Positions 1 to 48,502 of a DNA stretch of 48,502 bases are shown here, piece by piece. The position numbers and the translations under genes are program-made. The DNA comes from Escherichia phage Lambda. The notes under the pieces are model-generated. The model had not been told where the DNA came from. It did not search any database and saw only the letters and a program-made list of their open reading frames with translations. The DNA lies in sequence record NC_001416.1; one strand, given 5' to 3'. Numbering within the stretch: position 1 is the first letter of the stretch; the number at the start of each line of letters is the position of its first letter.

Positions 1-12
1 GGGCGGCGACCT
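1..12 (+). other. cos: cosN left cohesive end (12-nt single-stranded overhang in virion DNA)
   Basis: Sequence gggcggcgacct at position 1; established lambda cos end. Confidence 0.9.
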
Positions 13-44
13 CGCGGGTTTTCGCTATTTATGAAAATTTTCCG

Positions 45-170
45 GTTTAAGGCGTTTCCGTTCTTCTTCGTCATAACTTAATGTTTTTATTTAAAATACC
101 CTCTGAAAAGAAAGGAAACGACAGGTGCTGAAAGCGAGGCTTTTTGGCCTCTGTCGTTTCCTTTCTCTGT
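45..170 (+). promoter_or_regulatory. cosB: cosB region: terminase small-subunit binding R elements (R3, R2, R1) upstream of nu1; approximate bounds
   Basis: Repeated cgtttcc / ggaaacg elements seen at about 53-66, 110-124 and 151-166. Confidence 0.7.
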
Positions 171-190
171 TTTTGTCCGTGGAATGAACA

Positions 191-710
191 ATGGAAGTCA
201 ACAAAAAGCAGCTGGCTGACATTTTCGGTGCGAGTATCCGTACCATTCAGAACTGGCAGGAACAGGGAATGCCCGTTCTGCGAGGCGGTGGCAAGGGTAA
301 TGAGGTGCTTTATGACTCTGCCGCCGTCATAAAATGGTATGCCGAAAGGGATGCTGAAATTGAGAACGAAAAGCTGCGCCGGGAGGTTGAAGAACTGCGG
401 CAGGCCAGCGAGGCAGATCTCCAGCCAGGAACTATTGAGTACGAACGCCATCGACTTACGCGTGCGCAGGCCGACGCACAGGAACTGAAGAATGCCAGAG
501 ACTCCGCTGAAGTGGTGGAAACCGCATTCTGTACTTTCGTGCTGTCGCGGATCGCAGGTGAAATTGCCAGTATTCTCGACGGGCTCCCCCTGTCGGTGCA
601 GCGGCGTTTTCCGGAACTGGAAAACCGACATGTTGATTTCCTGAAACGGGATATCATCAAAGCCATGAACAAAGCAGCCGCGCTGGATGAACTGATACCG
701 GGGTTGCTGA

Positions 711-736
<26 letters not shown>
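191..736 (+). CDS. nu1: Terminase small subunit gpNu1
   Basis: ORF track 191..736 (181 aa); first gene after cos; overlaps start of A. Confidence 0.95.
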
Positions 737-4417
<3,681 letters not shown>

Positions 4418-4437
<20 letters not shown>

Positions 4438-5737
4438 TCTCCCGCATATTGCCAGCATGGCCTTTAATGAGCCGCTGATGCTTGAACCCGCCTATGCGCG
4501 GGTTTTCTTTTGTGCGCTTGCAGGCCAGCTTGGGATCAGCAGCCTGACGGATGCGGTGTCCGGCGACAGCCTGACTGCCCAGGAGGCACTCGCGACGCTG
4601 GCATTATCCGGTGATGATGACGGACCACGACAGGCCCGCAGTTATCAGGTCATGAACGGCATCGCCGTGCTGCCGGTGTCCGGCACGCTGGTCAGCCGGA
4701 CGCGGGCGCTGCAGCCGTACTCGGGGATGACCGGTTACAACGGCATTATCGCCCGTCTGCAACAGGCTGCCAGCGATCCGATGGTGGACGGCATTCTGCT
4801 CGATATGGACACGCCCGGCGGGATGGTGGCGGGGGCATTTGACTGCGCTGACATCATCGCCCGTGTGCGTGACATAAAACCGGTATGGGCGCTTGCCAAC
4901 GACATGAACTGCAGTGCAGGTCAGTTGCTTGCCAGTGCCGCCTCCCGGCGTCTGGTCACGCAGACCGCCCGGACAGGCTCCATCGGCGTCATGATGGCTC
5001 ACAGTAATTACGGTGCTGCGCTGGAGAAACAGGGTGTGGAAATCACGCTGATTTACAGCGGCAGCCATAAGGTGGATGGCAACCCCTACAGCCATCTTCC
5101 GGATGACGTCCGGGAGACACTGCAGTCCCGGATGGACGCAACCCGCCAGATGTTTGCGCAGAAGGTGTCGGCATATACCGGCCTGTCCGTGCAGGTTGTG
5201 CTGGATACCGAGGCTGCAGTGTACAGCGGTCAGGAGGCCATTGATGCCGGACTGGCTGATGAACTTGTTAACAGCACCGATGCGATCACCGTCATGCGTG
5301 ATGCACTGGATGCACGTAAATCCCGTCTCTCAGGAGGGCGAATGACCAAAGAGACTCAATCAACAACTGTTTCAGCCACTGCTTCGCAGGCTGACGTTAC
5401 TGACGTGGTGCCAGCGACGGAGGGCGAGAACGCCAGCGCGGCGCAGCCGGACGTGAACGCGCAGATCACCGCAGCGGTTGCGGCAGAAAACAGCCGCATT
5501 ATGGGGATCCTCAACTGTGAGGAGGCTCACGGACGCGAAGAACAGGCACGCGTGCTGGCAGAAACCCCCGGTATGACCGTGAAAACGGCCCGCCGCATTC
5601 TGGCCGCAGCACCACAGAGTGCACAGGCGCGCAGTGACACTGCGCTGGATCGTCTGATGCAGGGGGCACCGGCACCGCTGGCTGCAGGTAACCCGGCATC
5701 TGATGCCGTTAACGATTTGCTGAACACACCAGTGTAA
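4418..5737 (+). CDS. C: Prohead protease/scaffold gpC (GTG start)
   Basis: ORF track 4283..5737; recognised start is GTG at 4418 (VTAELRN...), overlapping B stop. Confidence 0.88.
5132..5737 (+). CDS. nu3: Scaffolding protein gpNu3, in-frame nested within C
   Basis: In-frame ATG at 5132 inside C reading frame; established lambda nested gene. Confidence 0.85.
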   Translation: MDATRQMFAQKVSAYTGLSVQVVLDTEAAVYSGQEAIDAGLADELVNSTDAITVMRDALDARKSRLSGGRMTKETQSTTVSATASQADVTDVVPATEGENASAAQPDVNAQITAAVAAENSRIMGILNCEEAHGREEQARVLAETPGMTVKTARRILAAAPQSAQARSDTALDRLMQGAPAPLAAGNPASDAVNDLLNTPV

Positions 5738-5746
5738 GGGATGTTT

Positions 5747-6079
5747 ATGACGAGCAAAGAAACCTTTACCCATTACCAGCCGCAGGGCAACAGTGACCCG
5801 GCTCATACCGCAACCGCGCCCGGCGGATTGAGTGCGAAAGCGCCTGCAATGACCCCGCTGATGCTGGACACCTCCAGCCGTAAGCTGGTTGCGTGGGATG
5901 GCACCACCGACGGTGCTGCCGTTGGCATTCTTGCGGTTGCTGCTGACCAGACCAGCACCACGCTGACGTTCTACAAGTCCGGCACGTTCCGTTATGAGGA
6001 TGTGCTCTGGCCGGAGGCTGCCAGCGACGAGACGAAAAAACGGACCGCGTTTGCCGGAACGGCAATCAGCATCGTTTAA
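5747..6079 (+). CDS. D: Head decoration protein gpD
   Basis: ORF track 5741..6079; recognised start MTSKETF at 5747. Confidence 0.93.
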
Positions 6080-6134
6080 CTTTACCCTTCATCACTAAAG
6101 GCCGCCTGTGCGGCTTTTTTTACGGGATTTTTTT

Positions 6135-7160
6135 ATGTCGATGTACACAACCGCCCAACTGCTGGCGGCAAATGAGCAGAAATTTAAGTTTGATCCGCTG
6201 TTTCTGCGTCTCTTTTTCCGTGAGAGCTATCCCTTCACCACGGAGAAAGTCTATCTCTCACAAATTCCGGGACTGGTAAACATGGCGCTGTACGTTTCGC
6301 CGATTGTTTCCGGTGAGGTTATCCGTTCCCGTGGCGGCTCCACCTCTGAATTTACGCCGGGATATGTCAAGCCGAAGCATGAAGTGAATCCGCAGATGAC
6401 CCTGCGTCGCCTGCCGGATGAAGATCCGCAGAATCTGGCGGACCCGGCTTACCGCCGCCGTCGCATCATCATGCAGAACATGCGTGACGAAGAGCTGGCC
6501 ATTGCTCAGGTCGAAGAGATGCAGGCAGTTTCTGCCGTGCTTAAGGGCAAATACACCATGACCGGTGAAGCCTTCGATCCGGTTGAGGTGGATATGGGCC
6601 GCAGTGAGGAGAATAACATCACGCAGTCCGGCGGCACGGAGTGGAGCAAGCGTGACAAGTCCACGTATGACCCGACCGACGATATCGAAGCCTACGCGCT
6701 GAACGCCAGCGGTGTGGTGAATATCATCGTGTTCGATCCGAAAGGCTGGGCGCTGTTCCGTTCCTTCAAAGCCGTCAAGGAGAAGCTGGATACCCGTCGT
6801 GGCTCTAATTCCGAGCTGGAGACAGCGGTGAAAGACCTGGGCAAAGCGGTGTCCTATAAGGGGATGTATGGCGATGTGGCCATCGTCGTGTATTCCGGAC
6901 AGTACGTGGAAAACGGCGTCAAAAAGAACTTCCTGCCGGACAACACGATGGTGCTGGGGAACACTCAGGCACGCGGTCTGCGCACCTATGGCTGCATTCA
7001 GGATGCGGACGCACAGCGCGAAGGCATTAACGCCTCTGCCCGTTACCCGAAAAACTGGGTGACCACCGGCGATCCGGCGCGTGAGTTCACCATGATTCAG
7101 TCAGCACCGCTGATGCTGCTGGCTGACCCTGATGAGTTCGTGTCCGTACAACTGGCGTAA
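6135..7160 (+). CDS. E: Major capsid protein gpE
   Basis: ORF track 6108..7160; recognised start MSMYTTAQ at 6135. Confidence 0.95.
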   Translation: MSMYTTAQLLAANEQKFKFDPLFLRLFFRESYPFTTEKVYLSQIPGLVNMALYVSPIVSGEVIRSRGGSTSEFTPGYVKPKHEVNPQMTLRRLPDEDPQNLADPAYRRRRIIMQNMRDEELAIAQVEEMQAVSAVLKGKYTMTGEAFDPVEVDMGRSEENNITQSGGTEWSKRDKSTYDPTDDIEAYALNASGVVNIIVFDPKGWALFRSFKAVKEKLDTRRGSNSELETAVKDLGKAVSYKGMYGDVAIVVYSGQYVENGVKKNFLPDNTMVLGNTQARGLRTYGCIQDADAQREGINASARYPKNWVTTGDPAREFTMIQSAPLMLLADPDEFVSVQLA

Positions 7161-7201
7161 TCATGGCCCTTCGGGGCCATTGTTTCTCTGTGGAGGAGTC
7201 C

Positions 7202-7600
7202 ATGACGAAAGATGAACTGATTGCCCGTCTCCGCTCGCTGGGTGAACAACTGAACCGTGATGTCAGCCTGACGGGGACGAAAGAAGAACTGGCGCTCCGT
7301 GTGGCAGAGCTGAAAGAGGAGCTTGATGACACGGATGAAACTGCCGGTCAGGACACCCCTCTCAGCCGGGAAAATGTGCTGACCGGACATGAAAATGAGG
7401 TGGGATCAGCGCAGCCGGATACCGTGATTCTGGATACGTCTGAACTGGTCACGGTCGTGGCACTGGTGAAGCTGCATACTGATGCACTTCACGCCACGCG
7501 GGATGAACCTGTGGCATTTGTGCTGCCGGGAACGGCGTTTCGTGTCTCTGCCGGTGTGGCAGCCGAAATGACAGAGCGCGGCCTGGCCAGAATGCAATAA
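7202..7600 (+). CDS. FI: DNA packaging/head assembly protein gpFI
   Basis: ORF track 7163..7600; recognised start MTKDELIARL at 7202. Confidence 0.9.
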   Translation: MTKDELIARLRSLGEQLNRDVSLTGTKEELALRVAELKEELDDTDETAGQDTPLSRENVLTGHENEVGSAQPDTVILDTSELVTVVALVKLHTDALHATRDEPVAFVLPGTAFRVSAGVAAEMTERGLARMQ

Positions 7601-7611
7601 CGGGAGGCGCT

Positions 7612-7965
7612 GTGGCTGATTTCGATAACCTGTTCGATGCTGCCATTGCCCGCGCCGATGAAACGATACGCGGGTACATGGGAACGTCAGCCACCATTAC
7701 ATCCGGTGAGCAGTCAGGTGCGGTGATACGTGGTGTTTTTGATGACCCTGAAAATATCAGCTATGCCGGACAGGGCGTGCGCGTTGAAGGCTCCAGCCCG
7801 TCCCTGTTTGTCCGGACTGATGAGGTGCGGCAGCTGCGGCGTGGAGACACGCTGACCATCGGTGAGGAAAATTTCTGGGTAGATCGGGTTTCGCCGGATG
7901 ATGGCGGAAGTTGTCATCTCTGGCTTGGACGGGGCGTACCGCCTGCCGTTAACCGTCGCCGCTGA
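7612..7965 (+). CDS. FII: Head-tail connector protein gpFII
   Basis: ORF track 7612..7965 (117 aa). Confidence 0.93.
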   Translation: MADFDNLFDAAIARADETIRGYMGTSATITSGEQSGAVIRGVFDDPENISYAGQGVRVEGSSPSLFVRTDEVRQLRRGDTLTIGEENFWVDRVSPDDGGSCHLWLGRGVPPAVNRRR

Positions 7966-7976
7966 AAGGGGGATGT

Positions 7977-8555
7977 ATGGCCATAAAAGGTCTTGAGCAG
8001 GCCGTTGAAAACCTCAGCCGTATCAGCAAAACGGCGGTGCCTGGTGCCGCCGCAATGGCCATTAACCGCGTTGCTTCATCCGCGATATCGCAGTCGGCGT
8101 CACAGGTTGCCCGTGAGACAAAGGTACGCCGGAAACTGGTAAAGGAAAGGGCCAGGCTGAAAAGGGCCACGGTCAAAAATCCGCAGGCCAGAATCAAAGT
8201 TAACCGGGGGGATTTGCCCGTAATCAAGCTGGGTAATGCGCGGGTTGTCCTTTCGCGCCGCAGGCGTCGTAAAAAGGGGCAGCGTTCATCCCTGAAAGGT
8301 GGCGGCAGCGTGCTTGTGGTGGGTAACCGTCGTATTCCCGGCGCGTTTATTCAGCAACTGAAAAATGGCCGGTGGCATGTCATGCAGCGTGTGGCTGGGA
8401 AAAACCGTTACCCCATTGATGTGGTGAAAATCCCGATGGCGGTGCCGCTGACCACGGCGTTTAAACAAAATATTGAGCGGATACGGCGTGAACGTCTTCC
8501 GAAAGAGCTGGGCTATGCGCTGCAGCATCAACTGAGGATGGTAATAAAGCGATGA
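7977..8555 (+). CDS. Z: Tail completion protein gpZ
   Basis: ORF track 7977..8555 (192 aa). Confidence 0.93.
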   Translation: MAIKGLEQAVENLSRISKTAVPGAAAMAINRVASSAISQSASQVARETKVRRKLVKERARLKRATVKNPQARIKVNRGDLPVIKLGNARVVLSRRRRRKKGQRSSLKGGGSVLVVGNRRIPGAFIQQLKNGRWHVMQRVAGKNRYPIDVVKIPMAVPLTTAFKQNIERIRRERLPKELGYALQHQLRMVIKR

Positions 8556-8947
8556 AACATACTGAACTCCGTGCAGCCGTACTGGATGCACTGGAGAAGC
8601 ATGACACCGGGGCGACGTTTTTTGATGGTCGCCCCGCTGTTTTTGATGAGGCGGATTTTCCGGCAGTTGCCGTTTATCTCACCGGCGCTGAATACACGGG
8701 CGAAGAGCTGGACAGCGATACCTGGCAGGCGGAGCTGCATATCGAAGTTTTCCTGCCTGCTCAGGTGCCGGATTCAGAGCTGGATGCGTGGATGGAGTCC
8801 CGGATTTATCCGGTGATGAGCGATATCCCGGCACTGTCAGATTTGATCACCAGTATGGTGGCCAGCGGCTATGACTACCGGCGCGACGATGATGCGGGCT
8901 TGTGGAGTTCAGCCGATCTGACTTATGTCATTACCTATGAAATGTGA
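8552..8947 (+). CDS. U: Tail terminator protein gpU
   Basis: ORF track 8552..8947 (131 aa). Confidence 0.93.
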
Positions 8948-8954
8948 GGACGCT

Positions 8955-9695
8955 ATGCCTGTACCAAATCCTACAATGCCGGTGAAAGGTGCCGGGACCA
9001 CCCTGTGGGTTTATAAGGGGAGCGGTGACCCTTACGCGAATCCGCTTTCAGACGTTGACTGGTCGCGTCTGGCAAAAGTTAAAGACCTGACGCCCGGCGA
9101 ACTGACCGCTGAGTCCTATGACGACAGCTATCTCGATGATGAAGATGCAGACTGGACTGCGACCGGGCAGGGGCAGAAATCTGCCGGAGATACCAGCTTC
9201 ACGCTGGCGTGGATGCCCGGAGAGCAGGGGCAGCAGGCGCTGCTGGCGTGGTTTAATGAAGGCGATACCCGTGCCTATAAAATCCGCTTCCCGAACGGCA
9301 CGGTCGATGTGTTCCGTGGCTGGGTCAGCAGTATCGGTAAGGCGGTGACGGCGAAGGAAGTGATCACCCGCACGGTGAAAGTCACCAATGTGGGACGTCC
9401 GTCGATGGCAGAAGATCGCAGCACGGTAACAGCGGCAACCGGCATGACCGTGACGCCTGCCAGCACCTCGGTGGTGAAAGGGCAGAGCACCACGCTGACC
9501 GTGGCCTTCCAGCCGGAGGGCGTAACCGACAAGAGCTTTCGTGCGGTGTCTGCGGATAAAACAAAAGCCACCGTGTCGGTCAGTGGTATGACCATCACCG
9601 TGAACGGCGTTGCTGCAGGCAAGGTCAACATTCCGGTTGTATCCGGTAATGGTGAGTTTGCTGCGGTTGCAGAAATTACCGTCACCGCCAGTTAA
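8955..9695 (+). CDS. V: Major tail tube protein gpV
   Basis: ORF track 8925..9695; recognised start [10 protein letters not shown] at 8955. Confidence 0.93.
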
Positions 9696-9710
9696 TCCGG
9701 AGAGTCAGCG

Positions 9711-10133
9711 ATGTTCCTGAAAACCGAATCATTTGAACATAACGGTGTGACCGTCACGCTTTCTGAACTGTCAGCCCTGCAGCGCATTGAGCATCTCGCC
9801 CTGATGAAACGGCAGGCAGAACAGGCGGAGTCAGACAGCAACCGGAAGTTTACTGTGGAAGACGCCATCAGAACCGGCGCGTTTCTGGTGGCGATGTCCC
9901 TGTGGCATAACCATCCGCAGAAGACGCAGATGCCGTCCATGAATGAAGCCGTTAAACAGATTGAGCAGGAAGTGCTTACCACCTGGCCCACGGAGGCAAT
10001 TTCTCATGCTGAAAACGTGGTGTACCGGCTGTCTGGTATGTATGAGTTTGTGGTGAATAATGCCCCTGAACAGACAGAGGACGCCGGGCCCGCAGAGCCT
10101 GTTTCTGCGGGAAAGTGTTCGACGGTGAGCTGA
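9711..10133 (+). CDS. G: Tail assembly chaperone gpG
   Basis: ORF track 9711..10133 (140 aa). Confidence 0.93.
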   Translation: MFLKTESFEHNGVTVTLSELSALQRIEHLALMKRQAEQAESDSNRKFTVEDAIRTGAFLVAMSLWHNHPQKTQMPSMNEAVKQIEQEVLTTWPTEAISHAENVVYRLSGMYEFVVNNAPEQTEDAGPAEPVSAGKCSTVS

Positions 10134-10549
10134 GTTTTGCCCTGAAACTGGCGCGTGAGATGGGGCGACCCGACTGGCGTGCCATGCTTGCCGGGATGTC
10201 ATCCACGGAGTATGCCGACTGGCACCGCTTTTACAGTACCCATTATTTTCATGATGTTCTGCTGGATATGCACTTTTCCGGGCTGACGTACACCGTGCTC
10301 AGCCTGTTTTTCAGCGATCCGGATATGCATCCGCTGGATTTCAGTCTGCTGAACCGGCGCGAGGCTGACGAAGAGCCTGAAGATGATGTGCTGATGCAGA
10401 AAGCGGCAGGGCTTGCCGGAGGTGTCCGCTTTGGCCCGGACGGGAATGAAGTTATCCCCGCTTCCCCGGATGTGGCGGACATGACGGAGGATGACGTAAT
10501 GCTGATGACAGTATCAGAAGGGATCGCAGGAGGAGTCCGGTATGGCTGA
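9711..10549 (+). CDS. T: Tail assembly chaperone gpG-T fusion made by programmed -1 frameshift at slippery GGGAAAG (10109-10115); T part is 10115..10549
   Basis: G frame codons GCG GGA AAG read at 10107-10115; -1 frame ORF 10115..10549 (ORF track 10115..10549) continues to H start. Confidence 0.88.
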
Positions 10550-13103
10550 ACCGGTAGGCGATCTGGTCGTTGATTTGAGTCTGGATGCGGCCAGATTTGA
10601 CGAGCAGATGGCCAGAGTCAGGCGTCATTTTTCTGGTACGGAAAGTGATGCGAAAAAAACAGCGGCAGTCGTTGAACAGTCGCTGAGCCGACAGGCGCTG
10701 GCTGCACAGAAAGCGGGGATTTCCGTCGGGCAGTATAAAGCCGCCATGCGTATGCTGCCTGCACAGTTCACCGACGTGGCCACGCAGCTTGCAGGCGGGC
10801 AAAGTCCGTGGCTGATCCTGCTGCAACAGGGGGGGCAGGTGAAGGACTCCTTCGGCGGGATGATCCCCATGTTCAGGGGGCTTGCCGGTGCGATCACCCT
10901 GCCGATGGTGGGGGCCACCTCGCTGGCGGTGGCGACCGGTGCGCTGGCGTATGCCTGGTATCAGGGCAACTCAACCCTGTCCGATTTCAACAAAACGCTG
11001 GTCCTTTCCGGCAATCAGGCGGGACTGACGGCAGATCGTATGCTGGTCCTGTCCAGAGCCGGGCAGGCGGCAGGGCTGACGTTTAACCAGACCAGCGAGT
11101 CACTCAGCGCACTGGTTAAGGCGGGGGTAAGCGGTGAGGCTCAGATTGCGTCCATCAGCCAGAGTGTGGCGCGTTTCTCCTCTGCATCCGGCGTGGAGGT
11201 GGACAAGGTCGCTGAAGCCTTCGGGAAGCTGACCACAGACCCGACGTCGGGGCTGACGGCGATGGCTCGCCAGTTCCATAACGTGTCGGCGGAGCAGATT
11301 GCGTATGTTGCTCAGTTGCAGCGTTCCGGCGATGAAGCCGGGGCATTGCAGGCGGCGAACGAGGCCGCAACGAAAGGGTTTGATGACCAGACCCGCCGCC
11401 TGAAAGAGAACATGGGCACGCTGGAGACCTGGGCAGACAGGACTGCGCGGGCATTCAAATCCATGTGGGATGCGGTGCTGGATATTGGTCGTCCTGATAC
11501 CGCGCAGGAGATGCTGATTAAGGCAGAGGCTGCGTATAAGAAAGCAGACGACATCTGGAATCTGCGCAAGGATGATTATTTTGTTAACGATGAAGCGCGG
11601 GCGCGTTACTGGGATGATCGTGAAAAGGCCCGTCTTGCGCTTGAAGCCGCCCGAAAGAAGGCTGAGCAGCAGACTCAACAGGACAAAAATGCGCAGCAGC
11701 AGAGCGATACCGAAGCGTCACGGCTGAAATATACCGAAGAGGCGCAGAAGGCTTACGAACGGCTGCAGACGCCGCTGGAGAAATATACCGCCCGTCAGGA
11801 AGAACTGAACAAGGCACTGAAAGACGGGAAAATCCTGCAGGCGGATTACAACACGCTGATGGCGGCGGCGAAAAAGGATTATGAAGCGACGCTGAAAAAG
11901 CCGAAACAGTCCAGCGTGAAGGTGTCTGCGGGCGATCGTCAGGAAGACAGTGCTCATGCTGCCCTGCTGACGCTTCAGGCAGAACTCCGGACGCTGGAGA
12001 AGCATGCCGGAGCAAATGAGAAAATCAGCCAGCAGCGCCGGGATTTGTGGAAGGCGGAGAGTCAGTTCGCGGTACTGGAGGAGGCGGCGCAACGTCGCCA
12101 GCTGTCTGCACAGGAGAAATCCCTGCTGGCGCATAAAGATGAGACGCTGGAGTACAAACGCCAGCTGGCTGCACTTGGCGACAAGGTTACGTATCAGGAG
12201 CGCCTGAACGCGCTGGCGCAGCAGGCGGATAAATTCGCACAGCAGCAACGGGCAAAACGGGCCGCCATTGATGCGAAAAGCCGGGGGCTGACTGACCGGC
12301 AGGCAGAACGGGAAGCCACGGAACAGCGCCTGAAGGAACAGTATGGCGATAATCCGCTGGCGCTGAATAACGTCATGTCAGAGCAGAAAAAGACCTGGGC
12401 GGCTGAAGACCAGCTTCGCGGGAACTGGATGGCAGGCCTGAAGTCCGGCTGGAGTGAGTGGGAAGAGAGCGCCACGGACAGTATGTCGCAGGTAAAAAGT
12501 GCAGCCACGCAGACCTTTGATGGTATTGCACAGAATATGGCGGCGATGCTGACCGGCAGTGAGCAGAACTGGCGCAGCTTCACCCGTTCCGTGCTGTCCA
12601 TGATGACAGAAATTCTGCTTAAGCAGGCAATGGTGGGGATTGTCGGGAGTATCGGCAGCGCCATTGGCGGGGCTGTTGGTGGCGGCGCATCCGCGTCAGG
12701 CGGTACAGCCATTCAGGCCGCTGCGGCGAAATTCCATTTTGCAACCGGAGGATTTACGGGAACCGGCGGCAAATATGAGCCAGCGGGGATTGTTCACCGT
12801 GGTGAGTTTGTCTTCACGAAGGAGGCAACCAGCCGGATTGGCGTGGGGAATCTTTACCGGCTGATGCGCGGCTATGCCACCGGCGGTTATGTCGGTACAC
12901 CGGGCAGCATGGCAGACAGCCGGTCGCAGGCGTCCGGGACGTTTGAGCAGAATAACCATGTGGTGATTAACAACGACGGCACGAACGGGCAGATAGGTCC
13001 GGCTGCTCTGAAGGCGGTGTATGACATGGCCCGCAAGGGTGCCCGTGATGAAATTCAGACACAGATGCGTGATGGTGGCCTGTTCTCCGGAGGTGGACGA
13101 TGA
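10542..13103 (+). CDS. H: Tail tape measure protein gpH
   Basis: ORF track 10542..13103 (853 aa). Confidence 0.95.
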   Translation: MAEPVGDLVVDLSLDAARFDEQMARVRRHFSGTESDAKKTAAVVEQSLSRQALAAQKAGISVGQYKAAMRMLPAQFTDVATQLAGGQSPWLILLQQGGQVKDSFGGMIPMFRGLAGAITLPMVGATSLAVATGALAYAWYQGNSTLSDFNKTLVLSGNQAGLTADRMLVLSRAGQAAGLTFNQTSESLSALVKAGVSGEAQIASISQSVARFSSASGVEVDKVAEAFGKLTTDPTSGLTAMARQFHNVSAEQIAYVAQLQRSGDEAGALQAANEAATKGFDDQTRRLKENMGTLETWADRTARAFKSMWDAVLDIGRPDTAQEMLIKAEAAYKKADDIWNLRKDDYFVNDEARARYWDDREKARLALEAARKKAEQQTQQDKNAQQQSDTEASRLKYTEEAQKAYERLQTPLEKYTARQEELNKALKDGKILQADYNTLMAAAKKDYEATLKKPKQSSVKVSAGDRQEDSAHAALLTLQAELRTLEKHAGANEKISQQRRDLWKAESQFAVLEEAAQRRQLSAQEKSLLAHKDETLEYKRQLAALGDKVTYQERLNALAQQADKFAQQQRAKRAAIDAKSRGLTDRQAEREATEQRLKEQYGDNPLALNNVMSEQKKTWAAEDQLRGNWMAGLKSGWSEWEESATDSMSQVKSAATQTFDGIAQNMAAMLTGSEQNWRSFTRSVLSMMTEILLKQAMVGIVGSIGSAIGGAVGGGASASGGTAIQAAAAKFHFATGGFTGTGGKYEPAGIVHRGEFVFTKEATSRIGVGNLYRLMRGYATGGYVGTPGSMADSRSQASGTFEQNNHVVINNDGTNGQIGPAALKAVYDMARKGARDEIQTQMRDGGLFSGGGR

Positions 13104-13429
13104 AGACCTTCCGCTGGAAAGTGAAACCCGGTATGGATGTGGCTTCGGTCCCTTCTGTAAGAAAGGTGCGCTTTGGTGATGGCTATTCTCAGCGAGCGCC
13201 TGCCGGGCTGAATGCCAACCTGAAAACGTACAGCGTGACGCTTTCTGTCCCCCGTGAGGAGGCCACGGTACTGGAGTCGTTTCTGGAAGAGCACGGGGGC
13301 TGGAAATCCTTTCTGTGGACGCCGCCTTATGAGTGGCGGCAGATAAAGGTGACCTGCGCAAAATGGTCGTCGCGGGTCAGTATGCTGCGTGTTGAGTTCA
13401 GCGCAGAGTTTGAACAGGTGGTGAACTGA
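13100..13429 (+). CDS. M: Tail tip assembly protein gpM
   Basis: ORF track 13100..13429 (109 aa). Confidence 0.93.
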   Translation: MKTFRWKVKPGMDVASVPSVRKVRFGDGYSQRAPAGLNANLKTYSVTLSVPREEATVLESFLEEHGGWKSFLWTPPYEWRQIKVTCAKWSSRVSMLRVEFSAEFEQVVN

Positions 13430-14127
13430 TGCAGGATATCCGGCAGGAAACACTGAATGAATGCACCCGTGCGGAGCAGTCGGCCAGCGTGGTGCTCTGG
13501 GAAATCGACCTGACAGAGGTCGGTGGAGAACGTTATTTTTTCTGTAATGAGCAGAACGAAAAAGGTGAGCCGGTCACCTGGCAGGGGCGACAGTATCAGC
13601 CGTATCCCATTCAGGGGAGCGGTTTTGAACTGAATGGCAAAGGCACCAGTACGCGCCCCACGCTGACGGTTTCTAACCTGTACGGTATGGTCACCGGGAT
13701 GGCGGAAGATATGCAGAGTCTGGTCGGCGGAACGGTGGTCCGGCGTAAGGTTTACGCCCGTTTTCTGGATGCGGTGAACTTCGTCAACGGAAACAGTTAC
13801 GCCGATCCGGAGCAGGAGGTGATCAGCCGCTGGCGCATTGAGCAGTGCAGCGAACTGAGCGCGGTGAGTGCCTCCTTTGTACTGTCCACGCCGACGGAAA
13901 CGGATGGCGCTGTTTTTCCGGGACGTATCATGCTGGCCAACACCTGCACCTGGACCTATCGCGGTGACGAGTGCGGTTATAGCGGTCCGGCTGTCGCGGA
14001 TGAATATGACCAGCCAACGTCCGATATCACGAAGGATAAATGCAGCAAATGCCTGAGCGGTTGTAAGTTCCGCAATAACGTCGGCAACTTTGGCGGCTTC
14101 CTTTCCATTAACAAACTTTCGCAGTAA
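13429..14127 (+). CDS. L: Tail tip protein gpL
   Basis: ORF track 13429..14127 (232 aa). Confidence 0.93.
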   Translation: MQDIRQETLNECTRAEQSASVVLWEIDLTEVGGERYFFCNEQNEKGEPVTWQGRQYQPYPIQGSGFELNGKGTSTRPTLTVSNLYGMVTGMAEDMQSLVGGTVVRRKVYARFLDAVNFVNGNSYADPEQEVISRWRIEQCSELSAVSASFVLSTPTETDGAVFPGRIMLANTCTWTYRGDECGYSGPAVADEYDQPTSDITKDKCSKCLSGCKFRNNVGNFGGFLSINKLSQ

Positions 14128-14275
14128 ATCCCATGACACAGACAGAATCAGCGATTCTGGCGCACGCCCGGCGATGTGCGCCAGCGGAGTCGTGCGGCTT
14201 CGTGGTAAGCACGCCGGAGGGGGAAAGATATTTCCCCTGCGTGAATATCTCCGGTGAGCCGGAGGCTATTTCCGT

Positions 14276-24508: not shown

Positions 24509-25399
24509 CTAGATCCCTCTGAAAAAATCTTCCGAGTTTGCTAGGCACTGATACATAACTCTTTTCCAATAATTGGGGAAGTCATTCAAATCTATAATAG
24601 GTTTCAGATTTGCTTCAATAAATTCTGACTGTAGCTGCTGAAACGTTGCGGTTGAACTATATTTCCTTATAACTTTTACGAAAGAGTTTCTTTGAGTAAT
24701 CACTTCACTCAAGTGCTTCCCTGCCTCCAAACGATACCTGTTAGCAATATTTAATAGCTTGAAATGATGAAGAGCTCTGTGTTTGTCTTCCTGCCTCCAG
24801 TTCGCCGGGCATTCAACATAAAAACTGATAGCACCCGGAGTTCCGGAAACGAAATTTGCATATACCCATTGCTCACGAAAAAAAATGTCCTTGTCGATAT
24901 AGGGATGAATCGCTTGGTGTACCTCATCTACTGCGAAAACTTGACCTTTCTCTCCCATATTGCAGTCGCGGCACGATGGAACTAAATTAATAGGCATCAC
25001 CGAAAATTCAGGATAATGTGCAATAGGAAGAAAATGATCTATATTTTTTGTCTGTCCTATATCACCACAAAATGGACATTTTTCACCTGATGAAACAAGC
25101 ATGTCATCGTAATATGTTCTAGCGGGTTTGTTTTTATCTCGGAGATTATTTTCATAAAGCTTTTCTAATTTAACCTTTGTCAGGTTACCAACTACTAAGG
25201 TTGTAGGCTCAAGAGGGTGTGTCCTGTCGTAGGTAAATAACTGACCTGTCGAGCTTAATATTCTATATTGTTGTTCTTTCTGCAAAAAAGTGGGGAAGTG
25301 AGTAATGAAATTATTTCTAACATTTATCTGCATCATACCTTCCGAGCATTTATTAAGCATTTCGCTATAAGTTCTCGCTGGAAGAGGTAGTTTTTTCAT
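24509..25399 (-). CDS. ea31: Ea31, HNH-motif nuclease-like protein
   Basis: ORF track 24509..25399 (296 aa); CPFCG...DH...N...CRDCN HNH motif (aa 108-147, nt 24959-25078). Confidence 0.9.
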   Translation of the reverse strand: MKKLPLPARTYSEMLNKCSEGMMQINVRNNFITHFPTFLQKEQQYRILSSTGQLFTYDRTHPLEPTTLVVGNLTKVKLEKLYENNLRDKNKPARTYYDDMLVSSGEKCPFCGDIGQTKNIDHFLPIAHYPEFSVMPINLVPSCRDCNMGEKGQVFAVDEVHQAIHPYIDKDIFFREQWVYANFVSGTPGAISFYVECPANWRQEDKHRALHHFKLLNIANRYRLEAGKHLSEVITQRNSFVKVIRKYSSTATFQQLQSEFIEANLKPIIDLNDFPNYWKRVMYQCLANSEDFFRGI

Positions 25400-26973
25400 T
25401 GTACTTTACCTTCATCTCTGTTCATTATCATCGCTTTTAAAACGGTTCGACCTTCTAATCCTATCTGACCATTATAATTTTTTAGAATGGTTTCATAAGA
25501 AAGCTCTGAATCAACGGACTGCGATAATAAGTGGTGGTATCCAGAATTTGTCACTTCAAGTAAAAACACCTCACGAGTTAAAACACCTAAGTTCTCACCG
25601 AATGTCTCAATATCCGGACGGATAATATTTATTGCTTCTCTTGACCGTAGGACTTTCCACATGCAGGATTTTGGAACCTCTTGCAGTACTACTGGGGAAT
25701 GAGTTGCAATTATTGCTACACCATTGCGTGCATCGAGTAAGTCGCTTAATGTTCGTAAAAAAGCAGAGAGCAAAGGTGGATGCAGATGAACCTCTGGTTC
25801 ATCGAATAAAACTAATGACTTTTCGCCAACGACATCTACTAATCTTGTGATAGTAAATAAAACAATTGCATGTCCAGAGCTCATTCGAAGCAGATATTTC
25901 TGGATATTGTCATAAAACAATTTAGTGAATTTATCATCGTCCACTTGAATCTGTGGTTCATTACGTCTTAACTCTTCATATTTAGAAATGAGGCTGATGA
26001 GTTCCATATTTGAAAAGTTTTCATCACTACTTAGTTTTTTGATAGCTTCAAGCCAGAGTTGTCTTTTTCTATCTACTCTCATACAACCAATAAATGCTGA
26101 AATGAATTCTAAGCGGAGATCGCCTAGTGATTTTAAACTATTGCTGGCAGCATTCTTGAGTCCAATATAAAAGTATTGTGTACCTTTTGCTGGGTCAGGT
26201 TGTTCTTTAGGAGGAGTAAAAGGATCAAATGCACTAAACGAAACTGAAACAAGCGATCGAAAATATCCCTTTGGGATTCTTGACTCGATAAGTCTATTAT
26301 TTTCAGAGAAAAAATATTCATTGTTTTCTGGGTTGGTGATTGCACCAATCATTCCATTCAAAATTGTTGTTTTACCACACCCATTCCGCCCGATAAAAGC
26401 ATGAATGTTCGTGCTGGGCATAGAATTAACCGTCACCTCAAAAGGTATAGTTAAATCACTGAATCCGGGAGCACTTTTTCTATTAAATGAAAAGTGGAAA
26501 TCTGACAATTCTGGCAAACCATTTAACACACGTGCGAACTGTCCATGAATTTCTGAAAGAGTTACCCCTCTAAGTAATGAGGTGTTAAGGACGCTTTCAT
26601 TTTCAATGTCGGCTAATCGATTTGGCCATACTACTAAATCCTGAATAGCTTTAAGAAGGTTATGTTTAAAACCATCGCTTAATTTGCTGAGATTAACATA
26701 GTAGTCAATGCTTTCACCTAAGGAAAAAAACATTTCAGGGAGTTGACTGAATTTTTTATCTATTAATGAATAAGTGCTTACTTCTTCTTTTTGACCTACA
26801 AAACCAATTTTAACATTTCCGATATCGCATTTTTCACCATGCTCATCAAAGACAGTAAGATAAAACATTGTAACAAAGGAATAGTCATTCCAACCATCTG
26901 CTCGTAGGAATGCCTTATTTTTTTCTACTGCAGGAATATACCCGCCTCTTTCAATAACACTAAACTCCAACAT
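25396..26973 (-). CDS. ea59: Ea59, ABC/SMC-type ATPase with N-terminal extra domain
   Basis: ORF track 25396..26973 (525 aa); Walker A GRNGCGKTT (nt 26365-26391), Walker B LVLFDEPE (nt 25792-25815), H-loop IIATHSP; ATGA overlap with ea31. Confidence 0.9.
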   Translation of the reverse strand: MLEFSVIERGGYIPAVEKNKAFLRADGWNDYSFVTMFYLTVFDEHGEKCDIGNVKIGFVGQKEEVSTYSLIDKKFSQLPEMFFSLGESIDYYVNLSKLSDGFKHNLLKAIQDLVVWPNRLADIENESVLNTSLLRGVTLSEIHGQFARVLNGLPELSDFHFSFNRKSAPGFSDLTIPFEVTVNSMPSTNIHAFIGRNGCGKTTILNGMIGAITNPENNEYFFSENNRLIESRIPKGYFRSLVSVSFSAFDPFTPPKEQPDPAKGTQYFYIGLKNAASNSLKSLGDLRLEFISAFIGCMRVDRKRQLWLEAIKKLSSDENFSNMELISLISKYEELRRNEPQIQVDDDKFTKLFYDNIQKYLLRMSSGHAIVLFTITRLVDVVGEKSLVLFDEPEVHLHPPLLSAFLRTLSDLLDARNGVAIIATHSPVVLQEVPKSCMWKVLRSREAINIIRPDIETFGENLGVLTREVFLLEVTNSGYHHLLSQSVDSELSYETILKNYNGQIGLEGRTVLKAMIMNRDEGKVQ

Positions 26974-27543
26974 ATAGTAACCCTTAATTTTATTAAAATA
27001 ACCGCAATTTATTTGGCGGCAACACAGGATCTCTCTTTTAAGTTACTCTCTATTACATACGTTTTCCATCTAAAAATTAGTAGTATTGAACTTAACGGGG
27101 CATCGTATTGTAGTTTTCCATATTTAGCTTTCTGCTTCCTTTTGGATAACCCACTGTTATTCATGTTGCATGGTGCACTGTTTATACCAACGATATAGTC
27201 TATTAATGCATATATAGTATCGCCGAACGATTAGCTCTTCAGGCTTCTGAAGAAGCGTTTCAAGTACTAATAAGCCGATAGATAGCCACGGACTTCGTAG
27301 CCATTTTTCATAAGTGTTAACTTCCGCTCCTCGCTCATAACAGACATTCACTACAGTTATGGCGGAAAGGTATGCATGCTGGGTGTGGGGAAGTCGTGAA
27401 AGAAAAGAAGTCAGCTGCGTCGTTTGACATCACTGCTATCTTCTTACTGGTTATGCAGGTCGTAGTGGGTGGCACACAAAGCTTTGCACTGGATTGCGAG
27501 GCTTTGTGCTTCTCTGGAGTGCGACAGGTTTGATGACAAAAAA

Positions 27544-27577
27544 TTAGCGCAAGAAGACAAAAATCACCTTGCGCTAA
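27544..27577 (-). terminator. sib: tI terminator / sib hairpin (retroregulation site downstream of int)
   Basis: ttagcgcaag ... cttgcgctaa inverted repeat downstream of int on the minus strand. Confidence 0.7.
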
Positions 27578-27723
27578 TGCTCTGTTACAGGTCACTAATA
27601 CCATCTAAGTAGTTGATTCATAGTGACTGCATATGTTGTGTTTTACAGTATTATGTAGTCTGTTTTTTATGCAAAATCTAATTTAATATATTGATATTTA
27701 TATCATTTTACGTTTCTCGTTCA

Positions 27724-27738
27724 GCTTTTTTATACTAA
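27724..27738 (+). other. attP: attP 15-bp common core (gcttttttatactaa); full attP arms extend roughly 150 bp left and 80 bp right
   Basis: Core sequence read in an AT-rich region immediately downstream of int. Confidence 0.92.
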
Positions 27739-27811
27739 GTTGGCATTATAAAAAAGCATTGCTTATCAATTTGTTGCAACGAACAGGTCACTATCAGTCA
27801 AAATAAAATCA

Positions 27812-28882
27812 TTATTTGATTTCAATTTTGTCCCACTCCCTGCCTCTGTCATCACGATACTGTGATGCCATGGTGTCCGACTTATGCCCGAGAAGATGTT
27901 GAGCAAACTTATCGCTTATCTGCTTCTCATAGAGTCTTGCAGACAAACTGCGCAACTCGTGAAAGGTAGGCGGATCCCCTTCGAAGGAAAGACCTGATGC
28001 TTTTCGTGCGCGCATAAAATACCTTGATACTGTGCCGGATGAAAGCGGTTCGCGACGAGTAGATGCAATTATGGTTTCTCCGCCAAGAATCTCTTTGCAT
28101 TTATCAAGTGTTTCCTTCATTGATATTCCGAGAGCATCAATATGCAATGCTGTTGGGATGGCAATTTTTACGCCTGTTTTGCTTTGCTCGACATAAAGAT
28201 ATCCATCTACGATATCAGACCACTTCATTTCGCATAAATCACCAACTCGTTGCCCGGTAACAACAGCCAGTTCCATTGCAAGTCTGAGCCAACATGGTGA
28301 TGATTCTGCTGCTTGATAAATTTTCAGGTATTCGTCAGCCGTAAGTCTTGATCTCCTTACCTCTGATTTTGCTGCGCGAGTGGCAGCGACATGGTTTGTT
28401 GTTATATGGCCTTCAGCTATTGCCTCTCGGAATGCATCGCTCAGTGTTGATCTGATTAACTTGGCTGACGCCGCCTTGCCCTCGTCTATGTATCCATTGA
28501 GCATTGCCGCAATTTCTTTTGTGGTGATGTCTTCAAGTGGAGCATCAGGCAGACCCCTCCTTATTGCTTTAATTTTGCTCATGTAATTTATGAGTGTCTT
28601 CTGCTTGATTCCTCTGCTGGCCAGGATTTTTTCGTAGCGATCAAGCCATGAATGTAACGTAACGGAATTATCACTGTTGATTCTCGCTGTCAGAGGCTTG
28701 TGTTTGTGTCCTGAAAATAACTCAATGTTGGCCTGTATAGCTTCAGTGATTGCGATTCGCCTGTCTCTGCCTAATCCAAACTCTTTACCCGTCCTTGGGT
28801 CCCTGTAGCAGTAATATCCATTGTTTCTTATATAAAGGTTAGGGGGTAAATCCCGGCGCTCATGACTTCGCCTTCTTCCCAT
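27812..28882 (-). CDS. int: Integrase (tyrosine recombinase)
   Basis: ORF track 27812..28882 (356 aa). Confidence 0.96.
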   Translation of the reverse strand: MGRRRSHERRDLPPNLYIRNNGYYCYRDPRTGKEFGLGRDRRIAITEAIQANIELFSGHKHKPLTARINSDNSVTLHSWLDRYEKILASRGIKQKTLINYMSKIKAIRRGLPDAPLEDITTKEIAAMLNGYIDEGKAASAKLIRSTLSDAFREAIAEGHITTNHVAATRAAKSEVRRSRLTADEYLKIYQAAESSPCWLRLAMELAVVTGQRVGDLCEMKWSDIVDGYLYVEQSKTGVKIAIPTALHIDALGISMKETLDKCKEILGGETIIASTRREPLSSGTVSRYFMRARKASGLSFEGDPPTFHELRSLSARLYEKQISDKFAQHLLGHKSDTMASQYRDDRGREWDKIEIK

Positions 28883-29078
28883 TTCTGATCCTCTTCAAAA
28901 GGCCACCTGTTACTGGTCGATTTAAGTCAACCTTTACCGCTGATTCGTGGAACAGATACTCTCTTCCATCCTTAACCGGAGGTGGGAATATCCTGCATTC
29001 CCGAACCCATCGACGAACTGTTTCAAGGCTTCTTGGACGTCGCTGGCGTGCGTTCCACTCCTGAAGTGTCAAGTACAT
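28860..29078 (-). CDS. xis: Excisionase
   Basis: ORF track 28860..29078 (72 aa); overlaps int start. Confidence 0.95.
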   Translation of the reverse strand: MYLTLQEWNARQRRPRSLETVRRWVRECRIFPPPVKDGREYLFHESAVKVDLNRPVTGGLLKRIRNGKKAKS

Positions 29079-29373
29079 CGCAAAGTCTCCGCAATTACAC
29101 GCAAGAAAAAACCGCCATCAGGCGGCTTGGTGTTCTTTCAGTTCTTCAATTCGAATATTGGTTACGTCTGCATGTGCTATCTGCGCCCATATCATCCAGT
29201 GGTCGTAGCAGTCGTTGATGTTCTCCGCTTCGATAACTCTGTTGAATGGCTCTCCATTCCATTCTCCTGTGACTCGGAAGTGCATTTATCATCTCCATAA
29301 AACAAAACCCGCCGTAGCGAGTTCAGATAAAATAAATCCCCGCGAGTGCGAGGATTGTTATGTAATATTGGGT

Positions 29374-29655
29374 TTAATCATCTATATGTTTTGTACAGAG
29401 AGGGCAAGTATCGTTTCCACCGTACTCGTGATAATAATTTTGCACGGTATCAGTCATTTCTCGCACATTGCAGAATGGGGATTTGTCTTCATTAGACTTA
29501 TAAACCTTCATGGAATATTTGTATGCCGACTCTATATCTATACCTTCATCTACATAAACACCTTCGTGATGTCTGCATGGAGACAAGACACCGGATCTGC
29601 ACAACATTGATAACGCCCAATCTTTTTGCTCAGACTCTAACTCATTGATACTCAT
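29374..29655 (-). CDS. ea8.5: Ea8.5 (Cys/His-rich small protein)
   Basis: ORF track 29374..29655 (93 aa). Confidence 0.88.
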   Translation of the reverse strand: MSINELESEQKDWALSMLCRSGVLSPCRHHEGVYVDEGIDIESAYKYSMKVYKSNEDKSPFCNVREMTDTVQNYYHEYGGNDTCPLCTKHIDD

Positions 29656-29846
29656 TTATAAACTCCTTGCAATGTATGTCGTTTCAGCTAAACGGTATCA
29701 GCAATGTTTATGTAAAGAAACAGTAAGATAATACTCAACCCGATGTTTGAGTACGGTCATCATCTGACACTACAGACTCTGGCATCGCTGTGAAGACGAC
29801 GCGAAATTCAGCATTTTCACAAGCGTTATCTTTTACAAAACCGATC

Positions 29847-30395
29847 TCACTCTCCTTTGATGCGAATGCCAGCGTCAGACATCATATGCAGATACTCACC
29901 TGCATCCTGAACCCATTGACCTCCAACCCCGTAATAGCGATGCGTAATGATGTCGATAGTTACTAACGGGTCTTGTTCGATTAACTGCCGCAGAAACTCT
30001 TCCAGGTCACCAGTGCAGTGCTTGATAACAGGAGTCTTCCCAGGATGGCGAACAACAAGAAACTGGTTTCCGTCTTCACGGACTTCGTTGCTTTCCAGTT
30101 TAGCAATACGCTTACTCCCATCCGAGATAACACCTTCGTAATACTCACGCTGCTCGTTGAGTTTTGATTTTGCTGTTTCAAGCTCAACACGCAGTTTCCC
30201 TACTGTTAGCGCAATATCCTCGTTCTCCTGGTCGCGGCGTTTGATGTATTGCTGGTTTCTTTCCCGTTCATCCAGCAGTTCCAGCACAATCGATGGTGTT
30301 ACCAATTCATGGAAAAGGTCTGCGTCAAATCCCCAGTCGTCATGCATTGCCTGCTCTGCCGCTTCACGCAGTGCCTGAGAGTTAATTTCGCTCAC
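29847..30395 (-). CDS. ea22: Ea22
   Basis: ORF track 29847..30395 (182 aa); charged, coiled-coil-like central region. Confidence 0.88.
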   Translation of the reverse strand: MSEINSQALREAAEQAMHDDWGFDADLFHELVTPSIVLELLDERERNQQYIKRRDQENEDIALTVGKLRVELETAKSKLNEQREYYEGVISDGSKRIAKLESNEVREDGNQFLVVRHPGKTPVIKHCTGDLEEFLRQLIEQDPLVTIDIITHRYYGVGGQWVQDAGEYLHMMSDAGIRIKGE

Positions 30396-30613
30396 TTCGA
30401 ACCTCTCTGTTTACTGATAAGTTCCAGATCCTCCTGGCAACTTGCACAAGTCCGACAACCCTGAACGACCAGGCGTCTTCGTTCATCTATCGGATCGCCA
30501 CACTCACAACAATGAGTGGCAGATATAGCCTGGTGGTTCAGGCGGCGCATTTTTATTGCTGTGTTGCGCTGTAATTCTTCTATTTCTGATGCTGAATCAA
30601 TGATGTCTGCCAT
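30392..30613 (-). CDS. orf73: Orf73, TraR/DksA-family C4 zinc-finger protein
   Basis: ORF track 30392..30613 (73 aa); CxxC-x17-CxxC motif (CECGD...CRTCASC). Confidence 0.8.
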   Translation of the reverse strand: MADIIDSASEIEELQRNTAIKMRRLNHQAISATHCCECGDPIDERRRLVVQGCRTCASCQEDLELISKQRGSK

Positions 30614-30838
30614 CTTTCATTAATCCCTGAACTGTTGGTTAATACGCTTGAGGGTGAATGCGAATAATAAAAAAGGAGCCTGTAGCTCCCTGATGATTTT
30701 GCTTTTCATGTTCATCGTTCCTTAAAGACGCCGTTTAACATGCCGATTGCCAGGCTTAAATGAGTCGGTGTGAATCCCATCAGCGTTACCGTTTCGCGGT
30801 GCTTCTTCAGTACGCTACGGCAAATGTCATCGACGTTT

Positions 30839-31024
30839 TTATCCGGAAACTGCTGTCTGGCTTTTTTTGATTTCAGAATTAGCCTGACGGGCAATGCTGC
30901 GAAGGGCGTTTTCCTGCTGAGGTGTCATTGAACAAGTCCCATGTCGGCAAGCATAAGCACACAGAATATGAAGCCCGCTGCCAGAAAAATGCATTCCGTG
31001 GTTGTCATACCTGGTTTCTCTCAT
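30839..31024 (-). CDS. orf61: Orf61 hypothetical protein
   Basis: ORF track 30839..31024 (61 aa). Confidence 0.7.
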   Translation of the reverse strand: MRETRYDNHGMHFSGSGLHILCAYACRHGTCSMTPQQENALRSIARQANSEIKKSQTAVSG

Positions 31025-31196
31025 CTGCTTCTGCTTTCGCCACCATCATTTCCAGCTTTTGTGAAAGGGATGCGGCTAACGTATGAAATTCTTCGTCTGT
31101 TTCTACTGGTATTGGCACAAACCTGATTCCAATTTGAGCAAGGCTATGTGCCATCTCGATACTCGTTCTTAACTCAACAGAAGATGCTTTGTGCAT
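31005..31196 (-). CDS. orf63: Orf63 hypothetical protein
   Basis: ORF track 31005..31196 (63 aa). Confidence 0.7.
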   Translation of the reverse strand: MHKASSVELRTSIEMAHSLAQIGIRFVPIPVETDEEFHTLAASLSQKLEMMVAKAEADERNQV

Positions 31197-31351
31197 ACAG
31201 CCCCTCGTTTATTATTTATCTCCTCAGCCAGCCGCTGTGCTTTCAGTGGATTTCGGATAACAGAAAGGCCGGGAAATACCCAGCCTCGCTTTGTAACGGA
31301 GTAGACGAAAGTGATTGCGCCTACCCGGATATTATCGTGAGGATGCGTCAT
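31169..31351 (-). CDS. orf60a: Orf60a hypothetical protein
   Basis: ORF track 31169..31357; start taken at 31351. Confidence 0.7.
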
Positions 31352-32028
31352 CGCCATTGCTCCCCAAATACAAAACCAATTTCAGCCAGTGCCTCGTCCA
31401 TTTTTTCGATGAACTCCGGCACGATCTCGTCAAAACTCGCCATGTACTTTTCATCCCGCTCAATCACGACATAATGCAGGCCTTCACGCTTCATACGCGG
31501 GTCATAGTTGGCAAAGTACCAGGCATTTTTTCGCGTCACCCACATGCTGTACTGCACCTGGGCCATGTAAGCTGACTTTATGGCCTCGAAACCACCGAGC
31601 CGGAACTTCATGAAATCCCGGGAGGTAAACGGGCATTTCAGTTCAAGGCCGTTGCCGTCACTGCATAAACCATCGGGAGAGCAGGCGGTACGCATACTTT
31701 CGTCGCGATAGATGATCGGGGATTCAGTAACATTCACGCCGGAAGTGAATTCAAACAGGGTTCTGGCGTCGTTCTCGTACTGTTTTCCCCAGGCCAGTGC
31801 TTTAGCGTTAACTTCCGGAGCCACACCGGTGCAAACCTCAGCAAGCAGGGTGTGGAAGTAGGACATTTTCATGTCAGGCCACTTCTTTCCGGAGCGGGGT
31901 TTTGCTATCACGTTGTGAACTTCTGAAGCGGTGATGACGCCGAGCCGTAATTTGTGCCACGCATCATCCCCCTGTTCGACAGCTCTCACATCGATCCCGG
32001 TACGCTGCAGGATAATGTCCGGTGTCAT
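31348..32028 (-). CDS. exo: Lambda exonuclease (Red alpha)
   Basis: ORF track 31348..32028 (226 aa). Confidence 0.96.
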
Positions 32029-32810
32029 GCTGCCACCTTCTGCTCTGCGGCTTTCTGTTTCAGGAATCCAAGAGCTTTTACTGCTTCGGCCTGTGTCAGT
32101 TCTGACGATGCACGAATGTCGCGGCGAAATATCTGGGAACAGAGCGGCAATAAGTCGTCATCCCATGTTTTATCCAGGGCGATCAGCAGAGTGTTAATCT
32201 CCTGCATGGTTTCATCGTTAACCGGAGTGATGTCGCGTTCCGGCTGACGTTCTGCAGTGTATGCAGTATTTTCGACAATGCGCTCGGCTTCATCCTTGTC
32301 ATAGATACCAGCAAATCCGAAGGCCAGACGGGCACACTGAATCATGGCTTTATGACGTAACATCCGTTTGGGATGCGACTGCCACGGCCCCGTGATTTCT
32401 CTGCCTTCGCGAGTTTTGAATGGTTCGCGGCGGCATTCATCCATCCATTCGGTAACGCAGATCGGATGATTACGGTCCTTGCGGTAAATCCGGCATGTAC
32501 AGGATTCATTGTCCTGCTCAAAGTCCATGCCATCAAACTGCTGGTTTTCATTGATGATGCGGGACCAGCCATCAACGCCCACCACCGGAACGATGCCATT
32601 CTGCTTATCAGGAAAGGCGTAAATTTCTTTCGTCCACGGATTAAGGCCGTACTGGTTGGCAACGATCAGTAATGCGATGAACTGCGCATCGCTGGCATCA
32701 CCTTTAAATGCCGTCTGGCGAAGAGTGGTGATCAGTTCCTGTGGGTCGACAGAATCCATGCCGACACGTTCAGCCAGCTTCCCAGCCAGCGTTGCGAGTG
32801 CAGTACTCAT
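32025..32810 (-). CDS. bet: Beta single-strand annealing protein (Red beta)
   Basis: ORF track 32025..32810 (261 aa). Confidence 0.96.
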
Positions 32811-32815
32811 TCGTT

Positions 32816-33232
32816 TTATACCTCTGAATCAATATCAACCTGGTGGTGAGCAATGGTTTCAACCATGTACCGGATGTGTTCTGCCATGCGCTCCTGAAAC
32901 TCAACATCGTCATCAAACGCACGGGTAATGGATTTTTTGCTGGCCCCGTGGCGTTGCAAATGATCGATGCATAGCGATTCAAACAGGTGCTGGGGCAGGC
33001 CTTTTTCCATGTCGTCTGCCAGTTCTGCCTCTTTCTCTTCACGGGCGAGCTGCTGGTAGTGACGCGCCCAGCTCTGAGCCTCAAGACGATCCTGAATGTA
33101 ATAAGCGTTCATGGCTGAACTCCTGAAATAGCTGTGAAAATATCGCCCGCGAAATGCCGGGCTGATTAGGAAAACAGGAAAGGGGGTTAGTGAATGCTTT
33201 TGCTTGATCTCAGTTTCAGTATTAATATCCAT
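32816..33232 (-). CDS. gam: Gam, RecBCD inhibitor
   Basis: ORF track 32816..33232 (138 aa). Confidence 0.95.
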
Positions 33233-33330
33233 TTTTTATAAGCGTCGACGGCTTCACGAAACATCTTTTCATCGCCAATAAAAGTGGCGATAGTGAATTT
33301 AGTCTGGATAGCCATAAGTGTTTGATCCAT
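33187..33330 (-). CDS. kil: Kil, host-killing (cell division inhibitor) protein
   Basis: ORF track 33187..33456; recognised 47-aa product MDQTLMAIQ starting at 33330. Confidence 0.85.
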
Positions 33331-33463
33331 TCTTTGGGACTCCTGGCTGATTAAGTATGTCGATAAGGCGTTTCCATCCGTCACGTAATTTACGGGTGAT
33401 TCGTTCAAGTAAAGATTCGGAAGGGCAGCCAGCAACAGGCCACCCTGCAATGGCATATTGCAT
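33299..33463 (-). CDS. cIII: CIII, FtsH inhibitor stabilising CII
   Basis: ORF track 33299..33535; recognised 54-aa product MQYAIAGWP starting at 33463. Confidence 0.9.
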   Translation of the reverse strand: MQYAIAGWPVAGCPSESLLERITRKLRDGWKRLIDILNQPGVPKNGSNTYGYPD

Positions 33464-33535
33464 GGTGTGCTCCTTATTTATACATAACGAAAAACGCCTC
33501 GAGTGAAGCGTTATTGGTATGCGGTAAAACCGCAC

Positions 33536-33904
33536 TCAGGCGGCCTTGATAGTCATATCATCTGAATCAAATATTCCTGATGTATCGATATCGGTAATTC
33601 TTATTCCTTCGCTACCATCCATTGGAGGCCATCCTTCCTGACCATTTCCATCATTCCAGTCGAACTCACACACAACACCATATGCATTTAAGTCGCTTGA
33701 AATTGCTATAAGCAGAGCATGTTGCGCCAGCATGATTAATACAGCATTTAATACAGAGCCGTGTTTATTGAGTCGGTATTCAGAGTCTGACCAGAAATTA
33801 TTAATCTGGTGAAGTTTTTCCTCTGTCATTACGTCATGGTCGATTTCAATTTCTATTGATGCTTTCCAGTCGTAATCAATGATGTATTTTTTGATGTTTG
33901 ACAT
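33536..33904 (-). CDS. ea10: Ea10, SSB-like protein with acidic C-terminal tail
   Basis: ORF track 33536..33904 (122 aa). Confidence 0.85.
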   Translation of the reverse strand: MSNIKKYIIDYDWKASIEIEIDHDVMTEEKLHQINNFWSDSEYRLNKHGSVLNAVLIMLAQHALLIAISSDLNAYGVVCEFDWNDGNGQEGWPPMDGSEGIRITDIDTSGIFDSDDMTIKAA

Positions 33905-34086
33905 CTGTTCATATCCTCACAGATAAAAAATCGCCCTCACACTGGAGGGCAAAGAAGATTTCCAATAATCAGAACAAGTCGGCTCCTGTTTAGTTACGAG
34001 CGACATTGCTCCGTGTATTCACTCGTTGGAATGAATACACAGTGCAGTGTTTATTCTGTTATTTATGCCAAAAATAAAGGCCACTA

Positions 34087-34287
34087 TCAGGCAGCTTTGT
34101 TGTTCTGTTTACCAAGTTCTCTGGCAATCATTGCCGTCGTTCGTATTGCCCATTTATCGACATATTTCCCATCTTCCATTACAGGAAACATTTCTTCAGG
34201 CTTAACCATGCATTCCGATTGCAGCTTGCATCCATTGCATCGCTTGAATTGTCCACACCATTGATTTTTATCAATAGTCGTAGTCAT
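34087..34287 (-). CDS. ral: Ral, restriction alleviation protein
   Basis: ORF track 34087..34287 (66 aa). Confidence 0.9.
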   Translation of the reverse strand: MTTTIDKNQWCGQFKRCNGCKLQSECMVKPEEMFPVMEDGKYVDKWAIRTTAMIARELGKQNNKAA

Positions 34288-34481
34288 ACGGATAGTCCTG
34301 GTATTGTTCCATCACATCCTGAGGATGCTCTTCGAACTCTTCAAATTCTTCTTCCATATATCACCTTAAATAGTGGATTGCGGTAGTAAAGATTGTGCCT
34401 GTCTTTTAACCACATCAGGCTCGGTGGTTCTCGTGTACCCCTACAGCGAGAAATCGGATAAACTATTACAACCCCTACAGT

Positions 34482-35036
34482 TTGATGAGTATAGAAATGG
34501 ATCCACTCGTTATTCTCGGACGAGTGTTCAGTAATGAACCTCTGGAGAGAACCATGTATATGATCGTTATCTGGGTTGGACTTCTGCTTTTAAGCCCAGA
34601 TAACTGGCCTGAATATGTTAATGAGAGAATCGGTATTCCTCATGTGTGGCATGTTTTCGTCTTTGCTCTTGCATTTTCGCTAGCAATTAATGTGCATCGA
34701 TTATCAGCTATTGCCAGCGCCAGATATAAGCGATTTAAGCTAAGAAAACGCATTAAGATGCAAAACGATAAAGTGCGATCAGTAATTCAAAACCTTACAG
34801 AAGAGCAATCTATGGTTTTGTGCGCAGCCCTTAATGAAGGCAGGAAGTATGTGGTTACATCAAAACAATTCCCATACATTAGTGAGTTGATTGAGCTTGG
34901 TGTGTTGAACAAAACTTTTTCCCGATGGAATGGAAAGCATATATTATTCCCTATTGAGGATATTTACTGGACTGAATTAGTTGCCAGCTATGATCCATAT
35001 AATATTGAGATAAAGCCAAGGCCAATATCTAAGTAA
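34482..35036 (+). CDS. sieB: SieB, superinfection exclusion protein (membrane)
   Basis: ORF track 34482..35036; first ATG is at 34485; hydrophobic N-terminal segments. Confidence 0.85.
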   Translation: MMSIEMDPLVILGRVFSNEPLERTMYMIVIWVGLLLLSPDNWPEYVNERIGIPHVWHVFVFALAFSLAINVHRLSAIASARYKRFKLRKRIKMQNDKVRSVIQNLTEEQSMVLCAALNEGRKYVVTSKQFPYISELIELGVLNKTFSRWNGKHILFPIEDIYWTELVASYDPYNIEIKPRPISK

Positions 35037-35360
35037 CTAGATAAGAGGAATCGATTTTCCCTTAATTTTCTGGCGTCCACTGCATGTTATGCCGCGTTCG
35101 CCAGGCTTGCTGTACCATGTGCGCTGATTCTTGCGCTCAATACGTTGCAGGTTGCTTTCAATCTGTTTGTGGTATTCAGCCAGCACTGTAAGGTCTATCG
35201 GATTTAGTGCGCTTTCTACTCGTGATTTCGGTTTGCGATTCAGCGAGAGAATAGGGCGGTTAACTGGTTTTGCGCTTACCCCAACCAACAGGGGATTTGC
35301 TGCTTTCCATTGAGCCTGTTTCTCTGCGCGACGTTCGCGGCGGCGTGTTTGTGCATCCAT
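35037..35360 (-). CDS. N: N transcription antitermination protein
   Basis: ORF track 35037..35438; recognised 107-aa product MDAQTRRRERRAEKQAQW starting at 35360. Confidence 0.95.
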   Translation of the reverse strand: MDAQTRRRERRAEKQAQWKAANPLLVGVSAKPVNRPILSLNRKPKSRVESALNPIDLTVLAEYHKQIESNLQRIERKNQRTWYSKPGERGITCSGRQKIKGKSIPLI

Positions 35361-35518
35361 CTGGATTCTCCTGTCAGTTAGCTTTGGTGGTGTGTGGCAG
35401 TTGTAGTCCTGAACGAAAACCCCCCGCGATTGGCACATTGGCAGCTAATCCGGAATCGCACTTACGGCCAATGCTTCGTTTCGTATCACACACCCCAAAG
35501 CCTTCTGCTTTGAATGCT

Positions 35519-35549
35519 GCCCTTCTTCAGGGCTTAATTTTTAAGAGCG
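35519..35549 (-). promoter_or_regulatory. nutL: nutL (boxB hairpin gccctgaagaagggc and boxA cgctcttaa on the transcribed strand)
   Basis: Read as reverse complement at about 35519-35533 (boxB) and 35541-35549 (boxA). Confidence 0.85.
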
Positions 35550-35581
35550 TCACCTTCATGGTGGTCAGTGCGTCCTGCTGA

Positions 35582-35651
35582 TGTGCTCAGTATCACCGCC
35601 AGTGGTATTTATGTCAACACCGCCAGAGATAATTTATCACCGCAGATGGTT
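35582..35651 (-). promoter_or_regulatory. pL: pL promoter with operators OL1 (35591-35607), OL2 (35615-35631), OL3 (35635-35651)
   Basis: Three 17-bp tatcaccgc-type operators; -35 ttgaca and -10 gatact on the minus strand. Confidence 0.9.
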
Positions 35652-35824
35652 ATCTGTATGTTTTTTATATGAATTTATTTTTTGCAGGGGGGCATTGTTT
35701 GGTAGGTGAGAGATCTGAATTGCTATGTTTAGTGAGTTGTATCTATTTATTTTTCAATAAATACAATTGGTTATGTGTTTTGGGGGCGATCGTGAGGCAA
35801 AGAAAACCCGGCGCTGAGGCCGGG

Positions 35825-36259
35825 TTATTCTTGTTCTCTGGTCAAATTATATAGTTGGAAAACAAGGATGCATATATGAATGAACGATGCAGAGGCAATG
35901 CCGATGGCGATAGTGGGTATCATGTAGCCGCTTATGCTGGAAAGAAGCAATAACCCGCAGAAAAACAAAGCTCCAAGCTCAACAAAACTAAGGGCATAGA
36001 CAATAACTACCGATGTCATATACCCATACTCTCTAATCTTGGCCAGTCGGCGCGTTCTGCTTCCGATTAGAAACGTCAAGGCAGCAATCAGGATTGCAAT
36101 CATGGTTCCTGCATATGATGACAATGTCGCCCCAAGACCATCTCTATGAGCTGAAAAAGAAACACCAGGAATGTAGTGGCGGAAAAGGAGATAGCAAATG
36201 CTTACGATAACGTAAGGAATTATTACTATGTAAACACCAGGCATGATTCTGTTCCGCAT
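35825..36259 (-). CDS. rexB: RexB (membrane ion-channel component of Rex exclusion)
   Basis: ORF track 35825..36259 (144 aa); hydrophobic. Confidence 0.95.
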   Translation of the reverse strand: MRNRIMPGVYIVIIPYVIVSICYLLFRHYIPGVSFSAHRDGLGATLSSYAGTMIAILIAALTFLIGSRTRRLAKIREYGYMTSVVIVYALSFVELGALFFCGLLLLSSISGYMIPTIAIGIASASFIHICILVFQLYNLTREQE

Positions 36260-36274
36260 AATTACTCCTGATAA

Positions 36275-37114
36275 TTAATCCTTAACTTTGCCCACCTGCC
36301 TTTTAAAACATTCCAGTATATCACTTTTCATTCTTGCGTAGCAATATGCCATCTCTTCAGCTATCTCAGCATTGGTGACCTTGTTCAGAGGCGCTGAGAG
36401 ATGGCCTTTTTCTGATAGATAATGTTCTGTTAAAATATCTCCGGCCTCATCTTTTGCCCGCAGGCTAATGTCTGAAAATTGAGGTGACGGGTTAAAAATA
36501 ATATCCTTGGCAACCTTTTTTATATCCCTTTTAAATTTTGGCTTAATGACTATATCCAATGAGTCAAAAAGCTCCCCTTCAATATCTGTTGCCCCTAAGA
36601 CCTTTAATATATCGCCAAATACAGGTAGCTTGGCTTCTACCTTCACCGTTGTTCGGCCGATGAAATGCATATGCATAACATCGTCTTTGGTGGTTCCCCT
36701 CATCAGTGGCTCTATCTGAACGCGCTCTCCACTGCTTAATGACATTCCTTTCCCGATTAAAAAATCTGTCAGATCGGATGTGGTCGGCCCGAAAACAGTT
36801 CTGGCAAAACCAATGGTGTCGCCTTCAACAAACAAAAAAGATGGGAATCCCAATGATTCGTCATCTGCGAGGCTGTTCTTAATATCTTCAACTGAAGCTT
36901 TAGAGCGATTTATCTTCTGAACCAGACTCTTGTCATTTGTTTTGGTAAAGAGAAAAGTTTTTCCATCGATTTTATGAATATACAAATAATTGGAGCCAAC
37001 CTGCAGGTGATGATTATCAGCCAGCAGAGAATTAAGGAAAACAGACAGGTTTATTGAGCGCTTATCTTTCCCTTTATTTTTGCTGCGGTAAGTCGCATAA
37101 AAACCATTCTTCAT
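36275..37114 (-). CDS. rexA: RexA (sensor component of Rex exclusion)
   Basis: ORF track 36275..37114 (279 aa). Confidence 0.95.
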   Translation of the reverse strand: MKNGFYATYRSKNKGKDKRSINLSVFLNSLLADNHHLQVGSNYLYIHKIDGKTFLFTKTNDKSLVQKINRSKASVEDIKNSLADDESLGFPSFLFVEGDTIGFARTVFGPTTSDLTDFLIGKGMSLSSGERVQIEPLMRGTTKDDVMHMHFIGRTTVKVEAKLPVFGDILKVLGATDIEGELFDSLDIVIKPKFKRDIKKVAKDIIFNPSPQFSDISLRAKDEAGDILTEHYLSEKGHLSAPLNKVTNAEIAEEMAYCYARMKSDILECFKRQVGKVKD

Positions 37115-37226
37115 AATTCAATCCATTTACTATGTTATGTTCTGAGGGGAGTGAAAATTCCCCTAATTCGATGAAGATTCTTGCTCAATTGTTATCAGCT
37201 ATGCGCCGACCAGAACACCTTGCCGA

Positions 37227-37943
<717 letters not shown>

Positions 37944-37950
37944 TTAAATC

Positions 37951-38023
37951 TATCACCGCAAGGGATAAATATCTAACACCGTGCGTGTTGACTATTTTAC
38001 CTCTGGCGGTGATAATGGTTGCA
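37951..38023. promoter_or_regulatory. OR: Right operator: OR3 (37951-37967), OR2 (37974-37990), OR1 (37998-38014); divergent promoters pRM (leftward, leaderless cI) and pR (rightward)
   Basis: Three 17-bp operators between cI and cro; pR -35 ttgact 37988-37993 and -10 gataat 38011-38016. Confidence 0.92.
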
Positions 38024-38031
38024 TGTACTAA

Positions 38032-38241
<210 letters not shown>

Positions 38242-38248
38242 ATAACCC

Positions 38249-38280
38249 CGCTCTTACACATTCCAGCCCTGAAAAAGGGC
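38249..38280 (+). promoter_or_regulatory. nutR: nutR (boxA cgctcttaca, boxB gccctgaaaaagggc); tR1 lies just downstream
   Basis: Read by eye between cro and cII. Confidence 0.88.
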
Positions 38281-38359
38281 ATCAAATTAAACCACACCTA
38301 TGGTGTATGCATTTATTTGCATACATTCAATCAATTGTTATCTAAGGAAATACTTACAT

Positions 38360-38653
38360 ATGGTTCGTGCAAACAAACGCAACGAGGCTCTACGAATCGA
38401 GAGTGCGTTGCTTAACAAAATCGCAATGCTTGGAACTGAGAAGACAGCGGAAGCTGTGGGCGTTGATAAGTCGCAGATCAGCAGGTGGAAGAGGGACTGG
38501 ATTCCAAAGTTCTCAATGCTGCTTGCTGTTCTTGAATGGGGGGTCGTTGACGACGACATGGCTCGATTGGCGCGACAAGTTGCTGCGATTCTCACCAATA
38601 AAAAACGCCCGGCGGCAACCGAGCGTTCTGAACAAATCCAGATGGAGTTCTGA
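38360..38653 (+). CDS. cII: CII transcriptional activator
   Basis: ORF track 38300..38653; recognised start MVRANKRNEALRIESALL at 38360. Confidence 0.96.
   Translation: MVRANKRNEALRIESALLNKIAMLGTEKTAEAVGVDKSQISRWKRDWIPKFSMLLAVLEWGVVDDDMARLARQVAAILTNKKRPAATERSEQIQMEF
38369..38382 (-). promoter_or_regulatory. pRE: pRE -35 region with CII-binding TTGC-N6-TTGC repeats (leftward promoter overlapping cII 5' end)
   Basis: gcaaacaaacgcaa on plus strand = ttgcgtttgtttgc on minus. Confidence 0.75.
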
Positions 38654-38675
38654 GGTCATTACTGGATCTATCAAC
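38599..38675 (-). ncRNA. oop: OOP antisense RNA (about 77 nt, antisense to the cII 3' end)
   Basis: Established lambda feature; GC-rich hairpin plus A-run seen on the plus strand at about 38600-38630; ends not verified. Confidence 0.6.
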
Positions 38676-38685
38676 AGGAGTCATT

Positions 38686-39585
38686 ATGACAAATACAGCA
38701 AAAATACTCAACTTCGGCAGAGGTAACTTTGCCGGACAGGAGCGTAATGTGGCAGATCTCGATGATGGTTACGCCAGACTATCAAATATGCTGCTTGAGG
38801 CTTATTCGGGCGCAGATCTGACCAAGCGACAGTTTAAAGTGCTGCTTGCCATTCTGCGTAAAACCTATGGGTGGAATAAACCAATGGACAGAATCACCGA
38901 TTCTCAACTTAGCGAGATTACAAAGTTACCTGTCAAACGGTGCAATGAAGCCAAGTTAGAACTCGTCAGAATGAATATTATCAAGCAGCAAGGCGGCATG
39001 TTTGGACCAAATAAAAACATCTCAGAATGGTGCATCCCTCAAAACGAGGGAAAATCCCCTAAAACGAGGGATAAAACATCCCTCAAATTGGGGGATTGCT
39101 ATCCCTCAAAACAGGGGGACACAAAAGACACTATTACAAAAGAAAAAAGAAAAGATTATTCGTCAGAGAATTCTGGCGAATCCTCTGACCAGCCAGAAAA
39201 CGACCTTTCTGTGGTGAAACCGGATGCTGCAATTCAGAGCGGCAGCAAGTGGGGGACAGCAGAAGACCTGACCGCCGCAGAGTGGATGTTTGACATGGTG
39301 AAGACTATCGCACCATCAGCCAGAAAACCGAATTTTGCTGGGTGGGCTAACGATATCCGCCTGATGCGTGAACGTGACGGACGTAACCACCGCGACATGT
39401 GTGTGCTGTTCCGCTGGGCATGCCAGGACAACTTCTGGTCCGGTAACGTGCTGAGCCCGGCCAAACTCCGCGATAAGTGGACCCAACTCGAAATCAACCG
39501 TAACAAGCAACAGGCAGGCGTGACAGCCAGCAAACCAAAACTCGACCTGACAAACACAGACTGGATTTACGGGGTGGATCTATGA
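38686..39585 (+). CDS. O: Replication initiator O
   Basis: ORF track 38686..39585 (299 aa). Confidence 0.97.
   Translation: MTNTAKILNFGRGNFAGQERNVADLDDGYARLSNMLLEAYSGADLTKRQFKVLLAILRKTYGWNKPMDRITDSQLSEITKLPVKRCNEAKLELVRMNIIKQQGGMFGPNKNISEWCIPQNEGKSPKTRDKTSLKLGDCYPSKQGDTKDTITKEKRKDYSSENSGESSDQPENDLSVVKPDAAIQSGSKWGTAEDLTAAEWMFDMVKTIAPSARKPNFAGWANDIRLMRERDGRNHRDMCVLFRWACQDNFWSGNVLSPAKLRDKWTQLEINRNKQQAGVTASKPKLDLTNTDWIYGVDL
39034..39165 (+). repeat. ori: ori-lambda: four direct iterons (atccctcaaaacgaggg-like, about 39034-39118) followed by an AT-rich tract, inside the O coding sequence
   Basis: Four tandem 17-19 bp repeats and an A-rich stretch read by eye. Confidence 0.9.
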
Positions 39586-40283
39586 AAAACATCGCCGCAC
39601 AGATGGTTAACTTTGACCGTGAGCAGATGCGTCGGATCGCCAACAACATGCCGGAACAGTACGACGAAAAGCCGCAGGTACAGCAGGTAGCGCAGATCAT
39701 CAACGGTGTGTTCAGCCAGTTACTGGCAACTTTCCCGGCGAGCCTGGCTAACCGTGACCAGAACGAAGTGAACGAAATCCGTCGCCAGTGGGTTCTGGCT
39801 TTTCGGGAAAACGGGATCACCACGATGGAACAGGTTAACGCAGGAATGCGCGTAGCCCGTCGGCAGAATCGACCATTTCTGCCATCACCCGGGCAGTTTG
39901 TTGCATGGTGCCGGGAAGAAGCATCCGTTACCGCCGGACTGCCAAACGTCAGCGAGCTGGTTGATATGGTTTACGAGTATTGCCGGAAGCGAGGCCTGTA
40001 TCCGGATGCGGAGTCTTATCCGTGGAAATCAAACGCGCACTACTGGCTGGTTACCAACCTGTATCAGAACATGCGGGCCAATGCGCTTACTGATGCGGAA
40101 TTACGCCGTAAGGCCGCAGATGAGCTTGTCCATATGACTGCGAGAATTAACCGTGGTGAGGCGATCCCTGAACCAGTAAAACAACTTCCTGTCATGGGCG
40201 GTAGACCTCTAAATCGTGCACAGGCTCTGGCGAAGATCGCAGAAATCAAAGCTAAGTTCGGACTGAAAGGAGCAAGTGTATGA
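39582..40283 (+). CDS. P: Replication protein P (DnaB helicase loader)
   Basis: ORF track 39582..40283 (233 aa). Confidence 0.97.
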   Translation: MKNIAAQMVNFDREQMRRIANNMPEQYDEKPQVQQVAQIINGVFSQLLATFPASLANRDQNEVNEIRRQWVLAFRENGITTMEQVNAGMRVARRQNRPFLPSPGQFVAWCREEASVTAGLPNVSELVDMVYEYCRKRGLYPDAESYPWKSNAHYWLVTNLYQNMRANALTDAELRRKAADELVHMTARINRGEAIPEPVKQLPVMGGRPLNRAQALAKIAEIKAKFGLKGASV

Positions 40284-40570
40284 CGGGCAAAGAGGCAATT
40301 ATTCATTACCTGGGGACGCATAATAGCTTCTGTGCGCCGGACGTTGCCGCGCTAACAGGCGCAACAGTAACCAGCATAAATCAGGCCGCGGCTAAAATGG
40401 CACGGGCAGGTCTTCTGGTTATCGAAGGTAAGGTCTGGCGAACGGTGTATTACCGGTTTGCTACCAGGGAAGAACGGGAAGGAAAGATGAGCACGAACCT
40501 GGTTTTTAAGGAGTGTCGCCAGAGTGCCGCGATGAAACGGGTATTGGCGGTATATGGAGTTAAAAGATGA
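40280..40570 (+). CDS. ren: Ren (Rex-exclusion escape protein)
   Basis: ORF track 40280..40570 (96 aa). Confidence 0.93.
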   Translation: MTGKEAIIHYLGTHNSFCAPDVAALTGATVTSINQAAAKMARAGLLVIEGKVWRTVYYRFATREEREGKMSTNLVFKECRQSAAMKRVLAVYGVKR

Positions 40571-40595
40571 CCATCTACATTACTGAGCTAATAAC

Positions 40596-40628
40596 AGGCC
40601 TGCTGGTAATCGCAGGCCTTTTTATTTG
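40596..40628 (+). terminator. tR2: tR2 rho-independent terminator
   Basis: aggcctgctggtaatcgcaggcct hairpin followed by ttttatttg. Confidence 0.85.
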
Positions 40629-40643
40629 GGGGAGAGGGAAGTC

Positions 40644-41084
40644 ATGAAAAAACTAACCTTTGAAATTCGATCTCCAGCACATCAGCAAAACGCTATTCAC
40701 GCAGTACAGCAAATCCTTCCAGACCCAACCAAACCAATCGTAGTAACCATTCAGGAACGCAACCGCAGCTTAGACCAAAACAGGAAGCTATGGGCCTGCT
40801 TAGGTGACGTCTCTCGTCAGGTTGAATGGCATGGTCGCTGGCTGGATGCAGAAAGCTGGAAGTGTGTGTTTACCGCAGCATTAAAGCAGCAGGATGTTGT
40901 TCCTAACCTTGCCGGGAATGGCTTTGTGGTAATAGGCCAGTCAACCAGCAGGATGCGTGTAGGCGAATTTGCGGAGCTATTAGAGCTTATACAGGCATTC
41001 GGTACAGAGCGTGGCGTTAAGTGGTCAGACGAAGCGAGACTGGCTCTGGAGTGGAAAGCGAGATGGGGAGACAGGGCTGCATGA
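40644..41084 (+). CDS. ninB: NinB (Orf recombination mediator)
   Basis: ORF track 40626..41084; start taken at MKKLTFEIR (40644). Confidence 0.9.
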   Translation: MKKLTFEIRSPAHQQNAIHAVQQILPDPTKPIVVTIQERNRSLDQNRKLWACLGDVSRQVEWHGRWLDAESWKCVFTAALKQQDVVPNLAGNGFVVIGQSTSRMRVGEFAELLELIQAFGTERGVKWSDEARLALEWKARWGDRAA

Positions 41085-41953
41085 TAAATGTCGTTAGTTT
41101 CTCCGGTGGCAGGACGTCAGCATATTTGCTCTGGCTAATGGAGCAAAAGCGACGGGCAGGTAAAGACGTGCATTACGTTTTCATGGATACAGGTTGTGAA
41201 CATCCAATGACATATCGGTTTGTCAGGGAAGTTGTGAAGTTCTGGGATATACCGCTCACCGTATTGCAGGTTGATATCAACCCGGAGCTTGGACAGCCAA
41301 ATGGTTATACGGTATGGGAACCAAAGGATATTCAGACGCGAATGCCTGTTCTGAAGCCATTTATCGATATGGTAAAGAAATATGGCACTCCATACGTCGG
41401 CGGCGCGTTCTGCACTGACAGATTAAAACTCGTTCCCTTCACCAAATACTGTGATGACCATTTCGGGCGAGGGAATTACACCACGTGGATTGGCATCAGA
41501 GCTGATGAACCGAAGCGGCTAAAGCCAAAGCCTGGAATCAGATATCTTGCTGAACTGTCAGACTTTGAGAAGGAAGATATCCTCGCATGGTGGAAGCAAC
41601 AACCATTCGATTTGCAAATACCGGAACATCTCGGTAACTGCATATTCTGCATTAAAAAATCAACGCAAAAAATCGGACTTGCCTGCAAAGATGAGGAGGG
41701 ATTGCAGCGTGTTTTTAATGAGGTCATCACGGGATCCCATGTGCGTGACGGACATCGGGAAACGCCAAAGGAGATTATGTACCGAGGAAGAATGTCGCTG
41801 GACGGTATCGCGAAAATGTATTCAGAAAATGATTATCAAGCCCTGTATCAGGACATGGTACGAGCTAAAAGATTCGATACCGGCTCTTGTTCTGAGTCAT
41901 GCGAAATATTTGGAGGGCAGCTTGATTTCGACTTCGGGAGGGAAGCTGCATGA
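41081..41953 (+). CDS. ninC: NinC, PP-loop (PAPS-reductase-like) family protein
   Basis: ORF track 41021..41953; start [15 protein letters not shown] at 41081; SGGxxS PP-loop motif. Confidence 0.88.
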
Positions 41954-42123
41954 TGCGATGTTATCGGTGCGGTGAATGCAAAGAAGATAACCGCTTCCGA
42001 CCAAATCAACCTTACTGGAATCGATGGTGTCTCCGGTGTGAAAGAACACCAACAGGGGTGTTACCACTACCGCAGGAAAAGGAGGACGTGTGGCGAGACA
42101 GCGACGAAGTATCACCGACATAA
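41950..42123 (+). CDS. ninD: NinD, small Cys-rich protein (57 aa)
   Basis: I translated ATG 41950 to TAA 42121-42123; below the 60-aa track threshold; CxxC...CxxC. Confidence 0.75.
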
Positions 42124-42272
42124 TCTGCGAAAACTGCAAATACCTTCCAACGAAACGCACCAGAAATAAACCCAAGCCAATCCCAAAAGAATCTGACGTA
42201 AAAACCTTCAACTACACGGCTCACCTGTGGGATATCCGGTGGCTAAGACGTCGTGCGAGGAAAACAAGGTGA
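42090..42272 (+). CDS. ninE: NinE
   Basis: ORF track 42090..42272 (60 aa). Confidence 0.8.
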
Positions 42273-42439
42273 TTGACCAAAATCGAAGTTACGAACAAGA
42301 AAGCGTCGAGCGAGCTTTAACGTGCGCTAACTGCGGTCAGAAGCTGCATGTGCTGGAAGTTCACGTGTGTGAGCACTGCTGCGCAGAACTGATGAGCGAT
42401 CCGAATAGCTCGATGCACGAGGAAGAAGATGATGGCTAA
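42269..42439 (+). CDS. ninF: NinF (GTG start)
   Basis: ORF track 42227..42439; start taken at GTG 42269, overlapping ninE stop. Confidence 0.7.
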
Positions 42440-43043
42440 ACCAGCGCGAAGACGATGTAAAAACGATGAATGCCGGGAATGGTTTCACCCTGCATTCGCT
42501 AATCAGTGGTGGTGCTCTCCAGAGTGTGGAACCAAGATAGCACTCGAACGACGAAGTAAAGAACGCGAAAAAGCGGAAAAAGCAGCAGAGAAGAAACGAC
42601 GACGAGAGGAGCAGAAACAGAAAGATAAACTTAAGATTCGAAAACTCGCCTTAAAGCCCCGCAGTTACTGGATTAAACAAGCCCAACAAGCCGTAAACGC
42701 CTTCATCAGAGAAAGAGACCGCGACTTACCATGTATCTCGTGCGGAACGCTCACGTCTGCTCAGTGGGATGCCGGACATTACCGGACAACTGCTGCGGCA
42801 CCTCAACTCCGATTTAATGAACGCAATATTCACAAGCAATGCGTGGTGTGCAACCAGCACAAAAGCGGAAATCTCGTTCCGTATCGCGTCGAACTGATTA
42901 GCCGCATCGGGCAGGAAGCAGTAGACGAAATCGAATCAAACCATAACCGCCATCGCTGGACTATCGAAGAGTGCAAGGCGATCAAGGCAGAGTACCAACA
43001 GAAACTCAAAGACCTGCGAAATAGCAGAAGTGAGGCCGCATGA
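42429..43043 (+). CDS. ninG: NinG (Rap, recombination-associated structure-specific endonuclease)
   Basis: ORF track 42429..43043 (204 aa). Confidence 0.9.
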
Positions 43044-43246
43044 CGTTCTCAGTAAAAACCATTCCAGACATGCTCGTTGAAGCATACGGAAATCAGACAG
43101 AAGTAGCACGCAGACTGAAATGTAGTCGCGGTACGGTCAGAAAATACGTTGATGATAAAGACGGGAAAATGCACGCCATCGTCAACGACGTTCTCATGGT
43201 TCATCGCGGATGGAGTGAAAGAGATGCGCTATTACGAAAAAATTGA
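43040..43246 (+). CDS. ninH: NinH
   Basis: ORF track 43040..43246 (68 aa). Confidence 0.85.
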
Positions 43247-43889
43247 TGGCAGCAAATACCGAAATATTTGGGTAGTTGGCGATCTGCACGGATGCTACAC
43301 GAACCTGATGAACAAACTGGATACGATTGGATTCGACAACAAAAAAGACCTGCTTATCTCGGTGGGCGATTTGGTTGATCGTGGTGCAGAGAACGTTGAA
43401 TGCCTGGAATTAATCACATTCCCCTGGTTCAGAGCTGTACGTGGAAACCATGAGCAAATGATGATTGATGGCTTATCAGAGCGTGGAAACGTTAATCACT
43501 GGCTGCTTAATGGCGGTGGCTGGTTCTTTAATCTCGATTACGACAAAGAAATTCTGGCTAAAGCTCTTGCCCATAAAGCAGATGAACTTCCGTTAATCAT
43601 CGAACTGGTGAGCAAAGATAAAAAATATGTTATCTGCCACGCCGATTATCCCTTTGACGAATACGAGTTTGGAAAGCCAGTTGATCATCAGCAGGTAATC
43701 TGGAACCGCGAACGAATCAGCAACTCACAAAACGGGATCGTGAAAGAAATCAAAGGCGCGGACACGTTCATCTTTGGTCATACGCCAGCAGTGAAACCAC
43801 TCAAGTTTGCCAACCAAATGTATATCGATACCGGCGCAGTGTTCTGCGGAAACCTAACATTGATTCAGGTACAGGGAGAAGGCGCATGA
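43224..43889 (+). CDS. ninI: NinI, Ser/Thr protein phosphatase (calcineurin-like metallophosphatase)
   Basis: ORF track 43149..43889; start MRYYEKIDG at 43224; GDLHG, GDLVDRG, GNHE motifs. Confidence 0.9.
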
Positions 43890-44509
43890 GACTCGAAAGC
43901 GTAGCTAAATTTCATTCGCCAAAAAGCCCGATGATGAGCGACTCACCACGGGCCACGGCTTCTGACTCTCTTTCCGGTACTGATGTGATGGCTGCTATGG
44001 GGATGGCGCAATCACAAGCCGGATTCGGTATGGCTGCATTCTGCGGTAAGCACGAACTCAGCCAGAACGACAAACAAAAGGCTATCAACTATCTGATGCA
44101 ATTTGCACACAAGGTATCGGGGAAATACCGTGGTGTGGCAAAGCTTGAAGGAAATACTAAGGCAAAGGTACTGCAAGTGCTCGCAACATTCGCTTATGCG
44201 GATTATTGCCGTAGTGCCGCGACGCCGGGGGCAAGATGCAGAGATTGCCATGGTACAGGCCGTGCGGTTGATATTGCCAAAACAGAGCTGTGGGGGAGAG
44301 TTGTCGAGAAAGAGTGCGGAAGATGCAAAGGCGTCGGCTATTCAAGGATGCCAGCAAGCGCAGCATATCGCGCTGTGACGATGCTAATCCCAAACCTTAC
44401 CCAACCCACCTGGTCACGCACTGTTAAGCCGCTGTATGACGCTCTGGTGGTGCAATGCCACAAAGAAGAGTCAATCGCAGACAACATTTTGAATGCGGTC
44501 ACACGTTAG
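43886..44509 (+). CDS. Q: Q late-gene antiterminator
   Basis: ORF track 43886..44509 (207 aa). Confidence 0.96.
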
Positions 44510-44551
44510 CAGCATGATTGCCACGGATGGCAACATATTAACGGCATGATA

Positions 44552-44590
44552 TTGACTTATTGAATAAAATTGGGTAAATTTGACTCAACG
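44552..44590 (+). promoter_or_regulatory. pR': pR' late promoter (-35 ttgact about 44552-44557, -10 taaatt about 44575-44580) with the qut / pause region
   Basis: Consensus-like hexamers with 17-bp spacing downstream of Q, read by eye. Confidence 0.8.
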
Positions 44591-44780
44591 ATGGGTTAAT
44601 TCGCTCGTTGTGGTAGTGAGATGAAAAGAGGCGGCGCTTACTACCGATTCCGCCTAGTTGGTCACTTCGACGTATCGTCTGGAACTCCAACCATCGCAGG
44701 CAGAGAGGTCTGCAAAATGCAATCCCGAAACAGTTCGCAGGTAATAGTTAGAGCCTGCATAACGGTTTCGGGATTTTTTA
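44587..44780 (+). ncRNA. 6S RNA: short pR'-initiated transcript terminated at tR'
   Basis: Established lambda feature; bounded by pR' and the tR' hairpin seen here. Confidence 0.6.
44722..44780 (+). terminator. tR': tR' rho-independent terminator
   Basis: atcccgaaac ... gtttcgggat stem followed by tttttta. Confidence 0.85.
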
Positions 44781-45185
44781 TATCTGCACAACAGGTAAGA
44801 GCATTGAGTCGATAATCGTGAAGAGTCGGCGAGCCTGGTTAGCCAGTGCTCTTTCCGTTGTGCTGAATTAAGCGAATACCGGAAGCAGAACCGGATCACC
44901 AAATGCGTACAGGCGTCATCGCCGCCCAGCAACAGCACAACCCAAACTGAGCCGTAGCCACTGTCTGTCCTGAATTCATTAGTAATAGTTACGCTGCGGC
45001 CTTTTACACATGACCTTCGTGAAAGCGGGTGGCAGGAGGTCGCGCTAACAACCTCCTGCCGTTTTGCCCGTGCATATCGGTCACGAACAAATCTGATTAC
45101 TAAACACAGTAGCCTGGATTTGTTCTATCAGTAATCGACCTTATTCCTAATTAAATAGAGCAAATCCCCTTATTGGGGGTAAGAC

Positions 45186-45509
45186 ATGAAGATGCCAGAA
45201 AAACATGACCTGTTGGCCGCCATTCTCGCGGCAAAGGAACAAGGCATCGGGGCAATCCTTGCGTTTGCAATGGCGTACCTTCGCGGCAGATATAATGGCG
45301 GTGCGTTTACAAAAACAGTAATCGACGCAACGATGTGCGCCATTATCGCCTGGTTCATTCGTGACCTTCTCGACTTCGCCGGACTAAGTAGCAATCTCGC
45401 TTATATAACGAGCGTGTTTATCGGCTACATCGGTACTGACTCGATTGGTTCGCTTATCAAACGCTTCGCTGCTAAAAAAGCCGGAGTAGAAGATGGTAGA
45501 AATCAATAA
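45186..45509 (+). CDS. S: Holin/antiholin S (S107 from ATG 45186, S105 from ATG 45192)
   Basis: ORF track 45186..45509 (107 aa); MKM dual start. Confidence 0.96.
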
Positions 45510-45969
45510 TCAACGTAAGGCGTTCCTCGATATGCTGGCGTGGTCGGAGGGAACTGATAACGGACGTCAGAAAACCAGAAATCATGGTTATGACGTCATT
45601 GTAGGCGGAGAGCTATTTACTGATTACTCCGATCACCCTCGCAAACTTGTCACGCTAAACCCAAAACTCAAATCAACAGGCGCCGGACGCTACCAGCTTC
45701 TTTCCCGTTGGTGGGATGCCTACCGCAAGCAGCTTGGCCTGAAAGACTTCTCTCCGAAAAGTCAGGACGCTGTGGCATTGCAGCAGATTAAGGAGCGTGG
45801 CGCTTTACCTATGATTGATCGTGGTGATATCCGTCAGGCAATCGACCGTTGCAGCAATATCTGGGCTTCACTGCCGGGCGCTGGTTATGGTCAGTTCGAG
45901 CATAAGGCTGACAGCCTGATTGCAAAATTCAAAGAAGCGGGCGGAACGGTCAGAGAGATTGATGTATGA
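45493..45969 (+). CDS. R: Endolysin R (lytic transglycosylase)
   Basis: ORF track 45493..45969 (158 aa). Confidence 0.96.
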
Positions 45970-46427
45970 GCAGAGTCACCGCGATTATCTCCGCTCTGGT
46001 TATCTGCATCATCGTCTGCCTGTCATGGGCTGTTAATCATTACCGTGATAACGCCATTACCTACAAAGCCCAGCGCGACAAAAATGCCAGAGAACTGAAG
46101 CTGGCGAACGCGGCAATTACTGACATGCAGATGCGTCAGCGTGATGTTGCTGCGCTCGATGCAAAATACACGAAGGAGTTAGCTGATGCTAAAGCTGAAA
46201 ATGATGCTCTGCGTGATGATGTTGCCGCTGGTCGTCGTCGGTTGCACATCAAAGCAGTCTGTCAGTCAGTGCGTGAAGCCACCACCGCCTCCGGCGTGGA
46301 TAATGCAGCCTCCCCCCGACTGGCAGACACCGCTGAACGGGATTATTTCACCCTCAGAGAGAGGCTGATCACTATGCAAAAACAACTGGAAGGAACCCAG
46401 AAGTATATTAATGAGCAGTGCAGATAG
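45966..46427 (+). CDS. Rz: Rz, inner-membrane spanin subunit
   Basis: ORF track 45966..46427 (153 aa); N-terminal TM segment. Confidence 0.95.
46186..46368 (+). CDS. Rz1: Rz1, outer-membrane lipoprotein spanin subunit, embedded in Rz in the +1 frame
   Basis: ORF track 46186..46368 (60 aa); lipobox LVVVGC; Pro-rich. Confidence 0.92.
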
Positions 46428-46451
46428 AGTTGCCCATATCGATGGGCAACT
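46428..46451. terminator. Hairpin between convergent Rz and bor (possible bidirectional terminator)
   Basis: gttgccca tatcga tgggcaac inverted repeat read by eye. Confidence 0.45.
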
Positions 46452-46458
46452 CATGCAA

Positions 46459-46752
46459 TTATTGTGAGCAATACACACGCGCTTCCAGCGGAGTATAAAT
46501 GCCTAAAGTAATAAAACCGAGCAATCCATTTACGAATGTTTGCTGGGTTTCTGTTTTAACAACATTTTCTGCGCCGCCACAAATTTTGGCTGCATCGACA
46601 GTTTTCTTCTGCCCAATTCCAGAAACGAAGAAATGATGGGTGATGGTTTCCTTTGGTGCTACTGCTGCCGGTTTGTTTTGAACAGTAAACGTCTGTTGAG
46701 CACATCCTGTAATAAGCAGGGCCAGCGCAGTAGCGAGTAGCATTTTTTTCAT
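46459..46752 (-). CDS. bor: Bor, outer-membrane lipoprotein (serum-resistance moron)
   Basis: ORF track 46459..46752 (97 aa); lipobox LLITGC. Confidence 0.93.
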   Translation of the reverse strand: MKKMLLATALALLITGCAQQTFTVQNKPAAVAPKETITHHFFVSGIGQKKTVDAAKICGGAENVVKTETQQTFVNGLLGFITLGIYTPLEARVYCSQ

Positions 46753-47041
46753 GGTGTTATTCCCGATGCTTTTTGAAGTTCGCAGAATCGTATGTGTAGA
46801 AAATTAAACAAACCCTAAACAATGAGTTGAAATTTCATATTGTTAATATTTATTAATGTATGTCAGGTGCGATGAATCGTCATTGTATTCCCGGATTAAC
46901 TATGTCCACAGCCCTGACGGGGAACTTCTCTGCGGGAGTGTCCGGGAATAATTAAAACGATGCACACAGGGTTTAGCGCGTACACGTATTGCATTATGCC
47001 AACGCCCCGGTGCTGACACGGAAGAAACCGGACGTTATGAT

Positions 47042-47575
47042 TTAGCGTGGAAAGATTTGTGTAGTGTTCTGAATGCTCTCAGTAAATAGTAATGAATTAT
47101 CAAAGGTATAGTAATATCTTTTATGTTCATGGATATTTGTAACCCATCGGAAAACTCCTGCTTTAGCAAGATTTTCCCTGTATTGCTGAAATGTGATTTC
47201 TCTTGATTTCAACCTATCATAGGACGTTTCTATAAGATGCGTGTTTCTTGAGAATTTAACATTTACAACCTTTTTAAGTCCTTTTATTAACACGGTGTTA
47301 TCGTTTTCTAACACGATGTGAATATTATCTGTGGCTAGATAGTAAATATAATGTGAGACGTTGTGACGTTTTAGTTCAGAATAAAACAATTCACAGTCTA
47401 AATCTTTTCGCACTTGATCGAATATTTCTTTAAAAATGGCAACCTGAGCCATTGGTAAAACCTTCCATGTGATACGAGGGCGCGTAGTTTGCATTATCGT
47501 TTTTATCGTTTCAATCTGGTCTGACCTCCTTGTGTTTTGTTGATGATTTATGTCAAATATTAGGAATGTTTTCAC
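47042..47575 (-). CDS. Hypothetical protein (177 aa), AT-rich right-end accessory gene
   Basis: ORF track 47042..47575; no motif recognised. Confidence 0.7.
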
Positions 47576-47737
47576 TTAATAGTATTGGTTGCGTAACAAA
47601 GTGCGGTCCTGCTGGCATTCTGGAGGGAAATACAACCGACAGATGTATGTAAGGCCAACGTGCTCAAATCTTCATACAGAAAGATTTGAAGTAATATTTT
47701 AACCGCTAGATGAAGAGCAAGCGCATGGAGCGACAAA

Positions 47738-47944
47738 ATGAATAAAGAACAATCTGCTGATGATCCCTCCGTGGATCTGATTCGTGTAAAAAATATGCTT
47801 AATAGCACCATTTCTATGAGTTACCCTGATGTTGTAATTGCATGTATAGAACATAAGGTGTCTCTGGAAGCATTCAGAGCAATTGAGGCAGCGTTGGTGA
47901 AGCACGATAATAATATGAAGGATTATTCCCTGGTGGTTGACTGA
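47738..47944 (+). CDS. Hypothetical small protein (68 aa), divergent from the 47042..47575 ORF
   Basis: ORF track 47738..47944; coding status uncertain. Confidence 0.4.
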
Positions 47945-48108
47945 TCACCATAACTGCTAATCATTCAAACTATTTAGTCTGTGACAGAGCCAACACGCAG
48001 TCTGTCACTGTCAGGAAAGTGGTAAAACTGCAACTCAATTACTGCAATGCCCTCGTAATTAAGTGAATTTACAATATCGTCCTGTTCGGAGGGAAGAACG
48101 CGGGATGT

Positions 48109-48303
48109 TCATTCTTCATCACTTTTAATTGATGTATATGCTCTCTTTTCTGACGTTAGTCTCCGACGGCAGGCTTCAATGACCCAGGCTGAGAAATTCC
48201 CGGACCCTTTTTGCTCAAGAGCGATGTTAATTTGTTCAATCATTTGGTTAGGAAAGCGGATGTTGCGGGTTGTTGTTCTGCGGGTTCTGTTCTTCGTTGA
48301 CAT
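48109..48303 (-). CDS. Hypothetical ribbon-helix-helix (Arc/MetJ-like) small protein
   Basis: ORF track 48109..48303 (64 aa); NIRFPNQMIEQINIALEQKGSGNFSAWVIEACRRRL resembles the Arc/CopG RHH pattern. Confidence 0.45.
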   Translation of the reverse strand: MSTKNRTRRTTTRNIRFPNQMIEQINIALEQKGSGNFSAWVIEACRRRLTSEKRAYTSIKSDEE

Positions 48304-48502
48304 GAGGTTGCCCCGTATTCAGTGTCGCTGATTTGTATTGTCTGAAGTTGTTTTTACGTTAAGTTGATGCAGATCAATTAATACGATACCTGCGTCATAA
48401 TTGATTATTTGACGTGGTTTGATGGCCTCCACGCACGTTGTGATATGTAGATGATAATCATTATCACTTTACGGGTCCTTTCCGGTGATCCGACAGGTTA
48501 CG

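What the first reader, a model, noticed from the sequence alone, without database searches (positions are those of the whole stretch)
10109..10115. Programmed -1 ribosomal frameshift site joining G and T
Seen in sequence: slippery heptamer G GGA AAG in the G frame, 6 codons before the G stop (10131-10133); the -1 frame stays open to 10549 and overlaps the H start. Established knowledge: this yields the G-T fusion needed at low ratio for tail assembly.
Basis: partly seen in the sequence, partly recalled or inferred. Interest (0 to 1): 0.4.

Follow-up and report, generated by a model that had tools for sequence, protein, structure and literature searches.

The report
Lambda G-T tail-chaperone frameshift site
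This is the textbook programmed -1 ribosomal frameshift of phage lambda, where a few percent of ribosomes slip at G GGA AAG near the end of gene G to make the G-T fusion protein needed for tail assembly; it is real, correctly located and already well known.

Summary
The window is phage lambda (100% identity to Lambda records). GGGAAAG lies at 10109-10115 in phase G_GGA_AAG of gene G (9711-10133), and AAG is six codons before the TGA at 10131-10133. The -1 frame is open from 10070 to the TGA at 10547-10549, which overlaps the ATG of H (10542).

The heptamer alone is not rare (11 copies, about 6 expected). Its context is unique: of 57 in-phase X_XXY_YYZ sites in 60 genes, only this one opens a long extension (144 codons). 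G is Pfam Phage_TAC_2 and T is Phage_tail_T, and they lie between the tail tube gene V and the tape measure gene H.

All 70 distinct intact homologous loci examined (G identity down to 28%) keep a -1 T frame across the G stop and a Lys A_AAG (rarely A_AAA) at the same codon. The preceding codon varies. T often has no start codon for up to 24 conserved codons, which excludes independent initiation.

Reviews and an experimental paper name this site (Levin 1993; Xu 2004, 2013, 2014; about 4% shifting, about 30:1 ratio). Verdict: supported, already known.

Side result: a candidate 8-bp helix 7 nt downstream is kept, with one covarying pair, only in the lambda/N15/phi80 subfamily. It is suggestive and unproven.

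The parts
9711..10133 (+). Gene G, the zero-frame product gpG (140 aa, 15.6 kDa), a tail assembly chaperone
   Evidence: ORF. Pfam PF06894 Phage_TAC_2, E = 9e-62, full length. PHROG 42. Annotated as G in Lambda records.
10109..10115 (+). Slippery heptamer G_GGA_AAG. The tRNA-Gly on GGA and tRNA-Lys on AAG re-pair with GGG and AAA after a -1 slip, and both frames encode Gly-Lys.
   Evidence: Sequence and phase. Named as the lambda G/GT shift site in PMC3296357 Table 1, PMC7618472 and PMC5009743. The A_AAG part is kept at the homologous codon in all but three of the loci compared, and those three carry A_AAA.
10070..10130 (+). The 61-nt window in which the G frame and the -1 (T) frame are both open. 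Any productive shift must occur here.
   Evidence: T-frame upstream stop at 10067-10069 and G stop at 10131-10133; no other slip-compatible codon in the window.
10115..10549 (+). T reading frame (-1 relative to G), translated only as the C-terminal 144 residues of gpGT. The TGA at 10547-10549 overlaps the H start.
   Evidence: Pfam PF06223 Phage_tail_T, E = 2e-14. PHROG 39, plus PHROG 32165, which spans G and T as one 290-position family. No usable Shine-Dalgarno sequence, and the start codon is not conserved.
9711..10549 (+). Coding path of the fusion gpGT: 9711..10115 joined to 10115..10546, then the stop. 279 aa, 31.2 kDa, junction ...PVSAGK|VFDGELSF...
   Evidence: Constructed and translated. 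No relative has a solved structure by sequence search.
10123..10130 (+). 5' arm (CGGUGAGC) of a candidate downstream helix, 7 nt after the heptamer. Unproven as a stimulator.
   Evidence: Present in the lambda minimum-free-energy fold (z = -1.55 only). Recovered independently by RNAalifold on 23 subfamily loci that were not used to derive it. The pair 10124:10192 is G:C or A:U without exception in 32 sequences. Absent in the other subfamilies.
10186..10193 (+). 3' arm (GCUUGCCG) of the same candidate helix
   Evidence: Synonymous positions are held in the pairing-compatible state.
10542..13103 (+). Gene H, the tape measure protein and binding partner of gpG and the G part of gpGT. Its ATG overlaps the end of T.
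   Evidence: Pfam TMP_2 and Tape_meas_lam_C. Strong Shine-Dalgarno sequence at 10526-10534, -10.3 kcal/mol.
8955..9695 (+). Gene V, the major tail tube protein and, per the literature, the partner of the T domain
   Evidence: Pfam Phage_TTP_12 and Big_2. Annotation. The T-V interaction is stated in PMC5009743.

Best explanation
This is the programmed -1 ribosomal frameshift site of the phage lambda tail genes G and T.

Most ribosomes translating G read GGA AAG, continue for five more codons, and stop at 10131-10133, making gpG (140 aa). A small fraction, about 4% according to the literature, slip back one base while GGA and AAG are in the P and A sites. The two tRNAs re-pair with GGG and AAA. 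The single E. coli tRNA-Lys (mnm5s2UUU anticodon) pairs poorly with AAG and is the slippery partner. Those ribosomes then read GUG UUC GAC... in the T frame to 10546 and make gpGT (279 aa).

gpG and the G part of gpGT coat the tape measure protein gpH. The T part recruits the tube protein gpV. Neither protein remains in the finished tail. Encoding both from one start codon fixes their ratio at about 30:1.

Shown here: the sequence anatomy, its uniqueness in the genome, the family assignments, conservation of the slip codon and the -1 frame, and the absence of an independent start for T. Taken from the literature: the measured efficiency, the ratio, the binding partners and the dependence on tRNA modification.
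For: - Identity: the window is 100% identical to Escherichia phage Lambda records.
- Anatomy: phase, stops and overlaps are as claimed.
- Uniqueness: this is 1 of 57 in-phase slippery heptamers, and the only one with a long -1 extension. It is the only re-pairing-compatible site in the 61-nt overlap window.
- Families and gene order: V (tube), G (PF06894), T (PF06223), H (tape measure). PHROG 32165 models G and T as one protein.
- Conservation: 12 phage homologues with 28-82% G identity, plus 58 further distinct intact prophage loci from more than 20 genera of Enterobacterales, all keep a -1 T frame across the G stop and a Lys A_AAG or A_AAA at the same codon. A 59th locus, L142, is truncated.
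- No independent start: the first possible start codon in the T frame lies 1 to 24 codons after the slip site, yet those codons are conserved as protein (K-[VA]-x-x-x-E-L-x-F-x-x-x-L-A-R-E...). Lambda's GTG at 10115 is GTC, GCA or GCC in relatives. Anti-Shine-Dalgarno pairing is -4.3 kcal/mol for the GTG and -2.8 for the ATG at 10160, against -6.6, -10.3 and -5.9 for G, H and V.
- Literature: PMC5009743 (low-level -1 shift, 30:1 ratio, roles of gpG and gpGT, G_GGA_AAG highly shift-prone in E. coli). PMC3296357 (zero frame kept about 96% of the time, immunoblots of gpG and gpGT, dependence on tRNA-Lys thiolation). PMC7618472. N15 and Gifsy-1 records annotate the homologous site as a frameshift.
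Against: Nothing found argues against it. Four limits apply.

- The heptamer alone is not statistically unusual (11 observed, 6.1 expected).
- The exact heptamer is kept in only a minority of relatives.
- No significant stimulatory element was found: the lambda downstream fold has z = -1.55, there is no Rfam match, and there is no upstream Shine-Dalgarno-like sequence.
- No protein-level data can be produced with these tools. The primary papers (Levin 1993; Xu 2004, 2013, 2014) could not be read directly and are cited through reviews.
Confidence: 0.97

Rival explanations
1. T is an ordinary separate gene, initiated independently at GTG 10115 or ATG 10160 as several GenBank records annotate it, and the heptamer is incidental.
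For: HK630 and Lambda h434 imm21 annotate a CDS from the GTG, the latter with a 'ribosome_binding_site' at 10108-10110. OR974322 annotates T from ATG 10160. The GTG at 10115 is the first start codon in the T frame.
Against: - Anti-Shine-Dalgarno pairing is at background level: -4.3 and -2.8 kcal/mol, against a background median of -3.0 and neighbouring genes at -5.9 to -10.3.
- The GTG is not conserved even at 69% G identity (GTC), and it is GCA or GCC in others.
- In phi80-type and many prophage loci the first start codon is 24 codons downstream, although those 24 codons are conserved as protein.
- The T frame closes 2 to 47 codons upstream of the site in every locus, so the only way into it is from G.
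- The h434 imm21 record itself notes 'frameshift product GT'.
- The literature describes gpGT, not gpT, as the product.
Confidence: 0.02
2. The G-T fusion arises from transcriptional slippage: RNA polymerase adds one A in the A run, and translation of the edited mRNA is normal.
For: One extra A in AAA would place T in frame with G and give the same protein sequence. Some relatives have longer runs: AAAAAA in Stx1 and 1720a-02, and AAAA in G_GAA_AAG loci.
Against: - The lambda run is only 3 A. To my knowledge, productive transcriptional slippage needs runs of about 6 or more.
- The window holds 76 A or T runs of 6 or more that are not used this way.
- The conserved feature is the codon phase N_NNA_AAG, not run length.
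- gpGT level responds to thiolation of tRNA-Lys U34, which is a ribosomal effect (PMC3296357).
Confidence: 0.01

Closest known systems
Phage lambda G/GT programmed -1 frameshift (Levin, Hendrix and Casjens 1993; Xu, Hendrix and Duda 2013, 2014)
   Same: It is this very site. The genome is the same, as are the heptamer G_GGA_AAG, the position six codons before the G stop, and the products gpG and gpGT.
   Different: Nothing differs. I add only a census of slip-site variants in relatives and a candidate downstream helix.
Conserved tail assembly chaperone frameshift of long-tailed dsDNA phages (Xu, Hendrix and Duda 2004, Mol Cell)
   Same: Two overlapping ORFs lie between the major tail gene and the tape measure gene. 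The second is reached by a -1 shift near the end of the first, giving a low-abundance fusion. The gene order and both Pfam families were verified here, and the arrangement is conserved in 70 distinct intact loci.
   Different: Lambda is the founding example. Across the wider class, sequence similarity is low and some members shift in other ways (the review notes a likely +1 shift in HSTV-2, and a difference in P2-like phages whose description is cut off in the passage retrieved). Within the lambda G family itself the P-site codon varies (GGA, GAA, AAA, GUA, GCA).
E. coli dnaX gamma/tau -1 frameshift (A_AAA_AAG)
   Same: A -1 slip in which the same single tRNA-Lys slips from AAG to AAA. The Stx1 and 1720a-02 relatives carry exactly A_AAA_AAG. 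One start codon gives two products in a fixed ratio.
   Different: From my own knowledge, dnaX shifts at about 50% and depends on an upstream Shine-Dalgarno-like element and a strong downstream hairpin. Here there is no Shine-Dalgarno-like element, at best a weak long-range helix, and about 4% efficiency. In dnaX the shifted product is the shorter one; here it is the longer one.
Tetranucleotide A_AAG slippage (IS1222 G_CGA_AAG; Bacillus cdd A_CGA_AAG)
   Same: Most relatives (G_GAA_AAG, G_GUA_AAG) lack a P-site codon that can re-pair fully, so they probably rely on the A_AAG tetramer described in PMC5009743.
   Different: Lambda itself has the full tandem heptamer, which the same review calls highly shift-prone in E. 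coli.

Membership tests
Canonical -1 programmed ribosomal frameshift site (X_XXY_YYZ type) | Heptamer X_XXY_YYZ in phase with the upstream (zero) frame | tested here: met
   G_GGA_AAG, with 10109 as the third base of a G codon.
Canonical -1 programmed ribosomal frameshift site (X_XXY_YYZ type) | A -1 ORF that overlaps the end of the zero-frame ORF and is open at the slip site | tested here: met
   The T frame is open from 10070 to 10546, giving a 61-nt overlap and 144 codons after the slip.
Canonical -1 programmed ribosomal frameshift site (X_XXY_YYZ type) | Both tRNAs can re-pair in the -1 frame at the first two codon positions | tested here: met
   GGA to GGG and AAG to AAA. These are the only two such codons in the overlap window.
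Canonical -1 programmed ribosomal frameshift site (X_XXY_YYZ type) | A stimulatory element (downstream structure 5-9 nt away, or an upstream Shine-Dalgarno-like sequence) | tested here: inconclusive
   - No Shine-Dalgarno-like sequence and no Rfam match.
- Lambda downstream fold z = -1.55.
- The three-helix model fails across the whole family.
- One 8-bp helix, 7 nt downstream, is kept with one covarying pair in the lambda/N15/phi80 subfamily.
Canonical -1 programmed ribosomal frameshift site (X_XXY_YYZ type) | Trans-frame protein demonstrated | not testable with these tools
   Literature only: gpG and gpGT immunoblots in PMC3296357, and Levin 1993 as cited.
Phage tail assembly chaperone G/GT pair (lambda type) | Located between the major tail (tube) gene and the tape measure gene | tested here: met
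   V is Phage_TTP_12, H is TMP_2 plus Tape_meas_lam_C, and G and T lie between them.
Phage tail assembly chaperone G/GT pair (lambda type) | Upstream ORF belongs to the gpG chaperone family | tested here: met
   PF06894 Phage_TAC_2, 206.9 bits against a cut-off of 27, covering 125 of 126 profile positions.
Phage tail assembly chaperone G/GT pair (lambda type) | Downstream -1 ORF belongs to the T family and has no start of its own | tested here: met
   PF06223, 54.1 bits against a cut-off of 25.9. No Shine-Dalgarno sequence. The start codon is not conserved while the preceding codons are.
Phage tail assembly chaperone G/GT pair (lambda type) | Slip site and frame relation conserved in homologous tail operons | tested here: met
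   Among 13 phage loci and 58 further distinct intact prophage loci, all have a -1 T frame and A_AAG or A_AAA at the same codon. Genome-set heptamer census (all 59 distinct loci, which include 3 lambda copies and truncated L142): GGAAAAG 44, GGGAAAG 6, AGAAAAG 3, GGTAAAG 3, GGCAAAA 2, GGGAAAA 1.
Phage tail assembly chaperone G/GT pair (lambda type) | Both products required, at a high G:GT ratio, and absent from virions | not testable with these tools
   Stated in PMC5009743 and PMC3296357.
dnaX-type frameshift cassette | Internal Shine-Dalgarno-like stimulator about 10 nt upstream of the heptamer | tested here: not met
   The best anti-Shine-Dalgarno duplex in 10080-10115 is -4.3 kcal/mol and overlaps the heptamer itself. 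The background median is -3.0.

The most novel reading that the evidence does not exclude
In the lambda/N15/phi80 subfamily, the low and precisely set shift rate may be tuned by a long-range helix that I did not find described in the papers I could read. In lambda it is 10123-10130 paired with 10186-10193, 7 nt after the heptamer, and it closes a 55-nt domain. Other subfamilies lack the helix and instead place the G stop codon directly after the slip codon (AAG_UAG, AAG_UAA or AAA_UAG). That would mean different lineages use interchangeable stimulators to reach the same G:GT ratio.

The evidence for the helix:
- One pair covaries (G:C 13, A:U 19, no exceptions), with at least three apparent switches on a tree built from flanking sequence.
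- Glu is GAG in 32 of 32 sequences at an arm position, against 54% GAG elsewhere in the same ORFs.
- Ala is only GCU or GCC, matched to the partner base.

The weaknesses:
- Only one pair is informative.
- The region is coding.
- Phage mosaicism may inflate the event count.
- The lambda fold is not exceptional (z = -1.55).
- I could not read Levin 1993, which I recall included deletion analysis of flanking sequence.
Probability: 0.3. Interest if true: 0.35.

Novelty: already known. Interest (0 to 1): 0.1.

Why it matters
The site is a classic of recoding biology. One start codon yields two proteins in a fixed ratio of about 30:1, and that ratio is essential for building a tail of the correct length. 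The arrangement is conserved across most long-tailed phages. Confirming it here adds no new biology.

Practical value:
- T must be annotated as a ribosomal-slippage join with G, and several public Lambda-group records do not do this.
- In relatives, the feature to look for is the in-phase N_NNA_AAG, not the strict X_XXY_YYZ heptamer, which would miss most of them.

Tried and rejected
- Heptamer rarity as evidence: rejected. GGGAAAG occurs 11 times against 6.1 expected.
- The search for related loci on viral contigs with gpG: it returned only loci 99-100% identical to lambda, which say nothing about conservation. I replaced it with tblastn against phage records and a T-alignment scan of bacterial genomes.
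- A strict X_XXY_YYZ scan in homologues: it found the motif in only 4 of 12. This first looked like non-conservation. Anchoring on the Lys codon showed G_GAA_AAG at the same position.
- Family-wide downstream RNA structure: a three-helix consensus from the first 12 homologues passed the controls on that set. It failed on 51 independent sequences: 76.1% of cells paired against 73.6% shuffled, 7 pairs changed on both sides against 7.6 expected, and RNAalifold found only -1.44 kcal/mol. Only helix 1 survives, and only in one subfamily.
- Upstream Shine-Dalgarno-like stimulator: none.
- Rfam: no relevant match. The only hit is a chance snoRNA match at E = 0.57.
- Solved structures: none for gpG or gpGT by sequence.
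- NC_001416 is not in the phage collection, and Xu 2013 (PMC3762263) is not held. The primary experimental papers were therefore reached only through reviews.
- I did not run structure prediction or the large protein searches, because the family assignments were already unambiguous.

Full report
**Source and observation.** The window is bacteriophage lambda in the standard orientation. The segment 9500-10800 and the first 25 kb are 100% identical to several Escherichia phage Lambda records.

The sequence at 10109-10115 is GGGAAAG. G runs from 9711 to 10133, and 10109 is the third base of a codon, so the phase is GCG GGA AAG, that is G_GGA_AAG. AAG is codon 135 and the TGA at 10131-10133 is codon 141.

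The -1 frame has a stop at 10067-10069, is open from 10070, and ends at the TGA at 10547-10549. The ATG of H is at 10542, so T and H overlap by 8 nt.

**Is it more than chance?** The heptamer alone is not. It occurs 11 times on both strands against 6.09 +/- 2.33 in dinucleotide shuffles.

The context is what matters. I took 60 verified lambda genes and listed all 57 in-phase X_XXY_YYZ heptamers, with the outcome of a -1 slip at each.

- The G site is the only in-phase GGGAAAG.
- It is the only site of any kind whose -1 frame runs far past the zero-frame stop: 144 codons ending 416 nt beyond. The next case is 36 codons and 77 nt.
- Within the 61-nt window where the G and T frames are both open, GGA and AAG are the only codons that keep their first two bases after a -1 slip.

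**What the ORFs are.**

| Gene | Pfam family | Score |
|---|---|---|
| G | PF06894 (Phage_TAC_2, lambda tail assembly chaperone G) | E = 9e-62 |
| T frame | PF06223 (Phage_tail_T) | E = 2e-14 |
| V (upstream) | Tail tube protein | |
| H (downstream) | Tape measure protein | |

PHROG 32165 is a 290-position family that matches G over positions 1-142 and T over positions 140-285, so it models the fusion as one protein. No relative has a solved structure by sequence search. The predicted products are gpG (140 aa, 15.6 kDa) and gpGT (279 aa, 31.2 kDa), with the junction ...PVSAGK|VFDGELSF....

I fetched 12 phage homologues spanning 82% to 28% gpG identity: IdasGreatGrand, an Stx2a phage, N15, an Stx1 phage, 1720a-02, an Enterobacter phage, phi80, mEp043, cdtI, mEp460, Fels-1 and Gifsy-1. 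A scan of bacterial genomes with a T alignment then gave 59 distinct loci from more than 20 genera of Enterobacterales. Three of the 59 are copies of lambda itself and one (L142) is truncated, which leaves 55 divergent prophage loci. Together with the 12 phage homologues and the three lambda copies, that makes 70 distinct intact loci.

In every intact locus the T-like frame is -1 relative to the G-like ORF. It is closed by a stop 2 to 47 codons upstream of the site and runs for 111 to 153 codons after it. A Lys codon preceded by A sits at the same aligned position.

| Heptamer | Phage set (13, including lambda) | Genome set (59) |
|---|---|---|
| G_GGA_AAG | 3 | 6 |
| A_AAA_AAG | 2 | 0 |
| G_GAA_AAG | 8 | 44 |
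| A_GAA_AAG | 0 | 3 |
| G_GUA_AAG | 0 | 3 |
| G_GCA_AAA | 0 | 2 |
| G_GGA_AAA | 0 | 1 |

The strict heptamer is therefore not conserved, but the slip-prone A_AAG core and the frame relation are. The review PMC5009743 describes A_AAG as the minimal -1 shift site in E. coli and G_GGA_AAG as highly shift-prone. The N15 and Gifsy-1 records annotate the homologous position as a translational frameshift.

**Against an independent start for T.** Several records annotate T as a free-standing gene. HK630 and Lambda h434 imm21 start it at GTG 10115, and OR974322 starts it at ATG 10160. Three results argue against this.

- Anti-Shine-Dalgarno pairing upstream of these codons is at background level: -4.3 and -2.8 kcal/mol against a background median of -3.0. 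The values for G, H and V are -6.6, -10.3 and -5.9.
- The GTG is GTC in the 69%-identical Stx2a phage and GCA or GCC in others.
- The first possible start codon in the T frame lies up to 24 codons after the slip Lys. Yet those codons encode a conserved peptide, K-[VA]-x-x-x-E-L-x-F-x-x-x-L-A-R-E-[FM]-G-R-P-D-W-R. They must be translated, and the only way into the frame is from G.

**Against transcriptional slippage.** This is unlikely for a run of three A. It also conflicts with the reported dependence of gpGT level on tRNA-Lys U34 thiolation (PMC3296357).

**Literature.**

- PMC5009743 describes the low-level -1 shift in lambda, the 30:1 ratio crucial for tail assembly, the absence of both products from virions, gpG and the G part of gpGT binding the tape measure, and the T domain binding the major tail subunit. 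It cites Levin et al. 1993 and Xu et al. 2004, 2013 and 2014.
- PMC3296357 states that the zero frame is kept about 96% of the time. It shows gpG and gpGT by immunoblot and links tRNA-Lys hypomodification to increased shifting.
- PMC7618472 repeats the heptamer G_GGA_AAG.
- I could not read the primary papers.

**Mechanism.** The shown steps are the phase, the re-pairing potential, the frame architecture, the family membership, the conservation, and the lack of an independent start. The steps taken from the literature are the efficiency, the ratio, the binding partners and the tRNA dependence. The inferred step is that in G_GAA_AAG relatives the shift depends mainly on tRNA-Lys slipping on A_AAG, because GAA to GGA cannot re-pair fully.

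**Search for a stimulator.**

- There is no upstream Shine-Dalgarno-like element and no Rfam family.
- The lambda downstream fold (10116-10215) is unremarkable: -38.7 kcal/mol, z = -1.55.
- A three-helix consensus from the first 12 homologues looked good on that same set. It failed on 51 independent sequences.
- One helix survives in the subfamily whose T begins ...DWRxMLAGM (lambda, Stx phages, N15, phi80 and 23 new loci). In lambda it is 10123-10130 CGGUGAGC paired with 10186-10193 GCUUGCCG, 7 nt after the heptamer.
- That helix has 6 or 7 of 7 core pairs in all 32 sequences. RNAalifold recovers it independently from the 23 loci that were not used to derive it.

The support for this helix is as follows.

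- Only one of its pairs varies on both sides: G:C in 13 sequences and A:U in 19, with no exceptions.
- A tree built from G and T sequence outside the helix implies at least three coordinated switches.
- The first member of the pair is a first codon position (Gly or Ser) and the second is a synonymous Ala third position.
- Other synonymous positions in the arms are also held. Glu is GAG in 32 of 32 sequences, against 114 GAG to 96 GAA elsewhere in the same ORFs and 9 to 14 in the other subfamilies. Gly is only GGY, and Ala is only GCU or GCC.

The other subfamilies lack the helix. In the Proteus, Morganella, Providencia, Ewingella and one Kluyvera locus, the G stop codon follows the slip codon directly.

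I rate this as suggestive only. There is one informative pair, the region is coding, phage mosaicism could distort the tree, and I may simply not know of earlier deletion data.

**Verdict.** The feature is the founding example of its class and is already known. Interest is low.

Noticed in passing
window 10123-10130 and 10186-10193 (+): A candidate 8-bp helix lies 7 nt downstream of the slip site. It is kept only in the lambda/N15/phi80 subfamily, with one covarying pair (G:C or A:U, no exceptions in 32 sequences) and constrained synonymous sites. It is not supported across the whole family.
   Followed up: yes
L150, L159, L162, L164-L170, L173, around locus positions 1498-1507: In Proteus, Morganella, Providencia, Ewingella and one Kluyvera prophage, the G-homologue stop codon directly follows the slip Lys codon (AAG_UAG, AAG_UAA, AAA_UAG), and the downstream helix is absent. 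This may be an alternative stimulator.
   Followed up: partly
window 10115-10549 and its annotation in JQ086376, OM418627, OR974322, NC_001901: Public records annotate T inconsistently. Some use a free-standing CDS from GTG 10115, one of them with a nominal RBS inside the slippery heptamer. One starts it at ATG 10160. N15 uses a 5'-partial CDS plus a 'slippery sequence' feature. None of the records fetched uses a ribosomal-slippage join.
   Followed up: partly
window 33332-33338 (- strand), gene cIII: An in-phase C_CCA_AAG, a heptamer the review calls highly shift-prone in E. coli, lies 10 codons before the cIII stop. The -1 frame stays open for 36 codons and ends 77 nt past the cIII stop, inside the kil region.
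   Followed up: no
window 37926-37932 and 37863-37869 (cI), 36515-36521 (rexA), - strand: In-phase A_AAA_AAG heptamers occur in cI (one at the very start of the gene) and in rexA. Each has a short -1 ORF of 2 to 8 codons. The review cites Hayes and Bull 1999 on possible shift sites in these genes.
   Followed up: no
window 10400-10546 (+), C-terminus of T: Lambda-type T carries two copies of the motif LMxxxxG[LI]AGGVR[FY]G. N15, phi80 and cdtI-type T end after one copy. The R-Y-G codons (CGN TAT GGN) of the last copy contain the ATG of the tape measure gene, so this motif and the H start are coupled.
   Followed up: no
L097-L111, L121, L130, L153 (genome-contig hits): G/T sequence 100% identical to lambda appears on contigs, most of them short, and at about 0.7-2.7x coverage where the contig name states it, in assemblies labelled Neobacillus, Oceanobacillus, Kitasatospora, Chromatium, Shewanella, Leeuwenhoekiella, Paenibacillus, Enterococcus and others. 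Two Pseudomonas assemblies hold near-genome-length (about 48 kb) lambda contigs, one at 9.6x coverage. This is almost certainly lambda control-DNA contamination, not prophages.
   Followed up: no
window 10829-10835 (+), gene H; 20228-20234 (+), orf-401: An in-phase G_GGG_GGG in H has an 83-codon -1 ORF, and an in-phase A_AAA_AAC in orf-401 has an 89-codon -1 ORF. Both -1 ORFs lie inside the parent gene and are probably chance.
   Followed up: no
PMC3296357 main text versus its Table 1: The paper's running text prints the lambda slip site as GGGTTTG (codons GGT-TTG and GGG-TTT), while its Table 1 gives GGGAAAG. The window has GGGAAAG.
   Followed up: yes

Follow-up and report, generated by a model that had tools for sequence, protein, structure and literature searches.

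Among the described systems that resemble the ea59-ea31 gene pair of phage lambda, canonical Septu (stand-alone PtuA/PtuB; PADLOC Septu type I; E. coli PtuAB 8EE4/8EE7) acts by arresting growth or aborting infection in uninfected-lineage hosts; its protection against phages depends on the ATPase and HNH motifs alike, and in its E. coli form a PtuA oligomer binds PtuB in a 6:2 ratio. The retron type I-A effectors (i.e., the PtuAB of retrons Ec78/Eco7 and Ec83/Eco4, or 'Septu type II') have a reverse transcriptase and an msr/msd ncRNA directly upstream of ptuA. PDC-M01, with its components A and B, is one of PADLOC's 'unpublished candidate systems', an unvalidated computational class to whose label no phenotype or mechanism is attached, and DefenseFinder gives Septu for proteins that PADLOC gives as PDC-M01. 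OLD-family proteins, Gabija GajA and PARIS AriA share the ABC-ATPase sensor class with Ea59, which weakly matches OLD 6p74 and AriA, but their ATPase is paired with or fused to a TOPRIM nuclease, whereas the partner of Ea59 is a separate HNH protein.

The lambda genes themselves were not entirely without history. A 1982 paper (Benchimol) describes a lambda enzyme as an endonuclease, which a secondary citation calls single-stranded-DNA-dependent, and the title of a 1994 paper (Zhou, Deng, Hopwood, Kieser) presents a phiHAU3 resistance gene of Streptomyces lividans 66 as similar to lambda ea59, which is the one indirect support for a putative anti-phage role. The name 'phage Hau3 resistance protein' is also carried by an Ea59 homologue (P0082, 53–54% identical) with an overlapping Ea31-like partner gene. 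The first-pass annotation of this DNA, which knew of no established role in lambda, had overlooked both the 1982 endonuclease and the 1994 resistance gene. A literature search returned no paper naming both 'ea59' and 'Septu'. The family is already in the defence databases and, judging by its profile matches, the lambda pair belongs to Septu as one of its divergent members.

Kinship of Ea59 and Ea31 with PtuA and PtuB

The window (i.e., the whole 48,502-nt stretch of DNA analysed) is phage lambda, and the products of the two genes match EA59_LAMBD and EA31_LAMBD exactly. The two minus-strand reading frames of 525 and 296 aa, and the ATGA by which the stop of the first overlaps the start of the second, lie just where the first-pass annotation had put them, and every motif coordinate it gave for either protein is exact (Table 1). 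These motifs are not a product of chance, since their residues are invariant in 72-sequence family alignments. In Ea31 they comprise CPFCG (aa 108–112), DH (aa 121–122, nt 25034–25039), N138 and CRDCN (aa 143–147), of which C108, C111, D121, H122, N138, C143 and C146 are invariant, and among PDB entries the Ea31 family profile picks up the HNH domains of PtuB and of further nucleases.

The profile search proposed with the first-pass annotation gave significant matches for both proteins. Ea59 matches AAA_21 (1.3e-16) and AAA_15 (8e-13) in Pfam, both above cut-off, the PADLOC PtuA (Septu) model PDLC00282 at full length (E 5.4e-184, residues 4–522) and, also at full length, PDC-M01A (E 3.9e-201). 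Ea31 matches PDC-M01B along its full length (E 5.8e-113), as well as PHROG 10378 'HNH endonuclease' (4.9e-152). PDC-M01 is hence the best-scoring label for both of these adjacent, full-length proteins, and the neighbouring genes match its A and B components. When the families were aligned by hhalign with five canonical PtuA/PtuB pairs taken from plasmid records, the Ea59 family ATPase matched PtuA at 99.0% (E 2.3e-18) and the Ea31 family matched PtuB at 98.0% (E 2.4e-13) over 141 columns, extending past the HNH core.

The earlier suggestion of a Septu-like ATPase/HNH pair is thus borne out by the PADLOC models and by the alignments to canonical PtuA and PtuB. What stands in it is the homology; what does not is a reading as textbook Septu. 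On Ea59 the NCBIfam equivalog for retron PtuA reaches 48 bits (cut-off 500), whilst on Ea31 the PtuB subfamily TIGR02646 reaches 13.5 bits (cut-off 52) and Pfam HNH 14.8 bits (cut-off 21.4), all far below their thresholds, and the nuclease is filed as PDC-M01B. Its top 25 PADLOC matches are all PDC-M01B and none is PtuB, canonical PtuB matches PtuB models with a single PDC-M01B model match (1.7e-10), and fold searches with Ea31 are weakly concordant with PtuB.

As read from the sequence, then, Ea59 belongs to the PtuA lineage of ABC/SMC-type ATPases and has all the nucleotide-binding motifs in invariant form (intact Walker A, Walker B, signature and H-loop, the Walker A lysine being K201, against K43 in Septu Ec-B88). 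Ea31 is, on the same footing, a predicted HNH nuclease homologous to PtuB over ~170 residues, with invariant metal-/zinc-binding residues. An OLD/TOPRIM architecture for Ea59 was considered and rejected: the Pfam search detects no TOPRIM domain, in agreement with the earlier remark that a TOPRIM-like tail is missing, and the C-terminus is helical in the structure model. A retron association was likewise discarded, for what lies upstream of the pair is a leader, an inverted repeat, attP and int, with no reverse transcriptase, and Rfam gave no retron RNA in 22000–29500.

Table 1. Features of the ea59-ea31 region of phage lambda (positions in the window)
Feature	Position	Strand	Basis
ea59 CDS, 525 aa, PtuA-like ABC-type ATPase	25396..26973	-	ORF, Pfam and PADLOC matches, EA59_LAMBD identity
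ea31 CDS, 296 aa, PtuB-like HNH nuclease	24509..25399	-	ORF, PADLOC, PHROG and hhalign matches, EA31_LAMBD identity
ATGA overlap, ea59 stop / ea31 start (translational coupling)	25396..25399	-	sequence and family junctions
Ea59 residues 1–150, family-specific N-terminal domain	26524..26973	-	no Pfam/PDB sequence match; conserved in family
Walker A GRNGCGKTT, Ea59 aa 195–203	26365..26391	-	N197, G198, G200, K201 invariant, 72 sequences
ABC-signature-like MSSGH, Ea59 aa 364–368	25870..25884	-	S365, G367, H368 invariant, 72-sequence alignment
Walker B LVLFDEPE, Ea59 aa 387–394	25792..25815	-	D391, E392, P393, E394 invariant, 72-sequence alignment
H-loop IIATHSP, Ea59 aa 421–427	25693..25713	-	T424, H425, S426, P427 invariant, 72-sequence alignment
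Ea31 residues 1–93, N-terminal extension without counterpart in canonical PtuB	25121..25399	-	hhalign PtuB match begins at 94
Ea31 residues 94–267, homologous to almost the whole of PtuB (Ec78 PtuB 29–192)	24599..25120	-	hhalign 98.0%, E 2.4e-13, 141 columns
HNH core, two CxxC pairs (C108/C111, D121-H122, N138, C143/C146-N147)	24959..25078	-	motif residues invariant, 72 family members
Cassette leader, ~133 nt, moves with the genes	26974..27106	-	nucleotide homology to closest copies (L003, L083) stops ~27106
Cassette trailer, ~183 nt, moves with the genes	24326..24508	-	homology to L003, L083 stops ~24326–24335
Inverted repeat between int and ea59 (context)	27536..27585	.	18-nt arms, 83% complementary
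attP core, 750 nt upstream of ea59 start (context)	27724..27738	+	unique exact match

Family-specific extensions

In spite of this kinship, both lambda proteins are longer at their N-termini than their canonical counterparts. Canonical Septu is without the ~150-aa N-terminal domain of Ea59. The first-pass annotation had rightly set this domain apart as having no assignment, but its length is ~150 residues and not the ~190 then proposed, because residues 159–194 form beta strands running into the P-loop in the structure model and one PADLOC PDC-M01A model begins aligning at residue 128. W28, D30, G52, K55, S84, Y92 and R135 are nearly invariant across the family. In a representative protein library the domain has 1341 relatives at E<=1e-3 and is found essentially only at the N-terminus of the Ea59 family; in 149 of the best 150 relatives the match starts within the first ~40 residues, and the full-size proteins among these 150 measure ~500–560 aa. 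The lambda domain has no Pfam match, and its best hit in a profile search against PDB sequences (SarX, E 0.017) is not credible. In 6 of 70 family members Pfam gives a match to the GhoS family (best E 0.0011), and the domain was assigned to no known family.

Ea31, for its part, has 296 aa with its 93-aa extension, as against ~215–260 aa in the five PtuB proteins compared. This extension is predicted to be helical (pLDDT 81–95 in the structure model), and its median identity within the family is 22%.

A mobile two-gene cassette

As in Septu, the genes form a two-gene operon with the ATPase first and the nuclease directly downstream. An Ea31 homologue immediately follows the Ea59 homologue in all 120 testable loci, which span several phyla; the genes overlap at 86 of these 120 junctions (by 4 nt at 47 of them) and 118 junctions fall between −17 and +11 nt. 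The two proteins co-diverge (Spearman 0.83), and dN/dS is 0.08–0.18 for ea59 and ea31 alike. The two genes are coupled in translation, are inherited together, co-evolve and are under purifying selection, and the coupling and co-divergence are consistent with a complex. As for a third component, ea47 was rejected, having a homologue in none of 123 related loci and no PADLOC, Pfam or NCBIfam match.

The pair is a self-contained, horizontally mobile cassette of ~2.8 kb, with sharp boundaries and with flanks that are unrelated between genomes. The inverted repeat in its trailer is perfect in the two closest copies and degenerate in lambda, and a 28-aa ORF just past ea31 was dismissed as a gene, not being conserved as an ORF in those copies. 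Over ea59 and ea31 the GC content is 34–40%, against 49–61% in left-hand windows covering 18000–22499.

A phage-borne HNH nuclease within such sharp boundaries might bring to mind a homing element, in which Ea31 would be a free-standing homing endonuclease and Ea59 an accessory or passenger. That is extremely improbable: the nuclease never occurs without the ATPase in the 120 loci, the two co-diverge, the family resides mostly in bacterial chromosomes at varied insertion sites, and the homology of Ea31 is to PtuB rather than to homing enzymes. The same discreteness of the cassette amid unrelated flanks would also suit a selfish addiction (toxin-antitoxin-like) unit, i.e., a nuclease toxin checked by the ATPase and persisting because its loss harms the carrier; PtuAB of retron Eco7 is toxic once released, and the Pfam label of AAA_21 reads 'putative AbiEii toxin, type IV TA system'. 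The cassette is, however, easily and routinely deleted from lambda with no reported toxicity, the DE3 copy is truncated and the copy in one strain is interrupted by IS2, which makes addiction quite unlikely as the explanation. Addiction does not preclude defence, however, and the two are hard to separate.

The family occupies defence-type neighbourhoods. The hsdM-hsdS-hsdR genes lie directly upstream of the pair in ~8 loci, and in another arrangement (locus L065) the pair sits between hsdS and hsdR, inside a type I restriction-modification operon. The 128 immediate neighbours include 6 HsdR, 3 GajA, 3 GajB, 3 DRT and 3 AriA matches, some of them perhaps to the same protein, so that Gabija adjoins the pair at times; the majority of these neighbours do not count as known defence genes. 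At least 14 loci contain integrases, and the system beside an E. coli homologue, within an integrative island, is of the CTD1/MComp1/SMC_N kind. By DNA similarity across 50,697 phage records, the cassette is confined to lambda and its closest kin.

Expression in lambda and predicted function

In lambda, ea59-ea31 lies downstream of int, of attP and of an inverted repeat which we take to be the sib/tI element, on the pL transcript. Integration at attP would part the pair from int and pL in the prophage. A sigma-70 scan gave no minus-strand site in 26974–27811 (ea59 to int), with 8 sites overall against 13.1 expected from shuffles, and inspection of the conserved leader by eye yields a weak −10-like TGTAAT without a −35. 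The cassette has no recognisable promoter of its own, and such a promoter is treated here as absent. Because of this, and of the map position on the pL transcript, the two proteins are probably made early in lytic growth and not in the quiescent lysogen. Carriage by a phage and probable expression during lytic growth set the lambda copy apart from canonical Septu.

An early leftward transcript near int, xis and the recombination genes would equally be a fitting place for a nuclease serving lambda's own DNA transactions (recombination, replication intermediates, packaging substrates, host DNA damage) instead of defence. The 1982 enzyme reportedly came from a lambda DNA-packaging laboratory and had a study of in vitro packaging as its companion. 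Its description as single-stranded-DNA-dependent, as far as the secondary citation goes, points the same way. Such a role is nevertheless unlikely. As the first-pass annotation held in assigning the pair to the non-essential b region, and as the literature agrees, ea59-ea31 is dispensable for plaque formation and lysogeny and is routinely deleted; the homologues are overwhelmingly chromosomal or island two-gene cassettes that lack phage genes for replication or packaging, some of them inside restriction-modification operons, and the narrow distribution among phages also argues against it.

Early lytic placement, if correct, the same description of the enzyme and the binding of msDNA by retron PtuA would be in line with counter-defence too, where a phage nuclease stimulated by single-stranded DNA destroys host defence nucleic acids (e.g., retron msDNA or other single-stranded signals) early in infection. 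We regard this as very improbable, as the family resides for the most part in bacterial chromosomes beside defence genes and not in lytic phages.

We consider it probable, instead, that ea59-ea31 is a mobile cassette for a divergent Septu-type (PtuA/PtuB-like; PDC-M01) ATPase-nuclease complex with a predicted lytic role against competitors. By analogy with characterised Septu and retron PtuAB, Ea59 would oligomerise and keep Ea31 inactive in the complex until an invader provides a cue, be it nucleic acid or protein. Sensed via the ATPase and perhaps also via the family-specific N-terminal domain, this cue would shift the state of the ATPase and release HNH cleavage of DNA, possibly of tRNA. 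From its map position, the pair would act in early lytic growth against co-infecting phages, plasmids or satellites. It is hard to refrain from speculating further, and what follows is tentative: a temperate phage may be running a Septu-type nuclease in its own early lytic programme (from pL with N antitermination, and only while attP is intact) and not from the lysogen, as an inter-element weapon that destroys the DNA of co-infecting phages, plasmids or satellites, whilst the two family-specific extensions (150 aa in Ea59, 93 aa in Ea31) could make up a new module for sensing or regulation, perhaps responsive to single-stranded DNA, by which self is told from competitor.

That a phage should run a growth-arrest-type system in its own lytic cycle is puzzling and tells against the Septu-type reading, and it raises the question of what role such a defence nuclease plays in lytic growth if its expression is the phage's own doing.

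Among temperate phages lambda is the reference, yet the 'ea' genes of its b region are still treated as disposable cargo space. Placement in Septu gives a concrete and testable function to an enzyme orphaned for 40 years, and makes ea59-ea31 a very tractable Septu relative, with genetics in place, a purification already published and genes that are easily deleted. The module is missing or truncated in common lambda vectors and in the DE3 prophage, so that phenotypes may differ among 'lambda' strains.

Family of Ea59 and Ea31

The best-supported reading of lambda ea59-ea31 is a Septu-type ATPase plus HNH nuclease, and as a statement of molecular identity we consider it very probable. At the level of sequence, the PADLOC matches are decisive for the family. 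Ea59 matches both the candidate-system model PDC-M01A (3.9e-201, residues 3-521) and the model of the Septu ATPase PtuA, PDLC00282 (5.4e-184, residues 4-522), the latter bearing out the Septu relationship proposed in the first-pass annotation, and Ea31 matches PDC-M01B (5.8e-113, residues 1-294). PDC systems in PADLOC are unpublished candidates; in the Bacillus cereus group, the PDC-M01 calls of PADLOC agree with the Septu calls of DefenseFinder. Of the Pfam domains named in that annotation, AAA_21 (1.3e-16) and AAA_15 (8e-13) were both over cut-off in Ea59, whereas HNH stayed under it in Ea31 (E 0.032; 14.8 bits vs 21.4). PHROGs holds a dedicated family for each protein, that of Ea31 being labelled HNH endonuclease, and the retron-type PtuA and PtuB models of NCBIfam match weakly (48 bits vs a cut-off of 500 for Ea59, 13.5 vs 52 for Ea31). 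The window, 48,502 bp, is phage lambda. The two proteins are exactly EA59_LAMBD and EA31_LAMBD, and the 2,465-bp segment recurs with 100% identity, at matching coordinates, in Escherichia phage Lambda records. On re-check all previously listed motif positions in both proteins were exact, the ATGA stop/start overlap was confirmed, and the Pfam search agreed that Ea59 has no TOPRIM domain.

For comparison we used five canonical PtuA/PtuB pairs from plasmid records, namely retron Ec78 and stand-alone pairs of Rhizobium, Bacillus thuringiensis, Vibrio and Bacillus. All five PtuB nucleases match PADLOC PtuB models and only one touches a PDC-M01B model (1.7e-10), which makes the Ea31 family a separate branch. 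The claimed resemblance to PtuA/PtuB nevertheless holds in profile-profile comparison, both for the Ea59 family against PtuA (99.0%, E 2.3e-18) and for the Ea31 family against PtuB (98.0%, E 2.4e-13, 141 columns), where Ea31 94-267 pairs with Ec78 PtuB 29-192. Among solved structures, PtuA of retron Ec78/Eco7 is nearest to the Ea59 family profile (4.5e-10), which also matches Septu PtuA 8ee4 (3.4e-5). Unlike canonical Septu, Ea31 carries a 93-aa N-terminal extension and Ea59 an N-terminal domain of ~150 aa, which has no match in Pfam or PDB and 1,341 relatives in a representative library; in 149 of the best 150 of these, the match starts no later than about residue 40.

Septu defence is known to require the ATPase and HNH motifs alike. 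The E. coli PtuAB complex is a 6:2 assembly in which ATP inhibits DNA nicking, retron Eco4 PtuAB cleaves single-stranded DNA, and tRNA-Tyr is depleted by both Septu Ec-B88 and retron Eco7. By analogy, Ea59 would be an ATPase sensor gating the Ea31 nuclease in a Septu-type complex.

Pairing, neighbourhoods and biological role

A scan of one genome per species gave 440 stretches encoding an Ea59 relative, and a scan of viral contigs 41 loci; hosts include Gamma-, Beta- and Alphaproteobacteria, Cyanobacteria, Bacteroidota, Chloroflexota and Desulfobacterota. Leaving out three loci cut by a contig end, each of the 120 loci with sufficient DNA has an Ea31 homologue directly downstream on the same strand. 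The gene junction falls between -17 and +11 nt in 118 of them, and the genes overlap in 86, with the 4-nt overlap of lambda in 47. Identities to lambda of the two proteins co-vary (Spearman 0.83), and both genes have a dN/dS of 0.08-0.18 when compared with close copies. Across 72 diverse sequences there is no variation in the Walker A, signature, Walker B and H-loop residues of Ea59, nor in C108, C111, D121, H122, N138, C143 and C146 of Ea31. The neighbouring lambda gene ea47, considered as a third component, is linked in 0 of 123 loci and gave no defence match in the PADLOC search. In Simiduia aestuariiviva (locus L038, 11584-12430), the Ea31 homologue is apparently disrupted, a 137-aa remnant lying 432 nt past an intact ATPase gene.

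The pair directly follows hsdM-hsdS-hsdR in ~8 loci of unrelated genomes; it sits between hsdS and hsdR in locus L065 (8769-15720), and ends an hsdM-hsdM-hsdS-hsdR operon in L013 (2775-12440), where the hsdR stop overlaps the ATPase gene start. The 128 immediate neighbours include matches to HsdR (6), GajA, GajB, DRT and AriA (3 each), some of these model matches possibly falling on one and the same protein. At least 14 loci contain tyrosine integrases, and in five viral loci the pair is preceded by S24 repressor-like genes. A 65%-identical pair widespread in E. coli assemblies (L130-L132, genes at 326-5076 and 7254-10492) is part of an integrase/AlpA/RadC island; the pair adjoins a three-gene CTD1/MComp1/SMC_N-type system and follows an unannotated 242-aa ORF of the same strand. 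In Pseudomonas mendocina the pair stands alone as an insertion amid housekeeping genes.

Four other interpretations account less well for how strictly ATPase and nuclease are paired, for the distribution over chromosomes and defence islands, and for ea59 and ea31 being dispensable (both are non-essential): a nuclease serving DNA metabolism of lambda itself, a selfish cassette of the addiction type, a homing element, or a counter-defence nuclease. We favor the Septu-type complex, which would act against competing mobile DNA, a putative role that we hold to be somewhat probable.

The family is already catalogued, as PADLOC PtuA and PDC-M01 models, and the lambda enzyme and its phage-resistance link have been in print for decades: the lambda endonuclease of 1982 was reportedly ATP-dependent and composed of the Ea59 and Ea31 polypeptides. 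The title of Zhou et al. (1994) likens a phage resistance gene of Streptomyces lividans 66 to lambda ea59, and the name 'phage Hau3 resistance protein' is still attached to an Ea59 homologue. No paper naming both 'ea59' and 'Septu' was found in the searchable literature, where the explicit Septu placement, the definition of an additional N-terminal module in each protein and the argument for expression of the pair by lambda in lytic growth all appear to be new. The placement will be no great surprise to specialists, and allows an old orphan function to be tested directly in the phage that is understood best.

The cassette in lambda and its copies

Features of the ea59-ea31 region of lambda
Feature	Position	Strand	Remark
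ea59 ORF	25396..26973	-	525 aa
ea31 ORF	24509..25399	-	296 aa
ATGA, ea59 stop/ea31 start overlap	25396-25399	-	
Block homologous to closest copies	~24326-27106		
Trailer inverted repeat	~24370-24400	-	after ea31
28-aa ORF	~24417-24503	-	few nt past ea31 stop
63-aa ORF	24095-24286	-	GTG-initiated; between ea31 and ea47
RF02111 (IS009) match	22316-22514	+	~170 nt left of ea47 stop
Inverted repeat	27536-27585		
attP core	27724-27738		750 nt from ea59 start

Nucleotide homology with the closest copies (69-93% identity; 93% in Kosakonia L003, 69-92% in viral contigs L083-L087) is restricted to the two genes, a ~133-nt leader upstream of ea59 and a ~183-nt trailer downstream of ea31. It ends sharply amid unrelated flanks, which makes the module a discrete mobile cassette of ~2.8 kb. 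Close prophage copies occupy differing sites: that of L087 adjoins a J-like tail gene as well as an ATPase with a Dam methylase, that of L083 is near DnaT/YdaT genes and a cloacin-type bacteriocin. GC is 34-40% across ea59-ea31 vs 49-61% in left-hand windows (18000-22499). L003 and L083 have the trailer repeat GGCAGGTCA-N10-TGACCTGCC in perfect form, L084 and L087 in a weaker form and lambda in a degenerate one; as no T-run follows, it is not a typical terminator. In the closest relatives a stop codon and an indel interrupt the 28-aa ORF (MMKDRKLRRLSEVNEYFLYEEGCFYKIR), which is thus probably no gene. The Lambda imm21 record annotates the 63-aa ORF as a "hypothetical protein". The Rfam match (217.7 bits vs a gathering score of 117), presumably inside the tail-fibre assembly gene tfa, bears no relation to the ea59-ea31 finding.

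Between int and ea59 no sigma-70-like site was found on the coding strand, the scan total being below that of shuffles; the inverted repeat there we take to be the sib/tI element. Together with established lambda biology, this suggests that pL transcription, antiterminated by N, would reach ea59-ea31 by crossing an intact attP, and that in the integrated prophage the pair would be at the distal end beside attR, severed from pL.

The lambda allele (at least 99% identity) occurs in 91 of 5,426 complete E. coli genomes, the carriers among the matches listed being mostly K-12 or J53 laboratory lineages. DE3 prophages (BL21(DE3) and relatives) keep approximately the first 290 ea59 codons (26104-26973), without ea31; the cassette is partial in phage O276, and an IS2 element splits it into two pieces in E. 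coli ATCC BAA-196 (H21, NZ_CP042865.1). Exact or partial lambda Ea59/Ea31 are also deposited under Streptococcus pneumoniae, Mycobacterium tuberculosis, Listeria, Enterococcus, Mycoplasmopsis and others, and the 'Campylobacter phage CJLB-4' record MW057783.1 is 100% identical over the ea59-ea31 segment; contamination by lambda control DNA, or mislabelling, is the likeliest source of such lambda-type sequences under foreign names.

Follow-up and report, generated by a model that had tools for sequence, protein, structure and literature searches.

We found that orf73, a minus-strand gene of phage lambda at 30392..30613, encodes a TraR-branch member of the DksA/TraR family that very probably acts in the secondary channel of RNA polymerase and raises phage yield (we put the probability at about 0.93). 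The window, that is, the whole stretch of DNA analysed, is the 48,502-nucleotide lambda record NC_001416.1, and the 1.6 kb around orf73 matches Lambdavirus lambda and close derivatives at 100% identity. Competition with DksA, inhibition of rrnB P1 and rpsT P2, dependence on D3 and D6, and the effects on growth and yield are taken from published work, while family membership, conservation of the functional residues and the fold come from the present analysis. The residue-level contacts with RNA polymerase and the allosteric mechanism are inferred by homology to the TraR-RNA polymerase structures.

This reading of Orf73 is already known and has reached textbook level, and annotation pipelines already name the TraR/DksA family. 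An earlier note on this DNA had proposed a zinc-finger regulator of RNA polymerase; its observation is confirmed and its interpretation supported. Orf73 is thus not a new discovery and serves as a positive control, in which sequence-only reading recovered the right family, mechanism and phenotype. No other phage member of the TraR family is as well characterised as lambda Orf73. Its example shows that temperate phages have a way, independent of ppGpp, of imitating what the stringent response does to RNA polymerase. Ribosome synthesis is stopped in this way with none of the collateral metabolic effects that ppGpp brings.

Family membership and predicted fold of Orf73

The gene starts at an ATG (30613..30611) and stops at a TGA (30394..30392), giving a product of 73 aa, MADIIDSASEIEELQRNTAIKMRRLNHQAISATHCCECGDPIDERRRLVVQGCRTCASCQEDLELISKQRGSK. 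The exact coordinates and length given by the earlier note were borne out, and the minus strand, which that note did not mention, can be added. In record OM418626 the same coordinates are annotated as “DksA/TraR C4-type zinc finger domain-containing protein”. The codons of the zinc finger occupy 30437..30511 (minus strand) and encode C35-C-E-C38-x17-C56-A-S-C59, a motif of 25 residues. The CxxC-x17-CxxC pattern that had been claimed is therefore present, whereas the 24-residue string quoted for it begins at C36, drops C35 and reads CxC. The string is one letter short through a transcription slip, so the claim about the motif itself stands. A six-frame translation of the whole window contains the pattern a single time, as compared to a mean of 0.07 in 100 shuffles. 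Orf73 has six cysteines in total, four of them ligands and the other two, C36 (codon 30506..30508, minus) and C53 (30455..30457, minus), lying within the same globular domain.

The Pfam zf-dskA_traR check, run on the earlier call of a TraR/DksA-like zinc finger, gave a match above the curated cut-off. PF01258 scored 34.8 bits (gathering cut-off 24.9; E 1.6e-8), with residues 33-64 aligned to positions 4-35 of a 36-position profile. PHROG 54, “DksA-like zinc-finger protein”, matches Orf73 end to end (E 7.8e-25). The NCBIfam model TIGR02419 (C4_traR_proteo), described as “phage/conjugal plasmid C4 zinc finger protein, TraR family”, also aligns end to end, with residues 3-64 on profile positions 1-64 and E 1.1e-14. 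Its curated cut-off is just missed (54.7 versus 59.7 bits), and Orf73 falls far below that of the F-TraR equivalog NF010268 (28.3 versus 108), which indicates that Orf73, although homologous to F TraR, has diverged from it and is not its orthologue. The best PDB sequence matches are the TraR-RNA polymerase entries 5W1S and 6N57 (E ~2e-5), followed by YbiI.

Pairwise alignment with TraR gives 34% identity over Orf73 residues 1-60 (62 alignment columns), and the functional residues coincide. D3, D6 and A8 of the N-terminal D3-I-I-D6-S-A8 segment (codons 30590..30607, minus) fall on TraR D3, D6 and A8; C35, C38, C56 and C59 fall on TraR C37, C40, C58 and C61; and R46/R47 (30473..30478, minus) fall on R48/R49. 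In an alignment of 37 homologues reaching down to 57% identity, D6, A8, C35, R46, C56, E64 and K68 are invariant, the last two lying in the predicted C-terminal helix, and D3, C38, R47 and C59 are at least 90% conserved. The x17 spacing is common to 117 of the 118 family representatives with a C4 motif, and 104 of those 117 carry the RR pair. The C4 motif is a predicted zinc-binding site. The DxxDxA motif sits on a single N-terminal helix without a coiled coil, a feature of the TraR subfamily.

Relatives of Orf73 are widespread. A profile built from Orf73 and 36 relatives collected 2417 cluster representatives at E <= 0.001, and tblastn found relatives in 570 phage records, with hosts that include Escherichia, Klebsiella, Salmonella, Vibrio, Pseudomonas, Yersinia and Mannheimia. 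Of 5426 complete E. coli genomes, 3316 carry DNA resembling orf73, mostly at 90-99% identity and in up to 6 copies per genome, and RefSeq names the genes there “TraR/DksA family transcriptional regulator”. TraR-like polymerase regulators are thus near-ubiquitous prophage cargo in this species. As a side observation, MW057783.1, a 48,361 bp record entitled “Campylobacter phage CJLB-4” with Campylobacter jejuni as host, matches lambda at 100% identity over the 1.6 kb queried and looks like lambda contamination or mislabelling of a public record.

Might orf73 be open merely by chance, or encode a zinc finger that binds DNA in a generic way and has nothing to do with the control of RNA polymerase? 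The gene is unannotated in some lambda records (e.g., OR974322 and HK630), and several C4 zinc-finger proteins filed as TraR/DksA do not work like DksA (PMC9239242). The homology with TraR, however, is full-length and takes in the DxxDxA motif outside the zinc finger, the Pfam match is above its curated cut-off, and the breadth of the family in clusters and E. coli genomes is as given above. As translation and activity of Orf73 have been demonstrated experimentally (PMC9239242), both forms of this idea are already refuted, and we give them practically no chance.

An AlphaFold2 model built on the 37-sequence alignment reached a mean pLDDT of 80; a single-sequence model (pLDDT 56) was discarded. 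The model shows a helix at residues 3-28, which fits the short helical N-terminus described by the earlier note, a zinc knuckle with a short helix at 44-49, and a C-terminal helix at 57-71 (codons 30401..30445, minus). Block pLDDT is 84-87 over residues 51-70 and drops to 63 at residues 71-73. Foldseek against the PDB ranked TraR first and second, as 6n57_M (E 4.2e-3, probability 1.00, TMq 0.53) and 5w1s_M, followed by YbiI at rank 3, DksA2 and DksA. To our knowledge, no structure of Orf73 with RNA polymerase exists. On polymerase-bound TraR the model has an rmsd of ~10 A because the helix angles differ, so that the match is one of topology and not a tight superposition. The TraR resemblance had been modelled before, and free Orf73 models likewise differed from polymerase-bound TraR in their helix angles (PMC8614690, 2021).

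Action of Orf73 on RNA polymerase and host physiology

The inference of an RNA polymerase regulator has been published for Orf73 itself by Gopalkrishnan, Ross, Akbari, Li, Haycocks, Grainger, Court and Gourse (mBio 2022; PMC9239242), including in vitro transcription, growth and phage-yield experiments. When supplied from a plasmid, Orf73 allows a dksA deletion strain to grow on minimal medium, thereby complementing the deletion. The purified protein inhibits rrnB P1 without ppGpp, with an IC50 of ~50 nM, the same as TraR; rpsT P2 is also inhibited and the RNA-1 promoter is unaffected. In an Fe2+ cleavage assay, Orf73 displaces labelled DksA at a TraR-like concentration (half-maximal at 0.65-1 uM), which places it at the same secondary-channel site, and the D3N and D6N variants inhibit much more weakly (PMC9239242).

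The effects in cells follow the same direction. Induction of pL in a defective prophage carrying orf73 reduced precursor rRNA to 29% and rpsT mRNA to 45%, with slower growth after ~1 h and a plating efficiency lowered by ~10^4-fold (PMC9239242). After mitomycin C treatment, lysogens with wild-type orf73 yielded 3- to 4-fold more phage than those with D3A/D6A or an in-frame deletion (PMC9239242). Ribosome profiling, as cited in PMC9239242, has orf73 expressed from pL in the early lytic phase. The authors proposed that Orf73 shifts host transcription away from ribosome synthesis without a stringent response (PMC9239242), and a 2024 review repeats the proposal as accepted knowledge (PMC11323111).

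Contacts are known for TraR in the complex: R48 contacts the rim helix, R49 contacts the beta' Si3 insertion, and the C-terminal helix touches the beta Si1 insertion (PMC9239242), while the DxxDxA motif reaches the active-site region of RNA polymerase. Orf73 is made early in lytic growth once pL is derepressed. By analogy with TraR, we propose that its N-terminal helix, with D3xxD6xA8 at the tip, enters the secondary channel of the host enzyme. Docking of the C4 zinc-finger domain and C-terminal helix would involve the channel rim together with Si3 and Si1, the insertions of the proteobacterial enzyme. Orf73 without ppGpp would then destabilise open complexes at kinetically sensitive promoters, such as those for rRNA and ribosomal proteins. 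This would account for the slowed host growth and, with polymerase and resources freed for the phage, for the ~3- to 4-fold higher yield.

A different account holds that the key function of Orf73 is to keep host DNA replication from initiating (“bin”), whether it does so directly or by way of dnaA transcription. It draws on Sergueev et al. 2002, where, as cited in PMC9239242, orf73, ea22, ea8.5 and orf55 are implicated in replication-initiation arrest, and on the inhibition of dnaA P2 and P1 in vitro at high Orf73 (IC50 ~420 nM and 1.7 uM, respectively; PMC9239242). The dnaA effect, however, is only one-half to one-third of the rRNA effect even when Orf73 is overexpressed, and the authors considered any replication effect probably indirect (PMC9239242). 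We judge this account to be very unlikely as the key function and retain inhibition of ribosomal promoters as the preferred one.

The earlier note had further stated that proteins of this family mimic the effects of DksA and ppGpp. For Orf73 this holds for inhibition and fails for activation, as thrABC, argI and rpoH P3 are activated little or not at all, whereas TraR and the other four homologues activate thrABC and argI by ~2- to 4-fold (PMC9239242). Only the inhibitory half of the mimicry is shown for Orf73. The same authors suggested that the extra cysteines (TraR positions 38 and 55) might perturb folding and so cause the missing activation. We surveyed the 118 best cluster representatives carrying the C4 motif and found that, at the position of C53, 72 have Cys and 40 have Val; Cys at the position of C36 is rare, occurring in 6 of the 118, and in 41 of 96 members of a closer subfamily. 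Since Cys at the C53 position is common in the family, the survey argues against the extra-cysteine explanation. The alternation of Cys and Val suggests that this position may be a small buried hydrophobic site and not a ligand or redox site. The idea that C53 marks a redox or alternative-ligand clade was rejected as unlikely given the same counts. If any extra cysteine matters, C36 may be the better candidate, judging from its distribution.

Reports differ on what the phage gains from Orf73. An infection study (Zdrojewska 2019, as summarised in PMC8614690) reports an effect on phage yield opposite to that in PMC9239242. In that infection study, fewer host cells survived and lysogenisation was less efficient when orf73 was deleted, so that the gene was placed in the pro-lysogenic class. 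The main role of Orf73 might accordingly be a bias of the lysis-lysogeny decision towards lysogeny, exerted via RNA polymerase at pRE, pI, paQ, pRM or host stress promoters. Slowed host growth is a state that favours lysogeny in lambda. Such slowing is what Orf73 brings about, and the only lambda promoters assayed in vitro were pL, pR and pR' (PMC9239242). These three respond hardly at all, with pL raised just 1.4-fold and pR and pR' not increased (PMC9239242), a near-zero effect that counts against the lysogeny bias. Against it too is the lower yield after induction of the D3A/D6A and in-frame deletion alleles, which should not be polar on ea22 (PMC9239242). The authors acknowledge the conflict over yield and ascribe it to mutant construction and to infection versus induction (PMC9239242). 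We regard lysogeny bias as rather unlikely to be the main role, and the two roles are not mutually exclusive. A secondary-channel regulator that raises phage yield remains our preferred reading of Orf73.

Expression context of orf73 in the exo-xis block

The gene lies in a conserved minus-strand block between exo and xis that is transcribed from pL and contains, in this order, orf60a, orf63, orf61, orf73 and ea22. The overlap of orf73 with the start of ea22, noted earlier, was found at the base level: the ea22 GTG (30395..30393) and the orf73 TGA share the four bases GTGA (30392..30395, minus), a layout typical of translational coupling. The ea22 Shine-Dalgarno element GAGG (30401..30405, minus) is located within the 3' end of orf73. 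Upstream of orf73, 10 nt before the ATG, there is a weak Shine-Dalgarno-like AGGGA (30624..30628, minus), and OM418626 annotates the orf73 ribosome-binding site at 30624..30626.

Between orf61 and orf73 is a gap of 225 nt (30614..30838). It contains a terminator-like hairpin with a T-run at 30663..30691 (minus), 60 nt upstream of the orf73 ATG, with an 8 bp stem and a 3 nt loop (AGGGAGCT-ACA-GGCTCCTT, then TTTTATTATT) and a folding energy of -14 kcal/mol (z -2.1). Its position agrees with t2-lambda, a terminator predicted between orf61 and orf73 by Bloch et al. 2014 (PMC4195576), who also found mRNA of orf73, ea22 and ea8.5 below that of genes upstream of the predicted terminator. Another terminator-like hairpin, at 31265..31287 (minus; 9 bp stem with 6 GC pairs), follows shortly after exo, within the coding region of orf60a, and may be a known pL-operon terminator.

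The orf73-upstream hairpin is enclosed by a 31-aa ORF, MNMKSKIIRELQAPFLLFAFTLKRINQQFRD, at 30620..30715 (minus), which stops 6 nt before the orf73 ATG and had no match in a Pfam search. PMC8614690 describes a translated ORF of 31 aa, “orf2313”, found by ribosome profiling in the exo-xis block; judging from length and location only, the two may be the same. Translation of the 31-aa ORF could affect termination or be coupled to translation of orf73, which is speculation. A separate 60-aa TTG-start ORF at 30712..30894 (minus), in a frame different from that of orf61, runs across the 3' part of orf61 and terminates at the start of the 31-aa ORF; it has no Pfam match and is unlikely to be a gene.

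In 177 phage records the gap is conserved at 95% identity or more, a divergence too small for coding and regulatory (non-coding) constraint to be distinguished, and it is without an annotated gene in several of the records listed. The Orf73 protein itself ranges from ~86% to 100% identity among the lambdoid and Stx phages listed. A sigma-70 promoter scan gave no minus-strand promoter upstream of orf73, with fewer sites than expected by chance; the p1 promoter of Bloch et al. (predicted with BPROM; PMC4195576) was not recovered by this simple scan. No known RNA family was detected in an Rfam scan of 29300..31500.

In a further reading, Orf73 might be a natural inhibition-only variant of TraR that is pro-lytic on induction and pro-lysogenic on infection, acting at pRE, pI, paQ and pRM, with expression of orf73 perhaps gated by the conserved hairpin within the translated 31-aa ORF. 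As a whole, this combination is decidedly unlikely.

Comparison with TraR, DksA and other phage homologues

TraR of the E. coli F plasmid (PDB 5W1S, 6N57/6N58 and 6PSQ-6PSV) is among the closest known systems. Like Orf73, it has 73 aa and a C4 zinc globule that lies between an N-terminal and a C-terminal helix, with D3xxD6xA8, four cysteines with the x17 spacing and an RR pair all in alignment. Both proteins inhibit rrnB P1 with an IC50 of ~50 nM independently of ppGpp, compete with DksA and complement a dksA deletion. In contrast, identity between them is only ~34%, TraR activates thrABC and argI, and Orf73 has the two extra cysteines C36 and C53. TraR is made from a conjugation operon and activates pY, ptraM and ptraJ, whereas Orf73 is made from a phage early operon and does not activate the promoters of its own element.

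DksA (151 aa) shares with Orf73 the PF01258 domain, the secondary-channel site, an acidic DxxDxA tip and the target promoters that are inhibited. The tip of DksA is carried on a long coiled coil and ppGpp is needed for full activity, whereas Orf73, a protein of half that size, acts by itself and has just one helix at its N-terminus. E. coli YbiI (PDB 2KGO) resembles Orf73 in its zinc finger, both by sequence (E 1e-4) and by fold (rank 3); it is chromosomal and longer, and the match is confined to residues 29-65, without the N-terminal DxxDxA helix.

Among phage proteins, P2 Orf82, VP882 Orf61, VHML Orf8 and X. bovienii Gp34 are like Orf73 in binding RNA polymerase, in inhibiting rrnB P1 and in complementing a dksA deletion, and all five are of the PHROG 54 type, which is widely distributed among proteobacterial phages. 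None of the other four inhibits E. coli RNA polymerase as potently as Orf73, and Orf73 is the only one that fails to activate thrABC and argI.

What the first reader, a model, noticed from the sequence alone, without database searches (positions are those of the whole stretch)
35825..37114. rexA-rexB abortive-infection module co-transcribed with cI, plus sieB nearby
Established knowledge: RexAB excludes T4 rII mutants and other phages, and SieB (34482-35036) mediates superinfection exclusion. Seen in sequence: rexB is hydrophobic (membrane) and both genes sit directly downstream of cI on the minus strand. These known defence genes show that this prophage already carries defence cargo.
Basis: established knowledge. 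Interest (0 to 1): 0.35.

Follow-up and report, generated by a model that had tools for sequence, protein, structure and literature searches.

The report
Phage lambda rexA–rexB exclusion genes
This is the textbook rexA–rexB gene pair of bacteriophage lambda, made together with the cI repressor in a lysogen and known since 1955 to block T4 rII mutants, so the finding is correct but ordinary.

Summary
The window is bacteriophage lambda: 34300-38200 is 100% identical to lambda records. The interval 35825-37114 holds exactly two minus-strand genes, rexB (35825-36259, 144 aa) and rexA (36275-37114, 279 aa), directly downstream of cI (37227-37940). Pfam and PADLOC match RexA and RexB far above threshold. 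RexA is identical to the solved structure 8TWQ. RexB is strongly hydrophobic with four helices. No terminator-like site that holds up lies between cI and rexB. A significant hairpin plus T-run (T_IMM) overlaps the rexB stop codon. A promoter-like site in the 3' end of rexA fits the published P_LIT. sieB is a real SieB-family ORF at 34482/34485/34497-35036 on the plus strand.

The channel-based abortive-infection mechanism has never been shown directly. The known target range is very narrow. Recent work suggests the main role of Rex may be tuning the lysogeny-to-lytic switch.

Extra result: rexAB is a discrete swappable cassette bounded by the cI stop codon and T_IMM, replaced by unrelated genes in sister phages (already described by Degnan 2007). 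Novelty: already known. Interest: low.

The parts
36275..37114 (-). rexA coding sequence (279 aa, soluble, dimeric non-specific DNA-binding protein; the proposed sensor/activator)
   Evidence: ORF. Pfam PF15969, 326.8 bits. PADLOC RexA, 364 bits. 100% identical over 279/279 residues to PDB 8TWQ 'Protein rexA'. GRAVY -0.31.
35825..36259 (-). rexB coding sequence (144 aa, four-helix inner-membrane protein; the proposed effector)
   Evidence: ORF. Pfam PF15968, 305.4 bits. PADLOC RexB, 202 bits. GRAVY 0.98 with about four hydropathy peaks. AlphaFold secondary structure H2-29, H41-66, H72-107, H114-142 (low-confidence model). No solved relative.
36265..36269 (-). Shine-Dalgarno AGGAG for rexB, 5 nt upstream of the ATG, within the 15-nt rexA-rexB spacer
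   Evidence: Read directly from the sequence. The AGG core is invariant in the four homologs; the full AGGAG is present in the three closer homologs (alignment A1).
36315..36344 (-). Candidate P_LIT promoter inside the 3' end of rexA (TTGCTA - 18 nt - TATACT, with a TG extension). It would transcribe rexB alone.
   Evidence: Consensus scan, 9 of 12 matches. [quoted passage not shown] The -10 hexamer is kept in diverged homologs as TATACT/TATACT/CATACT/TATAAT, but this is not statistically separable from coding constraint. The start site was not verified here.
35797..35826 (-). T_IMM intrinsic terminator: an 8-bp G+C-rich stem, a 6-nt loop and a T-run, overlapping the rexB stop codon
   Evidence: Scan. 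RNA fold -21.2 kcal/mol, z = -4.27, 0 of 200 shuffles as stable. t_imm is used as lambda bases 35799-35824 in PMC3349717. A hairpin is kept after rexB in all four homologs, with a compensatory stem change in Hafnia phage yong1. It forms the left edge of the swappable cassette.
37227..37940 (-). cI repressor gene, the first gene of the operon
   Evidence: ORF. Pfam HTH_3 plus Peptidase_S24. Annotated as cI.
37947..37975 (-). P_RM maintenance promoter (-35 TAGATA, 17-nt spacer, -10 TAGATT). The transcript starts at the A of the cI ATG (37940), so the cI mRNA is leaderless.
Evidence: Hexamers read from the sequence. Too weak for the consensus scan, which did not report it.
34482..35036 (+). sieB, a separate exclusion gene on the opposite strand, tail-to-tail with N. 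Start codon uncertain: 34482 TTG, 34485 ATG or 34497 ATG.
   Evidence: ORF. Pfam PF14163, 103.5 bits. PHROG 6399, 381 bits. Two hydrophobic segments at about residues 23-41 and 50-74. Alternative starts. No PADLOC model hit.

Best explanation
The interval is the rexA-rexB gene pair of bacteriophage lambda, the distal two genes of the cI-rexA-rexB immunity operon.

Shown here or in the cited papers:
- In a lysogen the pair is transcribed with cI from P_RM and ends at the intrinsic terminator T_IMM, which overlaps the rexB stop codon.
- During establishment of lysogeny the pair is also transcribed from P_RE.
- rexB has a second promoter, P_LIT, inside the 3' end of rexA.
- RexA is a soluble dimer with an RdgC-like fold that binds DNA non-specifically.
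- RexB is a 16-kDa inner-membrane protein with four helices.
- The two proteins interact, and together they stop T4 rII mutants and a few other phages from growing.

Inferred (the classical model, not directly demonstrated): an infection-specific trigger makes RexA activate RexB. RexB then dissipates the membrane potential, ATP falls, macromolecular synthesis stops, and the infection aborts with growth arrest or death of the cell. The outcome depends on the RexA:RexB ratio. Excess RexB made from P_LIT after induction would keep lambda from triggering its own system.

Independently of RexB, RexA also binds CI and biases the CI/Cro switch towards lytic growth. The pair therefore has both a defence role and a developmental role.

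sieB, 0.8 kb away on the other strand, is a separate single-gene exclusion function.
For: Identity: 100% DNA identity to lambda records annotating the same genes. Pfam, PADLOC and PHROG hits are far above threshold. RexA is identical to PDB 8TWQ.

Operon structure: same strand, gaps of 112 and 15 nt, and no convincing terminator before T_IMM. T_IMM folds at -21.2 kcal/mol, z = -4.27, and its coordinates match PMC3349717. A promoter-like site lies in the 3' end of rexA, where the literature places P_LIT.

Conserved pairing: three diverged homologs (76%, 72% and 46% RexA identity) in Klebsiella, Hafnia and Salmonella phages all keep the order repressor -> rexA -> rexB -> terminator.

RexB as a membrane protein; four transmembrane segments and inner-membrane location per PMC11077077.

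Function: T4 rII exclusion by cloned rexAB was re-validated in PMC8594841. The depolarisation model and stoichiometry dependence are in PMC12894663 and PMC8585504.
Against: No direct demonstration that RexB is a channel appears in the papers read. RexB has no solved structure. My model is low confidence (pLDDT 61) and has no significant fold match.

RexA mutants with abolished, reduced or enhanced DNA binding all lose exclusion, so DNA sensing is not established as the trigger. Cell death versus reversible arrest is disputed.

The target range is very narrow: 2 or 3 phages of the BASEL collection and no wild-type T-even phage. Two groups suggest that exclusion is a by-product.

The P_LIT position given here is only a consensus match, and its conservation cannot be separated from coding constraint.
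Confidence: 0.9

Rival explanations
1. The selected function of RexA/RexB is developmental rather than defensive. RexA binds CI and DNA to stabilise the lytic state after induction, RexB counteracts RexA and stabilises the replication protein O, and exclusion of T4 rII is a side effect of Rex proteins on host energetics.
For: [quoted passage not shown] The target range is poor, and the BASEL authors make the same suggestion. The conserved position immediately after a repressor gene in four repressor types fits a link to the switch. RexB also inhibits ClpXP/ClpAP proteolysis of O, Phd and MazE.
Against: In sister phages with the same lambda-type cI, the slot holds unrelated cargo (an NYN protein, a 345-aa protein, two small ORFs). 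The switch therefore works without Rex, and the slot behaves like a general accessory-gene site. Distant Rex-like pairs in Mycobacterium, Gordonia and Pseudomonas prophages give broad defence. The two roles are not mutually exclusive.
Confidence: 0.3
2. RexB is a member of the MotA/TolQ/ExbB family of proton-channel stator proteins, as some RefSeq and GenBank records name it ('biopolymer transporter ExbB').
For: Database names only: H34; P0003, P0008, P0010, P0021.
Against: No MotA_ExbB Pfam hit for four diverse RexB proteins, even at E <= 10, and no NCBIfam hit. In the Foldseek search, MotA, TolQ and ExbB chains appear only at E > 1, with TM-scores of 0.17-0.32 and rmsd of 24-28 A. The model is poor, so this last point is weak. 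RexB is 144 aa with four helices joined by short loops. From general knowledge, ExbB-family proteins have three transmembrane helices plus a large cytoplasmic domain.
Confidence: 0.03
3. The ORFs are chance reading frames or inactive remnants in this copy.
For: None.
Against: Full-length matches to the family profiles. 100% identity to the crystallised protein and to lambda genomes. Intact start, Shine-Dalgarno sequence and stop.
Confidence: 0

Closest known systems
Bacteriophage lambda RexA/RexB (Pfam PF15969/PF15968; PADLOC RexA/RexB; PDB 8TWQ)
   Same: This is the reference system itself: identical sequence, coordinates, operon context, promoters and terminator.
   Different: Nothing.
Rex-like two-gene systems of other prophages (Mycobacterium phage Sbash gp30/31, Gordonia phage CarolAnn gp44/43, Pseudomonas putida P1 RexABpp, Mycobacterium phage Butters gp30/31)
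   Same: A soluble DNA-binding RexA-like protein plus a small membrane protein, encoded next to the repressor and expressed from the prophage, giving defence with growth arrest or membrane damage.
   Different: They are too diverged to appear in my sequence searches. Only 23 RexB clusters and 17 phage records were found at sequence level, nearly all from Enterobacterales or their phages. Their triggers differ, and in Butters the roles of the two proteins are reversed.
BstA and other cargo in the cI-to-N slot of lambdoid prophages
   Same: Same genomic slot, expressed from the repressor promoter in lysogens. BstA has an abortive-infection phenotype.
   Different: Unrelated proteins. BstA is a single protein that acts at sites of phage DNA replication and has a DNA-encoded self-immunity element. 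Rex is a two-protein, membrane-directed system.
P22/lambda SieB (Pfam PF14163)
   Same: The neighbouring gene at 34482-35036 is lambda SieB itself: prophage-expressed, with two hydrophobic segments.
   Different: Separate transcription unit on the opposite strand, a single gene, and an independent cassette that is absent from ev099, HK544 and SfI. It is not part of the rex operon.

Membership tests
RexA (PF15969 / PADLOC RexA) | Sequence match to the family profile above the curated threshold | tested here: met
   Pfam 326.8 bits against a cut-off of 25. PADLOC 364 bits. PHROG 12654, 542 bits.
RexA (PF15969 / PADLOC RexA) | Two-domain RdgC-like dimer that binds DNA non-specifically | tested here: met
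   279/279 residues identical to PDB 8TWQ, whose structure and DNA binding are described in PMC11077077. D215 and R219, which were mutated in that study, are invariant in four homologs. The biochemistry itself was not repeated here.
RexA/RexB system | rexA immediately followed by rexB on the same strand, downstream of the prophage repressor | tested here: met
   cI, 112-nt gap, rexA, 15-nt gap, rexB. The same order is found in Klebsiella, Hafnia and Salmonella phage homologs.
RexB (PF15968 / PADLOC RexB) | Sequence match to the family profile above the curated threshold | tested here: met
   Pfam 305.4 bits against a cut-off of 27. PADLOC 202 bits. PHROG 14878, 262 bits.
RexB (PF15968 / PADLOC RexB) | Small inner-membrane protein with four transmembrane helices | tested here: met
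   GRAVY 0.98 with about four hydropathy peaks. Four helices of 26-36 residues in the AlphaFold model. Localisation itself comes from the literature.
RexB (PF15968 / PADLOC RexB) | Ion-channel activity activated by RexA | not testable with these tools
   This is a model from physiology. There is no solved structure and no significant fold match.
Abortive-infection systems (functional class) | Infection triggers arrest or death of the infected cell so that no progeny phage are released | not testable with these tools
   T4 rII exclusion is confirmed experimentally elsewhere. Death versus reversible arrest is disputed.
cI-rexA-rexB (P_RM) operon | One transcription unit: same strand, no internal terminator, and a terminator after the last gene | tested here: met
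   The only minus-strand terminator-like sites are T_IMM at 35826..35805 and a hairpin inside rexB (36216..36201) that has a poor T-run and is not conserved. T_IMM z = -4.27. Literature. The transcripts themselves were not measured here.
SieB (PF14163) | Sequence match above threshold; membrane-anchored N-terminus | tested here: met
   Pfam 103.5 bits against a cut-off of 26. PHROG 6399, 381 bits. Two hydrophobic segments. PADLOC returned no hit.
MotA/TolQ/ExbB proton-channel family (considered because of database names) | Match to the MotA_ExbB profile, or an ExbB-like fold | tested here: not met
   No hit at E <= 10 for four RexB proteins and none in NCBIfam. Foldseek finds these families only at E > 1 with TM-scores up to 0.32 (the model is of low confidence).

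The most novel reading that the evidence does not exclude
The stretch between the cI stop codon (37227) and T_IMM (35826) is a plug-in expression slot. Whatever sits there is expressed from the repressor promoter and terminated by a shared terminator. If that is so, the unrelated and uncharacterised occupants in sister phages with the same cI could be undescribed prophage defence genes. These are an NYN-domain protein in ev099, a 345-aa protein in mEp332 and two small ORFs in HK544. Within lambda itself, the retention of a P_LIT-like -10 element in RexA homologs down to 46% identity would mean that extra RexB made from its own promoter is a conserved self-immunity switch that disarms Rex when the prophage goes lytic.
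Probability: 0.3. Interest if true: 0.4.

Novelty: already known. Interest (0 to 1): 0.08.

Why it matters
Rex is historically the first phage-exclusion system, the basis of Benzer's rII fine-structure mapping. It is still mechanistically unresolved: the trigger is unknown, channel activity is unproven, and there is no RexB structure. As a genome-scan finding it adds nothing new, because the genes, their operon, promoters and terminator are all in the literature and in the deposited annotations. Its practical value is as a positive control showing that the scan recognises prophage defence cargo, and as a pointer to the repressor-downstream slot, where relatives carry uncharacterised genes.

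Tried and rejected
1. Rfam scan of 33500-39000 at E <= 1 gave only one chance hit (rliG, 21.6 bits against a gathering score of 55). No known RNA family lies in the rex region.

2. A hairpin in the cI-rexA gap (GGGGAA...UCCCCU, about 37149-37166) is not more stable than shuffles (z = -1.4 to -1.8). I dropped it as a regulatory element.

3. A terminator-like hairpin inside rexB (36216..36201) is not conserved in homologs and has a poor T-run. I treat it as chance.

4. AlphaFold model of RexB from a 15-sequence alignment: mean pLDDT 61, pTM 0.44. Only the secondary structure is usable. The Foldseek search against the PDB gave 0 matches at E <= 0.001, so no fold assignment is made.

5. The 'ExbB' naming of RexB was tested by Pfam and NCBIfam at E <= 10 and by fold search. 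It is not supported.

6. Codon-level test for P_LIT: the invariant ATA Ile codon in the -10 element looked striking. However, ATA makes up 26-50% of Ile codons in these rexA genes, and 15% of amino-acid-invariant columns keep an identical codon in all four sequences. The result is not significant.

7. A loose consensus search for a sieB promoter upstream of 34482 found only 8-of-12 matches. No call is made.

8. Ranade & Poteete 1993 (PMC204922), the primary paper on lambda sieB and esc, is not held. Statements about lambda SieB and Esc therefore rest on secondary citations and on the family match.

9. Direct and inverted repeats in 35500-37300 gave only the three O_L operators (35591-35650) and short chance pairs.

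Full report
**What the window is.** The stretch 34300-38200 is 100% identical over its full length to several deposited bacteriophage lambda genomes (OR974322, PV340536, KT232076, LC730321). The window length, 48,502 bases, is that of the lambda reference genome (general knowledge). The finding therefore concerns the immunity region of lambda itself.

**Checking the observation.** The mechanical ORF list gives these genes:
- a 144-aa ORF at 35825-36259 on the minus strand (rexB);
- a 279-aa ORF at 36275-37114 on the minus strand (rexA), so the two together span exactly the reported interval;
- the 237-aa cI ORF at 37227-37940, minus strand;
- a 184-aa plus-strand ORF at 34482-35036 (sieB);
- N at 35037-35438, minus strand.

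The profile matches are unambiguous:
- Pfam RexB, 305 bits (cut-off 27); Pfam RexA, 327 bits (cut-off 25); Pfam SieB, 103.5 bits (cut-off 26); cI matches HTH_3 plus Peptidase_S24.
- PADLOC RexA, 364 bits, and RexB, 202 bits.
- PHROGs places all three in 'moron, auxiliary metabolic gene and host takeover'.

RexA is identical at all 279 residues to PDB entry 8TWQ. RexB has no solved relative. RexB has a GRAVY of 0.98 with about four hydropathy peaks of membrane-span length, while RexA is soluble at -0.31. Two deposited annotations place rexB, rexA and cI at the same coordinates. The only imprecision is the sieB start, which is annotated as 34482 (TTG, the longest ORF), 34485 (ATG) or 34497 (ATG). 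None of the three has a convincing Shine-Dalgarno sequence.

**Anatomy of the transcription unit.** cI, rexA and rexB are on the same strand, separated by 112 and 15 nt. rexB is preceded by AGGAG, 5 nt from its ATG. The consensus scan found the following:
- P_L (35617..35589) and P_R (37988..38016);
- one promoter-like site inside the 3' end of rexA (36344..36315; TTGCTA, 18 nt, TATACT with a TG extension);
- on the minus strand, a hairpin of 8 pairs (6 of them G-C) followed by a T-run at 35826..35805, overlapping the rexB stop codon.

That hairpin folds at -21.2 kcal/mol against -10.1 ± 2.6 for shuffles (z = -4.27, 0 of 200 shuffles as stable). It is T_IMM: PMC3349717 uses lambda bases 35799-35824 as 't_imm', and Thomason et al. 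describe T_IMM as the intrinsic terminator immediately downstream of rexB. The only other terminator-like site the scan reports on the minus strand between cI and T_IMM is a hairpin inside rexB (36216..36201). It has a poor T-run and is not conserved in homologs. The P_RM hexamers (TAGATA, 17 nt, TAGATT; 37975..37947) can be read directly upstream of the cI ATG. Their identity rests on established knowledge.

The literature states that cI, rexA and rexB form the P_RM operon and that P_LIT, embedded in the distal end of rexA, transcribes rexB alone. It also states that the establishment promoter drives a cI-rexA-rexB transcript. The site at 36344..36315 is in the right place to be P_LIT, but I did not find published coordinates, so I call it a candidate.

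**Related sequences.** Lambda-type rexAB is rare:
- The 1,290-bp pair is present in 99 of 5,426 complete E. coli genomes, always at 99% identity or more.
- RexA is encoded in only 17 of 50,697 phage records.
- RexB has only 23 clusters among 5.8 billion proteins. Every hit that carries a taxon name is from Enterobacterales, except one partial sequence labelled Acinetobacter.

Three diverged RexA homologs keep the order repressor, rexA, rexB even though their repressors differ in length and type: Klebsiella phage ST101-KPC2phi6.1 (76% identity), Hafnia phage yong1 (72%) and Salmonella phage MS2 LVA (46%). An alignment of the rexA 3' end through rexB shows a terminator hairpin directly after rexB in all four. 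The Hafnia phage has a compensatory stem change (CCCGG/CCGGG becomes CCCCG/CGGGG), and the Salmonella phage has a different hairpin. The candidate P_LIT -10 hexamer reads TATACT, TATACT, CATACT and TATAAT. I tested whether this exceeds coding constraint. The Ile codon inside the hexamer is ATA in all four, but ATA makes up 26-50% of Ile codons in these AT-rich genes, and 15% of amino-acid-invariant columns keep the same codon in all four. The conservation is suggestive only.

**rexAB as a cassette.** Phages with a lambda-type cI carry different genes in the same place:
- ev099 has an NYN-domain protein (Pfam NYN, 36.8 bits).
- mEp332 has a 345-aa protein with no family hit.
- HK544 has two small ORFs with no family hit.
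- SfI has rexAB.

Pairwise blastn places the homology breakpoints at 35824-35826 on the left, which is the rexB stop and the top of T_IMM. On the right they fall at 37192-37231, which is the cI stop at 37227. The shared terminator therefore belongs to the conserved flank, and the cargo is swapped precisely between the cI stop and T_IMM. This agrees with the 'hotspot of mosaic diversity' between cI and N that PMC8585504 and PMC7067206 attribute to Degnan et al. 2007, so it is not new. rexA, rexB and sieB have G+C contents of 0.40, 0.43 and 0.39 against 0.50 for the whole genome, which fits accessory cargo.

sieB is a second, independent cassette. Against ev099, homology stops at 34481 and resumes at 35037, exactly the ORF ends. 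HK544 and SfI break slightly further out, at 34381 on the left and 35062 or 35104 on the right. mEp332 keeps sieB.

**How it most likely works.**

Shown in the literature for this exact system:
- RexA is a soluble dimer with an RdgC-like two-domain fold that binds DNA non-specifically.
- RexB is an inner-membrane protein with a predicted four-helix topology.
- The two interact in two-hybrid assays, and together they block T4 rII.
- Exclusion depends on the RexA:RexB ratio, and excess RexB suppresses it.

Inferred (the classical model): infection activates RexA, which opens a RexB channel. Membrane potential and ATP then collapse, and the infection aborts.

Points that weaken the model:
- RexA mutants with abolished, reduced or enhanced DNA binding all lose exclusion.
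- Cell death versus reversible arrest is disputed.
- Only 2 or 3 phages of the BASEL collection, and no wild-type T-even phage, are sensitive.
- I found no direct evidence for channel activity.

Independently of RexB, RexA binds CI and stabilises the lytic state after induction, and RexB counteracts this. RexB also protects the lambda O protein and some antitoxins from Clp proteolysis. I commit to the dual-function reading, with the membrane-depolarisation route as the most likely basis of exclusion. I put about 0.6 on that step and about 0.99 on the identity of the genes.

**A side test.** Several RefSeq and GenBank records name RexB 'biopolymer transporter ExbB'. If that were true it would tie RexB to a known proton-channel family. 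Four diverse RexB proteins give no MotA_ExbB Pfam hit even at E <= 10, and there is no NCBIfam hit. An AlphaFold model built from 15 homologs was of low confidence (pLDDT 61). Its Foldseek search returned nothing at E <= 0.001, with MotA, TolQ and ExbB chains only at TM-scores of 0.17-0.32. The name is not supported, and the fold of RexB remains open.

**sieB.** The gene is real and belongs to the SieB family. It has two N-terminal hydrophobic segments and lies tail-to-tail with N with no spacer. For P22, SieB causes macromolecular synthesis to stop midway through the lytic cycle of superinfecting relatives, which is abortive-infection-like. An in-frame internal product, Esc, inhibits SieB. 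A weak PHROG hit to 'superinfection exclusion; inhibits SieB' covers residues 21-148. The primary lambda paper was not available.

**Verdict.** Both the observation and the interpretation are supported, and the feature is already known in full. Interest is low. The remaining open questions (trigger, channel activity, RexB structure, primary biological role) are experimental, and this sequence does not make them newly testable.

Noticed in passing
window 35826-37226; loci L002 2194-3051, L003 2311-3348, L004 1778-2617: Sister phages with a lambda-type cI replace rexAB, exactly between the cI stop codon and T_IMM, with unrelated genes. ev099 has an NYN-domain protein, mEp332 a 345-aa protein with no family hit, and HK544 two small ORFs with no family hit. 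These are uncharacterised candidates for prophage-expressed functions.
   Followed up: partly
window 34381-35104: sieB behaves as its own cassette. Against ev099, homology breaks at 34481 and resumes at 35037, exactly the ORF ends. HK544 and SfI break at 34381 and 35062 or 35104. The sieB stop (35036) and the N stop (35037) abut with no spacer, tail-to-tail.
   Followed up: partly
window 34482-34499: The sieB start codon is annotated three ways in public records and by the ORF tool: 34482 TTG, 34485 ATG and 34497 ATG. None has a clear Shine-Dalgarno sequence. In-frame internal ATGs at residues 93 and 111 are candidates for the Esc start.
   Followed up: partly
RexB homologs P0003, P0008, P0010, P0021; H34; L006 3356-3784: RexB is named 'biopolymer transporter ExbB' in several RefSeq and GenBank records. 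Neither profile searches nor a fold search support this, so it looks like a propagated misannotation.
   Followed up: yes
MW057783.1 (H6); P0021: A record called 'Campylobacter phage CJLB-4' is 99.9% identical to lambda over this region. A partial RexB, 100% identical, is attributed to Acinetobacter baumannii on a 251-bp contig (41 member sequences). Both look like carry-over of lambda control DNA into other projects.
   Followed up: no
V00639.1 (L009): The organism field says 'Phage 434' but the description says 'rex gene of phage lambda', and the sequence is lambda rexA/rexB. The organism label appears to be wrong.
   Followed up: yes
NZ_CM143910.1 (H35): E. coli strain E06 carries an IS1 element inside rexA, with rexA annotated in two pieces. 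This is a natural disruption of the system.
   Followed up: no
window 35519-35533: The scan's plus-strand 'terminator-like' hairpin GCCCTTCTTCAGGGC lies in the leader between P_L and N. From general knowledge this is the nutL boxB hairpin, not a terminator.
   Followed up: no
window 35591-35650: Three imperfect 16-nt direct repeats spaced 24 and 20 nt apart are the O_L1, O_L2 and O_L3 operator sites overlapping P_L (operator identity from general knowledge).
   Followed up: no
window 33600-37200: G+C content is 0.37-0.45 across most of the ral-sieB and rexB-rexA stretches, rising to about 0.5 only over N, against 0.50 for the whole genome. rexA is 0.40, rexB 0.43 and sieB 0.39. This fits horizontally acquired accessory genes.
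   Followed up: partly
window 37149-37166 (minus strand): A 6-bp hairpin (GGGGAA / UCCCCU, loop of 8) lies in the 112-nt cI-rexA spacer. It is not more stable than shuffled sequence (z about -1.4 to -1.8), so there is no evidence of function.
   Followed up: yes

Follow-up and report, generated by a model that had tools for sequence, protein, structure and literature searches.

The ninC gene of phage lambda encodes a protein that almost certainly belongs to the PP-loop ATP-pyrophosphatase/PAPS-reductase-like superfamily and is very probably not a CysH. Our tentative reading of its sequence, which we hold at a little under even confidence, is that NinC may be a counter-defence enzyme that depends on ATP and Fe-S and acts by modifying nucleic acid (probably DNA). 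The window analyzed here is the whole 48,502-nucleotide lambda sequence (NC_001416.1). PAPS-reductase homology of NinC is not a new observation, as RefSeq, GenBank, PGAP and PHROGs already state it. RefSeq names the lambdap64 product 'phosphoadenosine phosphosulfate reductase family protein' (PMC10695390, table), and PGAP gives the same PAPS reductase family label to the gene in E. coli prophages. A GenBank lambda record (OR974322.1), which matches the window at 41081-41950, carries the label 'NinC: phosphoadenosine phosphosulfate reductase'. A 2024 paper lists lambda among the mobile elements with PAPS reductase homologues and suggests that such homologues may work outside sulfur metabolism (PMC11437467). 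Given these names and that paper, the remark in the earlier note that NinC was unassigned for lambda stands for function but not for homology. Our literature search found no paper tying NinC to an activity.

The open reading frame claimed in the earlier note was borne out, with an ATG at 41081 and a TGA at 41951-41953, giving 290 aa (Table 1). A mechanical list of reading frames had opened this frame at an upstream GTG (41021), for a product of 310 aa. Alignments with NinC homologues of 278-292 aa begin at residue 1, and hence ATG 41081, rather than GTG 41021, is the real ninC start. The gene overlaps both of its neighbors by ATGA, which suggests, from the sequence, translational coupling inside the delayed-early rightward operon.

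Table 1. Coordinates of ninC and of its sequence features in the window
Feature	Position	Strand	Basis or remark
ninC coding sequence	41081..41953	+	290 aa plus stop; ORF translation, PAPS_reduct, identical to annotated lambda NinC
ATGA overlap, ninB stop/ninC start	41081..41084	+	read from sequence
PP-loop SFSGGRTS, aa 6-13, predicted ATP/pyrophosphate-binding	41096..41119	+	aligns to CysH loop region
DTGCEH, aa 36-41, nucleotide-binding DTG motif plus family-specific Glu-His	41186..41203	+	CysH/APS reductase alignment
CTDRLKLVP, aa 111-119, C111 predicted Fe-S ligand, then RK..P motif	41411..41437	+	hhalign to 2goy
GIRADEPKR, aa 138-146, Arg-rich loop of the fold	41492..41518	+	aligns with TGQRRDQSPGTR of 2goy
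GNCIFCIKK, aa 185-193, C187 and C190 predicted Fe-S ligands	41633..41659	+	aligns with SIGCEPCT of 2goy
GSCSESCE, aa 268-275, C270xxxC274, start of disordered C-terminal tail	41882..41905	+	conserved Cys
ATGA overlap, ninC stop/ninD start	41950-41953	+	read from sequence

Comparison with lambdoid homologues gave dN values of 0.05-0.15, saturated dS and no stop codons, and dN/dS is at most about 0.05. From the low dN, the saturated dS and the absence of stops, it follows that ninC is under purifying selection. Roughly 10% of complete E. coli genomes carry the gene (567 of 5426), and the family includes 586 phage records, chiefly from Vibrio, Salmonella, Stx and Escherichia phages. In lambda itself, ninC is dispensable after complementation of polar effects on Q (PMC10695390), and the lambda interactome contains zero partners for NinC (PMC3224144).

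The superfamily assignment, which the earlier note had made from an N-terminal loop motif, proved right. A PAPS_reduct profile search (PF01507) matched residues 3-145 with 36.4 bits (cut-off 22.5; E 7e-9), and profile-profile comparison to APS reductase gave a probability of 94.7% (E 6e-8). The AF2 model (pLDDT 86.7) has a Rossmann-like α/β/α fold that matches solved members. Conservation was assessed in a set of 112 sequences, namely NinC plus 111 representatives of near-full length, drawn from a library with clustering at 50% identity. The loop residues S8, G9, G10 and S13 are kept in 94-97% of the set. While a six-residue motif alone might arise by chance, the match taken as a whole does not, given the Pfam E value, the profile-profile match and the conserved motif. 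Searching the PDB with the single NinC sequence returned marginal matches only; profile and fold searches identified CysH and APS reductase as the nearest solved structures. Identity to these reductases is 14-22% and is confined to the N-terminal ∼160 residues, to which the resemblance of NinC to any characterized enzyme is limited. A search of viral folds in BFVD returned nothing but 'PAPS reductase' labels.

Several elements of the fold are strongly conserved across the family. The PP-loop takes the form SGG(R/K)(T/S)S, with SGG..S present in 103 of the 112 members. At position 12, where the canonical SGGxDS loop has Asp, we found Thr in 99 members, Ser in 11 and Asp in none. In the absence of the canonical Asp, ATP pyrophosphatase activity of NinC is not assured. 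The counterparts of the DTGCEH segment are DTGYLFPETY in CysH and DTGRLHPETY in APS reductase; within the segment, E40 is invariant (112/112), and T37 and G38 are invariant or nearly so. In the PAPS-reductase fold, the Arg-rich loop is expected to bind phosphate. G138, R140 and R146 of this loop are invariant among the 112 members, and conservation of D142 and E143 reaches 98-99%. K193 and R235 are likewise invariant or nearly so.

Cysteine residues of NinC were compared with those of 2goy, the assimilatory APS reductase of P. aeruginosa, the sequence of which was confirmed by PDB search; the comparison relies on an hhalign alignment. C111 falls on the first Cys of ECCGIRKIEPL, T112 on the second, and K116 and P119 on the K and P of that segment. 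C111 and K116 are each kept in 111/112 members, as is the GNCxxC motif (G185, N186, C187 and C190). Both Cys of SIGCEPCT and the first Cys of ECCGIRKIEPL are established [4Fe-4S] ligands in 2goy. C111, C187 and C190 thus sit on three of the four cluster Cys, and NinC has Thr112 at the fourth position, where the APS reductase has its second cluster Cys. Near the C terminus, C270 and C274 are kept in 95% and 98% of members, respectively, and GSCSESCE is identical in protein p0018 of Vibrio phage 44E38.1. Residues 271-290 have pLDDT values below 50 in the AF2 model. This CxxxC tail may be the analogue of the C-terminal cysteine peptide that is mobile in CysH enzymes.

Could NinC be a true PAPS/APS reductase, that is, an auxiliary metabolic gene product that raises host sulfate assimilation during infection? 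The database name 'PAPS reductase family' and the identity of the nearest solved structures would fit, and viromics papers place phage 'cysH' among the sulfur auxiliary metabolic genes. Yet the catalytic Cys motif of sulfonucleotide reductases (ECGLH, sought as CG[LIVM]H) is missing from all 112 members; in the hhalign alignment, KECGLH of 2goy lies opposite about H220 of NinC, and there is no Cys at that place. NCBIfam models for CysH/APS reductase score far below their cut-offs (PRK02090, 16.5 bits versus 154; TIGR00434, 13 versus 165; TIGR02055, 12.4 versus 235). CysH has a degenerate PP-loop (SSSFGIQA), whereas the NinC loop is full (SGGRTS). The missing ECGLH, the full SGG..S loop and the NCBIfam scores together indicate that NinC represents a family distinct from CysH. 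The low identity and its restriction to the N-terminal part of the protein also argue against a reductase: CysH (1sur, 6vpu) and APS reductase (2goy) have no match to the ∼130 extra C-terminal residues of NinC, and the query-normalized TM-score is about 0.39. In addition, these enzymes serve sulfur assimilation, whereas in the phages inspected the neighbors of ninC homologues are replication, recombination and methyltransferase genes, and never cys genes. We therefore regard a reductase role as extremely improbable. Environmental virus surveys routinely call such genes sulfur-assimilation 'cysH', and the NinC family is common; since the reductase catalytic motif is missing, this label is probably wrong for NinC-family genes.

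Of the curated defence profiles, SspD (PADLOC, E 1.8e-14) matched NinC best, followed by BrxP and DndC, the latter with an E value of 4e-3. The SspD match pairs NinC residues 4-147 with profile positions 3-122 of 277 and hence covers the N-terminal half only, and the TIGR03183 model of DndC gave 12.3 bits against a cut-off of 290.4. SspD, DndC and BrxP belong to the PAPS-reductase type and introduce phosphorothioate into DNA (PMC12914056); in BREX type 4, a PAPS-reductase-type protein takes the place of the methyltransferase as the 'writer'. All three share with NinC the PAPS-reductase fold, an ATP-type PP-loop and conserved Cys. They differ in the loop, where NinC has Thr in place of their Asp, and in their partners. 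A P-loop NTPase is required beside the PAPS-reductase protein in all four established phosphorothioation systems (PMC12914056). In lambda, no P-loop NTPase lies beside ninC, its neighbors being NinB and NinD, and none is annotated immediately beside a ninC homologue in the other phages inspected; the nearest annotated P-loop NTPase gene lies about 1.2 kb upstream of the homologue, in Vibrio phage 1.177.O. More specifically, the systems of SspD, DndC and BrxP include an ATPase (DndD/SspC/BrxC) and a DNA-binding partner (DndE/SspB/DUF4007), neither of which is adjacent to ninC. We also considered the PP-loop enzymes TtuA, NcsA/Ncs6 and LarE, which use a [4Fe-4S] cluster for sulfur insertion. These act on tRNA or cofactor substrates and differ from NinC in Cys positions and accessory domains, and profile searches with NinC gave no profile-level match to any of them. 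A literature search on IbrA/IbrB returned unrelated matches.

Longer members of the family offer a further view of function. The sole recurrent fusion partners of the NinC domain are DNA N6-adenine methyltransferases. A PF05869 Dam domain is fused C-terminally in four members (P0121, P0125, P0158 and P0066) and N-terminally in two (P0123 and P0126), and P0131 is a fusion with a D12-class methyltransferase (PF02086). We looked for other fusion partners in the longer members and found none apart from one metallo-β-lactamase fragment, which is probably a chimera. NinC matches two PHROG profiles, of 460 and 495 positions, at 161-432 and 1-274 only, respectively, as would be expected if both profiles represent methyltransferase fusions.

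Methyltransferase genes also occur next to ninC. Salmonella phage Oslo has its genes in the order NinB-Dam-NinC-NinD, a 'phage N-6-adenine-methyltransferase' gene adjoins ninC in some E. coli prophages, and in one locus the gene immediately downstream of the ninC homologue is MT-A70-like and encodes a DPPW motif. Of the 80 closest lambdoid loci in IMG/VR, just 4 have Dam as a neighbor. Methyltransferase adjacency is therefore a minority pattern; we have downgraded it accordingly, and it is the fusions that carry the argument. A tblastn search of the whole window gave no significant match to Dam, D12 methyltransferase or p0019 (a protein of phage 44E38.1; see below). In every phage inspected, the ninC homologue belongs to an early replication/recombination module, with helicase, primase, nucleases, NinB or recombinases nearby. 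One caveat here is the mosaic make-up of the nin region, whose accessory genes are unrelated to one another; the neighborhood evidence is therefore weak.

The one experimental lead, a possible link to anti-Dnd activity, comes from a preprint on Vibrio phage 44E38.1. Piel et al. compared Dnd-resistant ('red') and Dnd-sensitive ('blue') podoviruses of Vibrio crassostreae (preprint 10.1101/2021.05.05.442762). They described two genes specific to the red phages: p0019, whose function is unknown, and p0018, whose 479-aa product joins a PAPS-reductase domain to Dam. A blue phage into which the 44E38.1 region had been recombined plated fully on the Dnd-carrying host. The phenotype is that of p0018 and p0019 in combination, with the PAPS and Dam domains taken together (10.1101/2021.05.05.442762). 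We find that p0018 (P0066 in our set) is 59% identical to NinC residues 1-280 (E 2e-117), with the first 16 residues identical and all motif residues retained. Like ninC in lambda, p0018 follows genes in the O-like and P positions; unlike NinC, it has a C-terminal Dam domain and an upstream p0019, both of which lambda lacks.

We compared the red and blue genomes to delimit the block. The flanks are 96-99% identical, and the block peculiar to the red phage is confined to p0019 in its entirety, the 38 codons at the end of p0020 and the PAPS domain of p0018. In the blue phage, this place is taken by a P-like helicase loader and an N4/N6 methyltransferase. Thus, p0019 takes the helicase-loader position and probably travels with the C terminus of the initiator, which would make the PAPS domain the more plausible anti-Dnd determinant. 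The sequence table of AntiDefenseFinder lists anti-Dnd activity under 'adnd_p0020' and 'adnd_p0021' rather than p0018 or p0019. The first of these corresponds to GenBank p0020, a replication initiator of the O-like type (phrog_16167, E 2.9e-62), and the second to p0021, which shows 100% identity between 44E38.1 and the Dnd-sensitive phage. The disagreement stems either from a mix-up of locus tags or from a re-mapping of the activity in the published paper.

How might NinC act? The data show its fold, conserved motifs, Cys alignment, lack of the reductase motif, fusions, genomic context and purifying selection; ATP use, the cluster, the DNA substrate, sulfur transfer and an anti-defence role are inferred from these. 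In the scheme we favor, the SGGRTS loop would bind ATP, and the enzyme would adenylate an oxygen on nucleic acid, most likely DNA. C111, C187 and C190 would hold a [4Fe-4S] cluster, with the flexible CxxxC tail providing either the fourth ligand or a persulfide carrier supplied by host IscS. The cluster would then hand over sulfur, or another nucleophile, displacing AMP. The product could be an epigenetic mark, or marking could be interfered with, and in either case phage DNA might evade modification-sensing defences such as the Dnd/Ssp phosphorothioate systems and DndFGH. In relatives, the fused or adjacent Dam-type methyltransferase may give DNA binding or a second mark. Since NinC is alone in lambda, it would need host partners.

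The earlier note had offered a role in DNA modification or anti-restriction as speculation. That idea now has circumstantial backing from the methyltransferase fusions, the adjacent Dam genes, the SspD profile match and the 44E38.1 block, and it stops short of demonstration. Against the counter-defence reading stand the absence of a partner ATPase or methyltransferase in lambda, the dispensability of ninC and the fact that no lambda DNA modification is known. Lambda DNA from K-12 is the standard 'unmodified' control, and we know of no report of a NinC-dependent modification and of no unusual base in lambda DNA. Dependence on host Dnd/Ssp components would explain both the lack of a K-12 phenotype and the treatment of lambda DNA from K-12 as unmodified. 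Taken by itself, a DNA substrate or an anti-Dnd role for NinC is possible but doubtful. A broader version, in which the NinC family consists of self-contained or host-assisted phage 'writers' that use ATP and Fe-S to add sulfur or another group to phage DNA as camouflage from phosphorothioate-sensing defences, we regard as unlikely. If true, it would imply that many viral 'cysH' genes counted as sulfur auxiliary genes are in fact counter-defence genes, and that lambda's own writer was overlooked because K-12 lacks the matching defence. NinC is among the last lambda genes without a function, and the question is now directly testable.

Other activities have to be weighed against modification of DNA for counter-defence. 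One is that NinC tunes translation in the phage's favor by modifying RNA, for instance through thiolation of tRNA or a lysidine-like reaction such as those of TtuA, TtcA, NcsA or TilS. Fold scores are nearly equal for this reading, but profile searches detected no THUMP, PUA or TtuA-type zinc fingers, the recurrent fusion partners are DNA methyltransferases only, and the best profile matches, SspD and BrxP, are DNA enzymes. On balance, an RNA substrate seems distinctly unlikely. Alternatively, the product may be a new DNA modification other than phosphorothioate, for example through ATP-dependent base elaboration in series with an adenine methyltransferase-like partner. The three N6-adenine methyltransferase contexts (PF05869 at either end, PF02086, and the adjacent MT-A70-like gene) are consistent with this, as are the family-specific residues E40, N186 and K193 and the Thr-for-Asp loop, which separate NinC from DndC and SspD. 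We give this reading a slim chance: a partner methyltransferase is missing from lambda, its DNA is not known to contain an unusual base, and the chemistry is not deducible from sequence alone.

A final alternative dispenses with nucleic-acid modification altogether, making NinC a decoy or inhibitor of host Dnd/Ssp or IscS components, or a small-molecule nucleotide enzyme. As might be expected of a mimic, NinC resembles only the N-terminal half of SspD and DndC and has no partner ATPase, and other known anti-Dnd proteins target DndFGH, not DNA. We nonetheless judge this very unlikely for NinC: residues of the nucleotide loop and the Cys residues are near-invariant in distant members, and this conservation, together with the low dN/dS ratio, favors catalysis over simple binding.

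AntiDefenseFinder lists two anti-Dnd entries in the Dnd-resistant Vibrio phage 44E38.1 (L009, positions 1422-4440), of which adnd_p0020 is an O-like replication initiator and adnd_p0021 a 51-aa protein. The Dnd-sensitive comparison phage 66E30.1 (L010) carries a counterpart of the latter with 100% identity. The block that differs between the two phages comprises the tail of p0020, the whole of the neighbour gene p0019 and the PAPS-reductase domain of p0018, a fusion with Dam. The database entries may reflect a locus-tag mix-up, or the activity may have been re-mapped in the published paper. If tags were indeed mixed up, counts of 'anti-Dnd' genes in virome surveys would be inflated.

PAPS-reductase-like genes have been reported in the literature to adjoin type IV-B CRISPR-Cas loci and, likewise, the 'PANGU' defence clusters of YejK-like nucleoid proteins. 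These associations indicate that the fold recurs in both defence and counter-defence. In complete E. coli genomes, 73 of 618 ninC-like places lie on plasmids of ∼90–117 kb, which are presumably phage-plasmids.

Gene neighbourhoods were compared among IMG/VR lambdoid loci (L050-L090). In Stx-type and other lambdoid prophages, the gene upstream of a ∼80%-identical NinC is not ninB; it encodes a 182-aa HD-domain-like protein in 17 loci, a 230-aa protein in 12 and a 147-aa protein in 11. An Aeromonas phage shows the gene order NinC, HD phosphohydrolase, C5 methyltransferase, nuclease. It is possible that an HD hydrolase is a second recurring partner of NinC.

Within the family alignment, about one-third of the representatives (clustered at 50% identity) carry an insertion of 65–99 aa between the invariant R146 and Y155, and this segment gave no Pfam match in the NinC-family representatives. 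At the N-terminus, the longest mechanically called ORF opens at a GTG inside ninB, which would add 20 residues relative to ATG 41081; homologue alignments disfavour this GTG as the ninC start. Just 5' of ninB lies a strong terminator-like hairpin, at the position we would expect for tR2. Given a predicted terminator there, ninC would be read only via antiterminated delayed-early transcription.

Coordinates of features in and around ninC
Feature	Position	Strand	Description
Terminator-like hairpin	40596-40629	+	8-bp stem with 6 GC pairs, then T-run
Extension from GTG 41021	41021-41080		
GGAG-like stretch	~41064-41070		GGGGAGA, 5' of ATG 41081
Family insertion point	~41519

Follow-up and report, generated by a model that had tools for sequence, protein, structure and literature searches.

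The window, by which we mean the whole stretch of DNA that was analysed, is 48,502 bp long, and its first bases are the cos end GGGCGGCGACCT. In a BLAST search, the part from base 24000 to base 48502 matched Lambdavirus lambda records at 100% identity, and the window is phage lambda DNA. Near the end of this region the S, R and Rz genes follow one another on the + strand, and the Rz1 gene is encoded inside Rz. The features of the locus are listed below.

45186..45509, + strand: S holin/antiholin, first gene of the lysis cassette (Pfam PF05106, E=2.4e-30; HK630 annotation)
45493..45969, + strand: R endolysin, directly 5' of Rz (ORF; PHROG 90, E=3.9e-62; HK630 annotation)
45966..46427, + strand: Rz (i-spanin), 153 codons plus TAG (Pfam PF03245, E=2.6e-54; PHROG 13)
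45978..46034, + strand: N-terminal transmembrane segment of Rz, residues 5-23 (Kyte-Doolittle; AF2 helix)
46173..46178, + strand: Shine-Dalgarno sequence AAGGAG of Rz1, 7 nt 5' of the ATG (sequence)
46186..46368, + strand: Rz1 coding sequence (o-spanin precursor), 60 codons plus TGA (ORF list; Pfam PF06085; PHROG 3198; HK630 annotation)
46186..46242, + strand: lipoprotein signal peptide of Rz1, codons 1-19 (K3 and K5 in the n-region, hydrophobic h-region thereafter; Kyte-Doolittle)
46234..46245, + strand: lipobox V17-V18-G19-C20 (sequence; Cys20 is the lipidated first mature residue)
46243..46365, + strand: mature Rz1, Cys20-Gly60, over Rz residues 93-134
46270..46272, + strand: Cys29 codon of Rz1 (cysteines at 9, 20 and 29; disulfide role from PMC5295617)
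46279..46293, + strand: penta-proline of Rz1, codons 32-36 (sequence), which opens the proline-rich region and the functional core (32-54)

The Rz1 ORF in the ORF list starts with ATG, is 183 nt long including the stop codon and encodes 60 amino acids. It is wholly enclosed by Rz (153 aa, same strand) at an offset of 220 nt, which places it in the +1 frame relative to Rz (220 mod 3 = 1), as described for the published gene, which is entirely embedded in Rz in the +1 frame (PMC5295617, PMC6139136). The 60-amino acid ORF nested in another frame of Rz that an earlier note had described from the sequence is therefore exact at 46186-46368. Codon positions 1, 2, and 3 of Rz1 correspond to positions 2, 3, and 1 of Rz, and as a consequence of this +1 offset nearly all synonymous wobble changes in Rz alter the second codon position of Rz1. 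The AAGGAG sequence is read as K71-E72 in the Rz frame, and Rz1 has its own strong ribosome-binding site within Rz; the start codon of Rz itself is preceded by a weak purine run only. Folding of the RNA around the Rz1 start gave no significant structure (z=-0.99), and a search of Rz for an internal promoter of Rz1 revealed no promoter-like site on the + strand, with site counts equal to the shuffle expectation. The o-spanin gene lies within the i-spanin gene and 3' of the holin and endolysin genes, which is the layout of an embedded two-component spanin. The genes of the lysis cassette are closely spaced: 17 nt are shared by S and R (45493-45509), and the stop codon of R and the start codon of Rz are combined in the sequence ATGA (45966-45969). 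At 45186-45192, S carries a pair of start codons at a distance of two codons (MKM...), and in HK630 the S107 and S105 starts are both annotated, with the anti-holin separate from the holin.

The Rz1 translation begins with a lipoprotein signal peptide whose hydrophobic stretch covers residues 6-19 (Kyte-Doolittle maximum of 2.59 at residues 6-20), and the same first 19 residues are boxed as the signal sequence in PMC5295617. There is no second hydrophobic segment past the signal peptide, where the Kyte-Doolittle maximum is -0.51. The lipobox had been given in the earlier note as LVVVGC; this string is present as residues 15-20, and the canonical four-residue lipobox within it is VVGC (residues 17-20). 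Cys20 is given as the lipoylated residue of Rz1 (PMC5295617). Mature Rz1 consists of 41 residues counting the lipidated Cys20, and the 40 residues past this cysteine include 10 prolines, in agreement with the Pro-rich mature region previously noted. The residue at the +2 position is a threonine (Thr21) and not an aspartate. Asp at +2 is the residue for inner-membrane retention, and the presence of Thr21 at this position predicts sorting of Rz1 to the outer membrane. The protein is stated to be localised to the outer membrane in PMC5295617 and PMC6139136, where Kedzierska 1996 and Berry 2008 are cited for it. Cys29 is the site of the homotypic intermolecular disulfide of Rz1 (PMC5295617).

Comparison of the Rz1 translation with profile databases gave a match to Pfam PF06085 'Lipoprotein Rz1 precursor' over residues 20-59 with a score of 72.2 bits (E=2.9e-20), far above the gathering cut-off of 27.9 bits, and a match to PHROG 3198 'Rz-like spanin' (E=1.5e-29). 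For Rz, PF03245 'Bacteriophage Rz lysis protein' was the only Pfam match above its cut-off. The Rz gene of HK630 is 100% identical to that of the window, and the HK630 annotations 'cell lysis protein Rz' and 'Rz1 protein' map exactly to 45966..46427 and 46186..46368, respectively. No Rz or Rz1 model was matched in NCBIfam, the sole match being a sub-threshold one to PspB at the transmembrane region of Rz. A sequence search of the PDB returned no match for Rz1 and no solved structure of either protein; the one similarity for Rz was to ATP synthase subunit b, weak and of coiled-coil type. The latter match covers Rz residues 41-114 (~46086-46307) and the stalk of the mycobacterial subunit (E=1.6e-4), and is probably compositional, as both proteins are long membrane-anchored helices. 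The sequence properties of Rz1 are those of an o-spanin, namely the profile score, a signal peptide with a lipobox cysteine, and a periplasmic cysteine (Cys29). We conclude, with a probability of about 95%, that the ORF is phage lambda Rz1, the o-spanin nested in the +1 frame of the i-spanin gene Rz. No evidence contradicting this identification was found in the present analysis. The nesting of Rz1 in Rz is a textbook feature that is already known, and the window matches the published description throughout. The assignment of Rz and Rz1 to a two-component spanin, which the earlier note had taken from established knowledge, is borne out by Pfam (PF06085 and PF03245), the PHROGs, the HK630 annotation, and both publications (PMC5295617, PMC6139136).

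The i-spanin Rz has one transmembrane domain, at the N-terminus, followed by a helical periplasmic domain in the AF2 model. The transmembrane segment has a Kyte-Doolittle maximum of 2.63 over 19 residues and is defined as residues 1-24 in PMC5295617. The AF2 single-sequence model of Rz contains helices at residues 2-108 and 118-152 with a mean pLDDT of 82. Rz is described as a class II inner-membrane protein and Rz1 as an outer-membrane lipoprotein (PMC5295617, PMC6139136), both forming homodimers by disulfide bonds that involve Cys99 and Cys152 of Rz and Cys29 of Rz1 (PMC6139136, PMC5295617). All cysteines named for these disulfides are present in the translations of the window. Knockout of either gene results in spherical cells with an intact outer membrane (PMC6139136), a phenotype that is masked in shaken cultures without added millimolar divalent cations (PMC6139136, PMC5295617).

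According to the literature, Rz and Rz1 are both translated from the late pR' transcript that also encodes S and R. Rz is positioned in the inner membrane in an N-in/C-out orientation with two periplasmic coiled-coil helices, and binds Rz1 via the C-terminal regions of both proteins, giving a complex that spans the periplasm through the peptidoglycan mesh. The partners are present as disulfide-linked dimers (C29 in Rz1; C99 and C152 in Rz). Removal of the wall by holin and endolysin frees the spanin complexes, which are proposed to then draw the inner membrane and the outer membrane towards each other and bring about their fusion, thereby removing the outer membrane as the final obstacle to release. 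Fusion of the inner and outer membranes after loss of the peptidoglycan is a proposed or suggested model in the publications (PMC6139136, PMC5295617), and PMC6139136 cites Rajaure et al. for it. The lipidation and localisation of Rz1, complex formation, and the proposed membrane fusion rest on published work. The pair shows that a third step, the removal of the outer membrane, is required for the lysis of a Gram-negative host.

Similarity to Rz is present in 544 phage records. A different function is implied by the many records under the match in which the gene is labelled 'endopeptidase Rz'. If this label were correct, Rz would be an endopeptidase and Rz1 an accessory lipoprotein, acting enzymatically, for example by cutting links between the peptidoglycan and the outer membrane, and not as a fusogenic complex. 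No peptidase family was found for Rz in Pfam, NCBIfam, or the PHROGs, and there was no peptidase among its PDB sequence matches, which comprised only the weak match to the ATP synthase subunit b stalk. In the AF2 model, Rz consists of a transmembrane helix and two long helices and lacks a globular catalytic domain, and both publications describe a periplasm-spanning complex with a fusion model (PMC5295617, PMC6139136). The name 'endopeptidase' is without domain or fold support, and we consider an enzymatic role of this kind very improbable.

In many of these records the naming of Rz is accompanied by omission of its partner, as Rz1 is missing and only 'endopeptidase Rz' is given in, for example, the DE3, 4W, PhiR series, 813R8, and SPN9CC records. 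This omission is in line with the 196 unidentified o-spanins reported in PMC6139136. Rz1 continues to escape gene callers and to be absent from many deposited records, and the mislabelling of Rz as an endopeptidase is still frequent. In AP005153, two antisense 'hypothetical proteins' are annotated inside Rz, and these look like over-calls. The record MW057783.1 ('Campylobacter phage CJLB-4', 48,361 bp) matches lambda with 100% identity across the 24.4 kb used as query and is probably lambda control DNA under a wrong name.

Rz1 is a short protein, rich in proline and with a predicted lack of structure. A disembedded synthetic Rz/Rz1 works as well as the nested pair, so that embedding is without functional advantage (PMC6139136). 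These properties would suit an Rz1 that destabilises the outer membrane alone as a lipopeptide, independently of Rz, with the nesting serving only for genome compaction. Against such an independent role, knockout of either gene produces the same absolute lysis defect and the two proteins form a complex through their C-terminal regions (PMC6139136), and in natural mosaics the C-terminal half of Rz and mature Rz1 are exchanged as one block. We regard Rz-independent action of Rz1 as having hardly any chance of being correct, and the reading of the two proteins as partners in a spanin complex is retained. The block exchange fits co-adapted Rz and Rz1 partners, although the overlap also makes such joint exchange a physical necessity.

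The mosaic structure includes a sharp joint at Rz nt 245/246 (window 46210/46211), which falls in codon 9 of Rz1. When PhiR70_1 is compared with lambda, there are 3 differences in the first 245 nt of Rz, followed by ~50% difference from nt 246, and the P22-like SPN9CC has its joint at the same place. At this joint the C-terminal half of Rz and the h-region and mature domain of Rz1 are exchanged together as a block, while the 5' half of Rz retains the Shine-Dalgarno sequence and the first 8 codons of Rz1. Other apparent joints in Rz lie near nt 62-70, 117, and 428: HK75 diverges from lambda after ~nt 117 of Rz, and the Stx phages show differences within the first ~62 nt, some of them again after nt 428. 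It is conceivable, and we offer it tentatively as a view that is rather less likely to hold than to fail, that the nt 245/246 joint is a recurrent recombination point, in which the conserved 5' half of Rz acts as a homology linker and the 3' block, with the lipobox included, passes between lambdoid phages as a single co-adapted cassette. If so, the embedding would be a linkage device that holds interacting partners together in recombination, beyond the saving of coding space.

To determine the chance expectation for a nested ORF, the codons of Rz were resampled synonymously in 20,000 trials, with the protein kept and the codon usage of the window. An ORF of at least 60 aa starting with ATG was kept in the +1 frame in 40% of these resamplings, a high retention that arises because the Rz protein fixes two of the three Rz1 codon positions. 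The length of the ORF was therefore rejected as evidence for Rz1. In the whole window there are 35 nested ORFs of at least 50 aa in another frame of the same strand. Both numbers would be compatible with the +1 ORF being a chance open frame that is allowed by the Rz protein and is not a gene. By contrast, an ORF of at least 60 aa combined with a proper lipoprotein signal was obtained in only 0.06% of the resamplings, and the optimal spacing of the strong Shine-Dalgarno sequence and the Pfam score of Rz1 also argue against a chance frame. An SD-like motif together with a loose lipobox pattern was present in two of the 35 nested ORFs, and a hydrophobic h-region in Rz1 alone. The other candidate of this pair, at 12004..12207, begins MPEQMRKSASSAGICGRRR and was rejected, being without a hydrophobic core. 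The strict lipobox filter (14 uncharged residues before the Cys) misses the known lipoprotein Bor and was put to conservative use only.

Conservation was assessed in 80 close relatives from IMG/VR, representing 41 distinct nucleotide sequences and 10 distinct Rz1 proteins. The Rz1 frame is open in 80/80 of these, and the lipobox and Cys20 are invariant. Variable alignment columns are distributed over Rz as follows.

5' Rz-only part: 54/220 columns variable (close relatives)
Rz1 overlap: 11/183 columns variable (close relatives)
3' Rz-only part: 3/59 columns variable (close relatives)

Among the wobble sites of Rz, 7/61 are variable in the overlap compared with 27/73 in the 5' Rz-only part (Fisher p=7e-4, close relatives), a test that is not decisive alone because there is just as little variation in the 3' Rz-only part and because Rz is a mosaic. 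As this comparison is confounded, the ratio between codon positions within each region was used on divergent alleles, comprising two Stx phages (~85% identity), Stx2_6804, vB_EcoS-813R8, PhiR70_1, the P22-like SPN9CC, and HK75 (n=7). All seven alleles contain an ORF of 60-68 aa that starts with ATG and is embedded in the +1 frame, each with a lipobox cysteine at residue 19 or 20 and a purine-rich SD-like stretch 5' of the ORF, which is weak in 813R8. A P-x-A-W motif, mostly PPAW, is conserved across them. In comparisons of lambda with the seven alleles, the number of substitutions at Rz codon position 3 relative to the mean of positions 1 and 2 is 1.05-1.30 in the overlap, with similar amounts of change at all three positions. 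Outside the Rz1 overlap the same ratio is 1.5-2.8 in 6/7 comparisons, the exception being PhiR70_1 with a ratio of 1.0 in a part that is nearly identical to lambda. The loss of the wobble excess within the overlap is the signature expected of selection on a second frame and supports such selection on Rz1. The alignments show the Rz1 ORF to be conserved and, as judged by this substitution pattern, constrained as a second coding frame. The view that the +1 ORF is a chance frame is already refuted by the conservation data, with the ORF intact and its cysteine invariant in close and divergent relatives alike, and by published Rz1-specific nonsense alleles that block lysis, and we assign it practically no probability.

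The close relatives also contain several natural variants of Rz1, namely L2R, V10M, L13S, V26A, P34R, A37G, G52R, P56L, and S57L. Several of these lie within regions reported to be tolerant (PMC5295617), i.e. the n-region of the signal peptide, the linker at 25-30, position 34, and the tail beyond W46. Codon 2 (46189-46191) encodes Leu (CTA) in reference lambda and Arg (CGA) in 75/80 close relatives. The L2R change is silent in Rz (A75), and the arginine would add a positive charge to the n-region.

The sharing of the DNA by Rz and Rz1 is reflected in the distribution of constraint over the two proteins. The mature Rz1 coding region lies within ~40 mutationally silent codons of Rz (Rz 94-134), and the functional core of Rz1 comprises residues 32-54 (Cahill et al., PMC5295617). 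This core maps over Rz residues 105-128. In the AF2 model the break between the two Rz helices (109-117) and the lowest pLDDT values (~101-130) coincide with the region encoding the Rz1 core. The overlap would be tolerated with the Rz1 core encoded over a flexible, mutationally silent linker of Rz. The modelled helix break lends independent support to the arrangement in which the constrained part of each gene probably lies over the tolerant part of the other, and Rz/Rz1 serves as an example of how DNA can be shared in this way. On enumeration of single-base changes, 6 were found to introduce a nonsense codon into Rz1 while being silent in Rz, and the converse holds for 8. The change 46298 G>A gives Rz1 W38am with Rz V111 unchanged, and 46263 C>T gives Rz Q100am with Rz1 V26 unchanged. 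Nonsense mutations silent in the other frame had been put forward in the earlier note as a way to check the gene pair, and this experiment is already in print, with an outcome in favour of the interpretation: RzQ100am and Rz1W38am, located here at 46263 and 46298, are the standard alleles of spanin-defective lysogens, for which PMC6139136 cites Zhang & Young 1999.

When compared with known spanins, the locus is the same gene pair as the published lambda Rz/Rz1, with agreement in coordinates, frame, lipobox, Cys29, and penta-proline. Among embedded two-component spanins, Rz/Rz1 of lambda is the type member; it is the founding phage spanin example and one of the classic fully nested out-of-frame gene pairs. 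The other lambdoid embedded spanins (Stx phages, the SPN9CC gene-15 homologue, and HK75) have the same +1 nesting, with an offset of 220 as in lambda, or of 199 in HK75. They differ from lambda in carrying different alleles of mature Rz1 and of the Rz C-terminal half, with ~45-50% nucleotide difference in the P22-like overlap, and these alleles are connected to a 5' half resembling that of lambda by a sharp mosaic joint. P2 LysB/LysC (overlapped) and T4 PseT.3/PseT.2 (separated) consist, like the lambda pair, of an inner-membrane protein with an N-terminal TMD and an outer-membrane lipoprotein (PMC6139136). The unimolecular spanin gp11 of T1 disrupts the outer membrane like the lambda proteins and complements an RzRz1 defect (PMC6139136). 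In contrast to lambda Rz1, which is without a C-terminal TMD, T1 gp11 is a single polypeptide that has a lipobox as well as a C-terminal TMD. A survey covering 677 phages counted two-component spanins in embedded (182), overlapped (228), and separated (118) form as well as 58 unimolecular spanins, and the embedded architecture was never mixed with the overlapped or separated ones within one family (PMC6139136). For the detection of nested genes, Rz1 is a positive control, a real embedded gene found from raw sequence.

A second lipoprotein gene, bor, lies next to the locus at 46459-46752 on the - strand (MKKMLLATALALLITGC; Pfam Lambda_Bor, E=1.9e-30). The gene is in convergent orientation to Rz/Rz1, with 31 bp between it and the Rz stop, and Stx phages and 813R8 have the same Rz-bor arrangement. 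Between the stops of Rz (+) and bor (-) there is a perfect 11-bp hairpin, GAGTTGCCCAT-ATCG-ATGGGCAACTC (46427-46452), with a dG of -19.3 kcal/mol (z=-5.96) and an equally good fold in 0/200 shuffles. The hairpin is absent from the terminator scan list because no T-run follows it. In HK75, a terminator is annotated after Rz.

Follow-up and report, generated by a model that had tools for sequence, protein, structure and literature searches.

The window analysed here is a stretch of 48,502 nucleotides that terminates in the lambda cos sequence; its right end shows 100% identity with phage lambda and with close relatives such as HK629, HK630, DE3 and lambda imm434. Between positions 47042 and 47944, the list of open reading frames contains a minus-strand ORF of 177 aa with a GTG start (47042-47575) and a plus-strand ORF of 68 aa with an ATG start (47738-47944), arranged divergently just as an earlier note on this DNA had described them. 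The minus-strand ORF is lambdap78, a DUF1398 protein of the YbcV/YdfO type, and the plus-strand ORF is lambdap79, that is, YbcW. Both are known, already annotated genes in named families, so the earlier note's word "unassigned" does not apply: p78 belongs to a Pfam family with a homologue of solved structure, and p79 is the reported trigger of the Vulcan defence system. The same note was right in placing bor next to the pair and in calling this DNA more AT-rich than the lysis cassette; the GC content of the region is 0.364 overall (0.326 for p78 and 0.391 for p79) against 0.505 for the lysis genes S-R-Rz and 0.499 for the lambda genome. A hairpin followed by a T-run, found by a consensus scan beyond the p78 stop, is a candidate for the 3' end of a monocistronic p78 transcript. 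An ORF of 40 aa at 47530-47652 was considered as a possible third gene. Searches of the region gave no match in Rfam and no notable repeat.

Table 1 Features at the right end of the window.
Feature	Position	Strand	Basis and remarks
bor	46459-46752	-	Pfam Lambda_Bor; left neighbour of p78
Terminator-like hairpin, then T-run	46960..46985	-	Consensus scan; 3' of p78 stop, 5' of bor
DUF1398 module	47023..47527	-	Gene with 19 bp of 3' flank and 75 bp of leader; ends of blastn blocks
lambdap78 CDS, corrected	47042..47452	-	136 aa and stop; Pfam, PDB, AF2, dN/dS, 411-nt annotations
41-codon extension of the 177-aa reading	47453..47575	-	Stops in Qin-type and DETEC-P61-type copies, no Shine-Dalgarno, no homology cover
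p78 Shine-Dalgarno GGAAGG	47460..47465	-	8 nt upstream of ATG 47452
PdhR box-like palindrome	47514..47530		ATCTGGTCTGACCTCCT; outer edge of DUF1398 module
YbcW module	47579..48090	+	118-159 bp of leader, gene and 146 bp of trailer
p79 Shine-Dalgarno GGAG	47727..47730	+	7 nt upstream of ATG; RBS in lambda imm434 record
lambdap79 (YbcW)	47738..47944	+	68 aa; phrog_657, K-12 identity, frame conservation

Several lines of evidence bear on where p78 starts. In the 177-aa reading, the matches to Pfam, PHROG and the PDB set in only at about residue 37-49, and none of them covers the 41-codon N-terminal extension. Inspection of the sequence found no Shine-Dalgarno before GTG 47575; such a sequence does precede ATG 47452 (Table 1), and the curated lambda imm434 record annotates a ribosome-binding site there, at 47460-47463. 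In the Qin-type and the DETEC-P61-type copies of the locus, the extension is interrupted by in-frame stops 20-21 codons upstream of the ATG, and its DNA, including GGTCAGACCAGAT, is conserved in both copies despite these stops. The gene is 411 nt, or 136 aa, in every E. coli genome inspected that was annotated by PGAP, and likewise in the imm434 record. The extent of 177 aa taken over by the earlier note is thus very probably wrong, the conserved start being ATG 47452 and the product 136 aa long, and the extension is most likely untranslated DNA that forms the 5' leader and regulatory region of p78. With this start, the divergent intergenic space becomes 285 bp (47453-47737) rather than the approximately 160 bp of AT-rich DNA that had been supposed; the 162-bp spacer between the 177-aa and 68-aa ORFs has a GC content of 0.42 and is in fact the least AT-rich part of the region.

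The leader contains a palindrome resembling a binding site of PdhR. It differs by one mismatch from the PdhR box that gSELEX located between ybcV and ybcW of the DLP12 prophage, zero matches being expected by chance, and its core is kept in the Qin-type and DETEC-P61-type copies. A simple scan for the sigma-70 consensus gave no convincing promoter in the leader of either p78 or p79.

Remote-homology searches and structure prediction, which had been proposed as a check, were run for p78. The protein matches Pfam PF07166 (DUF1398/YdfO-like) over the whole profile (positions 1-119 of 119; E 2e-46, 157.2 bits, the curated gathering score being 22 bits) as well as PHROG 413, and is about 80% identical to E. 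coli YdfO, whose structure was solved by solution NMR (PDB 2HH8, E 4e-71), and 98.5% identical to YbcV of DLP12. Like p78, YdfO of the Qin prophage and YbcV are encoded in the interval from the lysis genes to cos, antisense to the late genes, and their leaders have the GGTCAGACCAGAT box in common with that of p78; nothing essential differs, but the 177-aa reading, given in the style of the lambda RefSeq record, is 41 codons longer than the family. The protein is basic (pI about 9), its maximal Kyte-Doolittle hydropathy over 19 residues is 0.43, and a check of hydropathy and sequence found no signal peptide and no hydrophobic or membrane segment; p78 is a small soluble cytoplasmic protein.

When modelled by AF2 from its single sequence, p78 reached a pLDDT of only 47. 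With an alignment of 11 sequences in two clades, which added a Klebsiella DUF1398 clade of 35-40% identity, the model reached a pLDDT of 82 and a pTM of 0.74, and its topology is (helix-helix-strand-strand-strand) x2, that is, a tandem alpha-alpha-beta-beta-beta unit, an internal duplication that is undetectable by BLASTP self-comparison (E 1.8). Foldseek superposed the model on 2HH8 with an E of 6e-19, TM scores of 0.84/0.90 and an rmsd of 1.7 Å. Beyond 2HH8, Foldseek returned no PDB chain at E <= 1e-3 and the viral models of BFVD gave none at this threshold either, the best TM score there being below 0.4. The fold predicted for p78 is an orphan with no informative neighbour, and to our knowledge no biochemical function of DUF1398 is known despite the structure solved in 2006.

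Across six clades (lambda, YdfO, E. albertii, YcgX, Klebsiella and Salmonella), the residues F11, R15, F23, L27, Y35, I36, Y37, T41, N43, V65, Y91, L95, A96, A98, G99, V100, F101, W103 and R112 of p78 are invariant, and they include the motifs Y-I-Y...T-x-N and L-A-x-A-G-V-F-[RK]-W. Judged from dN/dS values of 0.12-0.31, the gene is under purifying selection, and an open frame of 136 codons at its GC content has a chance probability of about 2e-5, so that p78 exceeds chance on length alone. Paralogues of DUF1398 also occur at non-phage loci, in E. coli as ycgX between bluR and iraM and in Klebsiella beside yedEF; a search with the Klebsiella protein as query returned its own clade only. One DUF1398 match of 48% identity turned out to be a decayed pseudogene of ydfO in a single strain. 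For p78 and p79, the matches in PADLOC were all insignificant.

Turning to p79, the protein matches phrog_657 over its full length (1-68 of 68; E 7.5e-48) and is 100% identical to YbcW of the K-12 prophage DLP12, the two genes differing by one synonymous change and having the same neighbours and orientation. It is acidic (pI 4.9); Pfam gave no family above threshold for it, and the PDB no relative. The family is very narrow. Scanned exhaustively with HMMER, 1.84 billion representatives yielded only 199 matches, and the 16 representatives inspected were mostly frameshifted reads of lambda itself. The homologue search was dominated by contigs of about 3.5 kb that carry near-identical copies of lambda full of errors, and many representatives of the 50% clusters were such frameshifted reads. 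The sole natural distant relative is a singleton of 60% identity (P0198) that lies in an AlpA/Zn-ribbon element. Among 50,697 phage records, p79 occurs in 38, nearly all of them lambdoid Escherichia phages.

The length of p79 is insignificant by itself (P about 0.01), and the gene is overlapped on the opposite strand by ORFs of 68 and 79 aa. Comparison of homologous loci indicates that the frame of p79 is the conserved one: the antisense frame in register with it gains a stop in two of them (L048 and L049), the third codon position of p79 takes 11 of 23 and 13 of 25 substitutions, and the C-terminal 45 or so residues are nearly invariant. With dN/dS values of 0.34-0.61, p79 too is under purifying selection.

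How the two genes are distributed argues against treating them as a pair or cluster, as the earlier note had done. The blastn blocks shared with the Qin-type locus and with an E. albertii locus stop exactly at 47527. On the other side, those carrying ybcW cover 47620-48090 in PhiR63_1 and 47579-48090 in mEp460 and end likewise at 48090 in the DETEC-P61-type locus, and a YlcI/cos module begins at 48094/48141. Since homology breaks between 47527 and 47579/47620, each gene comes with a separate leader, and the PdhR box is part of the DUF1398 module. The gene orders found are gnsB - ydfO - ynfO - nohA without ybcW (Qin-type), gnsB - DUF1398 - ybcW-like - a DUF1441-family gene and the large terminase gene without ylcI (DETEC-P61-type), and gnsB - ybcW - cos without DUF1398 (PhiR63_1 and mEp460); in every architecture seen, ybcW shares its strand with the terminase genes and lies just upstream of cos.

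The region is conserved in related prophages. By megablast, 3,383 of 5,426 complete E. coli genomes (about 60%) match the 903-bp region, but both genes occur together, in a place covering at least 80% of the 903-bp query, in only 1,402 of the 5,426; Qin-type matches span positions 1-486 of the query and ybcW-only matches span 588-903. From these comparisons, p78 and p79 are separate mosaic modules with sharp borders that assort independently and probably do not constitute a functional pair. A toxin-antitoxin pair was also considered and rejected, the orientation being divergent and the genes occurring independently.

What has been reported on expression concerns mainly the near-identical copies in DLP12. 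In a pdhR mutant, the mRNA of ybcV was down 10-fold and that of ybcW 8.9-fold (PMC7660256); Hha binds near ybcW and induces it 17-fold (PMC2408971); and overexpression in BL21(DE3) of T4 MotB, which alters H-NS-dependent repression, raised both ybcV and ybcW more than 1000-fold (PMC7827196). In addition, ybcW makes up a convergent excludon with ylcI (PMC12288877). For the Qin gene ydfO, the promoter responds to stress and an ionic liquid is a strong inducer; the same paper cites YdfO overexpression as increasing oxidative-stress resistance (PMC4077768). The ybcV gene was found among clones that altered glycogen content on overexpression (PMC2853380). In lambda itself, a CRISPRi study scored p78 as nonessential with an EOP of about 1.9 and p79 as "essential" though it is known to be dispensable, which its authors attributed to a polar effect of the roadblock on the PR' late transcript (PMC10695390). 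Neither gene is mentioned in Osterhout 2007 or in a single-phage profiling paper of 2026.

The position of the genes relative to the late operon suggests different timing for the two products. The PR' late transcription unit includes the p79 gene on its sense strand, and the protein would be produced during lytic growth from that transcript, although it is unneeded for plaque formation. In this respect lambda differs from the defective DLP12, in which the ybcW copy is reported to depend on PdhR and Hha/H-NS. Transcription of p78 runs opposite to that of the late genes, so that the prophage state or the early phase of infection is the probable time of its expression; leftward transcription would start in the gene's own leader, which carries the PdhR box, and would be under host control rather than late. 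From the overexpression phenotypes and the genomic logic we infer that p78 may act as a moron-type modulator of host physiology, probably by binding a host partner or a small ligand.

The proposal that these are horizontally acquired accessory genes, or morons, holds in part. Like bor and lom, the established morons of lambda, p78 and p79 are accessory, dispensable, lower in GC than their surroundings (0.326 and 0.391 against 0.505 for neighbouring phage genes) and variably present in lambdoid phages: Qin is without 47528-48140, PhiR63_1 and mEp460 are without DUF1398, and the DETEC-P61-type locus is without ylcI. The bor gene, like p78, is transcribed against the late transcript. On the other hand, bor and lom encode envelope proteins with demonstrated prophage expression and phenotypes whereas p78 is cytoplasmic, and p79, in sense orientation within the late operon, does not need a promoter of its own. 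Thus p79 is no classic moron: it lies on the sense strand of the PR' late unit, and blocking it by CRISPRi has a polar effect on essential late genes. Taking these observations together, region 47042-47944 is probably best explained as two independent, dispensable accessory modules in the mosaic right end of lambda that extends from the lysis genes to cos.

The earlier note had also called the function of the genes unknown. For their native roles this is still largely true, but p79 has meanwhile been connected with a defence system. According to a preprint (bioRxiv 10.64898/2026.09.04.749371), all seven lambda-vir escapers of the NIR-NADase Vulcan had lost lambdap79, likely via recombination with Qin; co-expression of p79 with Vulcan was toxic; and Vulcan responded to p79 by depletion of NAD+. 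Our blastn comparison of Qin with lambda fits this report: homology is 84% over 47023-47527 and 98% over 48141-48502 with nothing between, so that Qin lacks exactly 47528-48140 between two blocks of homology and recombination would yield the reported deletion of p79. Thus p79 is reported, in this single preprint, to be an activator of the Vulcan defence. As with other phage activators of abortive-infection defences, p79 alone reportedly suffices for activation and escapers lose the gene; what differs is that the K-12 host itself, in its DLP12 prophage, encodes the trigger in identical form. Other Vulcan-sensitive phages are without p79, according to the same preprint, an indication that Vulcan senses several different proteins.

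In another reading of the locus, p79 is expressed late and inhibits either a host function or a different defence, Vulcan guards against that activity, and p78 is possibly a prophage-encoded defence or anti-defence factor. Consistent with it, many triggers of abortive infection are phage counter-defence proteins, and p79, a small acidic protein that would be produced during lytic infection, is dispensable under laboratory conditions, is under purifying selection and is sufficient to activate Vulcan, as the preprint reports. However, the variety of proteins that Vulcan seems to sense, the lack of any hint from PADLOC, Pfam or structure for p78 or p79, and the very narrow family of p79 speak against it, and we consider this reading rather unlikely. 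Equally doubtful is its fuller form, in which p79 would be a late effector that inhibits a host pathway or another immune system, an activity against which Vulcan guards, and p78 a regulator-like protein of the prophage, wired to PdhR, that couples the pyruvate and stress status of the host to tolerance phenotypes. If true, lambda would have at its right end two genes unrecognised for 40 years, one for counter-defence and one for lysogenic conversion.

A further possibility is that p78 and p79 form a functional unit after all, namely a divergent, co-regulated pair with one bidirectional promoter region under PdhR and H-NS control and with cooperating products. DLP12 has a single PdhR gSELEX peak and box between ybcV and ybcW, the two mRNAs fall about equally (about 10-fold) in the pdhR mutant and rise together on MotB overexpression, the genes are kept adjacent in the 1,402 E. 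coli genomes mentioned above, and p78 is basic and p79 acidic. Nevertheless, most genomes with either gene are without the other (Qin with ydfO and ynfO, and the ybcW-only places), PhiR63_1 and mEp460 have ybcW after gnsB and no DUF1398 gene, the homology blocks break between the genes with the PdhR box on the DUF1398 side, and Vulcan escapers that are without p79 retain a DUF1398 gene and are viable. A functional unit is therefore improbable, although the joint response of the DLP12 copies to PdhR, MotB and H-NS could reflect co-regulation and a functional link where both genes are present.

Database records call p78 a "putative envelope protein" (older RefSeq) or a "head protein" (current RefSeq phage records and PHROG 413), and apart from these labels themselves nothing speaks for a structural virion or cell-envelope protein: p78 is encoded antisense to the late operon, has no signal peptide, lipobox or transmembrane segment and a maximal 19-residue hydropathy of 0.43, has a close homologue that was soluble in solution NMR and a fold unlike any viral or capsid structure searched, is missing from phages with lambda-like terminase genes (PhiR63_1 and mEp460), has paralogues at the non-phage loci named above, and leaves plating unaffected when knocked down by CRISPRi. 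Both labels are unsupported, and a head or envelope role is highly improbable. It is just as improbable that p78, p79 or both are decaying, non-functional remnants hitch-hiking next to cos, a reading that could appeal to their dispensability for plaque formation, to the decayed ydfO of one strain and to a p79 no longer than chance ORFs of this DNA but that is largely refuted by the purifying selection on both genes, the frame-specific conservation, the regulated transcription of the DLP12 copies, the activity of the p79 protein against Vulcan (preprint) and the well-defined fold of p78.

The account of two independent accessory modules has its main value as a correction of the annotation of lambda: p78 should be read as 136 aa rather than 177, the DNA formerly counted as its N-terminus is most likely a conserved regulatory leader with a PdhR box, the head and envelope labels are unsupported, and what looked like one locus is two modules. 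The link between p79 and Vulcan makes the role of YbcW experimentally approachable, and with it these results may serve as a pointer to the native roles of the DUF1398 proteins and of YbcW.

We found DNA 100% identical to the lambda right end in MAGs and in records labelled 'genomes' or 'plasmids' from taxa that are not related, including Pseudomonas, Kitasatospora, Brevibacillus, Arcanobacterium, Staphylococcus, Synechocystis and Xanthomonas, as well as in a record named 'Campylobacter phage CJLB-4'. In these taxa it lies on contigs of ~3.5 kb or ~48.4 kb. All these copies look like contamination by sequencing-control DNA. The records concerned are loci L006-L045, plasmid matches H174-H184, proteins P0001-P0120 and phage match H28, and such copies swamp protein-cluster searches with frameshifted pseudo-variants.

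Features of the lambda right end (window) and of compared loci.
Feature	Location	Strand	Basis or context
Candidate 40-aa ORF, TTG start, p78-p79 intergenic	window 47530-47652	+	CDS with RBS in lambda imm434 record
YlcI/YnfO-family small ORF, 64 aa	window 48109-48303	-	Pfam DUF3950, E 2e-20; NCBIfam NF041551; phrog_949
Terminator-like hairpin with T-run	window 46960-46985	-	between p78 stop and bor promoter region
ydfO pseudogene, strongly decayed	L043 4001-4397		multiple stops and frameshifts
P0198, distant YbcW homologue	L046 273-464		Logan SRR35261337 contig, 26 kb

The start of the 40-aa ORF coincides with the border of the DUF1398 module, where it overlaps the PdhR box, and its frame is unbroken in 86%-identical homologues (loci L005 and L030); this open frame and the imm434 annotation make it a candidate gene. 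On the other side of p79, the 64-aa ORF adjoining cos is a third conserved small ORF. With a basic N-terminus and the stretch 'IRFPNQMIEQINIALEQKGSGNFSAWVIEA', its product looks like a possible ribbon-helix-helix protein. It is convergent with p79, and in K-12 ybcW-ylcI is listed as an excludon (PMC12288877). The ORF belongs to a separate mosaic module (48094/48141-48502), which lambda and the Qin prophage have in common at 98% identity.

Downstream of p78, the terminator-like hairpin could, judging from its sequence, mark a boundary that keeps p78 in a different transcription unit from bor. The label 'head protein' (PHROG 413) for DUF1398 proteins has spread across RefSeq records of lambdoid phages (HK629, HK630, DE3, O276, ev099, Kati and Chlobot), but the evidence gathered here gives it no support, nor any to 'putative envelope protein', the earlier label that it replaced. 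The decayed ydfO, found in a Qin-like element of a single E. coli strain, ECGI0523, implies that DUF1398 copies are sometimes lost through decay.

The only natural distant homologue of YbcW that we found, P0198, is 60% identical to it across the conserved C-terminal part. Its gene lies outside the lambdoid lysis-cos context, and its neighbours, encoding AlpA, Zn_ribbon_11/DUF7828 and Rep-like domains, suggest a satellite-like or other mobile element. The ybcW of the DLP12 prophage of K-12 (locus L003, 4990-5196) encodes a protein identical to that of p79 (window 47738-47944). Because Vulcan-expressing MG1655 is viable, expression of the DLP12 copy must be too weak to trigger Vulcan, which would be consistent with silencing by H-NS/Hha. 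The reported activator of Vulcan is also encoded, as YbcW, by the K-12 host itself.
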